Assembly: GCF_964204645.1 (NCBI RefSeq)
Contig: NC_134026.1
Coordinates: forward strand, 19,936,150 to 20,000,149
Length of the DNA stretch: 64,000 nucleotides
DNA from: Tubulanus polymorphus
Taxonomy: Eukaryota > Animalia > Nemertea
Reading direction: 5' to 3'
The translations under genes and the position numbers were made by a program. Below the pieces are notes generated by a model that was not told the DNA's origin, made no database searches, and was given only the letters and a program-made list of their open reading frames with translations. Below are positions 1 through 64,000 of the stretch, one piece after another; within the stretch, counting starts at the first letter, position 1, and every line of letters begins with the position of its first letter.

Positions 1-540
1 CAGTTCCTTTTGTGATAGTTTCCGAGGCCTTATCGTCATTAGTTCTTGAGAAGACTAAGGTGTGATATTTTGATAAGTATATCTTGTTATTTAGGCTATA
101 GGCCTCTTTAACAAATGACAATCACACAAACTATAACTTACATAGTAATTATGGAGTCAAGATTTATTCCATATTTCTAGGACTAAGTGACACGGGATTG
201 TGATATGGTTTGATCCAGAGAGTGAATGCACTGAATGTGTCCTGTTATCCAGTACTTCTACTACATGTAAGCTGCTAGTCTAAATACTGAATATTCATCG
301 CTGCAACAGAATCTTCTTACCAAACATGTAAGTCGTTTCGTAAACACTTGACCAAGCTTATCGACATTGTTTATCCGTTATGCCTGTATGCATAATCACA
401 GGAAAATCCTTGGAATGAACTCTTACAGAACCTGTGGACAAAGTTTCATAGACCAGAACCCATTTCCTCAGTTGCCGGTTAAGTTTTATTCTAAGAGTTC
501 AGAAGAGCTCATTTCCAAAGTTTTATCTCTTTGGTTGGAT

Positions 541-787
541 GGGCCAGTTCCATAGTCATGGCTTAGACTTAAGAACAGTCTAAGACCAACTTAGTTATGT
601 AGTGCAATCTATCAACTTAAGACCGGTCTTAATATTTAAGACCACTTTTGGACTTAAGTCTCGTTGCACCGTTGTGACTTAAGTCCAAAAGTCGTAAATC
701 TTAAGACTGGTCTTAAGTTGCTTGATTGGCTATAGAACTAAGTTGTCTTACAATGGTCAGTCTAGACCGTGACTATGCAACTGGCCC
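541..787. mobile_element. Palindromic MITE family B (GGGCCAGTT...AACTGGCCC)
   Basis: TIRs and internal CTTAAG-rich palindrome; second copy at 14441-14703. Confidence 0.75.
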
Positions 788-2837
788 CTGGACTCGGGAG
801 GTGCCAGTTCGTTGGAAAAACCATTTGTTCTGTTCATTACTGGTAGGTGTGGTGGGTTGGTAAGAGACGTCAAATCAAATCAATAGATTCATAGAAATTC
901 TATCATAATGAGAAAAGTGTGGAATCCTATCACAAACTAGTGCTAACTCTTCCTGATAGATGGCAGCCATACTTAAAGCTTCACCATTATACCATGGAAA
1001 TGGTTGGAGTGTAAATAAATCGTAATCGTAATCGTAATCGGTGATTCCACTGGAGACGTGCACAGGGAAGCGAGTACGACAGGCAATTCAATTCACCATA
1101 GATTATCGAAACATATCCAGATACCTGGGGAATCTAATGCAACGTTATGAAGATACATGTCTCTCAAGGAGTTGACCTTTTTCCAATGATTGAAATGAAG
1201 ATTTTGTTGCACGAGGCGTATACTACATGCATTTTCAAATTTTGACATGAAATTGAATACCTGTTGATTATTTGACTAATTAATTAGTTTTTATCAATCA
1301 ACTTGTTAGCTAATGTTATCAAAAAAGAATTTGACAATGTAAATTTTTAGAAAAATCTAAGAATTTTTGATGTCAAAGTGAAATAAATTTGTTTGATAAA
1401 ACCCAATCTAACTACTTAAATAATTAGTGCTTTCTAATGAGCTTGCAGAACATTTTTAAGTTAATTGTTAGAAAGTGAAAAATTCTTTTTGTTCGATGTG
1501 GCCCGATCTACAGAAGTTTTTTCAAAACCAATTTTGAATTTTCTTGCAAAGTTTACATCAAAGCAGAAGATGCCTAGATCAATATTTTTGATGTTTGGTT
1601 CGTTGAAGACCTGATGAAAATTTTTTTTTAGAAATTTTTTTCTTGTCCTAATCAGAAGTAACTTTTTCCCATTAATTCACATTTCTAATGAATTTTACTT
1701 GATGTAGGTGTATTATTACTAACATTTTATTGATATTTATATTTTCCAAAATAAGGCTTGAGCTGATAATGCATTTATATGGTTATATCTAACAAAAAAG
1801 GCCCGAAACCACATTTAAAATCAACTCGGCTTTGGCGACTTTACTGCGCGTCGGTCAAAACAAATGGGTCTTCGGGGCAGTTTTGAAGAAACTCCCTAGC
1901 AAATGTAATTGATATAATACGAAAGTGGTGTTTGAAGTCTGAATCTGGCGTCTGATTTGCTGATGCCGTTTTCTTCTAATTCACCTGGTATTGTTCCTGA
2001 GAAATTGTGCTTATTTTCGGATGATGTATCATCGTACAAAAAACACAGCCCGAAGCCGAATATCGAGTCTTTAATCTCGACTATTTAGATTACTGCGAAC
2101 AAGGTTACGATCGTTTTTAGGCGGGTTTGTTTATTCCCCCTGAAGAGTGAATTCTACATAACTGCACGCGCAAGGTTGAATATTTCCGCTCTTTGCCTTT
2201 GTTGTACGTGTATGGATTTTTTTTCACGAATGTCAAAACTGAATTTTCGGCACTGAAACCTTAAACTTTGTGTACTCATTTCTGTTTTATTGAAATGGAT
2301 TTTCACTATAAGGTTTTTCCTTTCCGGTTTACCGATTAGGCAGGGGTGGATCTTAAGCTGTATCCAGTGGTGCAGTCAAGCTGCAATGAACTGGGGGTTA
2401 TCTTGATAGGAGTAAGCTAAGAATCGGTTTGCTGTATATGGTATACCAATGACTAGAATTGGATATTTGTTTTTGGTGTGCACATGGTGGCTGCTGACCT
2501 GGAAATCTCAGGGAATCAGAAAAATCTTGATCAGGGGATTTTGAGAAATTTTGCAAAAACAAAACCTGGAAAACTCAAGGAATTTGGATGACCACGCGTT
2601 TCATTATCAATATGTGAATCGTGAAAAATGAATAAATTATCACATTTTAAACCAAGAAATCCCTCGGGATTTACTTAGGGAATTTTGTGTTTTAACATGG
2701 AAGGATCAGGGGAAAACTTAGGGAATTGGCGGAAGTGGACAACCTGTTAGAACATCACCACACCTGTCGTGTTGGGATCAAAACTGGGGGTTAACTCGAC
2801 TGCAGTAGTTCCAAGCGGTGGCTGAAAACTGTGTACC

Positions 2838-3117
2838 TGGCCCGTGCCGAGCTTTTTTGAGGGGCAGTTCTGTATCAAGAAAAAGGGTATTTTTTTCACC
2901 ATGAAAAGGGGTACTTTCCTATTGAAAAAGGACTGATCTTATTTTCTACCTGAATGAATAAGTTGAGAATGTATTACTTTTCATTTTCCAAAAAAAAACA
3001 TGACAATTGTATCCAAATTTCCAAAAATCTTGACCCAATTCTTTTTACACCGACCTTTTGAAGGGCACCTTTATCAATGACAATTTGCCCCGAACCCCAT
3101 CCCTCGACGCGGGCCTG
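2838..3117. repeat. Dispersed TIR repeat (CAGGCCCGTGCCGAG ends)
   Basis: Reverse-complement copy at ~44630-44892. Confidence 0.65.
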
Positions 3118-4185
3118 CAATCGGGATTGATTTTGTTATCGTTCCATATTGTCGGGGACTCTTGAGTACATATGAATATCTACATTATCACGGAAAACAT
3201 ATATACGACTGATTGCGAAAGAGAAGGACATTTTTATCTGTCGGCCTTGTTAATTGGCCGTTGTCCAGAGATCGCATCTGTGCGCTCATTCATTCGACGC
3301 CCCGGAAAACGCTTAATCAAGTGATCACCCGACCCACCGACTGACGGACCTCTGATCGCATATTTTCCTTCCGCTCTGGCGGCCAACTATTCCGCGGCAA
3401 TCAAGGACTCTCGAAATTGCCGACGCATTAAATCTAGACGGTGATTACTGAATTGATTCGACGTAATCTCGGCTATCTGAAGTATAAATAATGATCTCCG
3501 GCCATACGCAAAACAAACAGAAAATACAGACTATTGCTCGTGTATAGGACGAACAAAAGAAGTCAAGTGATAAAAATATTGTCTTTTTAAACCATTATAC
3601 ATCTAAGCATCTTCCACTATCTAGTGAGGAAATTAGATGATTTATTACTAGTGAGAAAAATGCATTTGAATTTAATTGAAATGGAGAATGAAATTGAATC
3701 GCGGTAATCTAGTGCCACTAGCGATGCTGGCAGAATCCTCGCTGAATCCTCGCTTGCCACAGTAGCGTTGCTGGTATCCATTAAATTGGTTTAGTAGGTT
3801 TAGGTGGAATCTACTGTAATCGGGATATGAAAGTGATGCGGACACTTCCGCGAAATTTGAAATTTTTCTCCTTTGAAATTCCTCGAAAACTCCTTATATC
3901 CTGGATTGACTGACCTGTAGAGACCCAGAAATTGCCAAGTACAAATTGCTACCGTCCAACAAGATCCGAATTAAGCAGAGTCTACTCAGATATGGCAAAC
4001 AAATTTTGTCCTTCGATCCGGTTCGTTAAGCGCTTTCACTGTATGATCAAACTCAGATATCCGTATCATTAGATTCAAATATTTCTGAAGTCGGAAACAT
4101 TTTTGTAGTTCAATAAGATAAAAGCTGCATTGATTCAATCATGCAGTTTCGATCAATGAGTGAATGTCCCTTCCGACTGGTCATT

Positions 4186-4505
4186 AGCCGCGATCACACG
4201 AGCACTTTTGTGCAACAACTATTCACAGGTGCCAAATGGGCCCGAGCCTGTTTGGCTGGGCCAAATTTGGCCCAAACAAAAACGTCGGACCAGGCCCGAG
4301 CCAAATTTTAGCACCAGACATGATTGCGTTTGAATTGCAACTGGCACCGGAAATGATCCACTTCGCTTTGTTTGAGCATTGTTTAGTATCGAGTGAATGG
4401 TTTGCGTGTGAACCCGCTCTCTAATTAGGCACGGGCCAAAGTTTGGCCCGAGGCTGATCTGTGCCAATTTTGCCTGGGCCAAATCATCTCCCTGTGATCG
4501 CGGCT
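4186..4505. mobile_element. MITE family A (TIR AGCCGCGATCACACG), Harbinger-like
   Basis: Terminal inverted repeats; empty site seen in the paralogous flank at ~5125-5195; other copies or pieces at ~8470-8940, 15660-16076, 19741-19880, 23387-23500, 24010-24189, 32357-32654, 33019-33465. Confidence 0.8.
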
Positions 4506-6465
4506 ATTGAGTCTATACCATAATTGGACAAAATTGATTACTTCATCTTATTTTTGAAAACAGTGTTCATCAAATAGTGGAAATATTACAAATCTATTTT
4601 TTTCAGTTGATTGCATTAACAAGAGGGCTTTTCAAAGCGATTGTGAGTCGAAAAAAGTAATCATAAGGCAGGCCTATTCAGTGATAAGTGACCTCGGTTC
4701 AGGTCATGGCGATATACTCTCATGAGTTTCAAATGACCGTATTGTATTGTAATTTTTGAAAACGTAATTCGATAATTGAACACGGTATTCATAACTTTTA
4801 ATGCGGCGAAAGGTCGTTAGTCATCTGACCTTGGAACGTAATTAAATTTTCATGTCCGATACGAATGTCGATGGACACGTAGGCCAGTAGCGGTCAGTTC
4901 ACGCTATATTTAGCTATTAATATCAGTAAGCCTTTACCGATGTAACACACTTGGCAGCCGTTTTTGGCAGCATCGCAACAAGTCTTCATCGCGATAATGA
5001 TAGCAGCATCATTTGCCAAGGACGTCGGTACATTTCAAATGGTAATTCCTAGAAATGAAGTTTATTAATAAAATCGTGTGGCCTGGTGGCTGGAAGCTCT
5101 AATGAATTCTATATAGTTATAGTCAAAGCTGCATCGATTCAATTGTGCAGTTCTGATCAATGAGTGAATGTCCCTTCCAACTGGTCATTGATTCAAAGTA
5201 CTCGATTTATTGATAGGTTCGAAAGCCTATAATTTTTCCAGCAGCTGTATTCAACGGCCTTTAATTTTACTAAAAATTCACCTTCTGGTGATTAACGCCC
5301 AATGAGCTGATGTCGGGAAAATTATATTTAGATTAATTTACGACAGATTTATACCAGGTCAAGGTCATTTTGATTAATTTAGGTCAAACACATATAGTAG
5401 TGCTGTATTGTACTATATACATGTATTATTAACTGTTTGAACGATGTCAAGGTTGTTCGATATGATTTCTTGAGTTCTGATTTAAAATTACAACATTTGG
5501 GTCAATATTGTACCAAGAACTGTGCAACTGGACTGAGATGACTTATCATCTGAATCCAAGGAGTCAAATCAAATTAGAAATTTAAAAACTAAAGGAAGAT
5601 AAGAAGGATATTTTCATCACTTACTGTAAGCGTCAGCTCACTCATGCTGCTGATGTTCCCAATTAGCAAAAGCATGGATTGAGAGTTGTTTCTTCTGTTC
5701 TCGAACCTTACTTAACCCTCAAAATGATGAAAAAATCTAAATTTTCCTCTAAACAACTCTTTAATGTGTGCATAAAGTACTTTCGCAGAAAGTGTAGGTT
5801 TGATAAGCTTTTTGAATATTTTCATCCGCCGGAGATTTAACAATAATCGGAGGAAATTAGACTAGCGGTGATTGCGACCCGTTTATCATTAATCGCGTTC
5901 GAATTATTCGTTCTTGACAACAAGGCGCGTGCGCGCGCGAAATAGATTTCTCCGGCGATATGACCGAATGAAAAAATGTTATTATCTAATATCGGGTTAT
6001 AACGGTGCCAATTGCAGCTGCGTGTTTCTTTTTAGCGCGAGATGGCTGAACGAACGGCGATAGTTTCTCCGCTGCCATCTTCAGAGTAATTACACGTCGC
6101 GCAGGAGTTCTCATCTCAAATTTCCTGTTATTCTCCGCTCGGTGGTCGGCAATTCTCTCCCGTGTAATAGTGATATTCTATTGTGTCCTTTTCTTCGAAG
6201 AAAATCGCGACTGTTTTGCACGCGGTTTGTTTTTAGTTTGTCCAGTCCATCTGCCCGGCGATGTTCTTCACTTTGCGACTCTTTTTGATAAACCAGTAAG
6301 TTGGACAGGAAACATAGACCGGGTCCCTATGACTCCTTGTTTCTTCTCCCTCTAAATGGAAAATGATTAAAAATCCGTTGATTTGAGCAAAATGTCCGAC
6401 GATCTTTTAAAGCTCATTCAATTTGAGAAAGGCAATTTGAAATTTCGGTCTAGTTAGTAGCCCTT

Positions 6466-6604
6466 TAGTAGACTACACCTAAATTTGGTACAGTTGGGAC
6501 CAGGATTCTTTAGTAGTGTATAGAAAAAAAGACTTTGCTTACAAAACCAGCAAAATAATGGTTTACTGAGATGAACAGTACCGATTTAGGAGGAGTCTAC
6601 TGTA
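6466..6604. repeat. Short inverted-repeat element
   Basis: AGTAGACTACACCTAAATTTGGTAC ... GTACCGATTTAGGAGGAGTCTACT; right half and flank recur at ~3780-3845. Confidence 0.5.
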
Positions 6605-7566
6605 ATCAGGATAAGTGATGTGGACGAAACGCTTAGTATTGTCACCTCATTTAAGTCAACAGCATTTTAAAGATCGTCACACCACCTAAGTCATCTCTAT
6701 TTTTGAATCCCAATTAGAAATTCCAATCCAAGTAAACTAAGTGTAAGTTATCATTCGGATAAGTTGTCAATATAATGATGGTGGCGACTATCACGACTTA
6801 ACAGATTCATTATGCTAGAATTTACTGAGTGTATTAAGTGTTTTCAAAGGAAAGGTATAACGATAATTTGATAGTAATAATGATATAATGATATAATGAA
6901 GGATTCTCATCAAGCCTGAAGGCTGTATGGATTCATGATCTTTTCCCCGTTAATATCCTGATTATCGGTGTTCGAGTCCGCCGTCGTATTTCCACGCGAG
7001 AACTCTCAGGAAATCATTCTACGGTTACTCGCGTCGAGCACGTCTGCCTTAATTGTTGGCTCGCATCAATTAATATAAGATTTACATCGCCGATACTGCG
7101 AGTTATTAAAGCTGGCAAATGTCACGGGCCGATCCGGGGGGGGGGGGGGACATGTTGTGACCATGTCGACCAATAAAAACGGTATATATTCTTAGGGCGG
7201 AAAGGCGTATTAGTGAGCGTGGAAATACTAGCGCTGTAGGTGCAACACGCCTTTCCCCCAGAAATTTTTCAAATTTTACCATCATTTTAGAGCTTTCTGA
7301 GCATCTCTGAGAGGTATTTTGTCAAGAAACGTAAGTTATATATTTAGGAAAAATATCTATTGTGTATCTCAGGTGGTAACAATGGCAAATTTTGATACAG
7401 AGAGAAAAAATAAAAAGGGCACCTTAACATTCCGACCGTGTCGGGCGACAATCTGACAGTCTGTCTAAATCCGCCCCTGAATGTCTTTGATTTTATACGT
7501 TCATTCGAGTTGATCGTGTGTAGCATCGATGTTAAACACGATATCTTTTTTCGTGAAACTGGATCC

Positions 7567-7976
7567 AGGGCTGGGTTTCATAGATGTAGAAGCAAAATAG
7601 TCCCTGGGAACATTTTGAAATTTATCAGTTATAACCATGGTTTTGCCGTCGTTACTATGGTGGTTGTCACCCAGGACCCAGTTCCACAGTTGTGGGCTTA
7701 GCTAAGATTTGACTTCGAGTTAACTCATTGAAAATGAACTAATTTTAACTCAGAGTTAACTCTAACTCAGATCTGTAGAACTGGATCCTGAGAGATTGAG
7801 AATTAACCCTAGGGATAACTTCGATCCTCAGTCTATGAAACCGGGCCCAGGGCTCAGTTTCACAAAAACACTCAAATTTTTGTTATAATGCCATTGGTAA
7901 CTTCATGAGGACAACAATTCAAACTTAACCATTCTAGGCTTATAAGATTTTAATTTTTTCGTGAAACTGGGCCCAG
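7567..7976. mobile_element. Cluster of nested/adjacent GGGCCC(A/G)GTT-ended Harbinger-like MITEs
   Basis: Inverted ends at ~7568/7848, ~7673/7790, ~7849/7976; relatives at ~12939-13050, 18457-18590, 30714-30817, 63068-63183. Confidence 0.65.
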
Positions 7977-8548
7977 AAGAATATGGTCTAAAAGCGTCAA
8001 AGTTTATAACTGTAAACTTTCTTATGAATAATCGTGCTAATTGAAATGATTTCCGTCTATAACTCAGATTCTTGGACAGCCAGGCCAGCACGCTGGTGCC
8101 TGGATATTTCATGGCCAGTTCCTTGAACTGCTAAGGGCGAATGATTGATAGCTTCAATTGGTAGTAATGTGTTAATGGAATTTGTCGCATTTCTCGCGTG
8201 ATAACGCATAGATTTAAAAGAAAATCGACAAATTTGAATTCTAAGAATGTTCAATTAATGACTTCTGTTAGAAATCTGAGGCAGATTCCGTGGTTCCTGG
8301 TTGAATTTGAATCCAGAATCGAACTAGTAGATATAACGCAGATTTTGGGCTTGTGTGGACTTTGTCTAGATGCTCTGACTAGACGCAATGTACAATGCGA
8401 TTGAGATCCGAATGTCTCATGAACTTCATTGCGCCCAAATTATCTGCGTTTAACTTATATAAGCTGTGTTTACACGGGTGCCAAATGCCCGTGCCCGACC
8501 CAAAACGTCGGACTAGACCCGAGGCAAATTTTAGCGCATGTCCTATTG

Positions 8549-8820
8549 CAGGTGTGGATCCAGAGACCAATTTTGAAGGAGTTATCAAATCCAAAAAATG
8601 CACTTTGATGTCCAAAATGGCGATATGTGTACTCATAAACTTTGGGGGCCAATTTTGAAGAACTTGTCACATCCCAAAAGGGTATTTTGATGTTCAGAAA
8701 GGCCAAGGAGCTCTATCGCTTTGTTATGGGCCAATCATCGTTGTTGACAAATTAGAAAAAGGCACTCAAAAATGTGATGGACGCGTGCAAGTCTCACAAG
8801 ACTCCCTCGATCCGCCCCTG
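8549..8820. repeat. Dispersed TIR repeat (CAGGGGCGGATC-type ends), nested in a family A copy
   Basis: Matches ~48024-48255; similar termini at ~2341, 9195-9210, 37429-37699. Confidence 0.6.
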
Positions 8821-11800
8821 AATTATTGTTATACAAGTGAATTGCTACTGGTTCCGGAAACGACTCAATTGGCTTTGTCTCAGCATTTTTTAGTATTGAG
8901 TGAGTGGTTTGCGCGTGTGAACATGCTCACTTATTAGATACAGTGGAGGATTTAGGGTACCTCACATGCCTCGCGTGAGGCACTCAAAATATCCGGAATG
9001 CCCTTCTTGGAAAGACAATTGAAATGAAAATTTGAAATGAATTTGAATTGTCTTATCAGGCAAAATTTCCTGAGGGTGTGTATGAAACAATTGTTACCTG
9101 GGTGTCCTAAATGGTGCTTTGCATTGAGTATTATCTGGAAAGTTTTTTGAAAAAATGCCCTTTTTTTCTTTGGTGAGGCAGTAAAAATTGAACCCTGGAT
9201 CCACCCCTGAGATACACGCAAAATTTGACAGTGCTAATTCCATTTTTGCCGGTGATGAAAAAGTGCAAGTTGACCGACACTGATTTTAACCGTGCCCTGA
9301 GCGCAGTTGCAATGTGAATCAAGTCAAAAGGTCGAATTCAACGGATCGAGATGTGCACATTAAGCTCATGGATACCCTGCAGATAAAAACTAATCCGCGG
9401 CCGTAATGAGAATGAGACTGGACACTGTCCGCGTACAAAAACAACCGACACAAAAAAAATCGAACGCCTGACTTCGGGGTGTCGAATAAAACACTGCAAA
9501 AATTATCATCACACGCATGTTTGCTCGCGTGCGTGCCGGTAGCAACTTATACAAAGGAATACGTTTCTCGCGCATTTGTTCTTATGACTGTGGGGGGAAA
9601 ATAACAATCAGTATCGAGGAGGAAAATCGTTATTCAGATCGTATTACGCGCGCGCGCACCGTGTTCATAATGAGAGCAAACAAGAAATCGGTTTCGCTTT
9701 TTCTCGTTCGTCACTCCGGTGTCTCGTTAAAGTCATTATTGCCGATTAAATCAGCTACTTTTGATTTCGCGGGAGGGAAACAAACGCGAACGTTTGTTTC
9801 GACAATAATGCGCGTATTAGATTACGGAACTGAAGCTCGTGCACACGTGTGGGTGCCACTTCCGAATTAGTATAACGTACCGAACGAGAAGGGGGCAAAT
9901 ATCGATTGAAATCGCTAAACAGACAATCTGTATGAGCTTTATTGTTTTATAAGTGCAAGCTTTATTGTTTTATAAGTGAATTTGCATCGATTTGTTGATA
10001 GGTTTATAATGTTCGCTCTCGGGGGGGCGGGGGGGGGGGTGCCCGATGCGTTCAAGGAGGCGTAGGTCGACTAGCGACTTGTGGTCAGTTGCATCTGGTC
10101 ACACAGAGCGGATCTAGTGTCTGATTAAGGGAGGGTGGCACCCCCAAAATTCTGACCTATGCCCGCCTCTAAAAATGTGTTTGAATTTTTTTTGAAAATC
10201 ATAATTTCGAATTGAAAATACTTTGAAAAAAGAAATTCAAAAAATATTTTCTAATAACCTTTTCGCAAATCTCCGAATGAGAAATGCTGAGAAAAACATT
10301 TCAAATGATATAAATTATTTTCAATGGACATTTCTAAAAAAAAAGCTTTTCCAATGAATGACCAAACAGAAAATGAGAGGTATATGTATATATATATAGA
10401 ACAAAAATACAACGAAAAAAATGACATAGTTCATTGTTTTGGAAAAAAAAGGATTGTTGAAAACAGTTTTTGCGTTCAGCTAGTGCGTATAGACCTAAGC
10501 ACCGCTGTGCCAATATTGGTGTAAGCACAGATGGGACAAATGCAAATGAACTTAGTCACATATTAATAGGCTATGTATGTCATATCACCAGCTACTGATT
10601 AATGTACATTGAATTGCATCAATCAGCACAATATTTTAAATTTTTTTCTATAGTTTTTTGCAGTCCTTCCGAGTTTTTGTGTGAAAAATGCTCAAATGAT
10701 GGAAAAAATTATTTTTTTCTAGCTCCCTTCCATTTTCAAACACCTATTATGGAAAAGATTTTTTTATTTTCATTTTGGCCCTTCGCCATCTCATTTTTTT
10801 TCTTGAAAAAATCTGCACTGAAGCAATTACAAAATGGCCTTATGTACCGGGAAAATAAATTTTGCCTGAAATAATTCAGCAATTCATTTCAATTTTTGCA
10901 ATTGAAAATTTTCTAAACAATGAATAAACTTTTTTTCCAATAATCACGTTACTGGTTCGATGTTTCAATGTTTCTTGTGAAAAAATCACCGTTAAATACA
11001 ACCTTCTATTGAATTGAAACCCCTTATTTACCTGTAAGCATTGCTTGCTTTCGGTAAGCATTAAGTTAAAAGTAAGCATGAGGCCAAAAATACATGTAGA
11101 GGACATATTTTCGGGTCCCACCCATAATGATAACTGCATCAATTTTGGTCAAATTCGATATGATATTTAGCGAAATTCGGTATGGCGTTCGCTAATTCTG
11201 GTATTCTGATAAATCATCAAAACAGCTCGCAGGGATTATCGCAGAAATAGCTCGATGTTTAGGCGTATCAAAGTACATATCGTATCGAGGTCAAACAATG
11301 CCGTTTTTCGAAATTTTAAAAATAAAGTTATTTCCAACGGTATTTATTTTCGGGATGATTTCGGGATGGCGTAATCGTGAGTTGTTAGTATTTCAGTGCG
11401 GACAGGTCTATACTGCATTTAGAGGCGATCAGCTAGGCTGACGACCTTCACATGGGGAATAATTGAATACTTCTTTCGAGAATTTCAGATCGGATGAATG
11501 CTTGTCTCGCTGCCGAGCGACCTATTCGAGCTTCTTAATTAACCGGACACCGGAGAAGAGAGAAAGCGCGCGCGAGAATGATGAGAACGACGATCCTCAC
11601 GTAGGCAAAACCGCATAATATTATGTCGTCATAGTAACTATAGACGCCGGGAATTGATGACAATAAAGTACTCGGTATCCTGTAATTGGTCAGTTGCCAA
11701 CGATTGTGAGAATTCCCATCTTCATCTGCTCCGGCGATTAATTAATTATTCTCGAAAACTAGGACACTGTGACCTAATTTCGCGAAGGGCCTTGACCTTT

Positions 11801-12364
11801 CTGGTCAGAGTCCAGAAATCGGAAAGCGTCTGGTATCGGCTGTTATGCCAGGAATCTTATCGATAAATGCTCGTTCATTGAAATCGACTCGGTTTTAGTT
11901 TCCGATATCGACAGACTTCCTCGCAATTATTGAGTTTCACAGCAATAATCCGCTTGTTTTACTAGTAATTAATGATTTAGAATATAGGATGCAGGGATTA
12001 CGCGGAAAAATTGTCCCGACCATTCGCTTAGCCATTTTCTCTTCATTTTCCCGAAGATAACTTAGATATAAGTGATATACGTTTCCCGACATTTTGATCT
12101 GAATGGAATCTATAGATAATCTGATCAGAGGTCGCAGTATGAACGTGATTTATTCTTCTGCCTCTGAAACATCGCTACTTTGTCTGGAGCCGGTCCGTGA
12201 AAAAAACTGTATCATGCGCCAAAACGCAGAAAATGCTTGAATTGTGTAGAAAAGTTCTGCATTAAAATTAGAATTGGTGTTTTTTTTGATACAATGTACC
12301 CCTTAGTCATACCGAGTTAAGACTTTAAGATCTTTTGAATGCTGCTAAGCATTTATACACTTTA

Positions 12365-12671
12365 AGCCTAGCGCACATCGACACTGCGATTGGAGATAAC
12401 TAGTTACAAGGCAGTTTTCGGCGCATGAGAGGAACTGGCTGGATACGATCAGTTGCTTGAACGTGTCGATGTGAGCGAGCTTACGATTGGTAAGCGTCGA
12501 TCTATCTCCAGTACTCAATCGCCGTCGATGTGCGCGCTCTGGATCTCGACGATCGACACGCGCCATGCAGTTGCTGCAACTGACCGGTTGTAACTAGATT
12601 TCGATGTGCGCGGGGTAATCGTTCGGTAGCAACTAGTTGTGTCCAATCGCAGTGTCGATGTGCGCTAGGCT
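12365..12671. mobile_element. PIF/Harbinger-type MITE
   Basis: ~40-bp TIRs AGCCTAGCGCACATCGACACTGCGATTGGA; TTA on both flanks. Confidence 0.8.
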
Positions 12672-13027
12672 TTAAGCATTTTGTTGTTGTTTTTTTTAAA
12701 TTTTCATCTGTGCGTATATATACGCCACTGTATTGTTATCAGAGCAGCTTCAATGAGATTCATTTTAGGCCAATAATCTTTTTGAATACTCTGGTAAGCA
12801 TTTTTTGACTTAGAGCACTTTTTGTGTGTACGTACCAGTACATCGGTATATCAATATCAGAGCAGCTTTACTGAGATTTGCTATATGCAAAATAATGCTG
12901 ACTAACAAAATGAAGAGATAATCGAGAAAGTCAAATTCAGGGCCCGGTTTTATGGACTGGTATTAACTTAAACCTGGGGGTTAACTCAATTGAAAATTAA
13001 TTGAGTTTACCTCGGGTTTAAGATTAT

Positions 13028-13697
13028 ACCAGTCTATAAAACCTGCCCTAGGGTTTTTTAATCCAGCTAAATAGATGCTGTCATGACAGTATTTGGCCGA
13101 TTGTATTATACTTGAGTGATGAAATTCTTGAGCGATTTATATAATCATTAATATAGATATCAATTCATTACACATTGTCTACACATATTTTGTCAAAACT
13201 CTTTTGCAAATGACAAAAATACGTAAAGAGGACATATTTTCGGTCCCACCCATAATGATAACTGCATCAATTTTGGTTAAATTCGATGTGATATTTAGCG
13301 AAAATCGGTATGTTGTTCGCTATTTCTGGTATTCTGATAAATCATCAAAACAGCTCGCAGGGATTACCTCAGAAATAGCTCAATGTTTAGGCGTATCAAA
13401 ATACTATCTTATCGAGGTCAAACAATGCCTTTTTACGAAATTTCAGAAATAGAGTAATTTGCAACAATTTGATTTTCAGATAGAAATTATATTCATAAGA
13501 TTAAAAGAAATAACAGTCTATAAAAACTGCCCCAAGGTTTTTTAATCCAGTTAAATAGATGCTGTCATGACAGTATTTGGCTGATTGTATTTGAGTGATT
13601 AAATTCTTGAGCGATTTATATAATCATTGATATAGATATCAATTCATTATACATTGTCTACTCATATTTTGTCAAAAATCTTTTGCAAATGACAAAT
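13028..13697. repeat. ~190-bp direct repeats flanking a ~250-bp segment that also occurs at ~11087-11335
   Basis: ~13028-13219 matches ~13513-13697; ~13216-13455 matches ~11087-11335. Confidence 0.8.
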
Positions 13698-14440
13698 TGA
13701 GGTGACAGGCGTCGTCGGTGTTCATCCACTGTAATAATACCTTTAATGCCGGAGCTATCAAATCTCAGGGTTTCGAATTGATTGAATACATCAAGGGTGC
13801 GATTACTTAATATTCGACGTCATTATTCTCACTCAATCCCGGTTAAGTCAAATTTTCCAACTCGCATTGACAGTTAATCAATGCCTCTAGTGTACGGATT
13901 ATAGCCTAGGCTTATAGGAACGAACTTTCACCAATAATTACAGCGCGTGTAAGTTTATAGACAATGAAATCGATTCTTGATCTGGCGTACGCCTCAGGCT
14001 GTATCGGGATATCGTGCGGAGCTGCCCGTTTGTTTTTCCCGCTGTATCTTATATAACCTGGGAGCTATAAGCTATAACCAACCGCGATGACAACGGTATC
14101 GAATTATCGTTGTATTGACTGTTCTGAAACGCTGATTGATGTTATTACGGGATGAGTACGTACGCCTAGTGTTCGTATCGACGGCTATTCGTAGACACCG
14201 TCGCGATTGAGCGTTTGATTGGTCTACGAGTCTTCCGAAACGGGTGCGAATCACATGACTCCATCGACACGTTTCCGATTGGCTCGTCTCAATTCTGTAA
14301 TCTCGTCCCTTGAAACGGCGTTTATCGTCGCGATATGGCGCAGGACTTAGTTCCGATGTGATTGGTCGGTGAATTTAGATTTTCTGCAGGGTCTGTAGAG
14401 TGATGTAGATTATTGAGGGCGGTTTATAGACAACCTCTGG

Positions 14441-14703
14441 GGCCAGTTGCGTAGTCATGGGTTATATTCAAGACCAGTCTAAGACCAACTTAGTTCTGTA
14501 GCCAATCTTAAGACCAGTGGCCAGTTGTTCAAAAGTTGGTTAGAGTTAACAAGCGGATAGATACCATAGTAACAATGAACTTTTAATTGTTACTATGTTA
14601 GCTATCCACTTGTTAACTTTAACCGACTTTTGAGCGACTGGCACGTGTCATATAAGGTCTAAGACCGCTTTTGGACTTAAGTCACACTGTGCAACTGGGC
14701 CCC
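14441..14703. mobile_element. Family B MITE with a nested related MITE (~14519-14643)
   Basis: Outer part matches 541-787; inner GGCCAGTTGTTCAAAAGTTGG...CCGACTTTTGAGCGACTGGC, also present at ~18218-18340. Confidence 0.7.
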
Positions 14704-15876
14704 GGTTCAGCCCCTACCAATGTATAAAGTTAGAAAGCAAGCGAATCCCTATTTCGAATTAAAGGAACTTCTTTGATCATGTCCCGGTGACACCTTCATT
14801 TTCGCTGAATGCTTTACTTATTTCTCATTGTCTAACGCGCATTGTTTTGCGTATTTTTTCCGGACTGTTGAGTAAAATGAGTGAAGTCTAGGTTTGTTTT
14901 TATGCAGGTGCAAAACACTTACATGCGGTAACTACAGCTAGAAACAGTGTACGGGATTATCTCCAGGGCCTCGTTCATCACGCTGCAGACAATCCAGTTG
15001 ATATCAAGTTTCATCATTTCTCTCTATACTGATACCGTTGAATTTGATATAAACTCTTACCGCACTTCTTCAGAAATTAGGCTAGACCAGTTTTAGATTT
15101 AACCCTGCTACTTAGGCATAGTTAACCAGTCTCGGCGCCAGATTCTAGCTTTCGATATGAGAATACCCTAATATAAGTTAAGCCTATTTTGTTGCCTCTG
15201 GAATCATTGAAATGTCTTACATCGTAGCTTGTTATTATTTTTCGAGACTGTATTTCCTTCACCGTCCTTGAAGTTATCATTTTTGGAGAAGTCAAATGAT
15301 TACTCCGAGCAGTACTTTTGGAGAAGTCAAATGATTACTCCAAGCACCATCTTAACGTCATTTTCAGCTCTTTCAAGGTATGGCATGCAAGACATGATCT
15401 CGATACTGGCTCAATCTGTCGGCTTTTCGTGATTCAATGATTATGAGTTTCGTGCACAGGCATATGCTGCAAGAATCAAGTGTATTTATCACAACGAGTC
15501 AAATGAGGGTTTGAACTAGCTTATCGTGGCTTTATCAGTATACCACTGCATTGCTGATAGTAAAGGTAATGATACGCTAAGACCTCATTTCCTTGATCTC
15601 TGATGCAGGTAATAAGCTGCAGCCTTGAACTATATACCCCTCTAACCATTGTAGGGTACAAGCCGTGGCCAAATTTGGCCCAGAACAACTGTTCACACGG
15701 GGCCTTATTGGGCTCATACCTGTTTGCGGGTAAATTGCAACTGGTTCTGAAAGTGATTCCACTTTGCTTTGTTTAAGCATTGTTTAGTATCAAGTGAGTG
15801 GTTTACGTGTGAACGCACTTTCTAATCAGGCATGGGCCAAATTTGACTGGGGCCTGTTCTGTGCCAATTTGGCCCT

Positions 15877-16044
15877 GTGTCATAGAATCAGATGCCCCCG
15901 CCCCCATGTCGGATGCCCCCAACAATAGATTAACAGAATTAGTGAAGAGTCATAATGGGGCTGTAGACTCTAACCCTAACCCTTAATCCTGGGATCTATT
16001 GTAAAGGGGGCATGAATAACGGGAGGCGTGTCATTCTATGACAC
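15877..16044. mobile_element. Small TIR element with internal telomere-like CCCTAA units, nested in a family A MITE
   Basis: GTGTCATAGAAT ... ATTCTATGACAC; CTAACCCTAACCCTTAATCCT at ~15970-15990. Confidence 0.6.
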
Positions 16045-18243
16045 CGAGCAAAATCATCTCCGCGTGATCGCGGCGATAGTCTGTGCGATCGCCTTTTGAT
16101 AGTGCGATGATGTCTGGTGTCTTGTGTTCGTAATATAGTCGTTAATTTTCGATGAGAAAAGCTTGCGAAAAGTCGACGATGAAAATTGAGTAAAGGACCG
16201 ATGAAAAGAGGAAAATATTGTAAAAAGCTCTCGTTATTAAGAGCGCCTAATCGATCGAATCGGAACTGCTATTAATTCTGAACGAACAGAAGTCTGTTCT
16301 CGATAATACGTGCCCGATCTTTTGAATCTGCCGTATGATACTTATGCGGATCGTCAAACAGCACGTAATCTCGCGATCGGCGGTGCGTCGTCGCGCGTGC
16401 ATCCTTTCTCTTAATTAAGTCATCTGCTTACGTTATTACCGTGTAAACTCGCTTTATTACGAGAATTTCAGCGCTCGCCGAGCTAAATATTCGCTGTCAT
16501 CGTCAGTCGGGGTATTCCCATGGCTTCGAGCATCGCCCGTTTCGAACAATGAACGCGGCATTTGATGTTAATAACATTACCGTGTTGTGCTATAATGCTA
16601 TTTTGTTGTCGCGACGATAAAACGCTGACGATGAACGACATCAGCGGAACTTAATAATAAGTCGGCAGCGCGGACGCGTTTTTCCGTGCGCGTTTTATTT
16701 TCGTCGAAAAAGGCCGTTTGTATGCGCAGCTGTCAAATCGTATTGATGGCCGTCGGTTTTTTTACGCGAAAAGAAACGTGTATGGTAGGGTTTTTCTTCG
16801 TTTTTCGACAAATGCGTAACGGAGATTCGATTGGTGCGCGTGCAACGGGAAATTTTTCTCGTCACCGAAATTAAACGGCTTTCCCGTTCGATTCACCTGC
16901 GCGCGCGCGTGTAAGGCTAAAAAAATAATGCCTTGTTTCTTCTAATCTGTCGGGTCGCTTTTGTAAACTTTTGTAATAAAATTTGTAACCAGTTCATTTC
17001 TATAACTGCCGGCTCTAAAAAATGATACCTTGTTTCTCCTAATTTGCCGGGTCATTTTGTAAACTACAATCGAATTTGTAATCAGTTCATTTCTATAACT
17101 GCCGGGTCTGTTATTGTTATCTTGATCGTGATTTTTGAAGAAAGTAAGGTATAGTGTACTGGCAGATAGGTGGACAGCCGGGTCAACTTTTAAGCTTAGC
17201 AGGATTGAGGGAGCGTCTGCAGTTTAGGTGTCCCTAATAGTTACGTACCAAACCTAGCCATATAAGTCAATTCTTTAATAACACTAGTGCCACACTAAAG
17301 GTGACCTAACCTGCAGTTAGATCACAATGAGAAACGAGGTGTTAGTTTATTTTCGCCTAATAGCATTTTGATTTCGGGGCGTACGAGAGATGATCATTTA
17401 CGGTTAATGAGTTTTCTATCCTTACGTTCTCTCGCGCGCGATTCCCCCCTGAGCCGAGTAGTCATCGGTATAGACAGACGGAAGCCATTGTCAGACGGCT
17501 TTACGCGATATTCGCGACTTAAACCTTTTGTGTACGTCTCAAGTCAATTACACGCGGCGGACATAATTCGATGATATTTCGCGACGTTTTTTTGATTTGA
17601 TTTGCTTGTTTAATTCCGCGCGCGTTTCATCGCGATGGTTAGATAACCCTTAATGTACGACGACGACCGACGACGACGAATGAACGGTAATCAGATCCGC
17701 ACCGGGGCCTAATCCTCCTCCGACTCCATTAGTATAATTGCCGTTCCTCGTATTGTCGTTATTTGTCGAGTCGATAAAAAAGAATGAACGGACGAGCGCG
17801 CGCGCGAGCGGGGAAAGTTTATTTGTCGCCATTGATCGCGAACAAAGAACCCGGCCGTTTTCGACATTTTTGTCGTCGTAATAAGTAACGTCGATTTATT
17901 AATCACGCGCTCGTCGTTCGTCTTCCGATGTACCGATGACAAGCGCTCGCGCGCTTTGTTACGAGGTCGTCGACGGTTACCCGCGCGCGCCGAGCGGTTA
18001 AACTAATTACGCCGCGAAATGCGGCGCTAAAAGTAATTAATTCGTGCTGTAAGGATCAAATAACGTTTCGAATCAGCGCCCGATTGTCGTCGGAGATAAC
18101 CCTCTCAGCGCGCTGCGAGGGTTACGCAATTTACAATGATAATCCTCTAAAAAGTAATGAAAATGCGTAGAAACAATAGGATTTTTTGCCGTTTTGTGTT
18201 TCGTATTGACATATTAGTCGCTCAAAAGTTGGTTAGAGTTAAC

Positions 18244-18256
18244 CATGGACTCCATG
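18244..18256. mobile_element. Minimal P-like footprint
   Basis: AGTTAAC-CATGGACTCCATG-AGTTAAC; empty site visible in a paralogous repeat copy at ~14531-14560. Confidence 0.65.
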
Positions 18257-20353
18257 AGTTAACCAGCGGATAGTTGACATAGTGACAATTAAAAGTTCAT
18301 CGTCACTATATTATCTATGCGCCTGTTATCTTTAACCCTATTTTGTTGATTCCACCTCATTCCGTAGCGTTGGCGCTGGATATTTCACCAAATTGAACGG
18401 ATACGAATTTAAGAATCAATCAAATCGAATGTCATTCCAAAAAATTACAAATATATGGGGCTAGTTTCCAGAAAAAAGGTTTCACTCAATATTTTGGTGT
18501 GATTGCTTATGGTTACTTCATGTTTTCAATGTGGACTACAACTCAAACTAAACCATTTTTAGCTTACACTTTTTCGTGAAACTGGGTCCTGAACAGCGAT
18601 CTACTGATTTGGCCAGTACCAAATTAAGTGAATTAGCATTACTATATTATTAAGTATTACTGATCATTATTAGCCAAAGAAAGTTCATTTTCCAACAACA
18701 TAACCTAACAAGTTGAATATTATTACATCATCATTCAAGTAACATAATATGATAGTATTATTTTTGACGACGAATTCTATTCTAAGCTGGTTTTCTAGTT
18801 TAAGGAGAAGCTGCTTTGATTTTTCGCGTTCGAAGAATAAAGGCCAGCAGTCTTGTGGGTGGAAGAAGAAAAGACTCACTTAAGTCCCTGTAAAGTGCCC
18901 TTGTTTATATTCGTGATTGCGCGGGTCATTAAACCGGGCACTCGCAATATGCCCGCCGCCCCGACTCGATATAATTCGATCGCTATAATTTGTCAACCAT
19001 CCAGCAGCCCGCTACGAGCTAACCGCATAACACATCAGTTTACTCGGATAATCTCGCAGTTAAACCCCGGGACAATGAAGATACTCCGTCTCTTTACCTC
19101 GGTATAGCGCCGTACAGGAGCCGCGGATTGCTCTGATTGGCCGGCTTCCCAGAGACGCTATCAAACGGCAGACCAATTACAGTCAAGTGTCTCAACGATC
19201 AACGTTCTGTTTTGTTCCGTCTCGAAAGGCGGGCTTAACTGAGAAGAAACCGATCGTTGCTTGGCTTACATCGGCCGTGCTTGATTTTCAGCTACCGAAC
19301 GCGACTAAGCTGGATACGATTTCCACCAGTTGTTTCTCTGCTTAGGTCGGCGATCGGTTGTTTCTGTATTCGCTACACTGCAGTTGACACAAGCTGGCTT
19401 TACGATACTCAGTAGGCAATCTTGAAACGTGCTATACCGGGAGGCCGAAGATAATCACCCACCCGCGTATCCAGCTGATAACGCTGAAAGGATTTTCATT
19501 GATAAAACAGGCGCGTTGGAAGCAATGTTTTATTGCTGCGGCCAAACACCAATTTTGGACAGATTCTTAATATTGCTGAGGTGAATTGACTTAATTTCTT
19601 CAAAAACGTGGTATTCAAAGAAAAAAAACGTAGTTCAGTAAATTATTGCCGCGGCTTTCGCTGCTGCTGTCGCCTCTGCTGTCGCTGCACTTCCAACGCC
19701 ACTGTAAAACCAGCGAGCGCTAGAGACACACTGATATAATAGCCGCGATCACACGGAAACGATTTGGCCCAGATCAGGCCCGAATCAAATATGGCTAATT
19801 TAGAGAGGGCGTTCACACGTAAACCGCTTACTTGATTCTAAGCAAAGCTTTAACAAAGTAAAGCGAATCACTTCCGGCAATTCATATGCAATAATTTGAA
19901 CATTCATATTCAATAATTGTGCTCAATTTGAAACATGTAAGCAATATAGCTTTGCTGGGGTGGGGTTTAAATCCACCCCTGATCTATCGATTGTGAGTCG
20001 AATAACCTAACTGCTGGGAAAAGACATGTCACCTGTTCCCAGGGTGGACCTAAAATGGTTTGATTCTCCTTATTCGATTACGGCCGATCAAAGCTTGCCT
20101 GGTATCATCATTCCGGTATTCATATTTCAAAGGTTTTACTAGCGTTCGCGCATGCATGCACATACACATCCCTAGGAAATCGCTCGTTTATCGGAAAAGA
20201 AATCATTGACAAAGAAACAGTCGCTCGTCAGATCGTATTTCTCGGTACTTTGTAATTATCAGAAATTTCTGTGTTTGATTCATTCGATACGCCATTCATG
20301 AAAATCAGTTTGATCTACGTTTAAATGGTGGCTATTAATTCAATATACATATG

Positions 20354-20354
<1 letters not shown>

Positions 20355-20437
<83 letters not shown>
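20355..20437. repeat. (TA)n microsatellite
   Basis: ~41 perfect TA units. Confidence 0.98.
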
Positions 20438-20441
<4 letters not shown>

Positions 20442-23400
20442 ATATTTTCCCGCTTCCCGCCATTTGTAGATTTTAATGTGTGAACGTGTGTATGACTGAT
20501 GAGTATATGTTTTTTTGAATGCGTGTGAGGGATAGGTGTCTCAAGCAACTTTGCTTTAAATGAGCACCTACCACTGACATTGGAACATCCTTTATGAATA
20601 TAAAATTTTCTACAATTGCTTGCGGAAATAAACTATAAATCTATCTATCCATCCATCCATCTATCTATCTATACGAGATGTTGAATACCGAAATTGATTT
20701 CATAAGAAATCTTGGGAAAATACGATTTTAACTTGAGCAACAACACGATACGCGAAATGCAGCGATTGCGAAATATGGCGGTGGAACCTCGGATGATGCT
20801 TGTGTCAGCAAATGTTTTCTTACTAACTGTGCTTGAGGCGAATAGAAAAATTGATACGATCTGCAGCAACGAAACAATCTCCCGGTGACTTTTAATAACG
20901 AACGATTCCCCGCTGCGAGTGCAATTTTTCAAAGCAATCGTTTAATACGTTTTAAAAGCGGTATGTGTACAAATACTTAGAAAAAGCTGATTTCTTTATT
21001 CGCCTGGTTGCTTAGTAATGGTATGTAACCCCGGCGTGTTATCCATTCTCTTACCAACGCGCGCAGTAGCGCTTCGAGCTACTAACGATTCTGCACTGTT
21101 CCTAACCTCGCAAAAATTCGTTTATATGGGATCGATTGATTTTGAATGTTCTGGAAAAATTTCTCGCTTTTTTTCCAACAGTTTATGTGATGGTTCCGCG
21201 TGCGGTGGCAAAATCTTAGATTTTATGCATGTCTTAATTTAGAAATTTCCATCATCCGTACATTTTTCTGCTGATTTTACACTGATTTTAGCTTTTTGCA
21301 ATCCATTTTATAAGTAATAATCGAGAAGTTATTTGTCATCTTAGATAAAGCAAAGATTTTTGTCGGAATTCGGGATAGGGGTTATAAATTTCTTGGAACG
21401 CCTTTGACATTTGAAGACGTATTTCACAGCTTGTTGAAGAATAGAATTTGCAAATGGTAAATGGAAATTGGGAGAGGGCAAAATGAATTTGACTGGTGAT
21501 GGGAAACGTGGTAATTTTATGACCTTTAAGATAACAAGATGGCAGTGATTGTGATTATCAGTGACCTACTCGTCGTCGCAGATTGGTTATTTCATTTCTT
21601 GTATAGCTTCTCTGACCAAAACTCGCACAAAAACAAGCGTTTCAGTAAACTGTGGAGCGATCTACTCCGAAGTGCTTCGCCCAAAAGAGCATTTCTGTTT
21701 CATGTTGTTGCTGTGTGCGCTGACCATAAGAGTGAACACATTCTAATTGACGAAGTCTACCGGTTTCATACGGATATCAGGTGTCATCCAGATTGATTTT
21801 CATGCTTCACTTTCTACCTTAATGGTGAGGTCGTGTTACTATTAGTTGCGGCGATTTCATATGATACGGGAGTGTCCAGAAGTTCACTGCTATCAAATAA
21901 TATTTCGATTACAAGCAGAGGTTGTTTGTCTAATTAATCAATTTATCATAACTGTTATGAGCGATTAAGCTGAAATTTTCCTGATCCATTTCAAATGTCA
22001 TCAGTATTCATGATGACTGCAAAATTATAGTAACGTGATTTTGAGCCCATTGAAAATATTCTTTGAATATCAAAGGATACTTGAATTTTTTACTTCAGGC
22101 CTTTTTTGATTATTTATAGTACGGATCCGCCACCCAGAATTCCGCCAAAAACATTTTTTCCAAAAACATTGTTAATCATTATCAGTTATTTTTATCTTAA
22201 TTTTGTTGACCTCATTATTTGTAAAAAGTTTAGTTTTCTTCATTTCTTTCATCATTTGAATTCAATTCAACACAATTTATGTTCCATTTTATTTCTTCGG
22301 TAGTCCTGCTTTTAAGCGGAAAATACTTGAATGATTAAAAGTTTTTCCTTCACCCTTCAATTCTTTAAAGAAAGTAATATCTGTATTCCAAATAGTAAAA
22401 GAACGGTCTAATGGACCCTTTGAAAATGAAATAGAGTCCCCCAAGACACCCTCTAGCAGCATCGTGCCCTTGCATTCCCAATGACAGGTGGCAGTTCAAA
22501 TTCTGCCCATATCCGCCATCATCAAATCATAATAATGATTTTTCACTGATTGACGATCGACGTCAATGAATGAAACCGACTGGCGAAGATTCACAATCGA
22601 TTGGCATGTCATGGGTGAGAACCAGGTGTCAGAGAAGCGCTAGCAATGTATCGAATTGAATTGCTTGTCCGACAGATTTTCCAGACAATACCCACGTCTG
22701 ACTCTCACCATCGGCTACGTTATTTGCTTTTCTAATTAAGCATTCATCTCACACCGAAACACCTCGATTGTCAGATTATCTGTTGTAGTCGTCGCGCAAT
22801 TCCCGGTTAAAACGTCGCTAAACACAAAGGGATCTTGTTAATAATATATGAGATCGGCGTGTTAAATCAATTTGTCGCATCCGTTGTATCGAATTGGTTA
22901 AATCGTTAAATCATTTATGCGTTCTTATTTCTTTCGAGACGATGAAGATGTTATCGTATTTGTATTCATTTGCAGATGTGAGGTAGAGATGAGCGAGATG
23001 ACAAGATCAGATGAGAGAGGTTGTTTAGATGTAGTTGTTCCTTTTTCTGGATAATGAGTATGGACAACATTGAGCAGGCAAGTGCTAGAGGCTCGCAATA
23101 GAGGTTAAGCTGAATAAACCATTGATTTTGTAATTGCCCTTCATGTGACTAGCTGTGTGCGTGCTTGATTGTTCAGATGTGTATTCCGATAAAAGTTAAG
23201 CTCTAATTTGAGATTCATTTGCGCCCTAACTGAAGCACCTCAAAACGCACCGAAGCACTTCAGTTAACTTGAAATGATGATTCGAAAAAACGTTGACAAT
23301 AATGATTTTAGATCATTGTGGGGATTTGTATTTGCGCACTTCGAGTGTCAAACTTAGTATTCGATAAAAGTATTCAATTGGCATAAAGCCACGATCACGC

Positions 23401-24380
23401 AGAGATGATTTTGATCCAAAGTCAAAAACAAATGCCTTTTAAGAGAGCACATTCACACGTAAACCACTCTCTATACTCAACAACGCTCAAAGATTAAGTA
23501 GTGCTTAATGTATCCAAATGCCTATTATGATCTTATTCAATAGTTTACTAACCCAGATACCAGTAAAAAATGTTATTTTTTCTATAAAACCTGAACTTGA
23601 ATTGATATATGGGTTTTAAGAATAAATAGCACGTGCATGAATTTTTCAGAGCGCACACTTACTTATTGTTGTGCGTGTGATGTCACAGGGATGAATACAC
23701 CTTAAATGTACACGCATTATCAGTGTAAGCATTATTGGGTTTTTCTCTAATCATACTCTATACAAATGTCAATTTCTATAAAAACAACAGTTTTACTTTA
23801 TAAGAACGGAAAGTAAGGGTAAAGGATGTGCTGAGAAACAATATTAATCTATAAAAGAGCAGTTTTGTTTACATAAAACGCTGCAGATTTTGTATACTTG
23901 AAATAACTTAATTTGTGCTCAATGCCAACTGAATTCATGTCTAACCATTGGTATTATCATTATTTTCATCATATCAGTGATCATTTAGATACAATCGAGG
24001 TATAAGCGCAGTGCGCCACTACCGGAATCAGTAGCAATTCACGCACAATAATCTGGCCCAGGCTTAGGTTGGGCTTGGGTCTGGTCTAATGTCGTTGCTC
24101 AGGCCAAACAGGCACGGGCTCATTTGGCACCTGTGTTATTCTTGGTCGAATTTGAGTATGGGCCAAATATGACTCGTGTGACCGCGGCTATATAATCATG
24201 ATACTTGAATTACAATCGAATAGAATCAATTCATTTTAATGCCATCTTTTTTAATGCTACTGCTCACTTAAGGCCAACATTTTCCAGAGAACAAATTGTC
24301 TCAAATTCAATTGAAATACATGTAAGATCCCAGGATCCTCCATTGATTTAATATACATATGTATTAGTAAGGTTCCTAAT

Positions 24381-24557
24381 GGTTGTCATTGCCGGGTTGT
24401 GGTAGTGGAAATAAGCGCCCACTTCCTACAAAATGCTCCCATACAGCAGGCGTCTCAAACAGCCTCTGACAACCAAGTCCGACTCCTGGCCTGCTCGTAT
24501 GGCTTATTCTGTAAGCCGGGCGGAACTGCTTTTACTAACAGGAGAAGGCGAAAGGCG
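24381..24557 (+). ncRNA. Candidate HDV-like ribozyme at the RTE 5' end
   Basis: P1 GGTTGTCA/TGACAACC (24381-24388/24467-24474), P2 CGTCT/AGGCG (24451-24455/24553-24557), P4 CTCCTG/CAGGAG (24483-24488/24539-24544), J4/2 CGAA (24549-24552); P3/L3 non-canonical. Confidence 0.35.
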
Positions 24558-25378
24558 AGTCTCTGGCGCCTCAAAACCAGCAGCTTGAGGTAGGTGGGGC
24601 TCCTCAGCCCAGAAAGGCAATTCACCTAGGGGAAGGAAAACCCTGAGTCCAAACCCCCACTGCCTTGTGGGATACCCGGTCTCGGGAAAGGCTTCGGGAG
24701 TCAACCCTGAGGAAAAACTGCGACTTCGTTTGAGCAACCAATTGTAAATGCCTTGCGTTTCCATTGGTTTTAGGCCTATTTCAGCGAAGTGGAGAGACAG
24801 GAGTTGCTGCATGGGTAACAGCTTCTCCCCCAGTGATACCTCATTAGGCCTATTACAAACTGGACAGTGACATCGCCTGGCGATGCTCATGGTTTCACTG
24901 AAAACATTTACCCAGCCTCGTGCACTTTATCATATTGTGCACGATCCATTGTCGGTAAATTCTGACTGGATACTATATTTCTCTAGTAACACTATATAAG
25001 TCTCACTATCAACATTAAACAGCAGTAGTGGAGACAAGTGTCCACTTTTTATGCGATGTTCCCATATTGCACGTGTTTCAAACAGCCAAGTGGAACTGAG
25101 GACTAGTTGCGGGTATCAACTTCTCCTCCATATTTATTTACCCAGACACTGGAGAGGACACTCCAGCTTCGCTCTGTAGCGTTGACTCAACACGGGAAGC
25201 AGCAGTTAACCGGTTCTAAGTCATCTGCTCAATTGGCGTAGAGTGTGACGCCAGGGGCTGCTTTTGGCGGTGGGAGGGGTCATCGCGCTCCATTGGGCAG
25301 CTACCGCCCGCCTCAAGCTGGGCAAACCCCAGCCAGTTAGGTGCTACCTCGCCACGGTCCGTTAACCTCACTGGGTGC

Positions 25379-28300
25379 GTGGGGTTTAGGGTGAAAACCG
25401 ACAGACGGTTCGTGTTCAACTGTGCACCAAGCAACTACAAGAAGAAACATTTAAAAAAACAGAAAACTGTTGCCCTTAAATTGGGCACATGGAATGTCAG
25501 GACATTGTCACCAAGTCTCCATGAAAATCTGCAAAAGACAGCAGTCATCGACTTCGAACTGAGCAGACTGCAGATGGACATTGTCGCTCTCCAGGTGACC
25601 AGGCTTCAAGGCTACGAACCTGTGAGAGAAGAAAACTTCACTTTCTACTGGCATTAAAAAGAACCAGAAGATAAGACCACGGAACATGGAGTGGCATTCG
25701 CCATCAAGAACATACTGGCGGATTCTATATCCTTGCGACGAGAGGGAACTGAACAAATTTTATGGCTCCAACACCATACCTCAGTAGGATTAGTTAACCT
25801 AATCAATGTATACGCACCAACCATTGCTTCCTCAGCAGAGGTGAAAAACAAATTCCATGATGACCTATCTAACATCATTGCCAGAATTTCAGTGAAGGAT
25901 CCATTATTCATCCTTGGTAACTTCAATGCCAGAGTTGGTGCTGACAACAACTCGTGGCCCACTTGTTTGGGTAAGTTTGGCCTAGGCAAGGCAAATGAAT
26001 ATGGGCAACGCCTGCTAGAACTCTGCTGCAACCATGAACTCTGTGTCACCAACACGTTCTTTGATGTGAAACCCCAACACAAAGGCACTTGGTGGCATCC
26101 CAGGTCCAAACGCTGGCACTAGCTGGACCTGATTCTCACCAGGTTCACTAGCTTATCAAGTGTCAAGATCACGCGTAGTTTTCAGAGTGCTGACTGTGAT
26201 ACCGACCATTCTTTAGTAGGCAGTATGGTCGAGCTCCAAGCAAAGAGAAAATACTTCTTGAAAAAGGAGGGCAGACCTTGTATTGACACTGGGGGGATCC
26301 ACAACCAGGAGAAAGTGAACCAATTTGAACATGTACTTAAACAAGCTCTCTCTTACCCAGTTGGTGCCAGTTCCTGTGAAAGATTAAAACACATTAGCGA
26401 TGCTGTGTATAATTCTGCCTTATCCACTTTTGGTAAAAAGACCTATAAGTCAGCAGACTGGTTTGAGGCCCATTCTACAGAAATGACCCCCATCGTAAAA
26501 GAGAAAAGAAATACCTTGGCTACCTATAAAGCATACCCAAGCCTGCAAAACCTGCAAAAGCTACGGTCTGCCCGGAACAAAGTCCAGCGGAGTGCTAGGC
26601 AATGTTCTAACAAGTACTGGCGGGAGCTCTGCGGTAAAATACAAGAAGCAGCTGACAGAAGCAAGATCTAGCAAATGTATGATGGTATCAAGCAAGCCTT
26701 CAGCCCAATGCATAAGAAAACTGCTCTCCTGAAGTCTCCTGCAGATAAGGCGATTCAGAGGTTGGTTGAGCATTACACCAAACTATATTCCAGGGAGAAC
26801 ATGGTCTCAGAAGAAGCCCTGAATTCGATCAACTCTCGACCTGTGTTAATGGAAGAGCTGGACACAGAGCCAACTCTTGATGAACTCAGTAAGGCCTTGG
26901 ATACCCTTACTAATGGAAAAGCTCCCGGAAAAGATGGCATCCCCGCTGAGGTACTAAAGTGCTGCAAAAAGGCCTTACTTTCTGAACTCCATGTTCTCTT
27001 GTGCCTATGCTGGAGAGAAGGTGAGGTGCCACAAGACATGAAAGATACCAACATCATCAGACTGTATAAAAAGGGGGACAGGAAGGACTGCAACAACTTC
27101 CGTGGCATCTTTCTCCCCAGTATTGTTGGTAAGTTATTCACTCGTGTCATTCTCAAGAAATTGCAAGTACTATCTGAGAGAGTCTATCCAGAATCTCAGT
27201 ACGGGTTCAGAGCAAACAGATCCCCCATTGATATGGTCTTCTCTCTCAGACAGCTGCAGGAGAAATGCAGGGAACAGGGACAGCCACTATACATCGCCTT
27301 TTTAGATCTGACAAATGCGTTCGAGCATTTGAACAGGGATGCATTGTTTAGGATTCTCCTAAAGATTGGATGTCCACCAAAACTCCTTACCATCATCAGA
27401 TCTTTCTATTCAAATATGCAGGGCACACTAGTCTCTGAAGGCCTGACCATCAACATCCAGTGTGGAGTGAACCAAGGCTGCATCTTGGCACCAACCTTGT
27501 TCGGGATCTTCTTTTCAGTTATGCTGGAACGTGCTTTTCCATCTGGCACTAAAGGGATCTACCTCAGGTCTAGGTCAGATGGAAAACTTTTCAACCTCTC
27601 CAGACTAAGAGCTAAGTCCAAGGTCCGACTGAAGTGCATTCGTGACCTCCTGTATGCAGACGATGCAGTAGTTGTTGCCCACTCAAATGAAGACCTCCAA
27701 CAACTTATTACAAGCTTCAACAATGCCTGTGATGATTTCGGACTTACCATCAACTTGAAGAAAACAAAGATCATGGGTCAAAATGTAGATTCTCCCCCAA
27801 ACATTAGCATCTCGAACGATCAACTGGCTGTTGTCCACAACTTTGTATATCTTGGCTCAAAAATCTCGGACACTCTATCACTTGATGGTGAGGTCGAGAG
27901 ACGTATTGGAAGAGCAGCTACCGCCATGGCGAGGCTGACAAAAAAAGTGTGGGCGAACAACAAGTTGACTATCAACACCAAGATTCAGGTCTATGAAGCA
28001 TGCGTTTTGATAAACCTCTTATATGGCAGCCAGTCTTGGACCCTTTATGCACGTCAGGAAAGAAAACTAAATGCATTTCACTTACGATGTCGTCGACGCA
28101 TCCTGAAAATCACTTGGCAGGATAAAGTTACAAACTACAGCATCCTAGAACTGGAATCCCCAGCATGTACACGCTGCTGAAAAAAAACGAATGCGCTGGC
28201 TTGGGCATCTACGGCGAATGGATGATGACAGGATCCCCAAGGACCTCCTCTATGGGGAGCTGTCAGAGGGAAAACGTCCACCCGGCAGACCACGATTACG

Positions 28301-28466
28301 ATTACGTTTCAAAGATGTTTGCAAAAAGGACCTAAAAGCCATGAATATCGACCTCACCCATTTGGAATCCTTGGCCATGGATCGTTCGACCTGGAGGTGC
28401 GAGATACATGAAGGTCTTTCCAGATACGAAGAATCACTTGCACTGCAGTCTGAGATGAAGAGATAG
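25379..28466 (+). pseudogene. Disrupted single APE-RT ORF of the RTE element
   Basis: ORFs 25379, 25691, 26225 and 26675 share one frame, broken by stops at 25655, 26120 and 26669; frameshift near 28150-28190. Confidence 0.9.
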
Positions 28467-29366
28467 AAGTGGAAAGCCTACCACTAAGGCAAACCACCTT
28501 CATACTTTTTCTGCAGGCTGCGCGGTTACGTCGGCCATTCTCTGATAAAAAAGGATATGACCAATTACGAGTTGAATCGTTCAATAAGCAGCTCTAAAAC
28601 ATTTGAAATTAACAATAACAAGCTGTATTATCATCATTAGCAATGCATTAAGCTGCTTAATTGATATTATTGAAGAAAGTAGTATTAGCGTCGATCAGGC
28701 TGTGTGGCCAGCAGATGCCTCGCCTTTGTTCTGGAGCCGATCCACTGTCGATGCTCGCGATGTCGTCGTCCTCGATGGCGATGGGGTCTTTGTGCGTCGA
28801 CGAAACAATACACGCAACAATCGATAAACACCGGAAAGATACCGGCTAAGTCGACGACGGAATGGCTCTGTATCGACCGTTCGCTCGGGTGATAAGATGA
28901 TTCTATTCACCGCCGCGCGCGGAGTAATTAAAACCCTTTCGTCGATGATGTTTCTCTTGTGTCGCGGCGACGGTGAAATTCAATCGCACTGCTCTCTTTC
29001 CTCGGCGCTTTACCTGGCCATAATTATTCAGTGATCGTTCGTGCGTGCGTGAATACTTCTCGTTCGGTCGCAATGTGTGTGTTGTCATTAGTTTTAAACT
29101 TATCGATTTGTCGTCATGTCAGGACTTGTCATCTTTCGTTACGCGTTTGACTCGAGAGAACTATTACGTTTTTCGCTTTGTTATGGACTACTTCGCATTA
29201 ATTCAAGCGAGATTGTCGCTGACAATTTTTTATCTTAAGTCAAATCATATGAGACTACGATTCCACTATGAAAATTGATTATTCGGATGGAAAATAATGC
29301 GTGGATAAATTTGAAATCAGTGCTATGCATATACGTCAAGCTGTATAACCACTGGTTAGGTGGACT

Positions 29367-29688
29367 TACGGAAGCTATAAAGGGCCTCAAGTTGTCGCGT
29401 TCCAACTCGACAAGTCGCCATATTTATGTCGACATATCGCTATATATTGCATCAAGTCGACATGAATATGTTGACACATCGTGACGTTTTCACGACAAAT
29501 TTCGCTTTTTCGCCCCTTTCCACGGGACAAGCCGTCATTTGAAGACACGTCGAAATGTAAGATGAGGACGCCAGTGATATGACGACTGAGTTTCAAGTCG
29601 TCATGAATATGTCGACTTGTCGCGAGGAAAATGATAGCGACTTGTCGAATTTGAACGCGACAACTCGAGGCCCTTTATTGCTTCTGTA
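29367..29688. mobile_element. Non-autonomous DNA transposon with TAC...GTA ends and 6-bp TSD (IS3EU-type)
   Basis: Long TIRs TACGGAAGCTATAAAGGGCCTC.../...GAGGCCCTTTATTGCTTCTGTA; TSD TGGACT on both sides. Confidence 0.75.
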
Positions 29689-30031
29689 TGGACTAGTTCT
29701 ATTGGATAACGCATTTGCTTTCTATGAATAAGACCCTGGTGCGCGTGATTTCAATGTCACTTCCAAATCGTTATAAGTCGATTATTGAGAAATTATGTAA
29801 TCTAACATACTTCCTTTCTATTTTGTAGCAGGTGTAAATTTATTACATTTATTACATATTGAACAGCAACATTTCATTGACCTTACATATCCTTTGAAAG
29901 TTTTTTTCCTTATGAGTTTTAGTTTTTTCATTTTAGTGTTTTGTAAACCTTTTAAGTATTTCAAAATCGGTTTCTCAGTGATGTGTTTGTGCAAAATTTT
30001 GTATGTTTATAGTTTTTAATGTTTTTTCAAC

Positions 30032-30578
30032 TACAGTAAACCTCGCTTAACTCGGCCGAACTGGAACCTTCGAGATTAGTCTGAGTTAAGCACAAGTACG
30101 GAAGCGATAAAGGGCCTCGAGATGTCGCGTTCCAACTAAGTCATCATATTTATGTCAACATACAGCGATATATCGCGTCAAGTTGACATGAATATGTCGA
30201 CATATCGTGATGTTTTGACGACATATTTCGTTTTTCTCGACCACTCTCCTCGCGACAAGTCTACTTCATGACGACTTGATACTCAGTCGTCATATTACTG
30301 GCTATTACTATTAATGTCTTCAAATGATGGCTTGTCTCGTGGAAAATTGGCGAAAAAGCTAAATTTGTCGTGAAAACGTCACGATATGTCGACATATTCA
30401 TGTCGACTTGACGCGATATATCGCGTTATGCCGACATAAAATATGACGACTTCTCGAGTTGGAACGCGACAACTTGAGGCCCTTTATCGCTTCCTTACAC
30501 AAGTCCGAATTAAGGATCAGAAAGTTGTCAAGTTGTCATGTCCAGGGTCCAAGTTTGAGTTAGGCGAGATGCACTGTA
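30032..30578. mobile_element. Tc1/pogo(Tigger)-like MITE hosting the IS3EU-type insertion
   Basis: TA-CAGTAAACCTCGCTTAACTC ... GAGTTAGGCGAGATGCACTG-TA; related ends at ~4021-4043 and ~36793-36820. Confidence 0.6.
30097..30497. mobile_element. Second copy of the IS3EU-type element, opposite orientation
   Basis: Same TIRs; TSD CACAAG (30091-30096, 30498-30503). Confidence 0.75.
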
Positions 30579-32356
30579 TTTTTCCATAAACAAATTAATA
30601 TATACTCTTTAGTTATAATATGACCTATGTAAGGATGGTTTTCCTATCAAGCAATGTCAGCATTCCTGTGACTCAGACTTTCCAAATTACCTGAGAAATA
30701 AATCCCAATGATACAGGACCTGGTTCCACAGTCGCGAGTTAAGATTTGACTCGGGGTTAACTAATCAAAAATGAACTGATCTCAACTTGCAGAGTTAACT
30801 CTTTAACTCGCAACTGTTCCTTGTTCCCATGAAAATGAGAATTATCACTTAAATTTTACGAAATTCCTACCATCGGAATTCGAAGAACTCAAATTCAAGA
30901 AGTATCAATTATTTCAGGAAGCATAAAGGACAATTAATTAAGCACTATAATTACCCTCTGAATTCATTTATTCTTCATGATGTTTTGTGATAAGTTTTAA
31001 CAGTATTCAAGTTATCATATAGTGTAATCATATAATATATTGTAAGAGAAAATATACGAAATCTTGTTAATTTTTTTTGATCATATCATGTAGTAATTTT
31101 GAAATGCAAAATGAATTGACGGTTTACAATATTCAGATTAGTTAGATACAAAGAAATTCGATTGTCAATAGTGTGCATGTGTAGTTGTTGACTTAGTTTA
31201 GAAAACGCAACCTATAGTGCAGTAGATATAAACTTCAGATTTGTGAAGATGAAGTCGAAATTCTTCCAATTCAGCAATGAATAAATTCCTATGTTTCAAA
31301 GATGTATTAAAAGTATAAGTACATGTATTCTAATATAAGTTTCATATTGTTGTACTTGAACGTAAATTTCTAAATCGAAGTAATTATGAATAGAATTGTG
31401 AGACTATCCCCCAACAACATAGATATCATCTAAGTCGATATTACTGCTTGTAAAGACAAAAGAATTGCCTGAGAAAATATCCGTCCTTGAAACTAAAGCA
31501 GAATTAGTTTTCGCGTTTCATTAAATGTAATTCCAATTACTAGTATGCCATTTGAAGCTGGGTTTATACCGGTCTGAATTTTTGTTACCTGCCCATTCCG
31601 ATAACTATAGGACACAGTATTAGACCTTTCAGAGTGCATTCCGATGTTATGTTTATTTTGTTTTAGAAACGAGAAAAGTATGTTATCTTAGTTAATCATG
31701 AAAATTCTTAACAGTTAACATTATATTTCTTTTTTCCACCCTGTTTTTGCAAATAAAAAATCTGTAATAATTTATATATAAAATATTTATATATTTATAT
31801 TATATATTATTTATATATTTATATATGAGTTTTTGATGATTATATTTTGTTCCTTTTTATTTTGATTAAATGATTATATTTATTTTGATTATATGATTAT
31901 ATTTTGTTGTTTTTATTTCGTTCCTTTTCACTTCAGTATAAAAGGTTAGCCTTAATCAATTTAGATTGTTTAGAAATTCAAAATTTGTTTCACCATGCCT
32001 TGTCTTCCTTGGGATTGGAACCAGACAGCTGCAAATTTTCATATAATTTTCATATATATAGGCTATAGTAGCAGTCTTGCGATGCCGTCAGGTTCGAATC
32101 CCAGAAAGGAAAGAGGCAGTGGATAGAAGTTCTCGACTGAAAATTGATAGAAGATCTATATGAATTACAACATATACCATGTCGGAAGAACAAAGGCAGT
32201 GACACCACGTCTACGTAACCAAAGGCTTCGGAGCAGTGGGGCTTTGACCCCACACCATTCCTGTAAAACACCTTAGCGCTCCGTCCATCTCGAAACCGCT
32301 TCAAGGCCTTCCAAGGCTCGGTGTGCAATGAAGAGAGAAACAGTTTTGGAGATATA

Positions 32357-32654
32357 AGCTGCAATCACACGAGCATTTTGCCAAATTAAGCCCTGAACAA
32401 TATGAACCCTGTTCAAATGGGGGCCGTGCCTGTTTGGCTCGACCAAAAACGTCGTCAGGCCTGAGCCTGAATTTTCGCTCGGATCAAATTATTGCGCATG
32501 AATTGCAACTGGTTCCAGAAGTTACTCACTTCACTTTATTTGCGCAATATTTAGTACGTATTTAGCTTAAGTAGTTCGCGTGTGAACGCGCTCTCTAGGG
32601 CCAAATTTGACTCGGGCCTGATCCGGGCCAAATCGTCTTCGTGTGATCGCGGCT
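32357..32654. mobile_element. MITE family A, full copy
   Basis: AGCTGCAATCACACG ... CGTGTGATCGCGGCT; interior matches 4186-4505. Confidence 0.75.
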
Positions 32655-33052
32655 TGAGATTTCCCTTTCGCCTCCCCGATCCCATCAAAACTTCTATTCC
32701 GGGAGGCATAGCCGCCCTGCACGTGGATATTGCTCACGTTTCTCTACCGCGGCTGGAGGTTGGAGATTTTTTCCGACATGTCTTCTCGCAGCGCGGAGAA
32801 CAACAAAAGGTTCTAATGAGGAAACAAAGCTTCTACCTGTCACTATAGGAAGTTGGTTTTATACACGCGAAGAATTTGTAAATAATTTCCAAGCGAGGGG
32901 AAATAAATCACTTAACTCCGGCTATTACCGGCATTGTGGTATTTTGTAGTGCAGCTGCGAGTTTATACGGGACCAATTTACTTTCTATTGGGTAAGATCA
33001 CACCGGGTAAAATATCATAGCTGCGATCACACGGAGACGATTTCGCCTGGAC

Positions 33053-33094
33053 CTTGGACGTATAAACTAAAATAATCTAGTTTATACGTCCATG
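33053..33094. mobile_element. P-like footprint with 10-nt filler
   Basis: CCTGGAC-CTTGGACGTATAAACT-aaaataatct-AGTTTATACGTCCATG-CCCGGAC. Confidence 0.65.
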
Positions 33095-33186
33095 CCCGGA
33101 CCAAATTGGCACGGATCAGGCTCGAGGCAAATTTGGCCCGTGCCTAATTAGAAAGCGCACTCGTACGCATACCACTGACTCGATAC

Positions 33187-33345
33187 TTCGTTCTAGTCAA
33201 GACAGAACCCGGTGACCGTGCCTTCAGCTACTGTGTTCCTCATTTGTGAATACTCTTCCAACCAACATCCGTGAAAGTCTCTCGGTTGACTCTTTTAAAG
33301 CTTGCCTTAAAACATACCTTTTTAAAAAATCTTATTTTTCTTATC
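33187..33345 (+). mobile_element. 3' fragment of an L2/CR1-group LINE inserted in a family A MITE
   Basis: Translates (one indel) as GDRAFSYCVPHL(W)NTLPTNIRESLSVDSFKACLKTYLFKKSY, the typical L2 ORF2 C-terminus. Confidence 0.75.
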
Positions 33346-33417
33346 TATAATTATACAATGATCATTTGTTCTGTGCTAAAATTTGGCTCCGGCCTGGTCT
33401 GACGTTTTTGGTCGGAC

Positions 33418-33449
33418 CATGGACGTATAAACTAGTTTATACGTCCATG
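33418..33449. mobile_element. 32-bp perfect palindrome with 7-bp TSD; P-superfamily excision footprint
   Basis: GTCGGAC-CATGGACGTATAAACT|AGTTTATACGTCCATG-GTCGGAC. Confidence 0.7.
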
Positions 33450-34596
33450 GTCGGACCGAACAGACTATATTCATATTCTTTAACGATGATTCCTAAAAAT
33501 TTTAGATTACTCTACTCACCTGGAAAAATGCTGTCAGACAACCAAGTTTAAGTGCGTTATGAGTTCATCAAAGATAAAAATTCGTGCCGACTGCGGAAGT
33601 GTAATAAAAGTCGCGGACCTGAAATATGTAATACATTTCTTAGTTTTAAAAATAGATGAAAGTTGTCGGCGAGCAAAAGTTGGTTCAGATTCTACGCATA
33701 ACTAGCGTCGAAATCACGATTAGACAAATTCCTGCTCAGGCGGAAATATATATACAGCGTTCAACGACCTTAAGAGCGAGTTGTTGATCTCTTCTGGCCA
33801 ATTCGAAAAAATAATGTTTTTACATTTGCATTTCAAGTTATAATTAACCTCAAGAATTATGTATATCGAATGCGGGTCAATGAATTACTCCTTTGAAACA
33901 AGGTTTAACTTGACTAAATCCCTAGTAATTTCGGACAGGTCGACTCATAATTGGATACATAATTAAAGATATATGGGGATTCGATATGGAAACTCTTGAA
34001 GACATACATTCGCCAATTTTAGTTTATACGATTGTAGATTCTTTAATTCGAGACACAACTCTCTTATCAGCTTTGTAAAAACGGCACTTCTCCAGTGTAA
34101 TTTCATCCCAAAAAATAATCTTCTGCAGGTGCCGTCGAAGCCGTCTGCAGTATGGGCGAGGAGTCGATAGTCAGATTAAGAATACCTCCCTTCATTCCTT
34201 AACTTCACTAACTTATACCCTGGATATTCGAAAAACTTTCTCGAGCGAATAATACACTTTTCCAAGAAGTACCTAGAAGTGCCTCGACTTTAGACACTTG
34301 CTGATGCATTTTTTATCCGGCGTCGTTTTTTAGACGTGAAGTATTTGAGAAAAATTTACTATACTGCTGATATTTTTGATTACCCCCTCGAGAGCGAAAT
34401 ACTTCAACGGGCCCTCAGCAAACTCAGAGGCTTGAGAAATCTTTATCGCCTCCATCACCCACCTGGATTTTGCCCAATTCTCCAATCATATTTGTCTCGT
34501 TCGGCGCCCCACGGAATTAACTTCGTGCAAAAGTAAAATCCGCTACGGAATCGAAATCACGCGGGAATTATGATTCTCTCTTTCGATTGCTCAAAT

Positions 34597-34633
34597 CGTG
34601 GACACATAATATAAACTAGTTTATACGTCCATG
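34597..34633. mobile_element. P-like footprint, degenerate
   Basis: CTCAAAT-CGTGGAC...TATAAACTAGTTTATACGTCCATG-CTCGAAT. Confidence 0.6.
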
Positions 34634-37065
34634 CTCGAATTGATGGAAAAATCTCGAGCTTCAAGAGAAATATTACAATAAGTTGAAATTAAAGGCGAAA
34701 TAAAAGGTGTGTTCTCCACGTGCATCTACTCGATTTTCAGATAGAGATACACGTTTATAAACTTTAAAGAAGGTATTCGATAGGTTTCGTAAGGTAAAAT
34801 GAGTTTTCGAATTATTGAACAAGGGCGAACTAAGCGCCCCATCCCAGTATAAAAAGTTTCATTTTTTATTTCATAGAAAAATGAGGGATGTGTATAACAC
34901 AATCCCCTTCAATTCTATAGGAAAATCGTATTCCATCATGAAATCAGCTCAAATTCATTACACACATATATAGACAACAACACCGAATATCATCACGAGA
35001 TTTGCGGAGAAAATCTGATCGCAGAAAATACGTGACGTAAAAAGGCCGTGTTTAAAACTATGTTGTTTGGCAAAAAGGTAAATTAAAACGAAGGTGGCAC
35101 GAAGCAGATGAGAAAAACAAATCCAAGAAAAGAAGATGACGTATATTATTATATATGTTTTATCGGTACTCATGATGAAGTTTGTTTGCGTCAAAAGCGT
35201 GATACGTGTATCTCTTAATTATAGACGATGCTAAGTTTAGAAGGATAAGTTTGTAATATATTTACATGTTTGTTGCTATTTATATATAGGTGTAGTTCAC
35301 CGTTGAATTCTTATCGCAATATTATAAATGCATTTATTTTTTATCATGTATCGATCCATTGTGGTGGCTTTTTCGTGAAGAAAACGTCGAAATAGTTCAT
35401 GCAAGATATCCTAACGCGGATCACTTTTCACGGTGTTGACGATTGATAGCAAGATAGATATTTTTCACGAACACAACACACGAGAATAATGGAATCCATC
35501 GAAAAACTTCGAAGCATGGAGACATTTAAAGGCATACTTCAGTGAAAAGGTACGATCTCTAACTAAATAACTTTGGGTTTAAGAAGTTTGTTCATTATGA
35601 GTTTACTAAGTACATTCGTGGTTTTTTCCTTGCCGAAAAATGTTAGAATTACTTCCGTGAACTGATGTGTCAGCTATCTGAATTTTAATGCACTATGATA
35701 CACATATCTGACTTGAAAAAGTCGTAAACAAAGCTTCCTCGCTCCCTTTTCGGGTATATATATATTTTTATCGGACGCACGAGCTACGAAATGAACTGTT
35801 GCCAAAAACAATAGATTTAAAAGCGTGGTGAAGCACACACTGCGCAATGGTCATATGGTTGTTTACTCGTTAATTTTTTAGGTTGATTGTGTTCATTATC
35901 TTGTCTCTACTAAACAGCCATTGTTTATGATGTATTGCAACATCGGCGATTATTTGAACTGTATATATTCACTTCTATCGAAAGTTTAAAAAACGCAGGT
36001 CTATTAGGTTTTACTCATTTATTTGTACATGTAGATATATACATAATTGCGGCTCGGTCGAGGGCACTCGATGCCTTGATTCTGGCTTATGGCCAGCCCA
36101 ACACGTGGATTTTACAGGGGTTTTTTATAGTACCGTAATGAACATATATTTATATAATAAGGCCTTACGAAAACAAATCTGTGTTTCCATCTGATAAACC
36201 ATTACTCTAAAACGTTCCTTAAAGCCCATGGATAAACCTACTAAAAGTTCACTGATCCAAAGCATGTAGTTCACCTAAAGTCTACGGTTCACCTGATAAA
36301 ACCACATACGTTTTCATTTTACCCAAATACATATGTCCAAAACGAAAACGCCATTCTATCAACTTACTTACAACGGTTATTATTCAATTTTTAGGCCAAA
36401 CTTTCAAGTGGCCCAAGCTACACTTACGAGTTTAGATTCATTGATTGAAGAATACGCGGAATTCATTTAGATTCAAATTAGACTTACGACATCATAACAG
36501 TGTACAAATCGTAAATATTACGTTTCTTCAGTCGGCGATTTTTCAATAAATAAAAATGTTTATAAAACGAATACATATATATGTAACAGTGAACTGGTCG
36601 AGTCGCTTTCGCTCACTAACACAATTTCTTCAGCATTCAAAAACACTCTTCCTCCGAGTTACTCCGAGTACTCCTATTGGAAGATTATGCATCCAAGCGT
36701 GAGATTATTCGCATTTTAATCGTAAATCTCCATAGCCGGGATTCTCTTCTTTCAAATGCTTTTTACCGTCCTCGTTTATCTTAAATGCATGTTCAGTAGA
36801 ACCCGCTTAATTCGGATCATTTGGCACCAACAAAATTCATCAGGTTTATGGGAAATCCGGATTAAAAGTCATTTTCATGTATATTTATGAACAAATTGTG
36901 TATCGTTCGACTAAATTTGTGTTACCCCCTAAATTGTTCTGTTCAGTGTACATTTTTTATGCGTACATGATGATATATAAACGCCAATAATCCAGAGTCA
37001 GGACTGCGTTCTCAGTTAATTTGGAATAGGGAGCTGCACCCACACCTTCCAGTGCTTCCTTGGAA

Positions 37066-37095
37066 CATGGACTCTAAATCGTTTCATAGTCCATG
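37066..37095. mobile_element. P-like footprint, second subfamily
   Basis: CTTGGAA-CATGGACTCTAAATCGTTTCATAGTCCATG-CTTGGAA. Confidence 0.65.
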
Positions 37096-40000
37096 CTTGG
37101 AATGACCAACGCAATATATAGTCTTTGAATGCATCGAAACGGGTTAAAGAAATCATCAGTATTTTCAATGCCGCGGATATAAAAATTTTATGGGAAACAT
37201 AGATTTTCCTCGATAGCCCTCGATTGATTTATGTCCTTGCGAAAAAAAATTACGACCAAGATGAAAAAAAAGCAGAACTGCCGAACTGACGAGGCCTTGA
37301 AATGGCAATAAACAAAAGGTAGACCTAACTATAGTCCTCCGCTTTATCTTGGATTCTGTGGCTTAGTAAAACTACATCATCGACTGTTTAACTGTCCAAA
37401 ACTCGCTAATTATATTTCTAAACATACAAGGGCGGATTAGGGGGATGTGATCGAATCCCTTGAAATTCCGAATGTGCCAACCAAGTCTGGATTTTTTTTT
37501 AAAAAGAAAATGGGATGTTTAGAAATTTATCCACCTGGACCCTGGGCCAAAAAAGCCCCGCTTTGTCCAAGATCTTCTGTGGGAGAGCCACCAGAATCCG
37601 CCACCCTGGCAGCCCTCGTTTTATCAAATCTCGTATTTTCAATTGTGCCCATTACAATTTTCAGATCCACCCCTTCAAAGAATCTCAGATCCGCCCTTGA
37701 CACACGTCCTTTTGAATGAAATAGATCTCGAGTTATTTGCAGCTTAATGAATGTTAATCGCGGGGTCCCGCGTATGCGTCAATATTGCTCGCGATGGACA
37801 AGTGGCTCTGGCAAGCGAGGATCCCAGCAGGCGATTATTAAACAATCAATAATCAATTCCCTCGTTACCGAACGATTAATCTTCTAATTATCGCATGTGG
37901 AGTATAGCGACGTCGACCGCGAACTGTCAACACGATCGCCACTCGGATCCGTGTTTACGAACCCTTGTTCCGACAGGTGATTACATAACGTTCCCCGCTG
38001 GTGGATTATCGGTTCGTCCCCGATGAACCGTTGTCTTGTCAATACCGGCTCCTCAAGTGGTTTGTAATACGTATTATGTGCCGTTAGGCAAGCATCTGTC
38101 CGCTGATTGAACATAATTGGCGCCTGGTTTCTGACAAATTAATCCACGCTGGTTTCGCGACTGGCCTCTAATTGCCTTATGAAAACAATGATATAACCCG
38201 GTTACAAACCGTCTATAATGAAACACGTGCACTAAAGATGCCGCTGAAAAGCGCCCGGTGAGATCCAACAAGGAGTCCCATTGAAACTTTGATCAATTCG
38301 ATTTGTATTAGTTCTATTGGGTAAATACGTTACAAATTTTGTTTACGAGATTTGATGGAGGCTTAAGTGGTGCTTGGCGGCCGCCACGAAAACTATCTAT
38401 TATGTCAAATGTATCGATACCACTGCGAAACACAAATGATAGTTTTTATAGTTTAGTACATTGTTTGCATTTTCAGTCGCGAAAAGAATGGTTTTAGCGT
38501 TACGTGTAAATGTATGAAAAGAGCCTATGTTTCTCCGTATCGGCCGGGCCATTTTTTAAACTTCGATAACATCTGCAATCAGTTCAGTTCTGCCAGCATC
38601 ATTTAGAAAAAGTAATGTACATGGTAGATAGGCGGCCGGCTGGGTCTACTTTTTAACTCAACAGTAATGATAACATCATACCATTTTTGCCTGTATTTGT
38701 TCAAATTTGAAATTTTAGAAATATACATTCATTTATTTTTTTATTCATTGGCCACGGCTGAATCGTTTCTGGCAAGAAATGTGAAAAATGTATTCATAAA
38801 AATTAATTCCTGAAACAAACAAAATGTATTTACACTATAATACATCTACTATTTGTCCAAAATTATAATCGTTGGGAAATTAGACATGAAGATGTTCTGG
38901 CTAAAATCTTATTTTTGTTCCTAATTTGTGTAGCTTTTCAATTCTTTTGACCGAATTACTTTCATTTCCGCGTAATACAGAATGACGCGTCGATAAACGA
39001 GCGCGCTTTTGAAATTTTATGAACGTGCACCATGCGGAAAAATAATTTTTAGCCGCCTTTGATAACATCGCTGCGCGACCGAACGCTCGACGAGTTTAAA
39101 CGAGCTTAATTTCGCCGTCATTTTCATTCTTTGATACATAAAGAACGGGCAATTTGCATTCTCTGGATCTAGACGGCGAAGCGCCCGGAGGCGCACGCTG
39201 CGCGCATCACTTAATGCATTATTATCTCCGATCGGCCGGCAAATCTCGGAGCGCAGATTCTACGGCGCGAATTCCACTCTCATCGGTGAATGATAATTAC
39301 CGCCAGAAACAAACATCACGCCGCCGGCCATAAAAAGACAGACGACAGCGCGCGGAAAAGATCGCGCCCCGACGCAACCGTATTTATCTTTCCGTTCGAC
39401 AGCACAATGCGCCTGCAGACGACTTATTGCCTTCCCGCTGTTCCGGACACGATTTCATTTCCTTTTAAAATCGGTTAAATGACGAAGGCAATTAGCGGAA
39501 TTTGTCCGAAAAGACCGATGAAAATAAATCTCTTGTTTGTCAACGATCATGCGATGGTTATCAAACTAGCTTTTTTATTTTGAAATAGGGATTGTCCCTC
39601 TTGTGTATTTGACCGATTAATTAATTCGGATTGATTTGAATGTTGTGTCCTGCCGGGAGCGAAACAGGGGGTTTGATTTTGAAATCGGAAATCGAAATAC
39701 AGATCGAGTTCAATGAATTTCTTTTTAAACGAAATACATGATTGGAAAGTAAGCTTTTTAACAGGAAAATTTACGACCAAATACTATTTCCCTAGACAGT
39801 CGATTTTTTACCTAAATAGATTAATTTGAACCCGTGCCAAAAGAATAACGTAGCATCAATATGATATCAGTCCATCCAAAATTTCGTTAACAAAGTGTAA
39901 ATTTGCGTCGAATGATCGAGAAAATGCCTTGGAACAAAAAGCAGAAAAAGCAATTGAAAAGGGAAAATTCTAGTACAGAAATGGTTTAGAAAAAAAAATT

Positions 40001-42758
40001 GCTGTTGAGCTTGTACATACTTTGATTAGTTATAGAAAGCAGTTTATGTGCGATGTTTTAAAACATTTCAAACGCACGAATATTAGAATTGGTTCAATAA
40101 TTAAACGTCAATGTGTAGGCTAAAAAATCCGGTTCATTTTTCAAAAACAAGTATTAGTACAGGGTTGAAAGGCGACCGGCCGGGTCAACTGTAAAGCTAA
40201 GACAGAAAGGAGAATCAATTGGTATCAATTTTTACCCTACAATCGGGTAAATGCTCATCGTGTTCGACTTTAGATACCGTTGCAATGTTATCGAGATTTA
40301 TCGTTTATTGAATAAATATTAACACGGAATTGACAATGAAAACTCGCATCCTTAATCGTTGCGTTTAATGTGCTATAGAGCACCACGCCTTCGCAACGAT
40401 TTTGTTCGAATTCGAACAAAAATATTTGCGCGACAATAATTATGAATACACTTCTTCGTTATTGTGCCAATTTGTTGCGTAATTCGCCGAATGGTCCCAG
40501 TTTCACCCGGGCGTGATTTACCCCGACAGAAAATGAAATATCAACATTATTCAGGCGCTTAAATGCGTCCTTTTCAAATCCGTTAAATCAATAAGCGATA
40601 ATTCTATTGCGATCACGGTTTCTTGTGTCTTTGAATTTGTCGTCGTTACGAAAACACCGCCGCGTCGAAGATGAGTTGCCATAGTTATGTTGCAATCGTC
40701 AGACAAATGCTTCGAATGAAATATCTGTATTTGTTCAAGGGATTTCGAATTCCGCGGCGCGGAGGGACGCGAGGATTTAGGTTCTCGCCGAACACAAGTC
40801 GCGTGACAACTCTTGTTGTTACAATTACTTAAAATCCATGTTTGATTTCGAATCAAAAGGCTATTATTCGTGTCGTGATGAAATGGGTCATTATACTAAC
40901 GATTCTAATAAGTAGTGAAACGAATCACGAATATATTTGCTCATTCATCTTTAAAGAAAATATTTCGTTGCGTTGCGTAAGATATATAACAGATTTTTCA
41001 TAATGTTTATTTTGTTTAAAGAAAAACATTGATAATATTTCTTCATTTTCTCATATGTAACGAGATGTAATGAGAAATATTTTCTATCCATCTTAAGCGG
41101 TTTATTGTGGCCCTACACGGTAGATGGGATTCGTTATACAGACGCAATGTCCATAAGAATATAGATTCGTATTTCAAAGAAATCTTCAACTAATCGTAAA
41201 TTTATTACTCGCGCACGTTTTCCGCGCAGGAATTCCATTTTTGCAGTGTGGATGAATACCGAAATTAGTTAGAAAGATCGTAGCATCCAATCAAATACAA
41301 AGATACGATACGATAGGAAATACGACGAATAAAAAAGTTTTTAAAAACATTTTTGCATAATATAATGCAGCCATTTTTAGAAATAGATTTGAGAAAGATA
41401 GGGAAACCGTGTTAATTTCATGTTAATTTATGCGGTATGTTTTATTTCATCATCGCATGACAGTTAATCAACTGTTTTTTTCTGCGCGCGCATTGTTTCT
41501 GCAGCACCCTCGACGTTCTGTTAGTTCACGAGTTTACCTCATGCGGTCGAACTTATCACCTCCGCAGACAACAACAAAAAACAACAAATCACCTTTCCCC
41601 CTCATCTGGCAGAATAATCCCGGGTAAAAAAAACCAACCGCTTACTCAGCTGAACACGAGACCCGTAAAAATAGGAACCTTGCCAAAATCATTCCGACGT
41701 TTGAAATCTTGCGTTAAGTCGCCTTCACAGAATAGGTTTTAGGGGATCTCAGGCTGCAAAATCTAGGGGAGGGAATTGTTCGTGTTCGAAAGTTCCTTTT
41801 GTCAGGGTATAGTATTGGCACTGCTTTCAAGAGTCCATTGCATACTGTGGCTCGTCTCGTCACCGTTCGGAGTCAATGGTATACGACGGCCAAGGACCTG
41901 GTAGAGAGCCGGGTTCCTGCGAGTGAACCTTTGATCATTTTATTATTTGATAAGTAGTTATTTCCCTATCCCGTACTTAGCTTCCGACCTGTCCAAAGTT
42001 CGATTCGACATCGGGTTCACGGGTAGGTGCAATACAGTATCCCCAGAAAGGCTAACCACAAACAATGCACAAACATTCAGTTTATCCTTATAGAGTAATC
42101 TTGATTACCACTCCAAGAATTTTCCATCATGTTACTGTGGTTGAAAAAGCTTGTGAAATCCTCACCATTTTCACTTCCTTCTTCAAACTTATCCACTCGG
42201 TTACGATTTTTTTTTCGTTTTTATATCAGGGTCATCCTTTTATAGCGTTGACAAACTGACTATATAAGCGGTATTTCTATTCGCAATCTGTACCGCGAAC
42301 GAAAATTCAAGGTCGTCGTAAATCAACCTTGCCGGTTTTATTCGTACACGCTGCGATTCGGTTTATTGCATCATATGTATACATGCGGCTTGATAAAGAG
42401 TTATAAAAACGTCAGATGAAAAATCAGGGCCGTCGGCTATGTGTACATGTGTTTATATACTCGCTTCGAACATTGTCTTTATCATCGCGATATTAGATAA
42501 AAATAAAAACCACTTCCGTAATCGAACCTGATCCGATTCCGATAGAATTGTGCCTCGAGATACCGCAGGAATATACTGAAGTGTGTCGTAATATATAAAT
42601 CCATATTCATTTATTTTTTCATCGTTATTATGATAAAATATATATATGTATATGTATTCGCGATACCGTTTTGTATACGTGTAGTAACATGCACATATAC
42701 TACACACGTTCAAAGTAAATATGTATCGACAAAAATTCATAGAAGAATTTTCGATATC

Positions 42759-42773
42759 AATAATAATAATAGC

Positions 42774-42851
<78 letters not shown>
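42759..42851. repeat. (AAT)n microsatellite
   Basis: ~31 AAT units with two interruptions. Confidence 0.97.
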
Positions 42852-42852
<1 letters not shown>

Positions 42853-43204
42853 TACAAACTGAGATCATCAAACATTGTCTGTTTTCAAAGAAATGGAACA
42901 ATATTCAAATGGAATTTGTATCTTAACTTGGAATCTGCCTTGAAAGCGTGTATCGATTTTTTTTTAAATCAGTACGTTGAAACTTGATGTGTAATCGGTT
43001 TGAATACTTCGAGTCTTATAACCTGGTACATTGATATCTAGTCAGCGTTAAGGTTCCGTGTGAGTCGATGTGCACTACTTAAATAGATTTCATAACTCTT
43101 ACTTCATTTTTGATAAATTTTAGTAGTAATCTTTGAAAGGATGTGCTCTACGTCATTAATACATCAGGGCTAGACTGGTCGCCGTAAATCCAATTCAATT
43201 ATCG

Positions 43205-46200
43205 ATATATTCAAATCCAAAATAACTTTATTGATCCTTGATATTACATAAACCATATCATATTATTTATCGTCGACAATATTAAGCAATATACGTGTTA
43301 TTTTTTAAGGCGTCAATACACTTTCAAATTATTTTCTTTTTTTTAAATACTAAAAAGAACTACTGCAGATTCCAAGTTGCGCACGTGATATACAAACATA
43401 AAGGAATACAATGCCAAGCCAAGAAGACAATCACGCTGATGATGACGATAACAGTTATAGTAATGATATCTATAATATGTATGATATAAAAGAAAAACAT
43501 ATAAATTAGACAATGGAAAATGTACAATAACAAAGTGATCATTATAGATAATATTCAATTAGTTTTTAATACACAATTTTTGATTGTTGCTGCTCAGAAA
43601 TCACAAATCATCAGAATATGATAATAATATTTTTTTCATTCACCGAGTAATTAGACCCTACAATCAAGAAAATTCATCATTCGATTTAATAAATAATATA
43701 TATACTTCATATATGCACCGTTTAAAAAGTATTGATTACAAAAACACAAGTTATATGATTTTTCATGAGTGTATAATTTTTTCTGAATATCTTTTCGATT
43801 CTCTCTAAATCAAAAAACGATTTCTTTAACAGTTTCAGTTCTTAAAAATCCAGTTGCGACGATTGGAGAATTCGTCGGAAAGAAAATATAGATTTCTTGA
43901 ATTACAAATCCCTAGAAAATAATGTTTTCTCAGAAAATTTTACGTTGAATTTTACATTTTTCGCATAAATATACAAGCAATCCGCTGAACACAAGCTGAA
44001 CACAAGCCGGTCATTCTTAAGTACATCATGAACACAATGAGTGGCGGAAGAAAAAGTCTGGCTATAGTCCAGAATATCAAAATATGAATCTTGTTTTGAA
44101 AATAACGTTTACGAAATAAAAACGCCTTTTTAGAAATGATATATTATCAAAACAATTCGTCAGTATTGTAGAAAAAGGATTCGATTCCATTTTTTTCCGA
44201 AACCCTTTTTGATTTTGTTGATTAGGTTCAAATACGAATTTATAGAAAGAGATAAAATTTTCAGATTCTGTGACATATTCCTCAGTGACTTTTTATCTAT
44301 GGTCGATGATCTACACAGCGCTACAAACAACAAAGGTAGAGGGGGCACACAACGGACATAACGAGTAACTTCAAAATAAACTTTTGCCTTCACGATGAAC
44401 TTTTCTCATCGGAAAAGGTTGTGCGTAAATATTCGCATATAGCATTCCCACGTAATCGGGTTGTTCAGTGTGAAACACCAAATATGTCTTTCACATCTCA
44501 CACAGTCATGTTCTCCGTGTTCGGGAATTTGAGATCATTGGAAAACTATTACATCAACGGTCAAAGTGATCCAAAAACTAAATTTCTGAATGTCAAAATT
44601 TTCGATGCTCTTCAATTCAACTATCAGTTCAGGCCCGTGCCGAGGGGGGTTCGGGGGTAGCGAACAAACACCCTAAAATTTGGCCCATCAAAAAGTCAGC
44701 GTCAAAAATTTGGGTCACGATTTTTGGATACAATGTTCATGTTTTTCCGCCTTTAAACCCATTCTTAAATGATTTATCCAGGTACCCAGACTTTGAGTGT
44801 TCAATAGGAAAGCGTCCCTTTTTACGATGGTGAAAAAGTGTCCTTTTTCTTGAAATATAACTGCCCCTTAAAAAAAGCTCGGCAAGAGCCTGTGCTGTTT
44901 TGCAATAAAGAAGAATCTTACGCGCATGTTCACAGTATTCAACGAGAGTTTCCTACACAGACTACCATATTTTCTATGAAATTAGAAGAATAAATACGAG
45001 TAATTTATCTCAATAGTTAACACAAGAGTTAAAGAATATAAGTTTATATGTATGTAATATGTATATACAGAAAAATATCGACGAAAAGAATATCTATAAC
45101 TTACGTTAAAAATCTACCCTACGCCATTTCAGGTATAATCGGCATACAAAGTCAGAACAAAAAAATAAATCAATAAATGAGGTATTCATGTTTTTAACTT
45201 AATAATACAAATCAATCATTAAAAAACGTACGAATTAGTGCTAATTTAATTAAGTACGCGTCATTTCACCCCCGACGACGAATTAGAAAAGCGACGATTT
45301 GAAAGAAGAAAAAAAATAGAAAATCATTTTGAACTTCTTTTTCGTTATCCTAACAGTAGGAGGATATAGTTCGGGATTTCAACCCAATCAAAATAGATGC
45401 TTAATTGTCGGATTTTCCACTTACGCAGCTTAAGTGAACGAAAATTAGATTTAGAAACAACTAAACGAAAATGGAACAAATACGAAAATTTGATCTTCGA
45501 AGCGGGTGGAATAGTGCTAGAATTTCCACGAACAACTACGCGTAACAAATCCCGAAAATATGTAAATAAAAAAAAAACGAAACTCGGTATATATGTGTGA
45601 AAAGAAATTTGTAGATTTCTTCAATGAAGTGTTTGTAAAATTTAGTTCACCGGTGTGACGGCTGCTCGAGGAGCTGGCTGGCAAAGTTACAGATAGATAG
45701 ATTCTTTTGTGGTTATTGCACCCGGCAATAATGATAGAATATTTTATCAAGCGCATATCTGGGTGTTGACTTTCAAAACGGTATCCCCAATATCAACTAT
45801 TAGCGCGCGTTATGTTTTGATACATATATATATGTATATATATACCATGTGACTCGCGTACTCTTAGATTATTTGTTCTTATGTACTAATTATCTTATGT
45901 AGAAATCCCTTCAATAGTCATCTTTCTTCTATCACATACATTCGAATTCACTAAGAGAACAAAAACCTAACGACGGCCTGTGCCATCGAACCGAAAACAT
46001 AGTTCTCACATACGTGCATCTCCTGTACTTTCTCGCGCCTTAGCAATGACTCAAGCCATCGGTCGAAGGGATTAACGAAAAAAAAAAAACGTTTTCTAGG
46101 TAATGTTAGGATTTTGAGGTTTATCCATAAGCATTCAAATGCACACCTGGTAACCACTTACCTTCGGTAAAACACAAAATCCCCAGTACGAACATATTTA

Positions 46201-47067
46201 GTTCTCCCATATAGTTAATGTGCTGACTGAAGTATTTTCGTTGTTTAGATACATATATGCAAGAATGTGGTCTGTACAAAGATCAAGAGGTTGCATGTAT
46301 ACGTATATTGAAACGTAGCCTTTAGATATAGCATCTATTTTCTGTAATCTAAATTCAAGCCATTAATATACATTTATTGAGTTCACGGTTTTTTACGGTG
46401 TATGCAAAAACTATGCAAAAACTACCAAAAGAAAAAATTCTCTCAAATCCTTTTTCTAGATATTATCCACAGTTGTAACATTATTAGATGTTTCGCAGTT
46501 CCAGAAGTGCCGGGATACAGTTTTGCGGAGAGTTAGCTGAAGTTTCCGGGGGAAGGCGCAGACACTAATTGCAAAAACAATACTTCTTCAGAGTCACGAA
46601 AAAATGTTCCATTTGATCGATTTCACGATATACACTTACATGACACCGCTTAAACGCACACAAGTTCGCGCAAATTACCATCGTCCGTACGCACAGTCAT
46701 AATCACGCCAAAAAAATACGACACTACACATTTCGCTAGACACAAAAATAGTATTGTCAGTTTTTTTTTTCAGTTATGAATCTTTGCGTTAGAATTCCAC
46801 GGCATATACATACATATATATGAACCCTGGGTTTCCGTTGAGTTTCGATTGAGTTTATGAATAACTAATTTGCTTGATGATGACACGACGAGGTAGATTT
46901 TTTAATGTTTTCTCTCTATCGTCTTCTCTCTGGGACTTCTCGATGATGCAACGTGACGTCACGAGACACCAGCTAATTCTCACAGACGACTTTCGGCTTG
47001 TGCCAGTCCACAAGGCGTAGTGGTCGTCAAAAATGATTCCGCTCACCAAAGTTCGCATCGTCAAAAC
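43205..47067 (-). other. Predicted long 3'UTR exon of the BH3-only gene (may extend to ~42320)
   Basis: U-rich on the minus strand; AATAAA at 43227-43232, alternatives at 42362-42367 and 42337-42342; several miRNA seed matches on this strand. Confidence 0.45.
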
Positions 47068-49972
47068 CTGAAATTGTACAAACATAATGTTTTTTTTTAA
47101 ATCAAGTTGGAATGAACGAATGAAATTATTTGCAAATCCAGGGTTTGATCTTTGCGCGCGTAACAGCCGGGATGCTGGCGACGGCAATTTGCTAATTTAT
47201 TGTTCGAACGGGTTTATTGTTGTTTGCGACTAAACCAATAATTGCTCGTCAAATTAAACCCTTTAGAATCACCTGCGCCACGTGCGAGCGTTGTGAAAAC
47301 ATCGCCGTGAGGACAAAAGGGATTATTGCAAAGTTAATACGTTTCTAATTACGGAAAGGACAATGGGAACCCACTTAAAGCGCCTTGATCAAAATGATGA
47401 TGATTCATTGAGAATTCTTTTCCTAAGTGGCAATGAATGCCATCGTATTTTTTCTAACAAGTGTCAGAATTTTTATCAACCACACACCACTGATCTAGGG
47501 TCGATTCTAGATCCGTTCGAAAGCGCTTTCAAATGGTTTTTATTTGCGACGTGCTCTGCGCATCTTAAAAAAAACATTTTATGTTTGATGTATTGTATGA
47601 ACTGTGCGTATGTGTGGTAGTTAGATGTAGCGGATATCTCGATTCCGAGAAGGGTTCAATCGGTCGTGTGTATATGCCTTACAACTCATTCGTCTGCGCG
47701 GATCGTCAAATCGATTTTCAATCTAAATTATGCATGTACCAGGAAGATGAGCCCCTGCGGATTACAGCTGATCGTAATTCTTCGACGGGAAAAGGCAAAA
47801 GGTCAAAAAATTTATTTACAACACCTAAGCCTTTCGGTTTGTAAACGACATTAAGTTGACAAGCGCGTGGGTGATATAGTCCGGTATAAACAAGATACTA
47901 TTTTTAGGTCTGTTGACCCCGGTTGAGAACAATTATGATATATTGTCTTATTTTGAGTTCAATGATTTAAATAAATTTAAATTTAAATAACGTTTAAAAA
48001 CGAAAGATATGTACGGTATTTTAGAAGCGGATCCAGAAGCCAATTTTGAAGGACTTGTCACATCCTAAAAGGGAACTTTGATATGCAAAAAGGTAATAAC
48101 GTACTCCTGAACGGAGGGGTTAATTTTGAAGAAATGTCAAGTCCCACAAAGGAACTTGTGTCCATAAATGTACCCATTATCTTTGATGGCAAAACGGAAT
48201 TGGAAAAATTGTTGGACTTGTACAAGTCTCATAAGTCTCCCTGGATCCGCCCGTGTTTATATTTGCAACGAACAAACTGTCAAAATGGATAAAATGATTA
48301 TATATAACTAAGCCTGTTATATTTAATGTAGTCATTAGCATCCGTGTGTGTTTCTATCAAGGCACGCGTGTGAATATGCTATTCTAGCCATATTAATGAC
48401 GCATTACGCAATATTTATATATATGTAGTCAAAGCAATTATCATTCCGGGTGCCAGAATGTTCGTCTTGATGACCGAACGAATGACTTCCGGGAATGACT
48501 TCGCTCGTGTAAGTTTGTAGTGCGCAACTCGTAACACCTTATTTCTGGTCATGGTTTAGAGTAAAAATTTGAATACATGGAACCAAAATCGTCTTATGCT
48601 GACTGGTCTTGTATCAGGGCCGTCCTAGCATTTGAATTTCGTGGGGGCGGGGGGGGGGTTTGAGGAACCCTCAGATTTATTTATTTCCGTTCGCAGCCAG
48701 AGCCCGGAAAAGGTCCGCATCTTTTAGTGCTGAAATTTTTTGAAAGCTATTTTATCGATTCAGTATTCGTTGAATAAATATCCGTTCTCATTTGAAACGC
48801 GTTTTTAAACCATAAATGGCCTAAATCTTCTGAACAGGGACGTCCCTGGTTGTCCGATAAATCAATTGAGGCTACGAGGTTAGTAATCACTTAAATCTAT
48901 CCACTTCAGAAATGAACAGCTACTTTACTCCTGCATTGCGTAATTACAAAACAAATTTGATTGTATCTTGAATAATCCCAGTGGATCTCCGGTCCCAAAG
49001 TCCCGTTCTAAAGTCTAGGTCACTCTAAAAGACGACCAGTTCTTGAATTGTTATAAAATCTGAACACTGGAAACGGACCATGGACTTCTAGTATACCTGC
49101 CAATATTTAGTTGGTCAAAACTATGTCCACTAAAACTGCACTTCCGAAGTCCCAATTCGAATTGATGCATGCAGCACAATGTACATATATTTGGCTTATA
49201 TTGATTGCAAAAATTGCCCAATCAATCCGTTTGATTAGCTGTTGTTGTTATCGTTCTACCTGATAACCCATACATGTCACGAAATAGAGATAAGATACGA
49301 TTTTTTTCGTGTGATTTCGCAACGCAGCAATTGCACGAAAAGACCTTTGCGAAAACGAACTTTATCTTTTGATAGATTTGGTGATTTGGGAGAAAAATTT
49401 GTTAATTATCGCATCTTTTATGTTTCATTTCCAATATCCACCATGTGGACCTCCGGTCCCAAAGTCCCGTTCTAAAGTCTAGGTCACTCTAAAAGACGAC
49501 CAGTTCTTGAATTGTTATAAAATCTGAACACTGGAAACGGACCATGGACTTCTAGTATACCTGCCAATATTTAGTTGGTCAAAACTATGTCCACTAAAAC
49601 TGCACTTCCGAAGTCCCAATTCGAATTGATGCATGCAGCACAATGTACATATATTTGGCTTATATTGATTGCAAAAATTGCCCAATCAATCCGTTTGATT
49701 AGCTGTTGTTGTTATCGTTCTACCTGATAACCCATACATGTCACGAAATAGAGATAAGATACGATTTTTTTCGTGTGATTTCGCAACGCAGCAATTGCAC
49801 GAAAAGACCTTTGCGAAAACGAACTTTATCTTTTGATAGATTTGGTGATTTGGGAGAAAAATTTGTTAATTATCGCATCTTTTATGTTTCATTTCCAATA
49901 TCCACCATGAGCCACTAGTATCTGAATTCGGTGTATCAAAACTCAAAATATATGTATATATTAAATTCTTAC
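47068..49972 (-). other. Predicted 3'UTR intron of the BH3-only gene
   Basis: TGA-AG|GTAAGA donor 2 nt after the stop (49972); candidate acceptor TTTGTACAATTTCAG|G at 47068. The donor is well supported, the acceptor is inferred. Confidence 0.55.
48981..49909. repeat. 464-bp near-perfect tandem duplication
   Basis: 48981-49444 repeats at 49445-49908; the identical spurious ORFs at 49242 and 49706 are 464 apart. Confidence 0.95.
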
Positions 49973-49974
49973 CT

Positions 49975-50352
49975 TCACAGTTTGTTGGTGAGCAGATAAT
50001 AGTATAAAGCAATTCTGCCGACTAGTTTAAGAGGGTGTAGAAGTTTCCAACCAATGCGTAAGACGATTTCCCTGGTAAGCATGGACAGAATGATTTTCCT
50101 ATTCAGCACGAGCGGTGCTAGTTTCCTGTTGACATCGATCTCGTCGCCGATCGCGCGCAGACGAGTAGCCAACATCCGAATTCTTACGAGTTCTCTGCTT
50201 TCCGAGTTCGGGCAAGTAGTATCCACGCCGCCGTTTGTCGTAGGAGCAGCATTGGTATCGTCTGTGGACGATATCGGAAGACTTAACAACAACATCGCAT
50301 CCTCCGTTTTCTCGTTTTGCAAACAGCCGTTCGGACGTGTTGGACGACACAT
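49975..50352 (-). CDS. BH3-only pro-apoptotic protein (BIM/EGL-1/HRK-like), 125 aa, single coding exon
   Basis: BH3 consensus L-A-x-x-L-R-x-I-G-D-E-I-D (aa 61-73, 50134-50172) after a low-complexity N-terminus; basic/hydrophobic C-terminal tail (KLVGRIALYYYLLTNKL); no BH1/BH2; ATG in AATC-ATG context with an in-frame TAG 12 nt upstream; promoter motifs upstream. Confidence 0.8.
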   Translation of the reverse strand: MCRPTRPNGCLQNEKTEDAMLLLSLPISSTDDTNAAPTTNGGVDTTCPNSESRELVRIRMLATRLRAIGDEIDVNRKLAPLVLNRKIILSMLTREIVLRIGWKLLHPLKLVGRIALYYYLLTNKL

Positions 50353-50409
50353 GATTAATGACTACGATGTCTAATACTCTCTGGTTGCTGGTTGTAAATC
50401 GTGTTTGCG

Positions 50410-50600
50410 TTTAAATCACTTTGCGATTCGAAGCTACTAAATATATGACCATGTTGATTATAATTCCCGGTATCATTTATTCTAGTGACCAGTATCCACG
50501 CGGTTTTGTTTTCCGATGTTTTGATTTCGCTAACGCGCGCACGTGGTTTCGCAGGACGGCGATTGGCTGGCGTATTTGTTGATGGATTGTGGCGCGCACC
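50410..50600 (-). promoter_or_regulatory. Proximal promoter of the BH3-only gene
   Basis: Minus strand: CCAGCCAATC (NF-Y/CCAAT, 50561-50570), E-box CACGTG (50540-50545), TATA-like CATATATTTAG (~50437-50447); CpG-rich context. Confidence 0.55.
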
Positions 50601-51859
50601 AGATATGGCATAATACCAAACTCAATGCGGCATCACTTGTTGGAACAATACGCGCGCGACGACGGCACCTGTAGTAACTAAAGCTAGTTATCAATACCCG
50701 CCTGCTCTCTGGTGGTTAATTACTAGAAATGTGCCGATATTCCCGGAACAGTGGCAACCGAGGTGGCTAGATGCCAGATCGAGTTTCCTAGCAGGCAAAT
50801 GATTCAGACCGACTCGGGGATTAGGAAACGACGACGCCGAGCTAAAGGGAATTTAGCAATTGATGTACCGAGTATACTCGCGCGAATTAAGACGAAGCGC
50901 CCGTTAGGAATGCACTCGATGCCGAAATTCACGGAGAAAATGCTTAATAGAATTAGTTATATTTTGAAACAATAGGCACCCTCGCGCACCCAGGTCACTG
51001 CGGAAATTTGTGATTGAAGCAAATACAGAGAAACGACAAGGCGGCGTTCGCAATTGGAGGCTTGTCTCTGGATTCCTTCATAGGGCTTTTCGTAAATTTC
51101 CGGGCCGGACTAATGGAAAACACTTGGAATCACCATTTGAGCGAAAGACCTCAGTTTAAAGATGTGTTTCTGTTTGGAACACGCTCACATTCCTGATAGT
51201 GCAGTTTCCCCGATGCTCCCGGCAGGTGTAGTCGCCAAGGGAATAAAATCAAATGAGTGATCTACCAATCAAATGAATAACAAGGTCAATCCCTATTCTA
51301 AGATCAAAAAAGATTTATGGTTTCAAAAGCTATCGAAAAATAGCGAATTTTGACAATTCACGCCGAGTCCATATTCCAACCAGTCCTATATTGGACTGAT
51401 GCTTTTAGTAATGTTTTGATACACTTGAAAAGAATTGTTTTTAATGAATCTGGAAATCACGGCCGTATCGGGCAGCGCGGGTCTGGAGCCGCACATTGAC
51501 GGCATTGCCATTAGGGCGGCCGTTGGATCGCCGTCGCAGCAGCCGGCTCCGTCCGTGAATTATAAATTCCAACTCAATTTTAATGGAAACCAGCCCAGAT
51601 GTTTCCAGTGATTTTTTTTATAATCAAAAAATTGATTAGAGTAAAAGAATATTACCGGAACCGACCCCCCGGACTGATCCATCGAGCTTGTGTCGATCAA
51701 ACTTGTGGAGCGGGGGCCCGATCCGCACTTTTCTGCGAAGAGTGGATGGAGAGTCCGTGATTCTTTGTTTTTAAAAAGTACATACAAAAGAATATAGAAA
51801 TTATATGGATATGGTAGATTTCTAATAGAAGTGCCGACGGTTTGAGTCCGATGGCAACG

Positions 51860-52160
51860 GCCGTGGCATTCCGGTAATTCCGCGAAAATTAAGAAAGCAC
51901 TGGATGGTGCTGCCACCACCAGCCCTCCCCACATTACTTATGTCCCTTATTCATATACGCGCGTACAATCCGCCAATTTCAATCAGGGACATTTACACTG
52001 ATAGTTATCAAGTACATAACACCTTAAATTATCCGAAGGAAGTCTTAATTCTATGAACTCATATTGATTAATTTTGTTTCTCGAACTTTTTAGTTGCCCC
52101 AAAAAAAAAATTTAGCAAGAAGTTGCTGTTTGTGTTTCATCAGTTCAGCCCAGGTCAGTT
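51860..52160 (+). promoter_or_regulatory. Probable DNA2 promoter with E2F-type sites
   Basis: TTCCGCGAAAA (~51878-51888) and ATCCGCCAATTTCAA (~51968-51982) resemble E2F/CHR elements; Inr-like TCAGTT (~52139) followed by CAG|GTCAGT donor; fits an S-phase gene. Confidence 0.4.
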
Positions 52161-53115
52161 AGTGTGATTAGCAGTTGTTAGCAGGTTAGTAACCTAATCG
52201 TTGGTGGTAAGCTTTTTATAATCGGATGGGCTTATACCAATACTTATGTCATTTGTGAAAATATCCGATCGTGTAACTAAACCACAGACAGGTTACTAAC
52301 TAAGTCTAAGTAGGCTTCATCATCATTATCTTGTATCTTGTCGTGTATCATAGTCTAATTCTGCTGGTATTCAGATGGACAGAAGTGGCTGTCGTGACTT
52401 TTTATGTCACATATGATCCGATTGTGAGATCATTTGGCTGCCAATTGGTTGCCGTATGTACTAACTAGTAGTAGTAGGGCCTACCTACAAGAAGCACACG
52501 ATCAACAACGTACTTTCTGCTGTGTCATTTTCACAATCAAGTAATTTTCCGTGTAACTTCTATTCTATTAATTATGGATTGTTAGTACTGCCGTATTGTT
52601 CCTGATATTTATTATTTTATCCCTTTCAATTTTGAATGGTGTCATAATATTTTTGATAGTATGTCTAAACTACTTGATTGTACAAAAACAAAACTGTTCT
52701 ATAGGCCTAGCATTATACTGAAAAATGAGGTTTTGAATTGATTTGATGCGTTGGAGTTTGGGGTCAGATCTTTCAATATCCCAGCCACTACCACATGGGC
52801 TCGTATTAGAAGTTTGGGGATGAACTATTGCTTAGATCATCCAATATCCGAGGTACTACCTATACCGCATATATACACTCCGAACAACGAGCCCCTGTGA
52901 TGTGAGACGGGTGTTGAGACGCTTCTGATCATTTGGTATTTGAATGGCTATAGCTTTCACTGTGGCTTTAATCTTCCCTAAAATTCACTTATGGCTTTTT
53001 TATACCGCTTTAGGCTGGATGAAATATGTCCCATGCCGTTGTATGGATTTCAAGCTTAAGAGATTATGATCCCAAAATAATGTGAGCCTAAGATTCTACA
53101 AACAATGAAAGCAAT

Positions 53116-56100
53116 ATGAAGAAAATGGGAAAACTTAGTCTTAGTCGAAAGAAGGTATTGCAACATTTTAAATGCAGGTATCAGTCTGCTGTGTGCCTGG
53201 ATTCACTCCCTAAGGCATTTGATATTTGATCACTGCTCTTCCAGTTTGAACTATCCACGCTTCAACAGGATCTCGCCTCTAACTTTTGGTTCTCGGGCTT
53301 CCATAACGAGACCCTTATTTTCATATTATCTATGGTTGTGTCTTTTTTTCAGTGACTTAGCTTTGTTAATAGTGGGTTGATTCTGATGAAACTTGGGTAC
53401 ACTTTTAGTATGGGGGGTCTAGTTGTGCAGTGCAAAGAATGGCCCCAGTGCACCACCTAGCGGTAGAACTAGGCACTAAAGACTCTTGTTTTTCAGTGGA
53501 ATGAAGAATTCATACCTCATAACTGAGAAACGGGGTCGAAATTCATAAACTTGTCTTGAGAAAATATAGTTATTGGCCCAAGAGGCAACATATCCGAAAT
53601 TCATTGGGAGCTAATGCATAGGAAATTTGTAGTCTAGTACCTAGCCGTCGTTCCCCAAACAACCCGTAACAACGACTGGTATTCAGAAATTTGGAAATTT
53701 GGAGTTACAAATCCGAGCCTGACTGAGCACAAGAACCGTTGTTGCCTATGGCTTGTTTTAATCGATAAATATTTGTCATCTTATGAACATCAGTTATTTG
53801 CAATTTTATCCGAGCACCTTCAAAAAGTGATAATCTAGAATTCAACTTAAATTCTCTGAAAGGTGGGTGGGGGGCGTGAGGTTGGATCCAGGCTGCAGGT
53901 TGATACCTCCATAATAGACTGTTGTTCAGTTCTCTGACAAAAGCTGGTCGAATTTTTTTTTCACAATACTTTTTCTTCCTTTTTGCAGCCAAATGAATCG
54001 ACTCCATCGAGTGAAAAGCAAACCAGAATATCGAAATTCTTCCAACAACAGGTTAGTCGGTCACTCATTCGATGTAAACGGCCCACATAGAAAAAAAGTT
54101 CAAAACATAGTCACTTCTATGAGAAGTTACTTGAATGTACTTCTATGTACGTATCGTAGTATAGAATACTAATAAAGACAAAAAGGGACCCAAAGGAGAT
54201 ATGATTTTAACAAAAAATCCTAACACCCATATGGAATTAGAATTGGATGGGAAGCCAATCAAGAAAGGGAAAGACAAAAGTAACTAGATTTCCGCCAGTG
54301 CTGCCATAAATTTTAAGTTTTAAAAATAGGATTTACAGTTCATACATATAATCTGCTAGTTTCAGAGAGACTATTATATTTCTATCAGAATTTGATATTT
54401 CGTTTAGAAGCAGTTAGAAGATGAATTTTATGTACGAAAATAAAAGTGGAAAATATATAATGATAGTCAACAGAAGTACAAGAAGGTTTTCTGCGCGAAA
54501 ACCCTAATAATAGGTACCAAAAACTATTGGTACAATCCTAATGTATATGCCTTTACAAATTCCCCTTGAAGATGTCAATGAACGTAAAATTACATTTCAG
54601 CCTGAAAATACACCTGCGAAGTCCAGCTTATTTACAGTCGTCGGTCGAGATTCCGTTGGAAAGAGTCTTTCTGTCGAAAAAACTGCCATCGCAATCGATG
54701 ACACGCAAGAATCCGTTGTACCGAAATGTTTCGACGGGAGCATCGCGAGCCCCGTCGTATTCGACCGCTCGACTACGCCGTCGGATATAACGAGGACTAG
54801 TCGAGCCGACTCATCCGTCCGACGAAGCTCGACGGAATCCGATAGTTCCGTGATCCTAGCGACGCCGGAAGAAAAGCTGGCGAAACGCTTTCCGAAAGGT
54901 CGCAGTTTTCTCGCCGGGCTCGGGCAGTACACGACGATCGGTTCGAATGCCACGTTTGCTGCTGGTAAAAATGCGAATGGGACTACTAAAAAGAAAGCAA
55001 AACCGCCGAAAGTGGCCGCGACTCCGTACGACGGTGTGAATTATCGGATAGACGACTACGGTGATAATTTCGAAGTCGACCCGGTTCGAACGGCCGCTCT
55101 GCTCGGCACCGTAATGCCTGTGACTCCCATCGAGACGGATTTGTCGTTGGAGCAGCTGTTCCCGGGCGGAAAGTTGATTTTCGATCCGTCGCCTTCGCCG
55201 AGTATTCTGTCGAAGCGCAAGGTGCAAATGAAAAGGTCGGCGGCGAAAGGTTTGTCGCCGAATCCGAAGCGAGCTTTGCCGACGTTTTCGCCTTCGGACG
55301 ACGATAAAGTGAAACGACACCTCGACGTCGACTTTCGCGACGACGCCGATATCGTGATGTCGACGCCGGTGACGCCGGTGACGTCTTCCAACGCGAAGAA
55401 ATCCGGATTTCGCTTGAAGAACAGTTCGATATATCGAATGTCGAAAACGAATAATAGATGTCGGGCGAAAAACGACGACGAACTATCCGTTACGACCGAC
55501 GGCGATGACATTTTGGACAGCCTGCTTACTGAAATAAAGGTCAAGAAATCTTCGCCGAAACTGTTAACCGCAAAAAAGAACGACCATCCGTCGCGCGCGA
55601 TAAAAACGACGACGGAAAAGCCGCGAGTAGAATCGGCCGCCGTTCGCGACAAAAACGAAACGGAAGTTCTGGCCGACATCATCAACGAGATTCGAGGCTG
55701 CACACAAGCGCCGAAGCAACATGGCTACGATAAAAGTCTACAGTCGTATCAGTCGCGATTGTCTTGTAAAGAAAACCGCATCCGACAATGTTCGGGCGAA
55801 AATACGAAAGCGAAAAAAGCACGCGACCCCGACAAACTTTCGCCGAGTTATGACACGAAATTTTCATCGCCTATGATTTTGAATGAAGGTCCAATTGAGA
55901 GAATGGCTGTTAGTTCGACGCCTGCTGGCGTTGATGCTAAATCAGCGACCCTGGAGGGAGCGGAGGATTCTTCACAAGACGAACTCGAAGTGTCGAACGA
56001 ACGATCGTTTCAAAAGTTGGCCTCATCGACCGAAGCTACTGCCGCCAATCTTTGGGGTGGAAATTCAAACGCGTTTTCCGATTCCGGCGGGTTCATGCCA

Positions 56101-59100
56101 TTCAGTAACGACGATTCGTGGATGGAACACATCGACCTCGATAATCCGGAAGACGGCTTGACGAAAAAACTAAGTCAACTCAGCCCATTCAAACAGTCAG
56201 CTCCGTGAGTATTGTTTTCAATATTGATTGAAAAAAATTACTGTTGCCGTTTTGTTTGAGAGAGTTAGTTCCACAGATGTGAGTTGCAGTTACCTCTGAG
56301 TTTGAATTATTTTGTTTTCAAATATGTCAAACATGTTGTAACTCGTCCGATTTAGATTTTAACCCTGAACAGGTGCAACCAGGTTCTGTGGTGGATTCTT
56401 GCTGTGAATTTATCAATGTCAACTTGAGAAAATCAGAGTTTCTCGAAAAAATGTCAAGTTTAAGGAATAGTTCCTTATTCCACTGATGTATTACAGTAGT
56501 TAGATTCTGACATAAAATTCTCAATTTTATGTTGATTGTTTTTTCCAAAATACCTTATTGAACTTGAAGCCGGAAAATGTACAGAGTTGAAATCAAACAA
56601 TTTTTTGAAAATACACAATAAATTGCTAGAACATTATAAAAACACAGATACAGATGAAGTAGATTACCCTTTTGAAAAATTAGTCAACTAAACTTGGATC
56701 CATTGTGAGTTAAATCTGACTCTTAGAGTTTGAATAATTGGAATGAACTACCTTTTAAGACAGTTATGAGTTAAATGTAACGATTACTGTAGAACTGGGG
56801 ACCTGTAGTTGTACACGTACAATAAATCTCATGATGAATCGAGTTTGAAATAAACCATTTCTATTTCAGCTGCGTTGAAAATTACGACCCGCAATCTATT
56901 CATGCTCCGGCTGCAGGGTATGGGCGTCATGTCGTCATCAATGTTCACATGTCAAAGTGAGTACATGTACCGGTATATATAAGCTACTAAGTTGTGTAAG
57001 TTCGCAGACTTGGCATCTTTTTATGATCCAATCTTTTAATTGTGCAGCTCTAGTCTTACACTCGACATTCAAGCCGATGACAGTGGGCCGGTAAAGAAAT
57101 GTATATTGACTGGATTTTGGTAAGTTATAGCCTAAGAATGTAAACCTTGACTTATTGGGAAATTTCTCGACGTACGAAGTATCAACGTGATGATATTCAT
57201 CATTCAAAAATAAACACCTAAGTCTAAGCAAGATTGGCCTACTGTAATAAATTCTAGTAAAACTTTCATTGAGAATTTTAGAATCAGGTCTTGATTCTGA
57301 TATCTATGGTATCTATTTTTTCAGGATGGATACCATTATCAAATGTGGAGATGTTGTACATATTCTGGCTGATTTTGACGGAAACGATACGGCTTACGTA
57401 TCCGACGAGCACGGTCTGCTCGTCGTGAATCCAGATTTTCTGATATCCGGAACAACTGTGGTATCCACAGTTTACTGTATGCGCAAGTAAGTTCCTTTCC
57501 CTGTCGACGCAATGTTGCAATTCTGTATGTTTGATTTGCATGGAAAAATCTCAAGTTGCCCTGCCATCTATCTTACGATTGCGGAATAATCTTTTATATT
57601 TTGCATATACCGGTATTGATTTTGTACTGTAAAAACCTAATTACAGAAAACTTTACTTTCATTACATTTACTATCTTTGATTTTAGGTCTGTATTGAATA
57701 ACAAATTCAAGGTAATGTAATAATCTTTCACGGGGCTTAATGAATTTGATATCTTTATGAAATACAATGAAATGAAATTTGTTTTTATTCTATTGCAGGG
57801 TTCTGAAGGCACTAGTATCCACATGCTGAAAGGTAGCATGATTCATAGTTTATTTCAAGAGGTAATTTTTTCACTTATAAACCTTGATTCATAGAAAATG
57901 ATCTAATATAAACGAATTTAACACAAGAGCCCAGATAGAAATTAGTAAAATGTAGGCTTTTTCCCATTTTAGTCATGGTTTATGTCCTTCTTCAAATGCT
58001 GTTGATGGTCCTAATAAAGAATCATAAATTTTCATTAAAAAGTGACAATCTTCTGAATTTCACAGGTTCTGGAGCGGAAGACTTTCACATTGAAGGGAAT
58101 CACGGAAACAGCGCGGAAAATCTTACAGCAAAAACCATTTTTACATGACATGTAAGATATTAGTTTTATTTTGAAAAAAATGTTCTCTTACGATTGATGG
58201 AAAGGTATATGTGTGCACAGAGGTGTATTTGATGATCTACTTTAGGTCCAGTTACCTAGTTATACTGAAATCAAACAAACATACCCAGTACATAGTCCGT
58301 TGTACGGGATGAGTAGTTACTAGAATTCGATTTGCATTACGTGTATAAGATTTATTGGATGGTTGTATAGTTGTGAGACTGGCCCCTTTCCTCTCTTACT
58401 CAGGTATACTTTGGGGTTAAAGGAACAAAACTTGATGGAAGAAATCGAAAAGTTTATCCCTCAAATCAAACTTTGGATGGAAAAGTACACTACAGTAAAT
58501 AAGCAACATATATTCGGTGAGCGAGCGGTTCAGCGGTCAGCGGCAGACGTTGAAGTTTTGGATGTGAAAGATATCGAAGAGAACGTCTGGTCACCAAGGT
58601 AAATTGACTCTTCCACTTTCTGCCGTAGGTATCAGCCAAGACTTACCACTCAGACATTCAACACTTTATTAACAGAGTTCTTCAAATTTTTGATCGTCCA
58701 GGCTTCATGTGTCCAAGAATCTCAACTCAGACATTTTTTATTCAAAATGAAGCAACAAATGGACCAAACATAAGTCATTTGATCACACTTTAAAACTAGT
58801 GATCGTTCATGCTGTAATGTTAAATGTCTGAAGAGGGTGTCCCCAGCCGCAAATTGATATGCATTGATCAACAGAATACATAGATGTTTATATATCATAT
58901 TTATTCTCTTATTACCGGTATGTTAGTAATATCTTTTTACCGACCAGATTTGGTATAAAAGGGAAAGTCGATGTCACAGTCGAAGTTCGAATACAGGCGC
59001 CGAGCGGACGGGAAAGAAAAGTTGTTCCGTTAGAACTGAAAACGGGGAAGCCTTCATTTTCAGTCGAGCACAAGGGTCAGGTAGTGTATCGGGGCTTCTT

Positions 59101-62100
59101 TGAAGCATATTGTGATGCTGTAAAATGACTTGTTATGAGCAAATCGATAAAAGATAAGTACATCTCGTGAACTCTTGATTTATTTTAGGTGACGCTGTAT
59201 TCGATGATGATGTCAGACCGTCGAATCGACCCCGAATCTGGACTTCTGCTCTATTTGTTAGACGGTTCCATGAAGGTCATTCCAGCTCATCAGCCTAATA
59301 AAAGAGGTACATTAGGAGGAGTAGTTTTCTGTCTGGATTGTCGGCCCATCTATCATATTTTTGGGGGCAAAAGCTTTAAACTCATATGAACCAATAATTA
59401 ATGGAATGAACATCTTATACAATATCAACATACAATAGTTCTTGCCTCCTCTGTGATTGTATTTACACCGGAATTAAGTTAGAGTAAGGCTTAAAATAGA
59501 ATCCACAGTTGTTATGACTAAAGTGATTGCAAATTGAACCATCCCTGCCCTAAAGGCATCCTATTCATTTTCATAATTGACATTAAAAATATCGTTCAAG
59601 GCTTTACCTTACTAAAACTGTAGAATATCTATAAGGCTGTTCGATCAACTAAATCCTCGATTAACTACTTGGAACTTGTATTCATCACTGTAGGTTTGAT
59701 TCAGTTACGTAATGAACTGGCGCAGTATCTATCGAATTCGTTGACGAAGACCGAAGACGGGTGGCGTTTAGCGGATTTACCTCAACCGATAAATAATTCG
59801 AGAGGCTGTTCGAAATGTTCGCAGTTACTCAACTGCACCGCTTATCAAAAGTAAGAACAGTACAGCGGAAAATCAGCTACATTCGTTTAATCGGCGCTAT
59901 AGTGATAATCATTTTCTAGGTGTATCGAGAATCGTCAACCGTCGTCTGGCCACGCCATGGAAAATCTGATTCCGTCGACGTTATCGCACTTGAATTCGAC
60001 GCACCTTCGCTACTACGCCCACTGGTGCCTGCTGTTTCATTTGGAAGCAAATGTGGATAAGAAGAAAATGCAGAACATTTGGTGTATGACGGCATTAAAG
60101 AGGTATGCGCGCTACTAGAATTGGGCGGTTATACTTTCATAGAATTCTCCTTCCCCATTACTAACGAGATGTCCTGTTAAAAATGATTTAGGTTATTTTG
60201 TTGACGCATTCGCTGTTGATTGCTTTTTTGCCCAATTTTATTCTATGCTATTCTGAAAAAAAATTAATTTTGTGTGTACCGAACTTAAGATACCCCAGTG
60301 AATCTTATTTCTCCCAATTTTGTTGTATAAACGGGCATACCGCTCTAATGCATCTACACCGCGCTGCGGTGTATCGTAAGTTGCTAATATTTCACTATCT
60401 TTGACATGCTGCCATCTCCCAATAAACTAATTACTAATTACATGGATACGCTGCAATGTGGTGTACTAGCTAAGTCCATCAACGATTTGTACACTGCAAT
60501 GCTGTGTAGACGCACTGACAGGGTTAAACTTGTGTTGTTTTCCGTTGGTGATTTCAGGGAGTCTCATGGCGAGTGCTTACATGGAATGATTCTGAACGAT
60601 AGCGCCAAACAACTCGAAAACGGAAGATTCGTCCAAACATTCCGAAAACATCCTAAATATGCCATGTAAGCCTGATACATTTGTCTTCACTTCTGTGTTC
60701 ATTTCTGATTTCATTAGTCTGTAGAATCCTTTCAAACGAAATCAATGCTTGGGCTGAACACGAAGCAAAATCTGAGATTTGTTGCAATGGAACATTCGTT
60801 TAACTTGAATTGTGAGTTTACTAAAAAATCATCGATTCCAACCAATTCCGCATTTCTCAGTTAAGATTTAACTCATTGGAAATAAAGGTAGTCGAATCAA
60901 ACGCTCTAATATTTGTGAACTGTAGATAAATGAAGAAATCCCTCAATACAAATTTTATACGATGAAATTTACTGAGAAGTAACAATGCATGTTTTGTTAT
61001 ATGCTTTGTTACTTCTTTTTCTGGTCATTCCACTTGATGATGGCTGTTAACCCAACAGCTGAAATCGTGTGGTTTCATTTTGTTAGATTTTATTGTACAA
61101 GATTTGTATTGTGGGATTTCTTCATTTATTGGAAATGAACTAATTTTACTCTTTAATTTGAATTTAAACAAAAATTGTGGTTCTGGGTTATGTGCTATGA
61201 AACTGATACTGTTGTGTTGGCTGTCTCTCCTGGGGGATCTTGCATGATCTTTCCTGAGCTTCGAAGTTAATTAACAAATGAGTCTAACTCCTATTGATTG
61301 TTACATGGAGCTTTTATTGTTATGATCCATCCAAACGACAATGGCGTCGTTCTTGTCAAGTCTATGATTATTTCTCTGATTACCTATTTTGTGGCTTACA
61401 TATTTCATCGTTTTGTTATCGCAGGAAACTCGCGAATTCCGTACTTTCTGCGAGTGACAGCATCGTCGTTAGTTGCGAAAATAAATGCCAGATTTCGCTG
61501 ACGATGGGCATCGTACAATCAGTTACCGAGGATAGCATCGCTTTAGTCGTTGACAGGTAATCTCTTCATTGAATTGTAATTTGTCTGTTGATTGTTGATT
61601 CTTGAATGACGGATATCTTGAGGAACTTCATAGCGACAATAGTTGTGTATGGGGTTCTTATGAGTTTTGGAAAGCTCTTGGAAAGTTTAAGAAATCGGGA
61701 ATTTTTTTCTCAGCCTTGGAAATGCTATGGAAATTTTGTTTTATTCTCAGTGGCTATGGAAAAGGCGTGGAAAATTGGGAAAAGAGTTTTCCTTCAATTT
61801 TAAATAATAGGCTGCATGCATAATTGTCTTACTTCAATTTTGATAACCAAAGGGAGTTATCACTTTCCAGATAACACATTGTCATAGCCACTATGAAAAA
61901 AATCTTTATGAAAAAGCTTTGTCAATGGTAGGCCTATTAGTAATTGCCACATATTTACTTAGAAAGGGCATCTATATGAAGAAGAGGTTGAGGATGTGTA
62001 ACTTTGGGTGTGGTCTTTTGTATTGTATGGAAAATCTGTAATCTGGATATGGATAATGAAGTGCCATGCAACAAATATATATTAAGGCTAAAAAAAATTG

Positions 62101-63686
62101 ATACCTTGTTTCTCCGCTCTGCTGAGCTTAAATGTTGACCCGGCCGGCCGCCTATCTACCCTATACATTACTTTTTTTTAAATCGTGATCAATTTTACCA
62201 TAACAGACCCGGCCGGTATAGAAATGAACTGTTTATAAATTTTATCATATTTTACAAAAATGACCCGGCCGCTGCGGAGAAACAAGGTATCATTTTTGTT
62301 TAGCCTAATAATTAGGTTTTATTGCCCCTAGCCTATATTTCTTCGTCTCTCCTTGGGTAGAAATACCCTCCGACCCACTGTACTACTCAGTGTTTAGCAG
62401 TCATCTATCATTTGCTCATGGGCGTGGATCATTTGCTCATGGGTGTGGAGAAGGGCGATGAATGCAAACTGTCTTGCCCAGGGACTCTACATGTAGTACT
62501 ACACTGATTTCAAACCCCCAAGAGTGAAAGTTATACGAAGTCAGTGTTTTTGGGGAAACACTGTATGATCCAACGTTCTTTTTTCAGAGATCTGCGAAAA
62601 TACTCCGATTGGAAATCGATGGTGTTCCGCATCGATAAATGCGATTACTACAACTCGATGGGCAGTAATTTCAATAATGTGTCGAAACTAATGGAAGACA
62701 CCCCCGTTAGGTAAAATCAGAAATGGATAAAAATCGATTTCACGGTTCCATCCTCAATTCCCTGCATTACTTACTAATCATTTTAGTTGTACTTTTTGAA
62801 CAGCGCTAAACTCCGAGAATTGGTCATTGATTTGAGAGTGCCTGAATTCAATCATGTCCTGCCTAAAACTGACATTGCCAAAGGTATGAAATTCTATATG
62901 AAGGTATTTTATTTGGCAAGTGTGGATGACGCTTTGAACTGTTCACTTTTTTTTGCAGTGAAGCATATTTTCAAATTGTTGAACAAACCACAGAAAACTG
63001 CTGTTTTAAAGGTGGGTCTTTTGAATCATTTAGACGATAGTTTCTAGAGAATATTGTTCGTAAGTTCCTGGCGTCGGTTTATAGACTGGTATTATCCTGG
63101 GGGTTAACTTAATTCATTTTCAATTGAGTTAACCAGTTAACCCCCTGGTTTGAGTTGTTAGCAGTCTATAGAATCGGCCCCTAGGTTTTGGATCTAACCC
63201 TCAAAGTTGGAAATTTTTTTGAATAAGACCACCAGTCCAGAGGAATCAATTGATTTCGAAAGAAATCTTCCCTGTAATCTAATGGCTTTGTTTCATCTCT
63301 TTTACCAGGTCTTGATGTGCAGAGATTATGTGCTAATTAAAGGCTACCCTGGAACGGGTAAGACATCCACTATTGTTTCATTAGTCAGGGTTCTATCCGC
63401 TATGGGTTTGTCTGTTTTACTGACCAGTTATACTCACTCTGCTGTTGACAATATTCTGCTCAAAATGACAAAGGTAATTTGGCATTGTTTGATTGTTCAC
63501 AACATCGCAACTCCTTATAGTCCAAGATCTTTTATGTTATGTACTTCAATTTCGTAGCATAAACTGGATTTCTTGAGACTGGGAAGGTTAGAAAGAATTC
63601 ATCGCGATATACAGCAATTCTCCGCTGAACATTTGACGAAAGATATCAACAATGTAGCCGATTTAGAAATGTTCTACGCCTCAAAG
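53116..63686 (+). CDS. DNA2: DNA replication ATP-dependent helicase/nuclease DNA2 (multi-exon, 3' end beyond window)
   Basis: GT-AG exons read by eye: 53116-53154, 53989-54051, 54601-56204, 56870-56956, 57048-57119, 57325-57486, 57687-57711, 57799-57861, 58066-58151, 58404-58598, 58948-59080, 59189-59306, 59694-59850, 59920-60102, 60558-60665, 61425-61556, 62588-62710, 62804-62883, 62959-63011, 63309-63473, 63558-63686. Motifs: [39 protein letters not shown] (PD-(D/E)xK nuclease), [10 protein letters not shown] (Fe-S), GYPGTGKT Walker [12 protein letters not shown] (SF1B motif Ia). Confidence 0.95.
53989..54051 (+). CDS. DNA2: DNA2 63-nt exon carrying PIP box QTRISKFF
   Basis: Strong polypyrimidine acceptor TTTTTGCAG|, donor CAG|GTTAGT, phase 0-0; translates [21 protein letters not shown]. 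Confidence 0.8.
54601..56204 (+). CDS. DNA2: DNA2 large exon encoding ~535 aa S/T/P/D/K-rich disordered N-terminal extension
   Basis: Stop-free 1604-nt exon bounded by TTTCAG| and |GTGAGT; phase 0 in and phase 2 out, matching the neighbouring exons. Confidence 0.85.
60925..61130 (+). mobile_element. Penelope-like inverted-repeat remnant with degenerate hammerhead motif, in a DNA2 intron
   Basis: ~50-bp inverted arms (ATAAATGAAGAAATCCC.../...GGGATTTCTTCATTTAT) around CCAC-TTGATGA-TGGCTGTT-aaccc-AACAGCT-GAAA-tcgt-GTGG (61030-61072). Confidence 0.5.
62086..62305. mobile_element. Kolobok-like MITE in a DNA2 intron
   Basis: TTAA-GGCTAAAA...ATACCTTGTTTCTCCGC / GCGGAGAAACAAGGTAT...TTTAGCC; related pieces at ~16912-17200, 38520-38690, 40117-40240. 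Confidence 0.65.
62345..62520 (-). mobile_element. Degenerate tRNA-derived SINE remnant
   Basis: Minus strand GGGTTTGAAATC (B-box-like) followed by GTCCCTGGGCAAGACA, a common SINE core motif. Confidence 0.45.
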
Positions 63687-64000
63687 GTAATGTTCAAATG
63701 GGAATTTCTTTCTTTGATGTAAACTCTTAACTCCTTAACACTATAACATGCTATTGAATGTGGAATTTCAAATACTGTATGATATAATTTGATAGGTGTT
63801 AAATGTTCAAAATTCGCAATCAGTCTCAAAACGATTAAGTTTGGATTGTTTTCCTCATTGAAAACATGAAGTAACCAATAGCGACTAAACCAAACATTTG
63901 AGATTATCTCGTGTTGTGAAACTGGACTCGGACATTTTTTTATGGACTTGAGATTTGTAATACCATGCTATTTAAGAGAGGTACTTTAAGTACCTTCATC

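Follow-up and report, generated by a model that had tools for sequence, protein, structure and literature searches.

In Drosophila, bantam acts through several partial sites on hid, whose product is an IAP antagonist and not a BH3-only protein. This repression of a pro-apoptotic gene is cited in PMC5322734, a study of the 3'UTR of egl-1 in C. elegans. There, miR-35 is the main repressor and miR-58, of the bantam family, only enhanced miR-35 repression; a reporter that was wild-type apart from its mutated miR-58 site showed no detectable change (PMC5322734). The first-pass annotation of the locus described below had leaned on egl-1 as a target of the miR-58/bantam family: the site does exist, but the precedent is weaker than claimed, since the site has no effect alone. 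Another BH3-only mRNA, BCL2L11 (BIM), is extensively paired to the anti-apoptotic miR-221/222, according to PMC10899785, where validated triggers of target-directed miRNA degradation (TDMD) are described as typically having 3-11 unpaired nucleotides that break g9-g10, with exceptions. Finally, near-perfect complementarity through g10-g11 is found in two endogenous slicing targets of bilaterians, miR-196/HOXB8 and C. elegans miR-249/ZK637.6, both experimentally shown and the latter conserved, as presented in PMC4206712.

We report a 21-nt site in a 64,000-nt stretch of DNA (the window) of the ribbon worm Tubulanus polymorphus that resembles each of these systems in part (Table 1). Like egl-1, the host gene, here by prediction, belongs to the BH3-only class and has a bantam-family site in its 3'UTR; like hid, it would be a pro-apoptotic target of bantam; like BIM, its mRNA would pair extensively to an anti-apoptotic miRNA; and like HOXB8 and ZK637.6, the complementarity runs through g10-g11. 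It differs from egl-1 in that the UTR has one near-full-length site and in that no sequence homology to EGL-1 was found, from HOXB8 and ZK637.6 in being predicted and in having a guide bulge at g12, and from validated TDMD triggers, in which g9-g10 is typically open (PMC10899785), in that g9-g10 is paired.

Table 1. Coordinates of the main features of the locus, numbered from the first letter of the window
Feature	Position	Strand	Remarks
Predicted BH3-only protein, 125-aa ORF	49975..50352	-	BH3-like motif, Atlas leads
Intron, GT..AG, 2,905 nt	47068..49972	-	begins 2 nt past stop codon
Last exon, about 3.9-kb (3,871-nt) 3'UTR	43197..47067	-	X2 contigs
Bantam-complementary site on minus-strand mRNA	44530..44550	-	8mer seed, t1 = 44530
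AATAAA polyadenylation signal	43227..43232	-	about 30 nt before contig cover ends
Putative GT..AG intron of antisense transcript, 14.4 kb	35550..49980	+	one contig end

Read directly from the window, the plus strand of the site is TGAGATCATTGGAAAACTATT. Bantam-3p, UGAGAUCAUUGUGAAAACUGAUU, becomes identical to it once g12 and g20 are removed (two edits; 21/23, with two one-base bulges). RNAduplex paired g1-g11, bulged g12 and paired g13-g20, with g20 as a wobble, at -24.6 kcal/mol, or 73% of the -33.8 kcal/mol of a perfect target. Four further mature variants, taken from metagenome hairpins, gave a duplex of identical shape at -23.8 to -25.4 kcal/mol, so that the shape was preserved in 5/5 variants tried. 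The mRNA strand offers a perfect g2-g8 match and t1A, the canonical criterion for a target (8mer), and in all five variants g9-g11 are Watson-Crick paired, covering the scissile t10-t11. The 3' pairing amounts to seven Watson-Crick pairs plus the wobble, or to ten with a second bulge, and pairing to about g16 is interrupted by the one-base guide bulge at g12. Both the near-full-length complement to lophotrochozoan bantam and the pairing proposed in the first-pass annotation (nt 1-11, a bulge at nt 12, then most of the 3' half) are thus confirmed. The 21-mer is real and exonic, complements bantam to an unusual extent and belongs to the 3'UTR of a probable BH3-only gene.

The site is the only bantam seed site of that UTR, lies mid-UTR, is of median accessibility (53rd percentile) and forms an AU-rich duplex. 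No variant is listed within the 21 nt in the X1 and X2 contigs, which is uninformative at densities of 10/1,372 and 6/2,889. Two more bantam 8mer seed matches occur on the minus strand of the window, at 42859-42866 and at about 52424-52431; the former is about 330 nt beyond the end of contig cover and could sit in a longer 3' isoform.

The commonest mature sequence, UGAGAUCAUUGUGAAAACUGAUU, is printed for bantam-3p of the snail Biomphalaria (PMC12261956, PMC7328434) and is carried by the brachiopod Lingula and by Bantam-2 of the annelid Platynereis, according to the supplement of PMC12257675, which places the node of origin of bantam at Protostomia. It can also be read in a metagenome hairpin (L047) that Rfam scored as bantam. 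The scan for the bantam pattern that supplied such real hairpins as controls covered 43/64 metagenome parts, with 300-nt flanks, and returned 118 loci; its 42 no-insert matches are mostly bacterial-looking by GC. For nemerteans, in which DICER1 is present (PMC11114477), the part of the literature covered by our search held no bantam sequence, although one may exist, and the supplement of PMC11114477 has no bantam entry. In the PMC12257675 supplement, positions g9, g10 and g20 differ among the bantam paralogues of lophotrochozoans. The same source shows Lottia bantam departing at g9 and the dominant Platynereis paralogue (Bantam-1; 788,425 reads vs 18,670) carrying a G at g10. Judged by eye, both variants place a mismatch at the cut position of the site and would block slicing. 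A given target site could thus be open to slicing with one paralogue and form a loop with another.

The site very likely lies within the mature 3'UTR of the BH3-only-like gene. One X2 contig (depth 38.8, short side 38 nt) joins 47065 to 49971 across the intron, over most of which X2 cover is 0-6x, and the last exon is covered by contigs at 46820-47065 (38.8x), 46203-46818 (45x) and 43197-46087 (46.6x), with unbridged gaps at 46088-46202 and 46819. The third of these (2,889 nt) spans the site, placing it 2.5 kb into the exon and 1.3 kb before its end. X2 is a run of unrecorded kind, from one sample and with unstranded contigs, which we treated as RNA because of its GT..AG joints in DNA2 and in the BH3-like gene and because of the missing intron cover. 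The predicted 3'UTR, and the exonic position of 44530 in it, are hence supported by the spliced contigs. Another AATAAA lies upstream of the site, at 46378, and could give rise to site-less isoforms.

That the host gene is BH3-only is a prediction, given a Pfam match below cut-off, Atlas leads, a low-confidence model and no relatives found. Residues 65-73 of the ORF (LRAIGDEID) are BH3-like, with the conserved Leu and Gly-Asp. Pfam gave BID alone, at an E of 0.12 and under the cut-off, and no Bcl-2 match at E<=1. Among the 10 ESM Atlas rows shown, nine had BH3-only families or names (PXT1, BMF, BIM, BIK and NOXA) and one had no common family; scores were 0.78-0.89, all under 0.9, and count as leads only. 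The single-sequence structure model (low confidence, pTM 0.25) consists of coil at 1-52 and one long helix, the N-terminal half being predicted as disordered and the C-terminal helix as hydrophobic/basic. A GRIAL stretch close to the C-terminus is, by eye, BH1-like. The protein collections searched contained neither homologues nor the exact sequence, and the best PDB match had an E of only about 1. BH3-only proteins are described as poorly conserved and difficult to detect in protostomes, and their genes as polyphyletic (PMC8998228, PMC11463336). The gene was possibly missed by annotation, though its neighbour DNA2 was annotated. The two are head-to-head (spliced joints of DNA2 from 53152), and the identity of DNA2 is clear from its exon 63309-63473, whose 55 aa are 100% identical to the Tubulanus polymorphus DNA2-like protein (NCBI), and from its long exon, which matches that protein in 536/536 aligned residues. 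A frameshift by which a 70-codon frame at the beginning of exon 2 would continue the ORF is unsupported, as X1, X3 and X4 contigs are gapless over the ORF end.

The locus also appears to be transcribed in the opposite direction. A 26-nt loose end of an X2 contig, at 49979, matches 35522-35547 exactly. We rejected a reading of the joint 35547/49979 as a minus-strand isoform that skips the site, since its splice ends are canonical only on the plus strand (donor 35550, acceptor 49980); no long frame runs across it. This single contig end points to a putative antisense transcript, spliced and apparently non-coding, across the BH3-like ORF, with its upstream part in 35300-35549 and a downstream exon that begins at 49981 and overlaps the ORF. 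Its acceptor is 8 nt away from the sense donor, and its intron covers the site in miRNA-sense orientation.

That orientation bears on a different reading, in which the plus strand would hold a bantam-like small RNA gene, hosted by the antisense intron and fully complementary to the BH3 mRNA. Besides the intron that appears to span the site, a weak 17-bp stem with 44481-44501 forms when a 76-nt fragment is folded in isolation (-13.6 kcal/mol, z -0.72). This stem is lost in a 110-nt context, where the fold is unlike that of real precursors: 2.9 mature bases are expected to be paired upstream, against 16-21 in eight real precursors, and z is +0.2 against -2.3 to -6.5. Rfam found no family at gathering score over the whole window, and its bantam model (RF00727) had no match to 44300-44800 at E<=10, while 8/8 control hairpin loci matched bantam or mir-81 at 36-67 bits. 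A covariance model built from 12 precursors gave 16 matches in the window at E<=10, none of them at the site. By Rfam, the custom model and folding the site is not a bantam precursor, and a small RNA gene of this kind is very improbable. These results uphold the initial view of the site as a target and not the gene, and its companion statement that the flanks form no hairpin is broadly right, save for the weak stem of the isolated fragment.

The upstream flank nevertheless leaves a weak hint of another kind. Of 332 local controls, 97-98.5% are less similar to real 5p arm/loop regions than its 55 nt are (p about 0.015-0.03, which is not independent of the pairing test), and 23/729 random upstream pieces pair equally well. 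It is possible that the site arose by decay of an inverted precursor copy, the mature part of which was then selectively retained. The same hint can be read as favouring the absence of any function, the site being either a chance match or a neutral remnant of a bantam precursor that was long ago copied in inverted orientation. In such a neutral remnant, however, 21/23 mature bases would not have survived opposite an arm so decayed that two covariance models fail to recognise it.

As for chance, dinucleotide-shuffled miRNAs were required to have a perfect g2-g8 anchor and <=2 edits. None of 184,203 reached this in the 3,871-nt UTR, and 18/61,401 did so anywhere in the 64-kb window on both strands; the energy of the site was equalled by 1/17,614 shuffled miRNAs in the UTR and by 70/17,614 in the window. 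A Markov estimate of the match is about 1.3e-6 (3/526,291 per seed site, multiplied by 0.22 expected seed sites per UTR). The match is therefore far past chance for this UTR and strand. For any one miRNA, the window contains an equally good match in 0.03-0.4% of cases, so a large scan across many families yields some such matches; assuming about 100 miRNA families, the window-level chance rises to about 3% when scored by edits and to about a third when scored by energy, and the match is only moderately rare. The case for a function rests on the identity of the miRNA as bantam together with the right strand, the exonic position and a gene class previously tied to the bantam family. Because this last link was spotted post hoc, we retain a site devoid of function as an unlikely explanation and not a negligible one.

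We judge it quite likely, from pairing and placement, that the 21-mer would serve as a functional bantam target. The mechanism we propose, at a little short of an even chance, is that bantam slices as well as represses the mRNA of the predicted BH3-only death gene. Bantam-loaded Argonaute would pair g1-g11 in an unbroken run, with only g12 looped out, and would cut the mRNA between 44540 and 44539, alongside repression. The outcome would be a sharp switch, by which cells with high bantam irreversibly clear the death mRNA. Here we infer that the bantam of this species is identical to UGAGAUCAUUGUGAAAACUGAUU, that its miRNA Argonaute has retained catalytic activity, that the encoded protein kills cells via Bcl-2 binding and that the site pairing is used in vivo. 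Slicing fits the geometry better than TDMD does because g9-g11 is unbroken and validated triggers usually have a central loop; of the three outcomes initially offered for the site (high affinity, slicing or TDMD), it is the best by geometry, and TDMD is less supported. Single target deletions at t11-t15, which create solvent-facing guide loops, are reported to be tolerated in AGO2 slicing (PMC10338343, citing another study), and the t12 deletion falls within this range and so counts for slicing.

Other observations pull the opposite way. A mismatch at g12 strongly lowered knockdown for most of ten siRNAs, and guide bulges were under-represented in siRNA-like off-targets, according to PMC13293674; PMC13486602 ties AGO2 activation to contiguous central pairing, with g2-g16 tested. 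As far as PMC4206712 describes them, near-perfect sites in C. elegans are without association to degradome signal, and miRNA-directed cleavage is rare in bilaterians. The g12 break, the AU-rich duplex, the mid-UTR position, the median accessibility, the g9/g10 bantam variants and the possible site-less isoforms count against slicing. The broader proposition, that bantam slices a lophotrochozoan BH3-only mRNA and so puts apoptosis in a bilaterian under plant-style control by cleavage, is tentative and somewhat doubtful.

The same considerations lend weight to a canonical high-affinity site, at which bantam would promote deadenylation and inhibit translation, with slicing a minor activity and the miRNA itself spared from decay. 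The rarity of cleavage in bilaterians (as given in PMC4206712) and a g12 break that may blunt slicing (PMC13293674, PMC13486602) agree with it, as do the 8mer and the g13-g19 pairing. It leaves unexplained the paired g9-g11, unnecessary for canonical sites, and we regard it as rather unlikely. In line with repression, the UTR also has 7-8mer seeds for the miR-92, miR-36, miR-2 and let-7 families, although the 12 seed motifs sought had 8 sites against 4.4 expected, which is not significant. The miR-36, miR-92, miR-2 and let-7 matches are at 45653, 45720, 45936, 46895 and 45184, all on the minus strand; the 7mer at 45653, for the miR-35/36 seed, is a further likeness to egl-1 with its miR-35 sites.

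The first-pass annotation had gone further and envisaged a mutual-destruction circuit, in which the death-gene mRNA acts as a TDMD trigger and drives ZSWIM8-dependent destruction of bantam. The precedent is real: BCL2L11 triggers decay of miR-221/222. RNAs with central pairing can on occasion do likewise, above all when the AGO does not slice (both as described in PMC10899785). The canonical architecture of seed plus extensive 3' pairing is present in the site, with 7-8 bp of 3' pairing, whereas the 3-11 nt central loop is absent; the looser CLASH filter set out in PMC12573233 (>0 nt central bulge) would accept the site. The common bantam sequence leaves no loop at g9-g10, and the 3' pairing is short and AU-rich. 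Fully paired targets are reported to recruit ZSWIM8 weakly (PMC13083262), and in the model of PMC13486602 the centrally mismatched route alone is proposed to end in TDMD. Bantam served as an unchanged control in Dora knock-out Drosophila S2 cells, according to PMC10102002 and PMC12573233. Since the site pairs g9-g11, where triggers are typically open, the circuit is less supported than first thought and looks distinctly improbable as the main activity. A paralogue with G at g10, of which Platynereis Bantam-1 is an example, would by eye leave g10-g12 as a central loop and pair g13-g20. That geometry is trigger-like, and for such a paralogue the site could become a trigger that destroys bantam.

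Slicing, our preferred mechanism, gives a single-nucleotide prediction for this mRNA, namely 5' ends at 44539, and makes the site a test of in vivo slicing with a naturally occurring g12 guide bulge. The part of the literature covered by our search had no case of slicing by bantam, of cleavage of a lophotrochozoan BH3-only mRNA or of any endogenous slicing target in a lophotrochozoan, although an earlier report may exist. If the site is functional, bantam would control pro-apoptotic genes in flies (hid), nematodes (egl-1) and a spiralian; three lineages with genes lacking detectable homology would then point to repeated recruitment. If slicing itself is true, bantam control of death genes would reach a third protostome lineage, through an apparently unrelated gene.

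Some other features of the window were recorded. Within the sense intron, 48981-49744 is a tandem duplication with 464-nt spacing, reported at 100% identity over 300 nt, which is either a recent duplication or an assembly artefact. Upstream of the ORF, an X2 contig extends past 51284 with letters that, by eye, correspond to about 52094-52120; splice signals are absent, and 51285-52093 is probably a repeat insertion, about 0.8 kb long and polymorphic. On the plus strand, 25220-28466 is a LINE-type retrotransposon with several stops, in which Pfam recognises a reverse transcriptase (RVT_1, E 5e-33).
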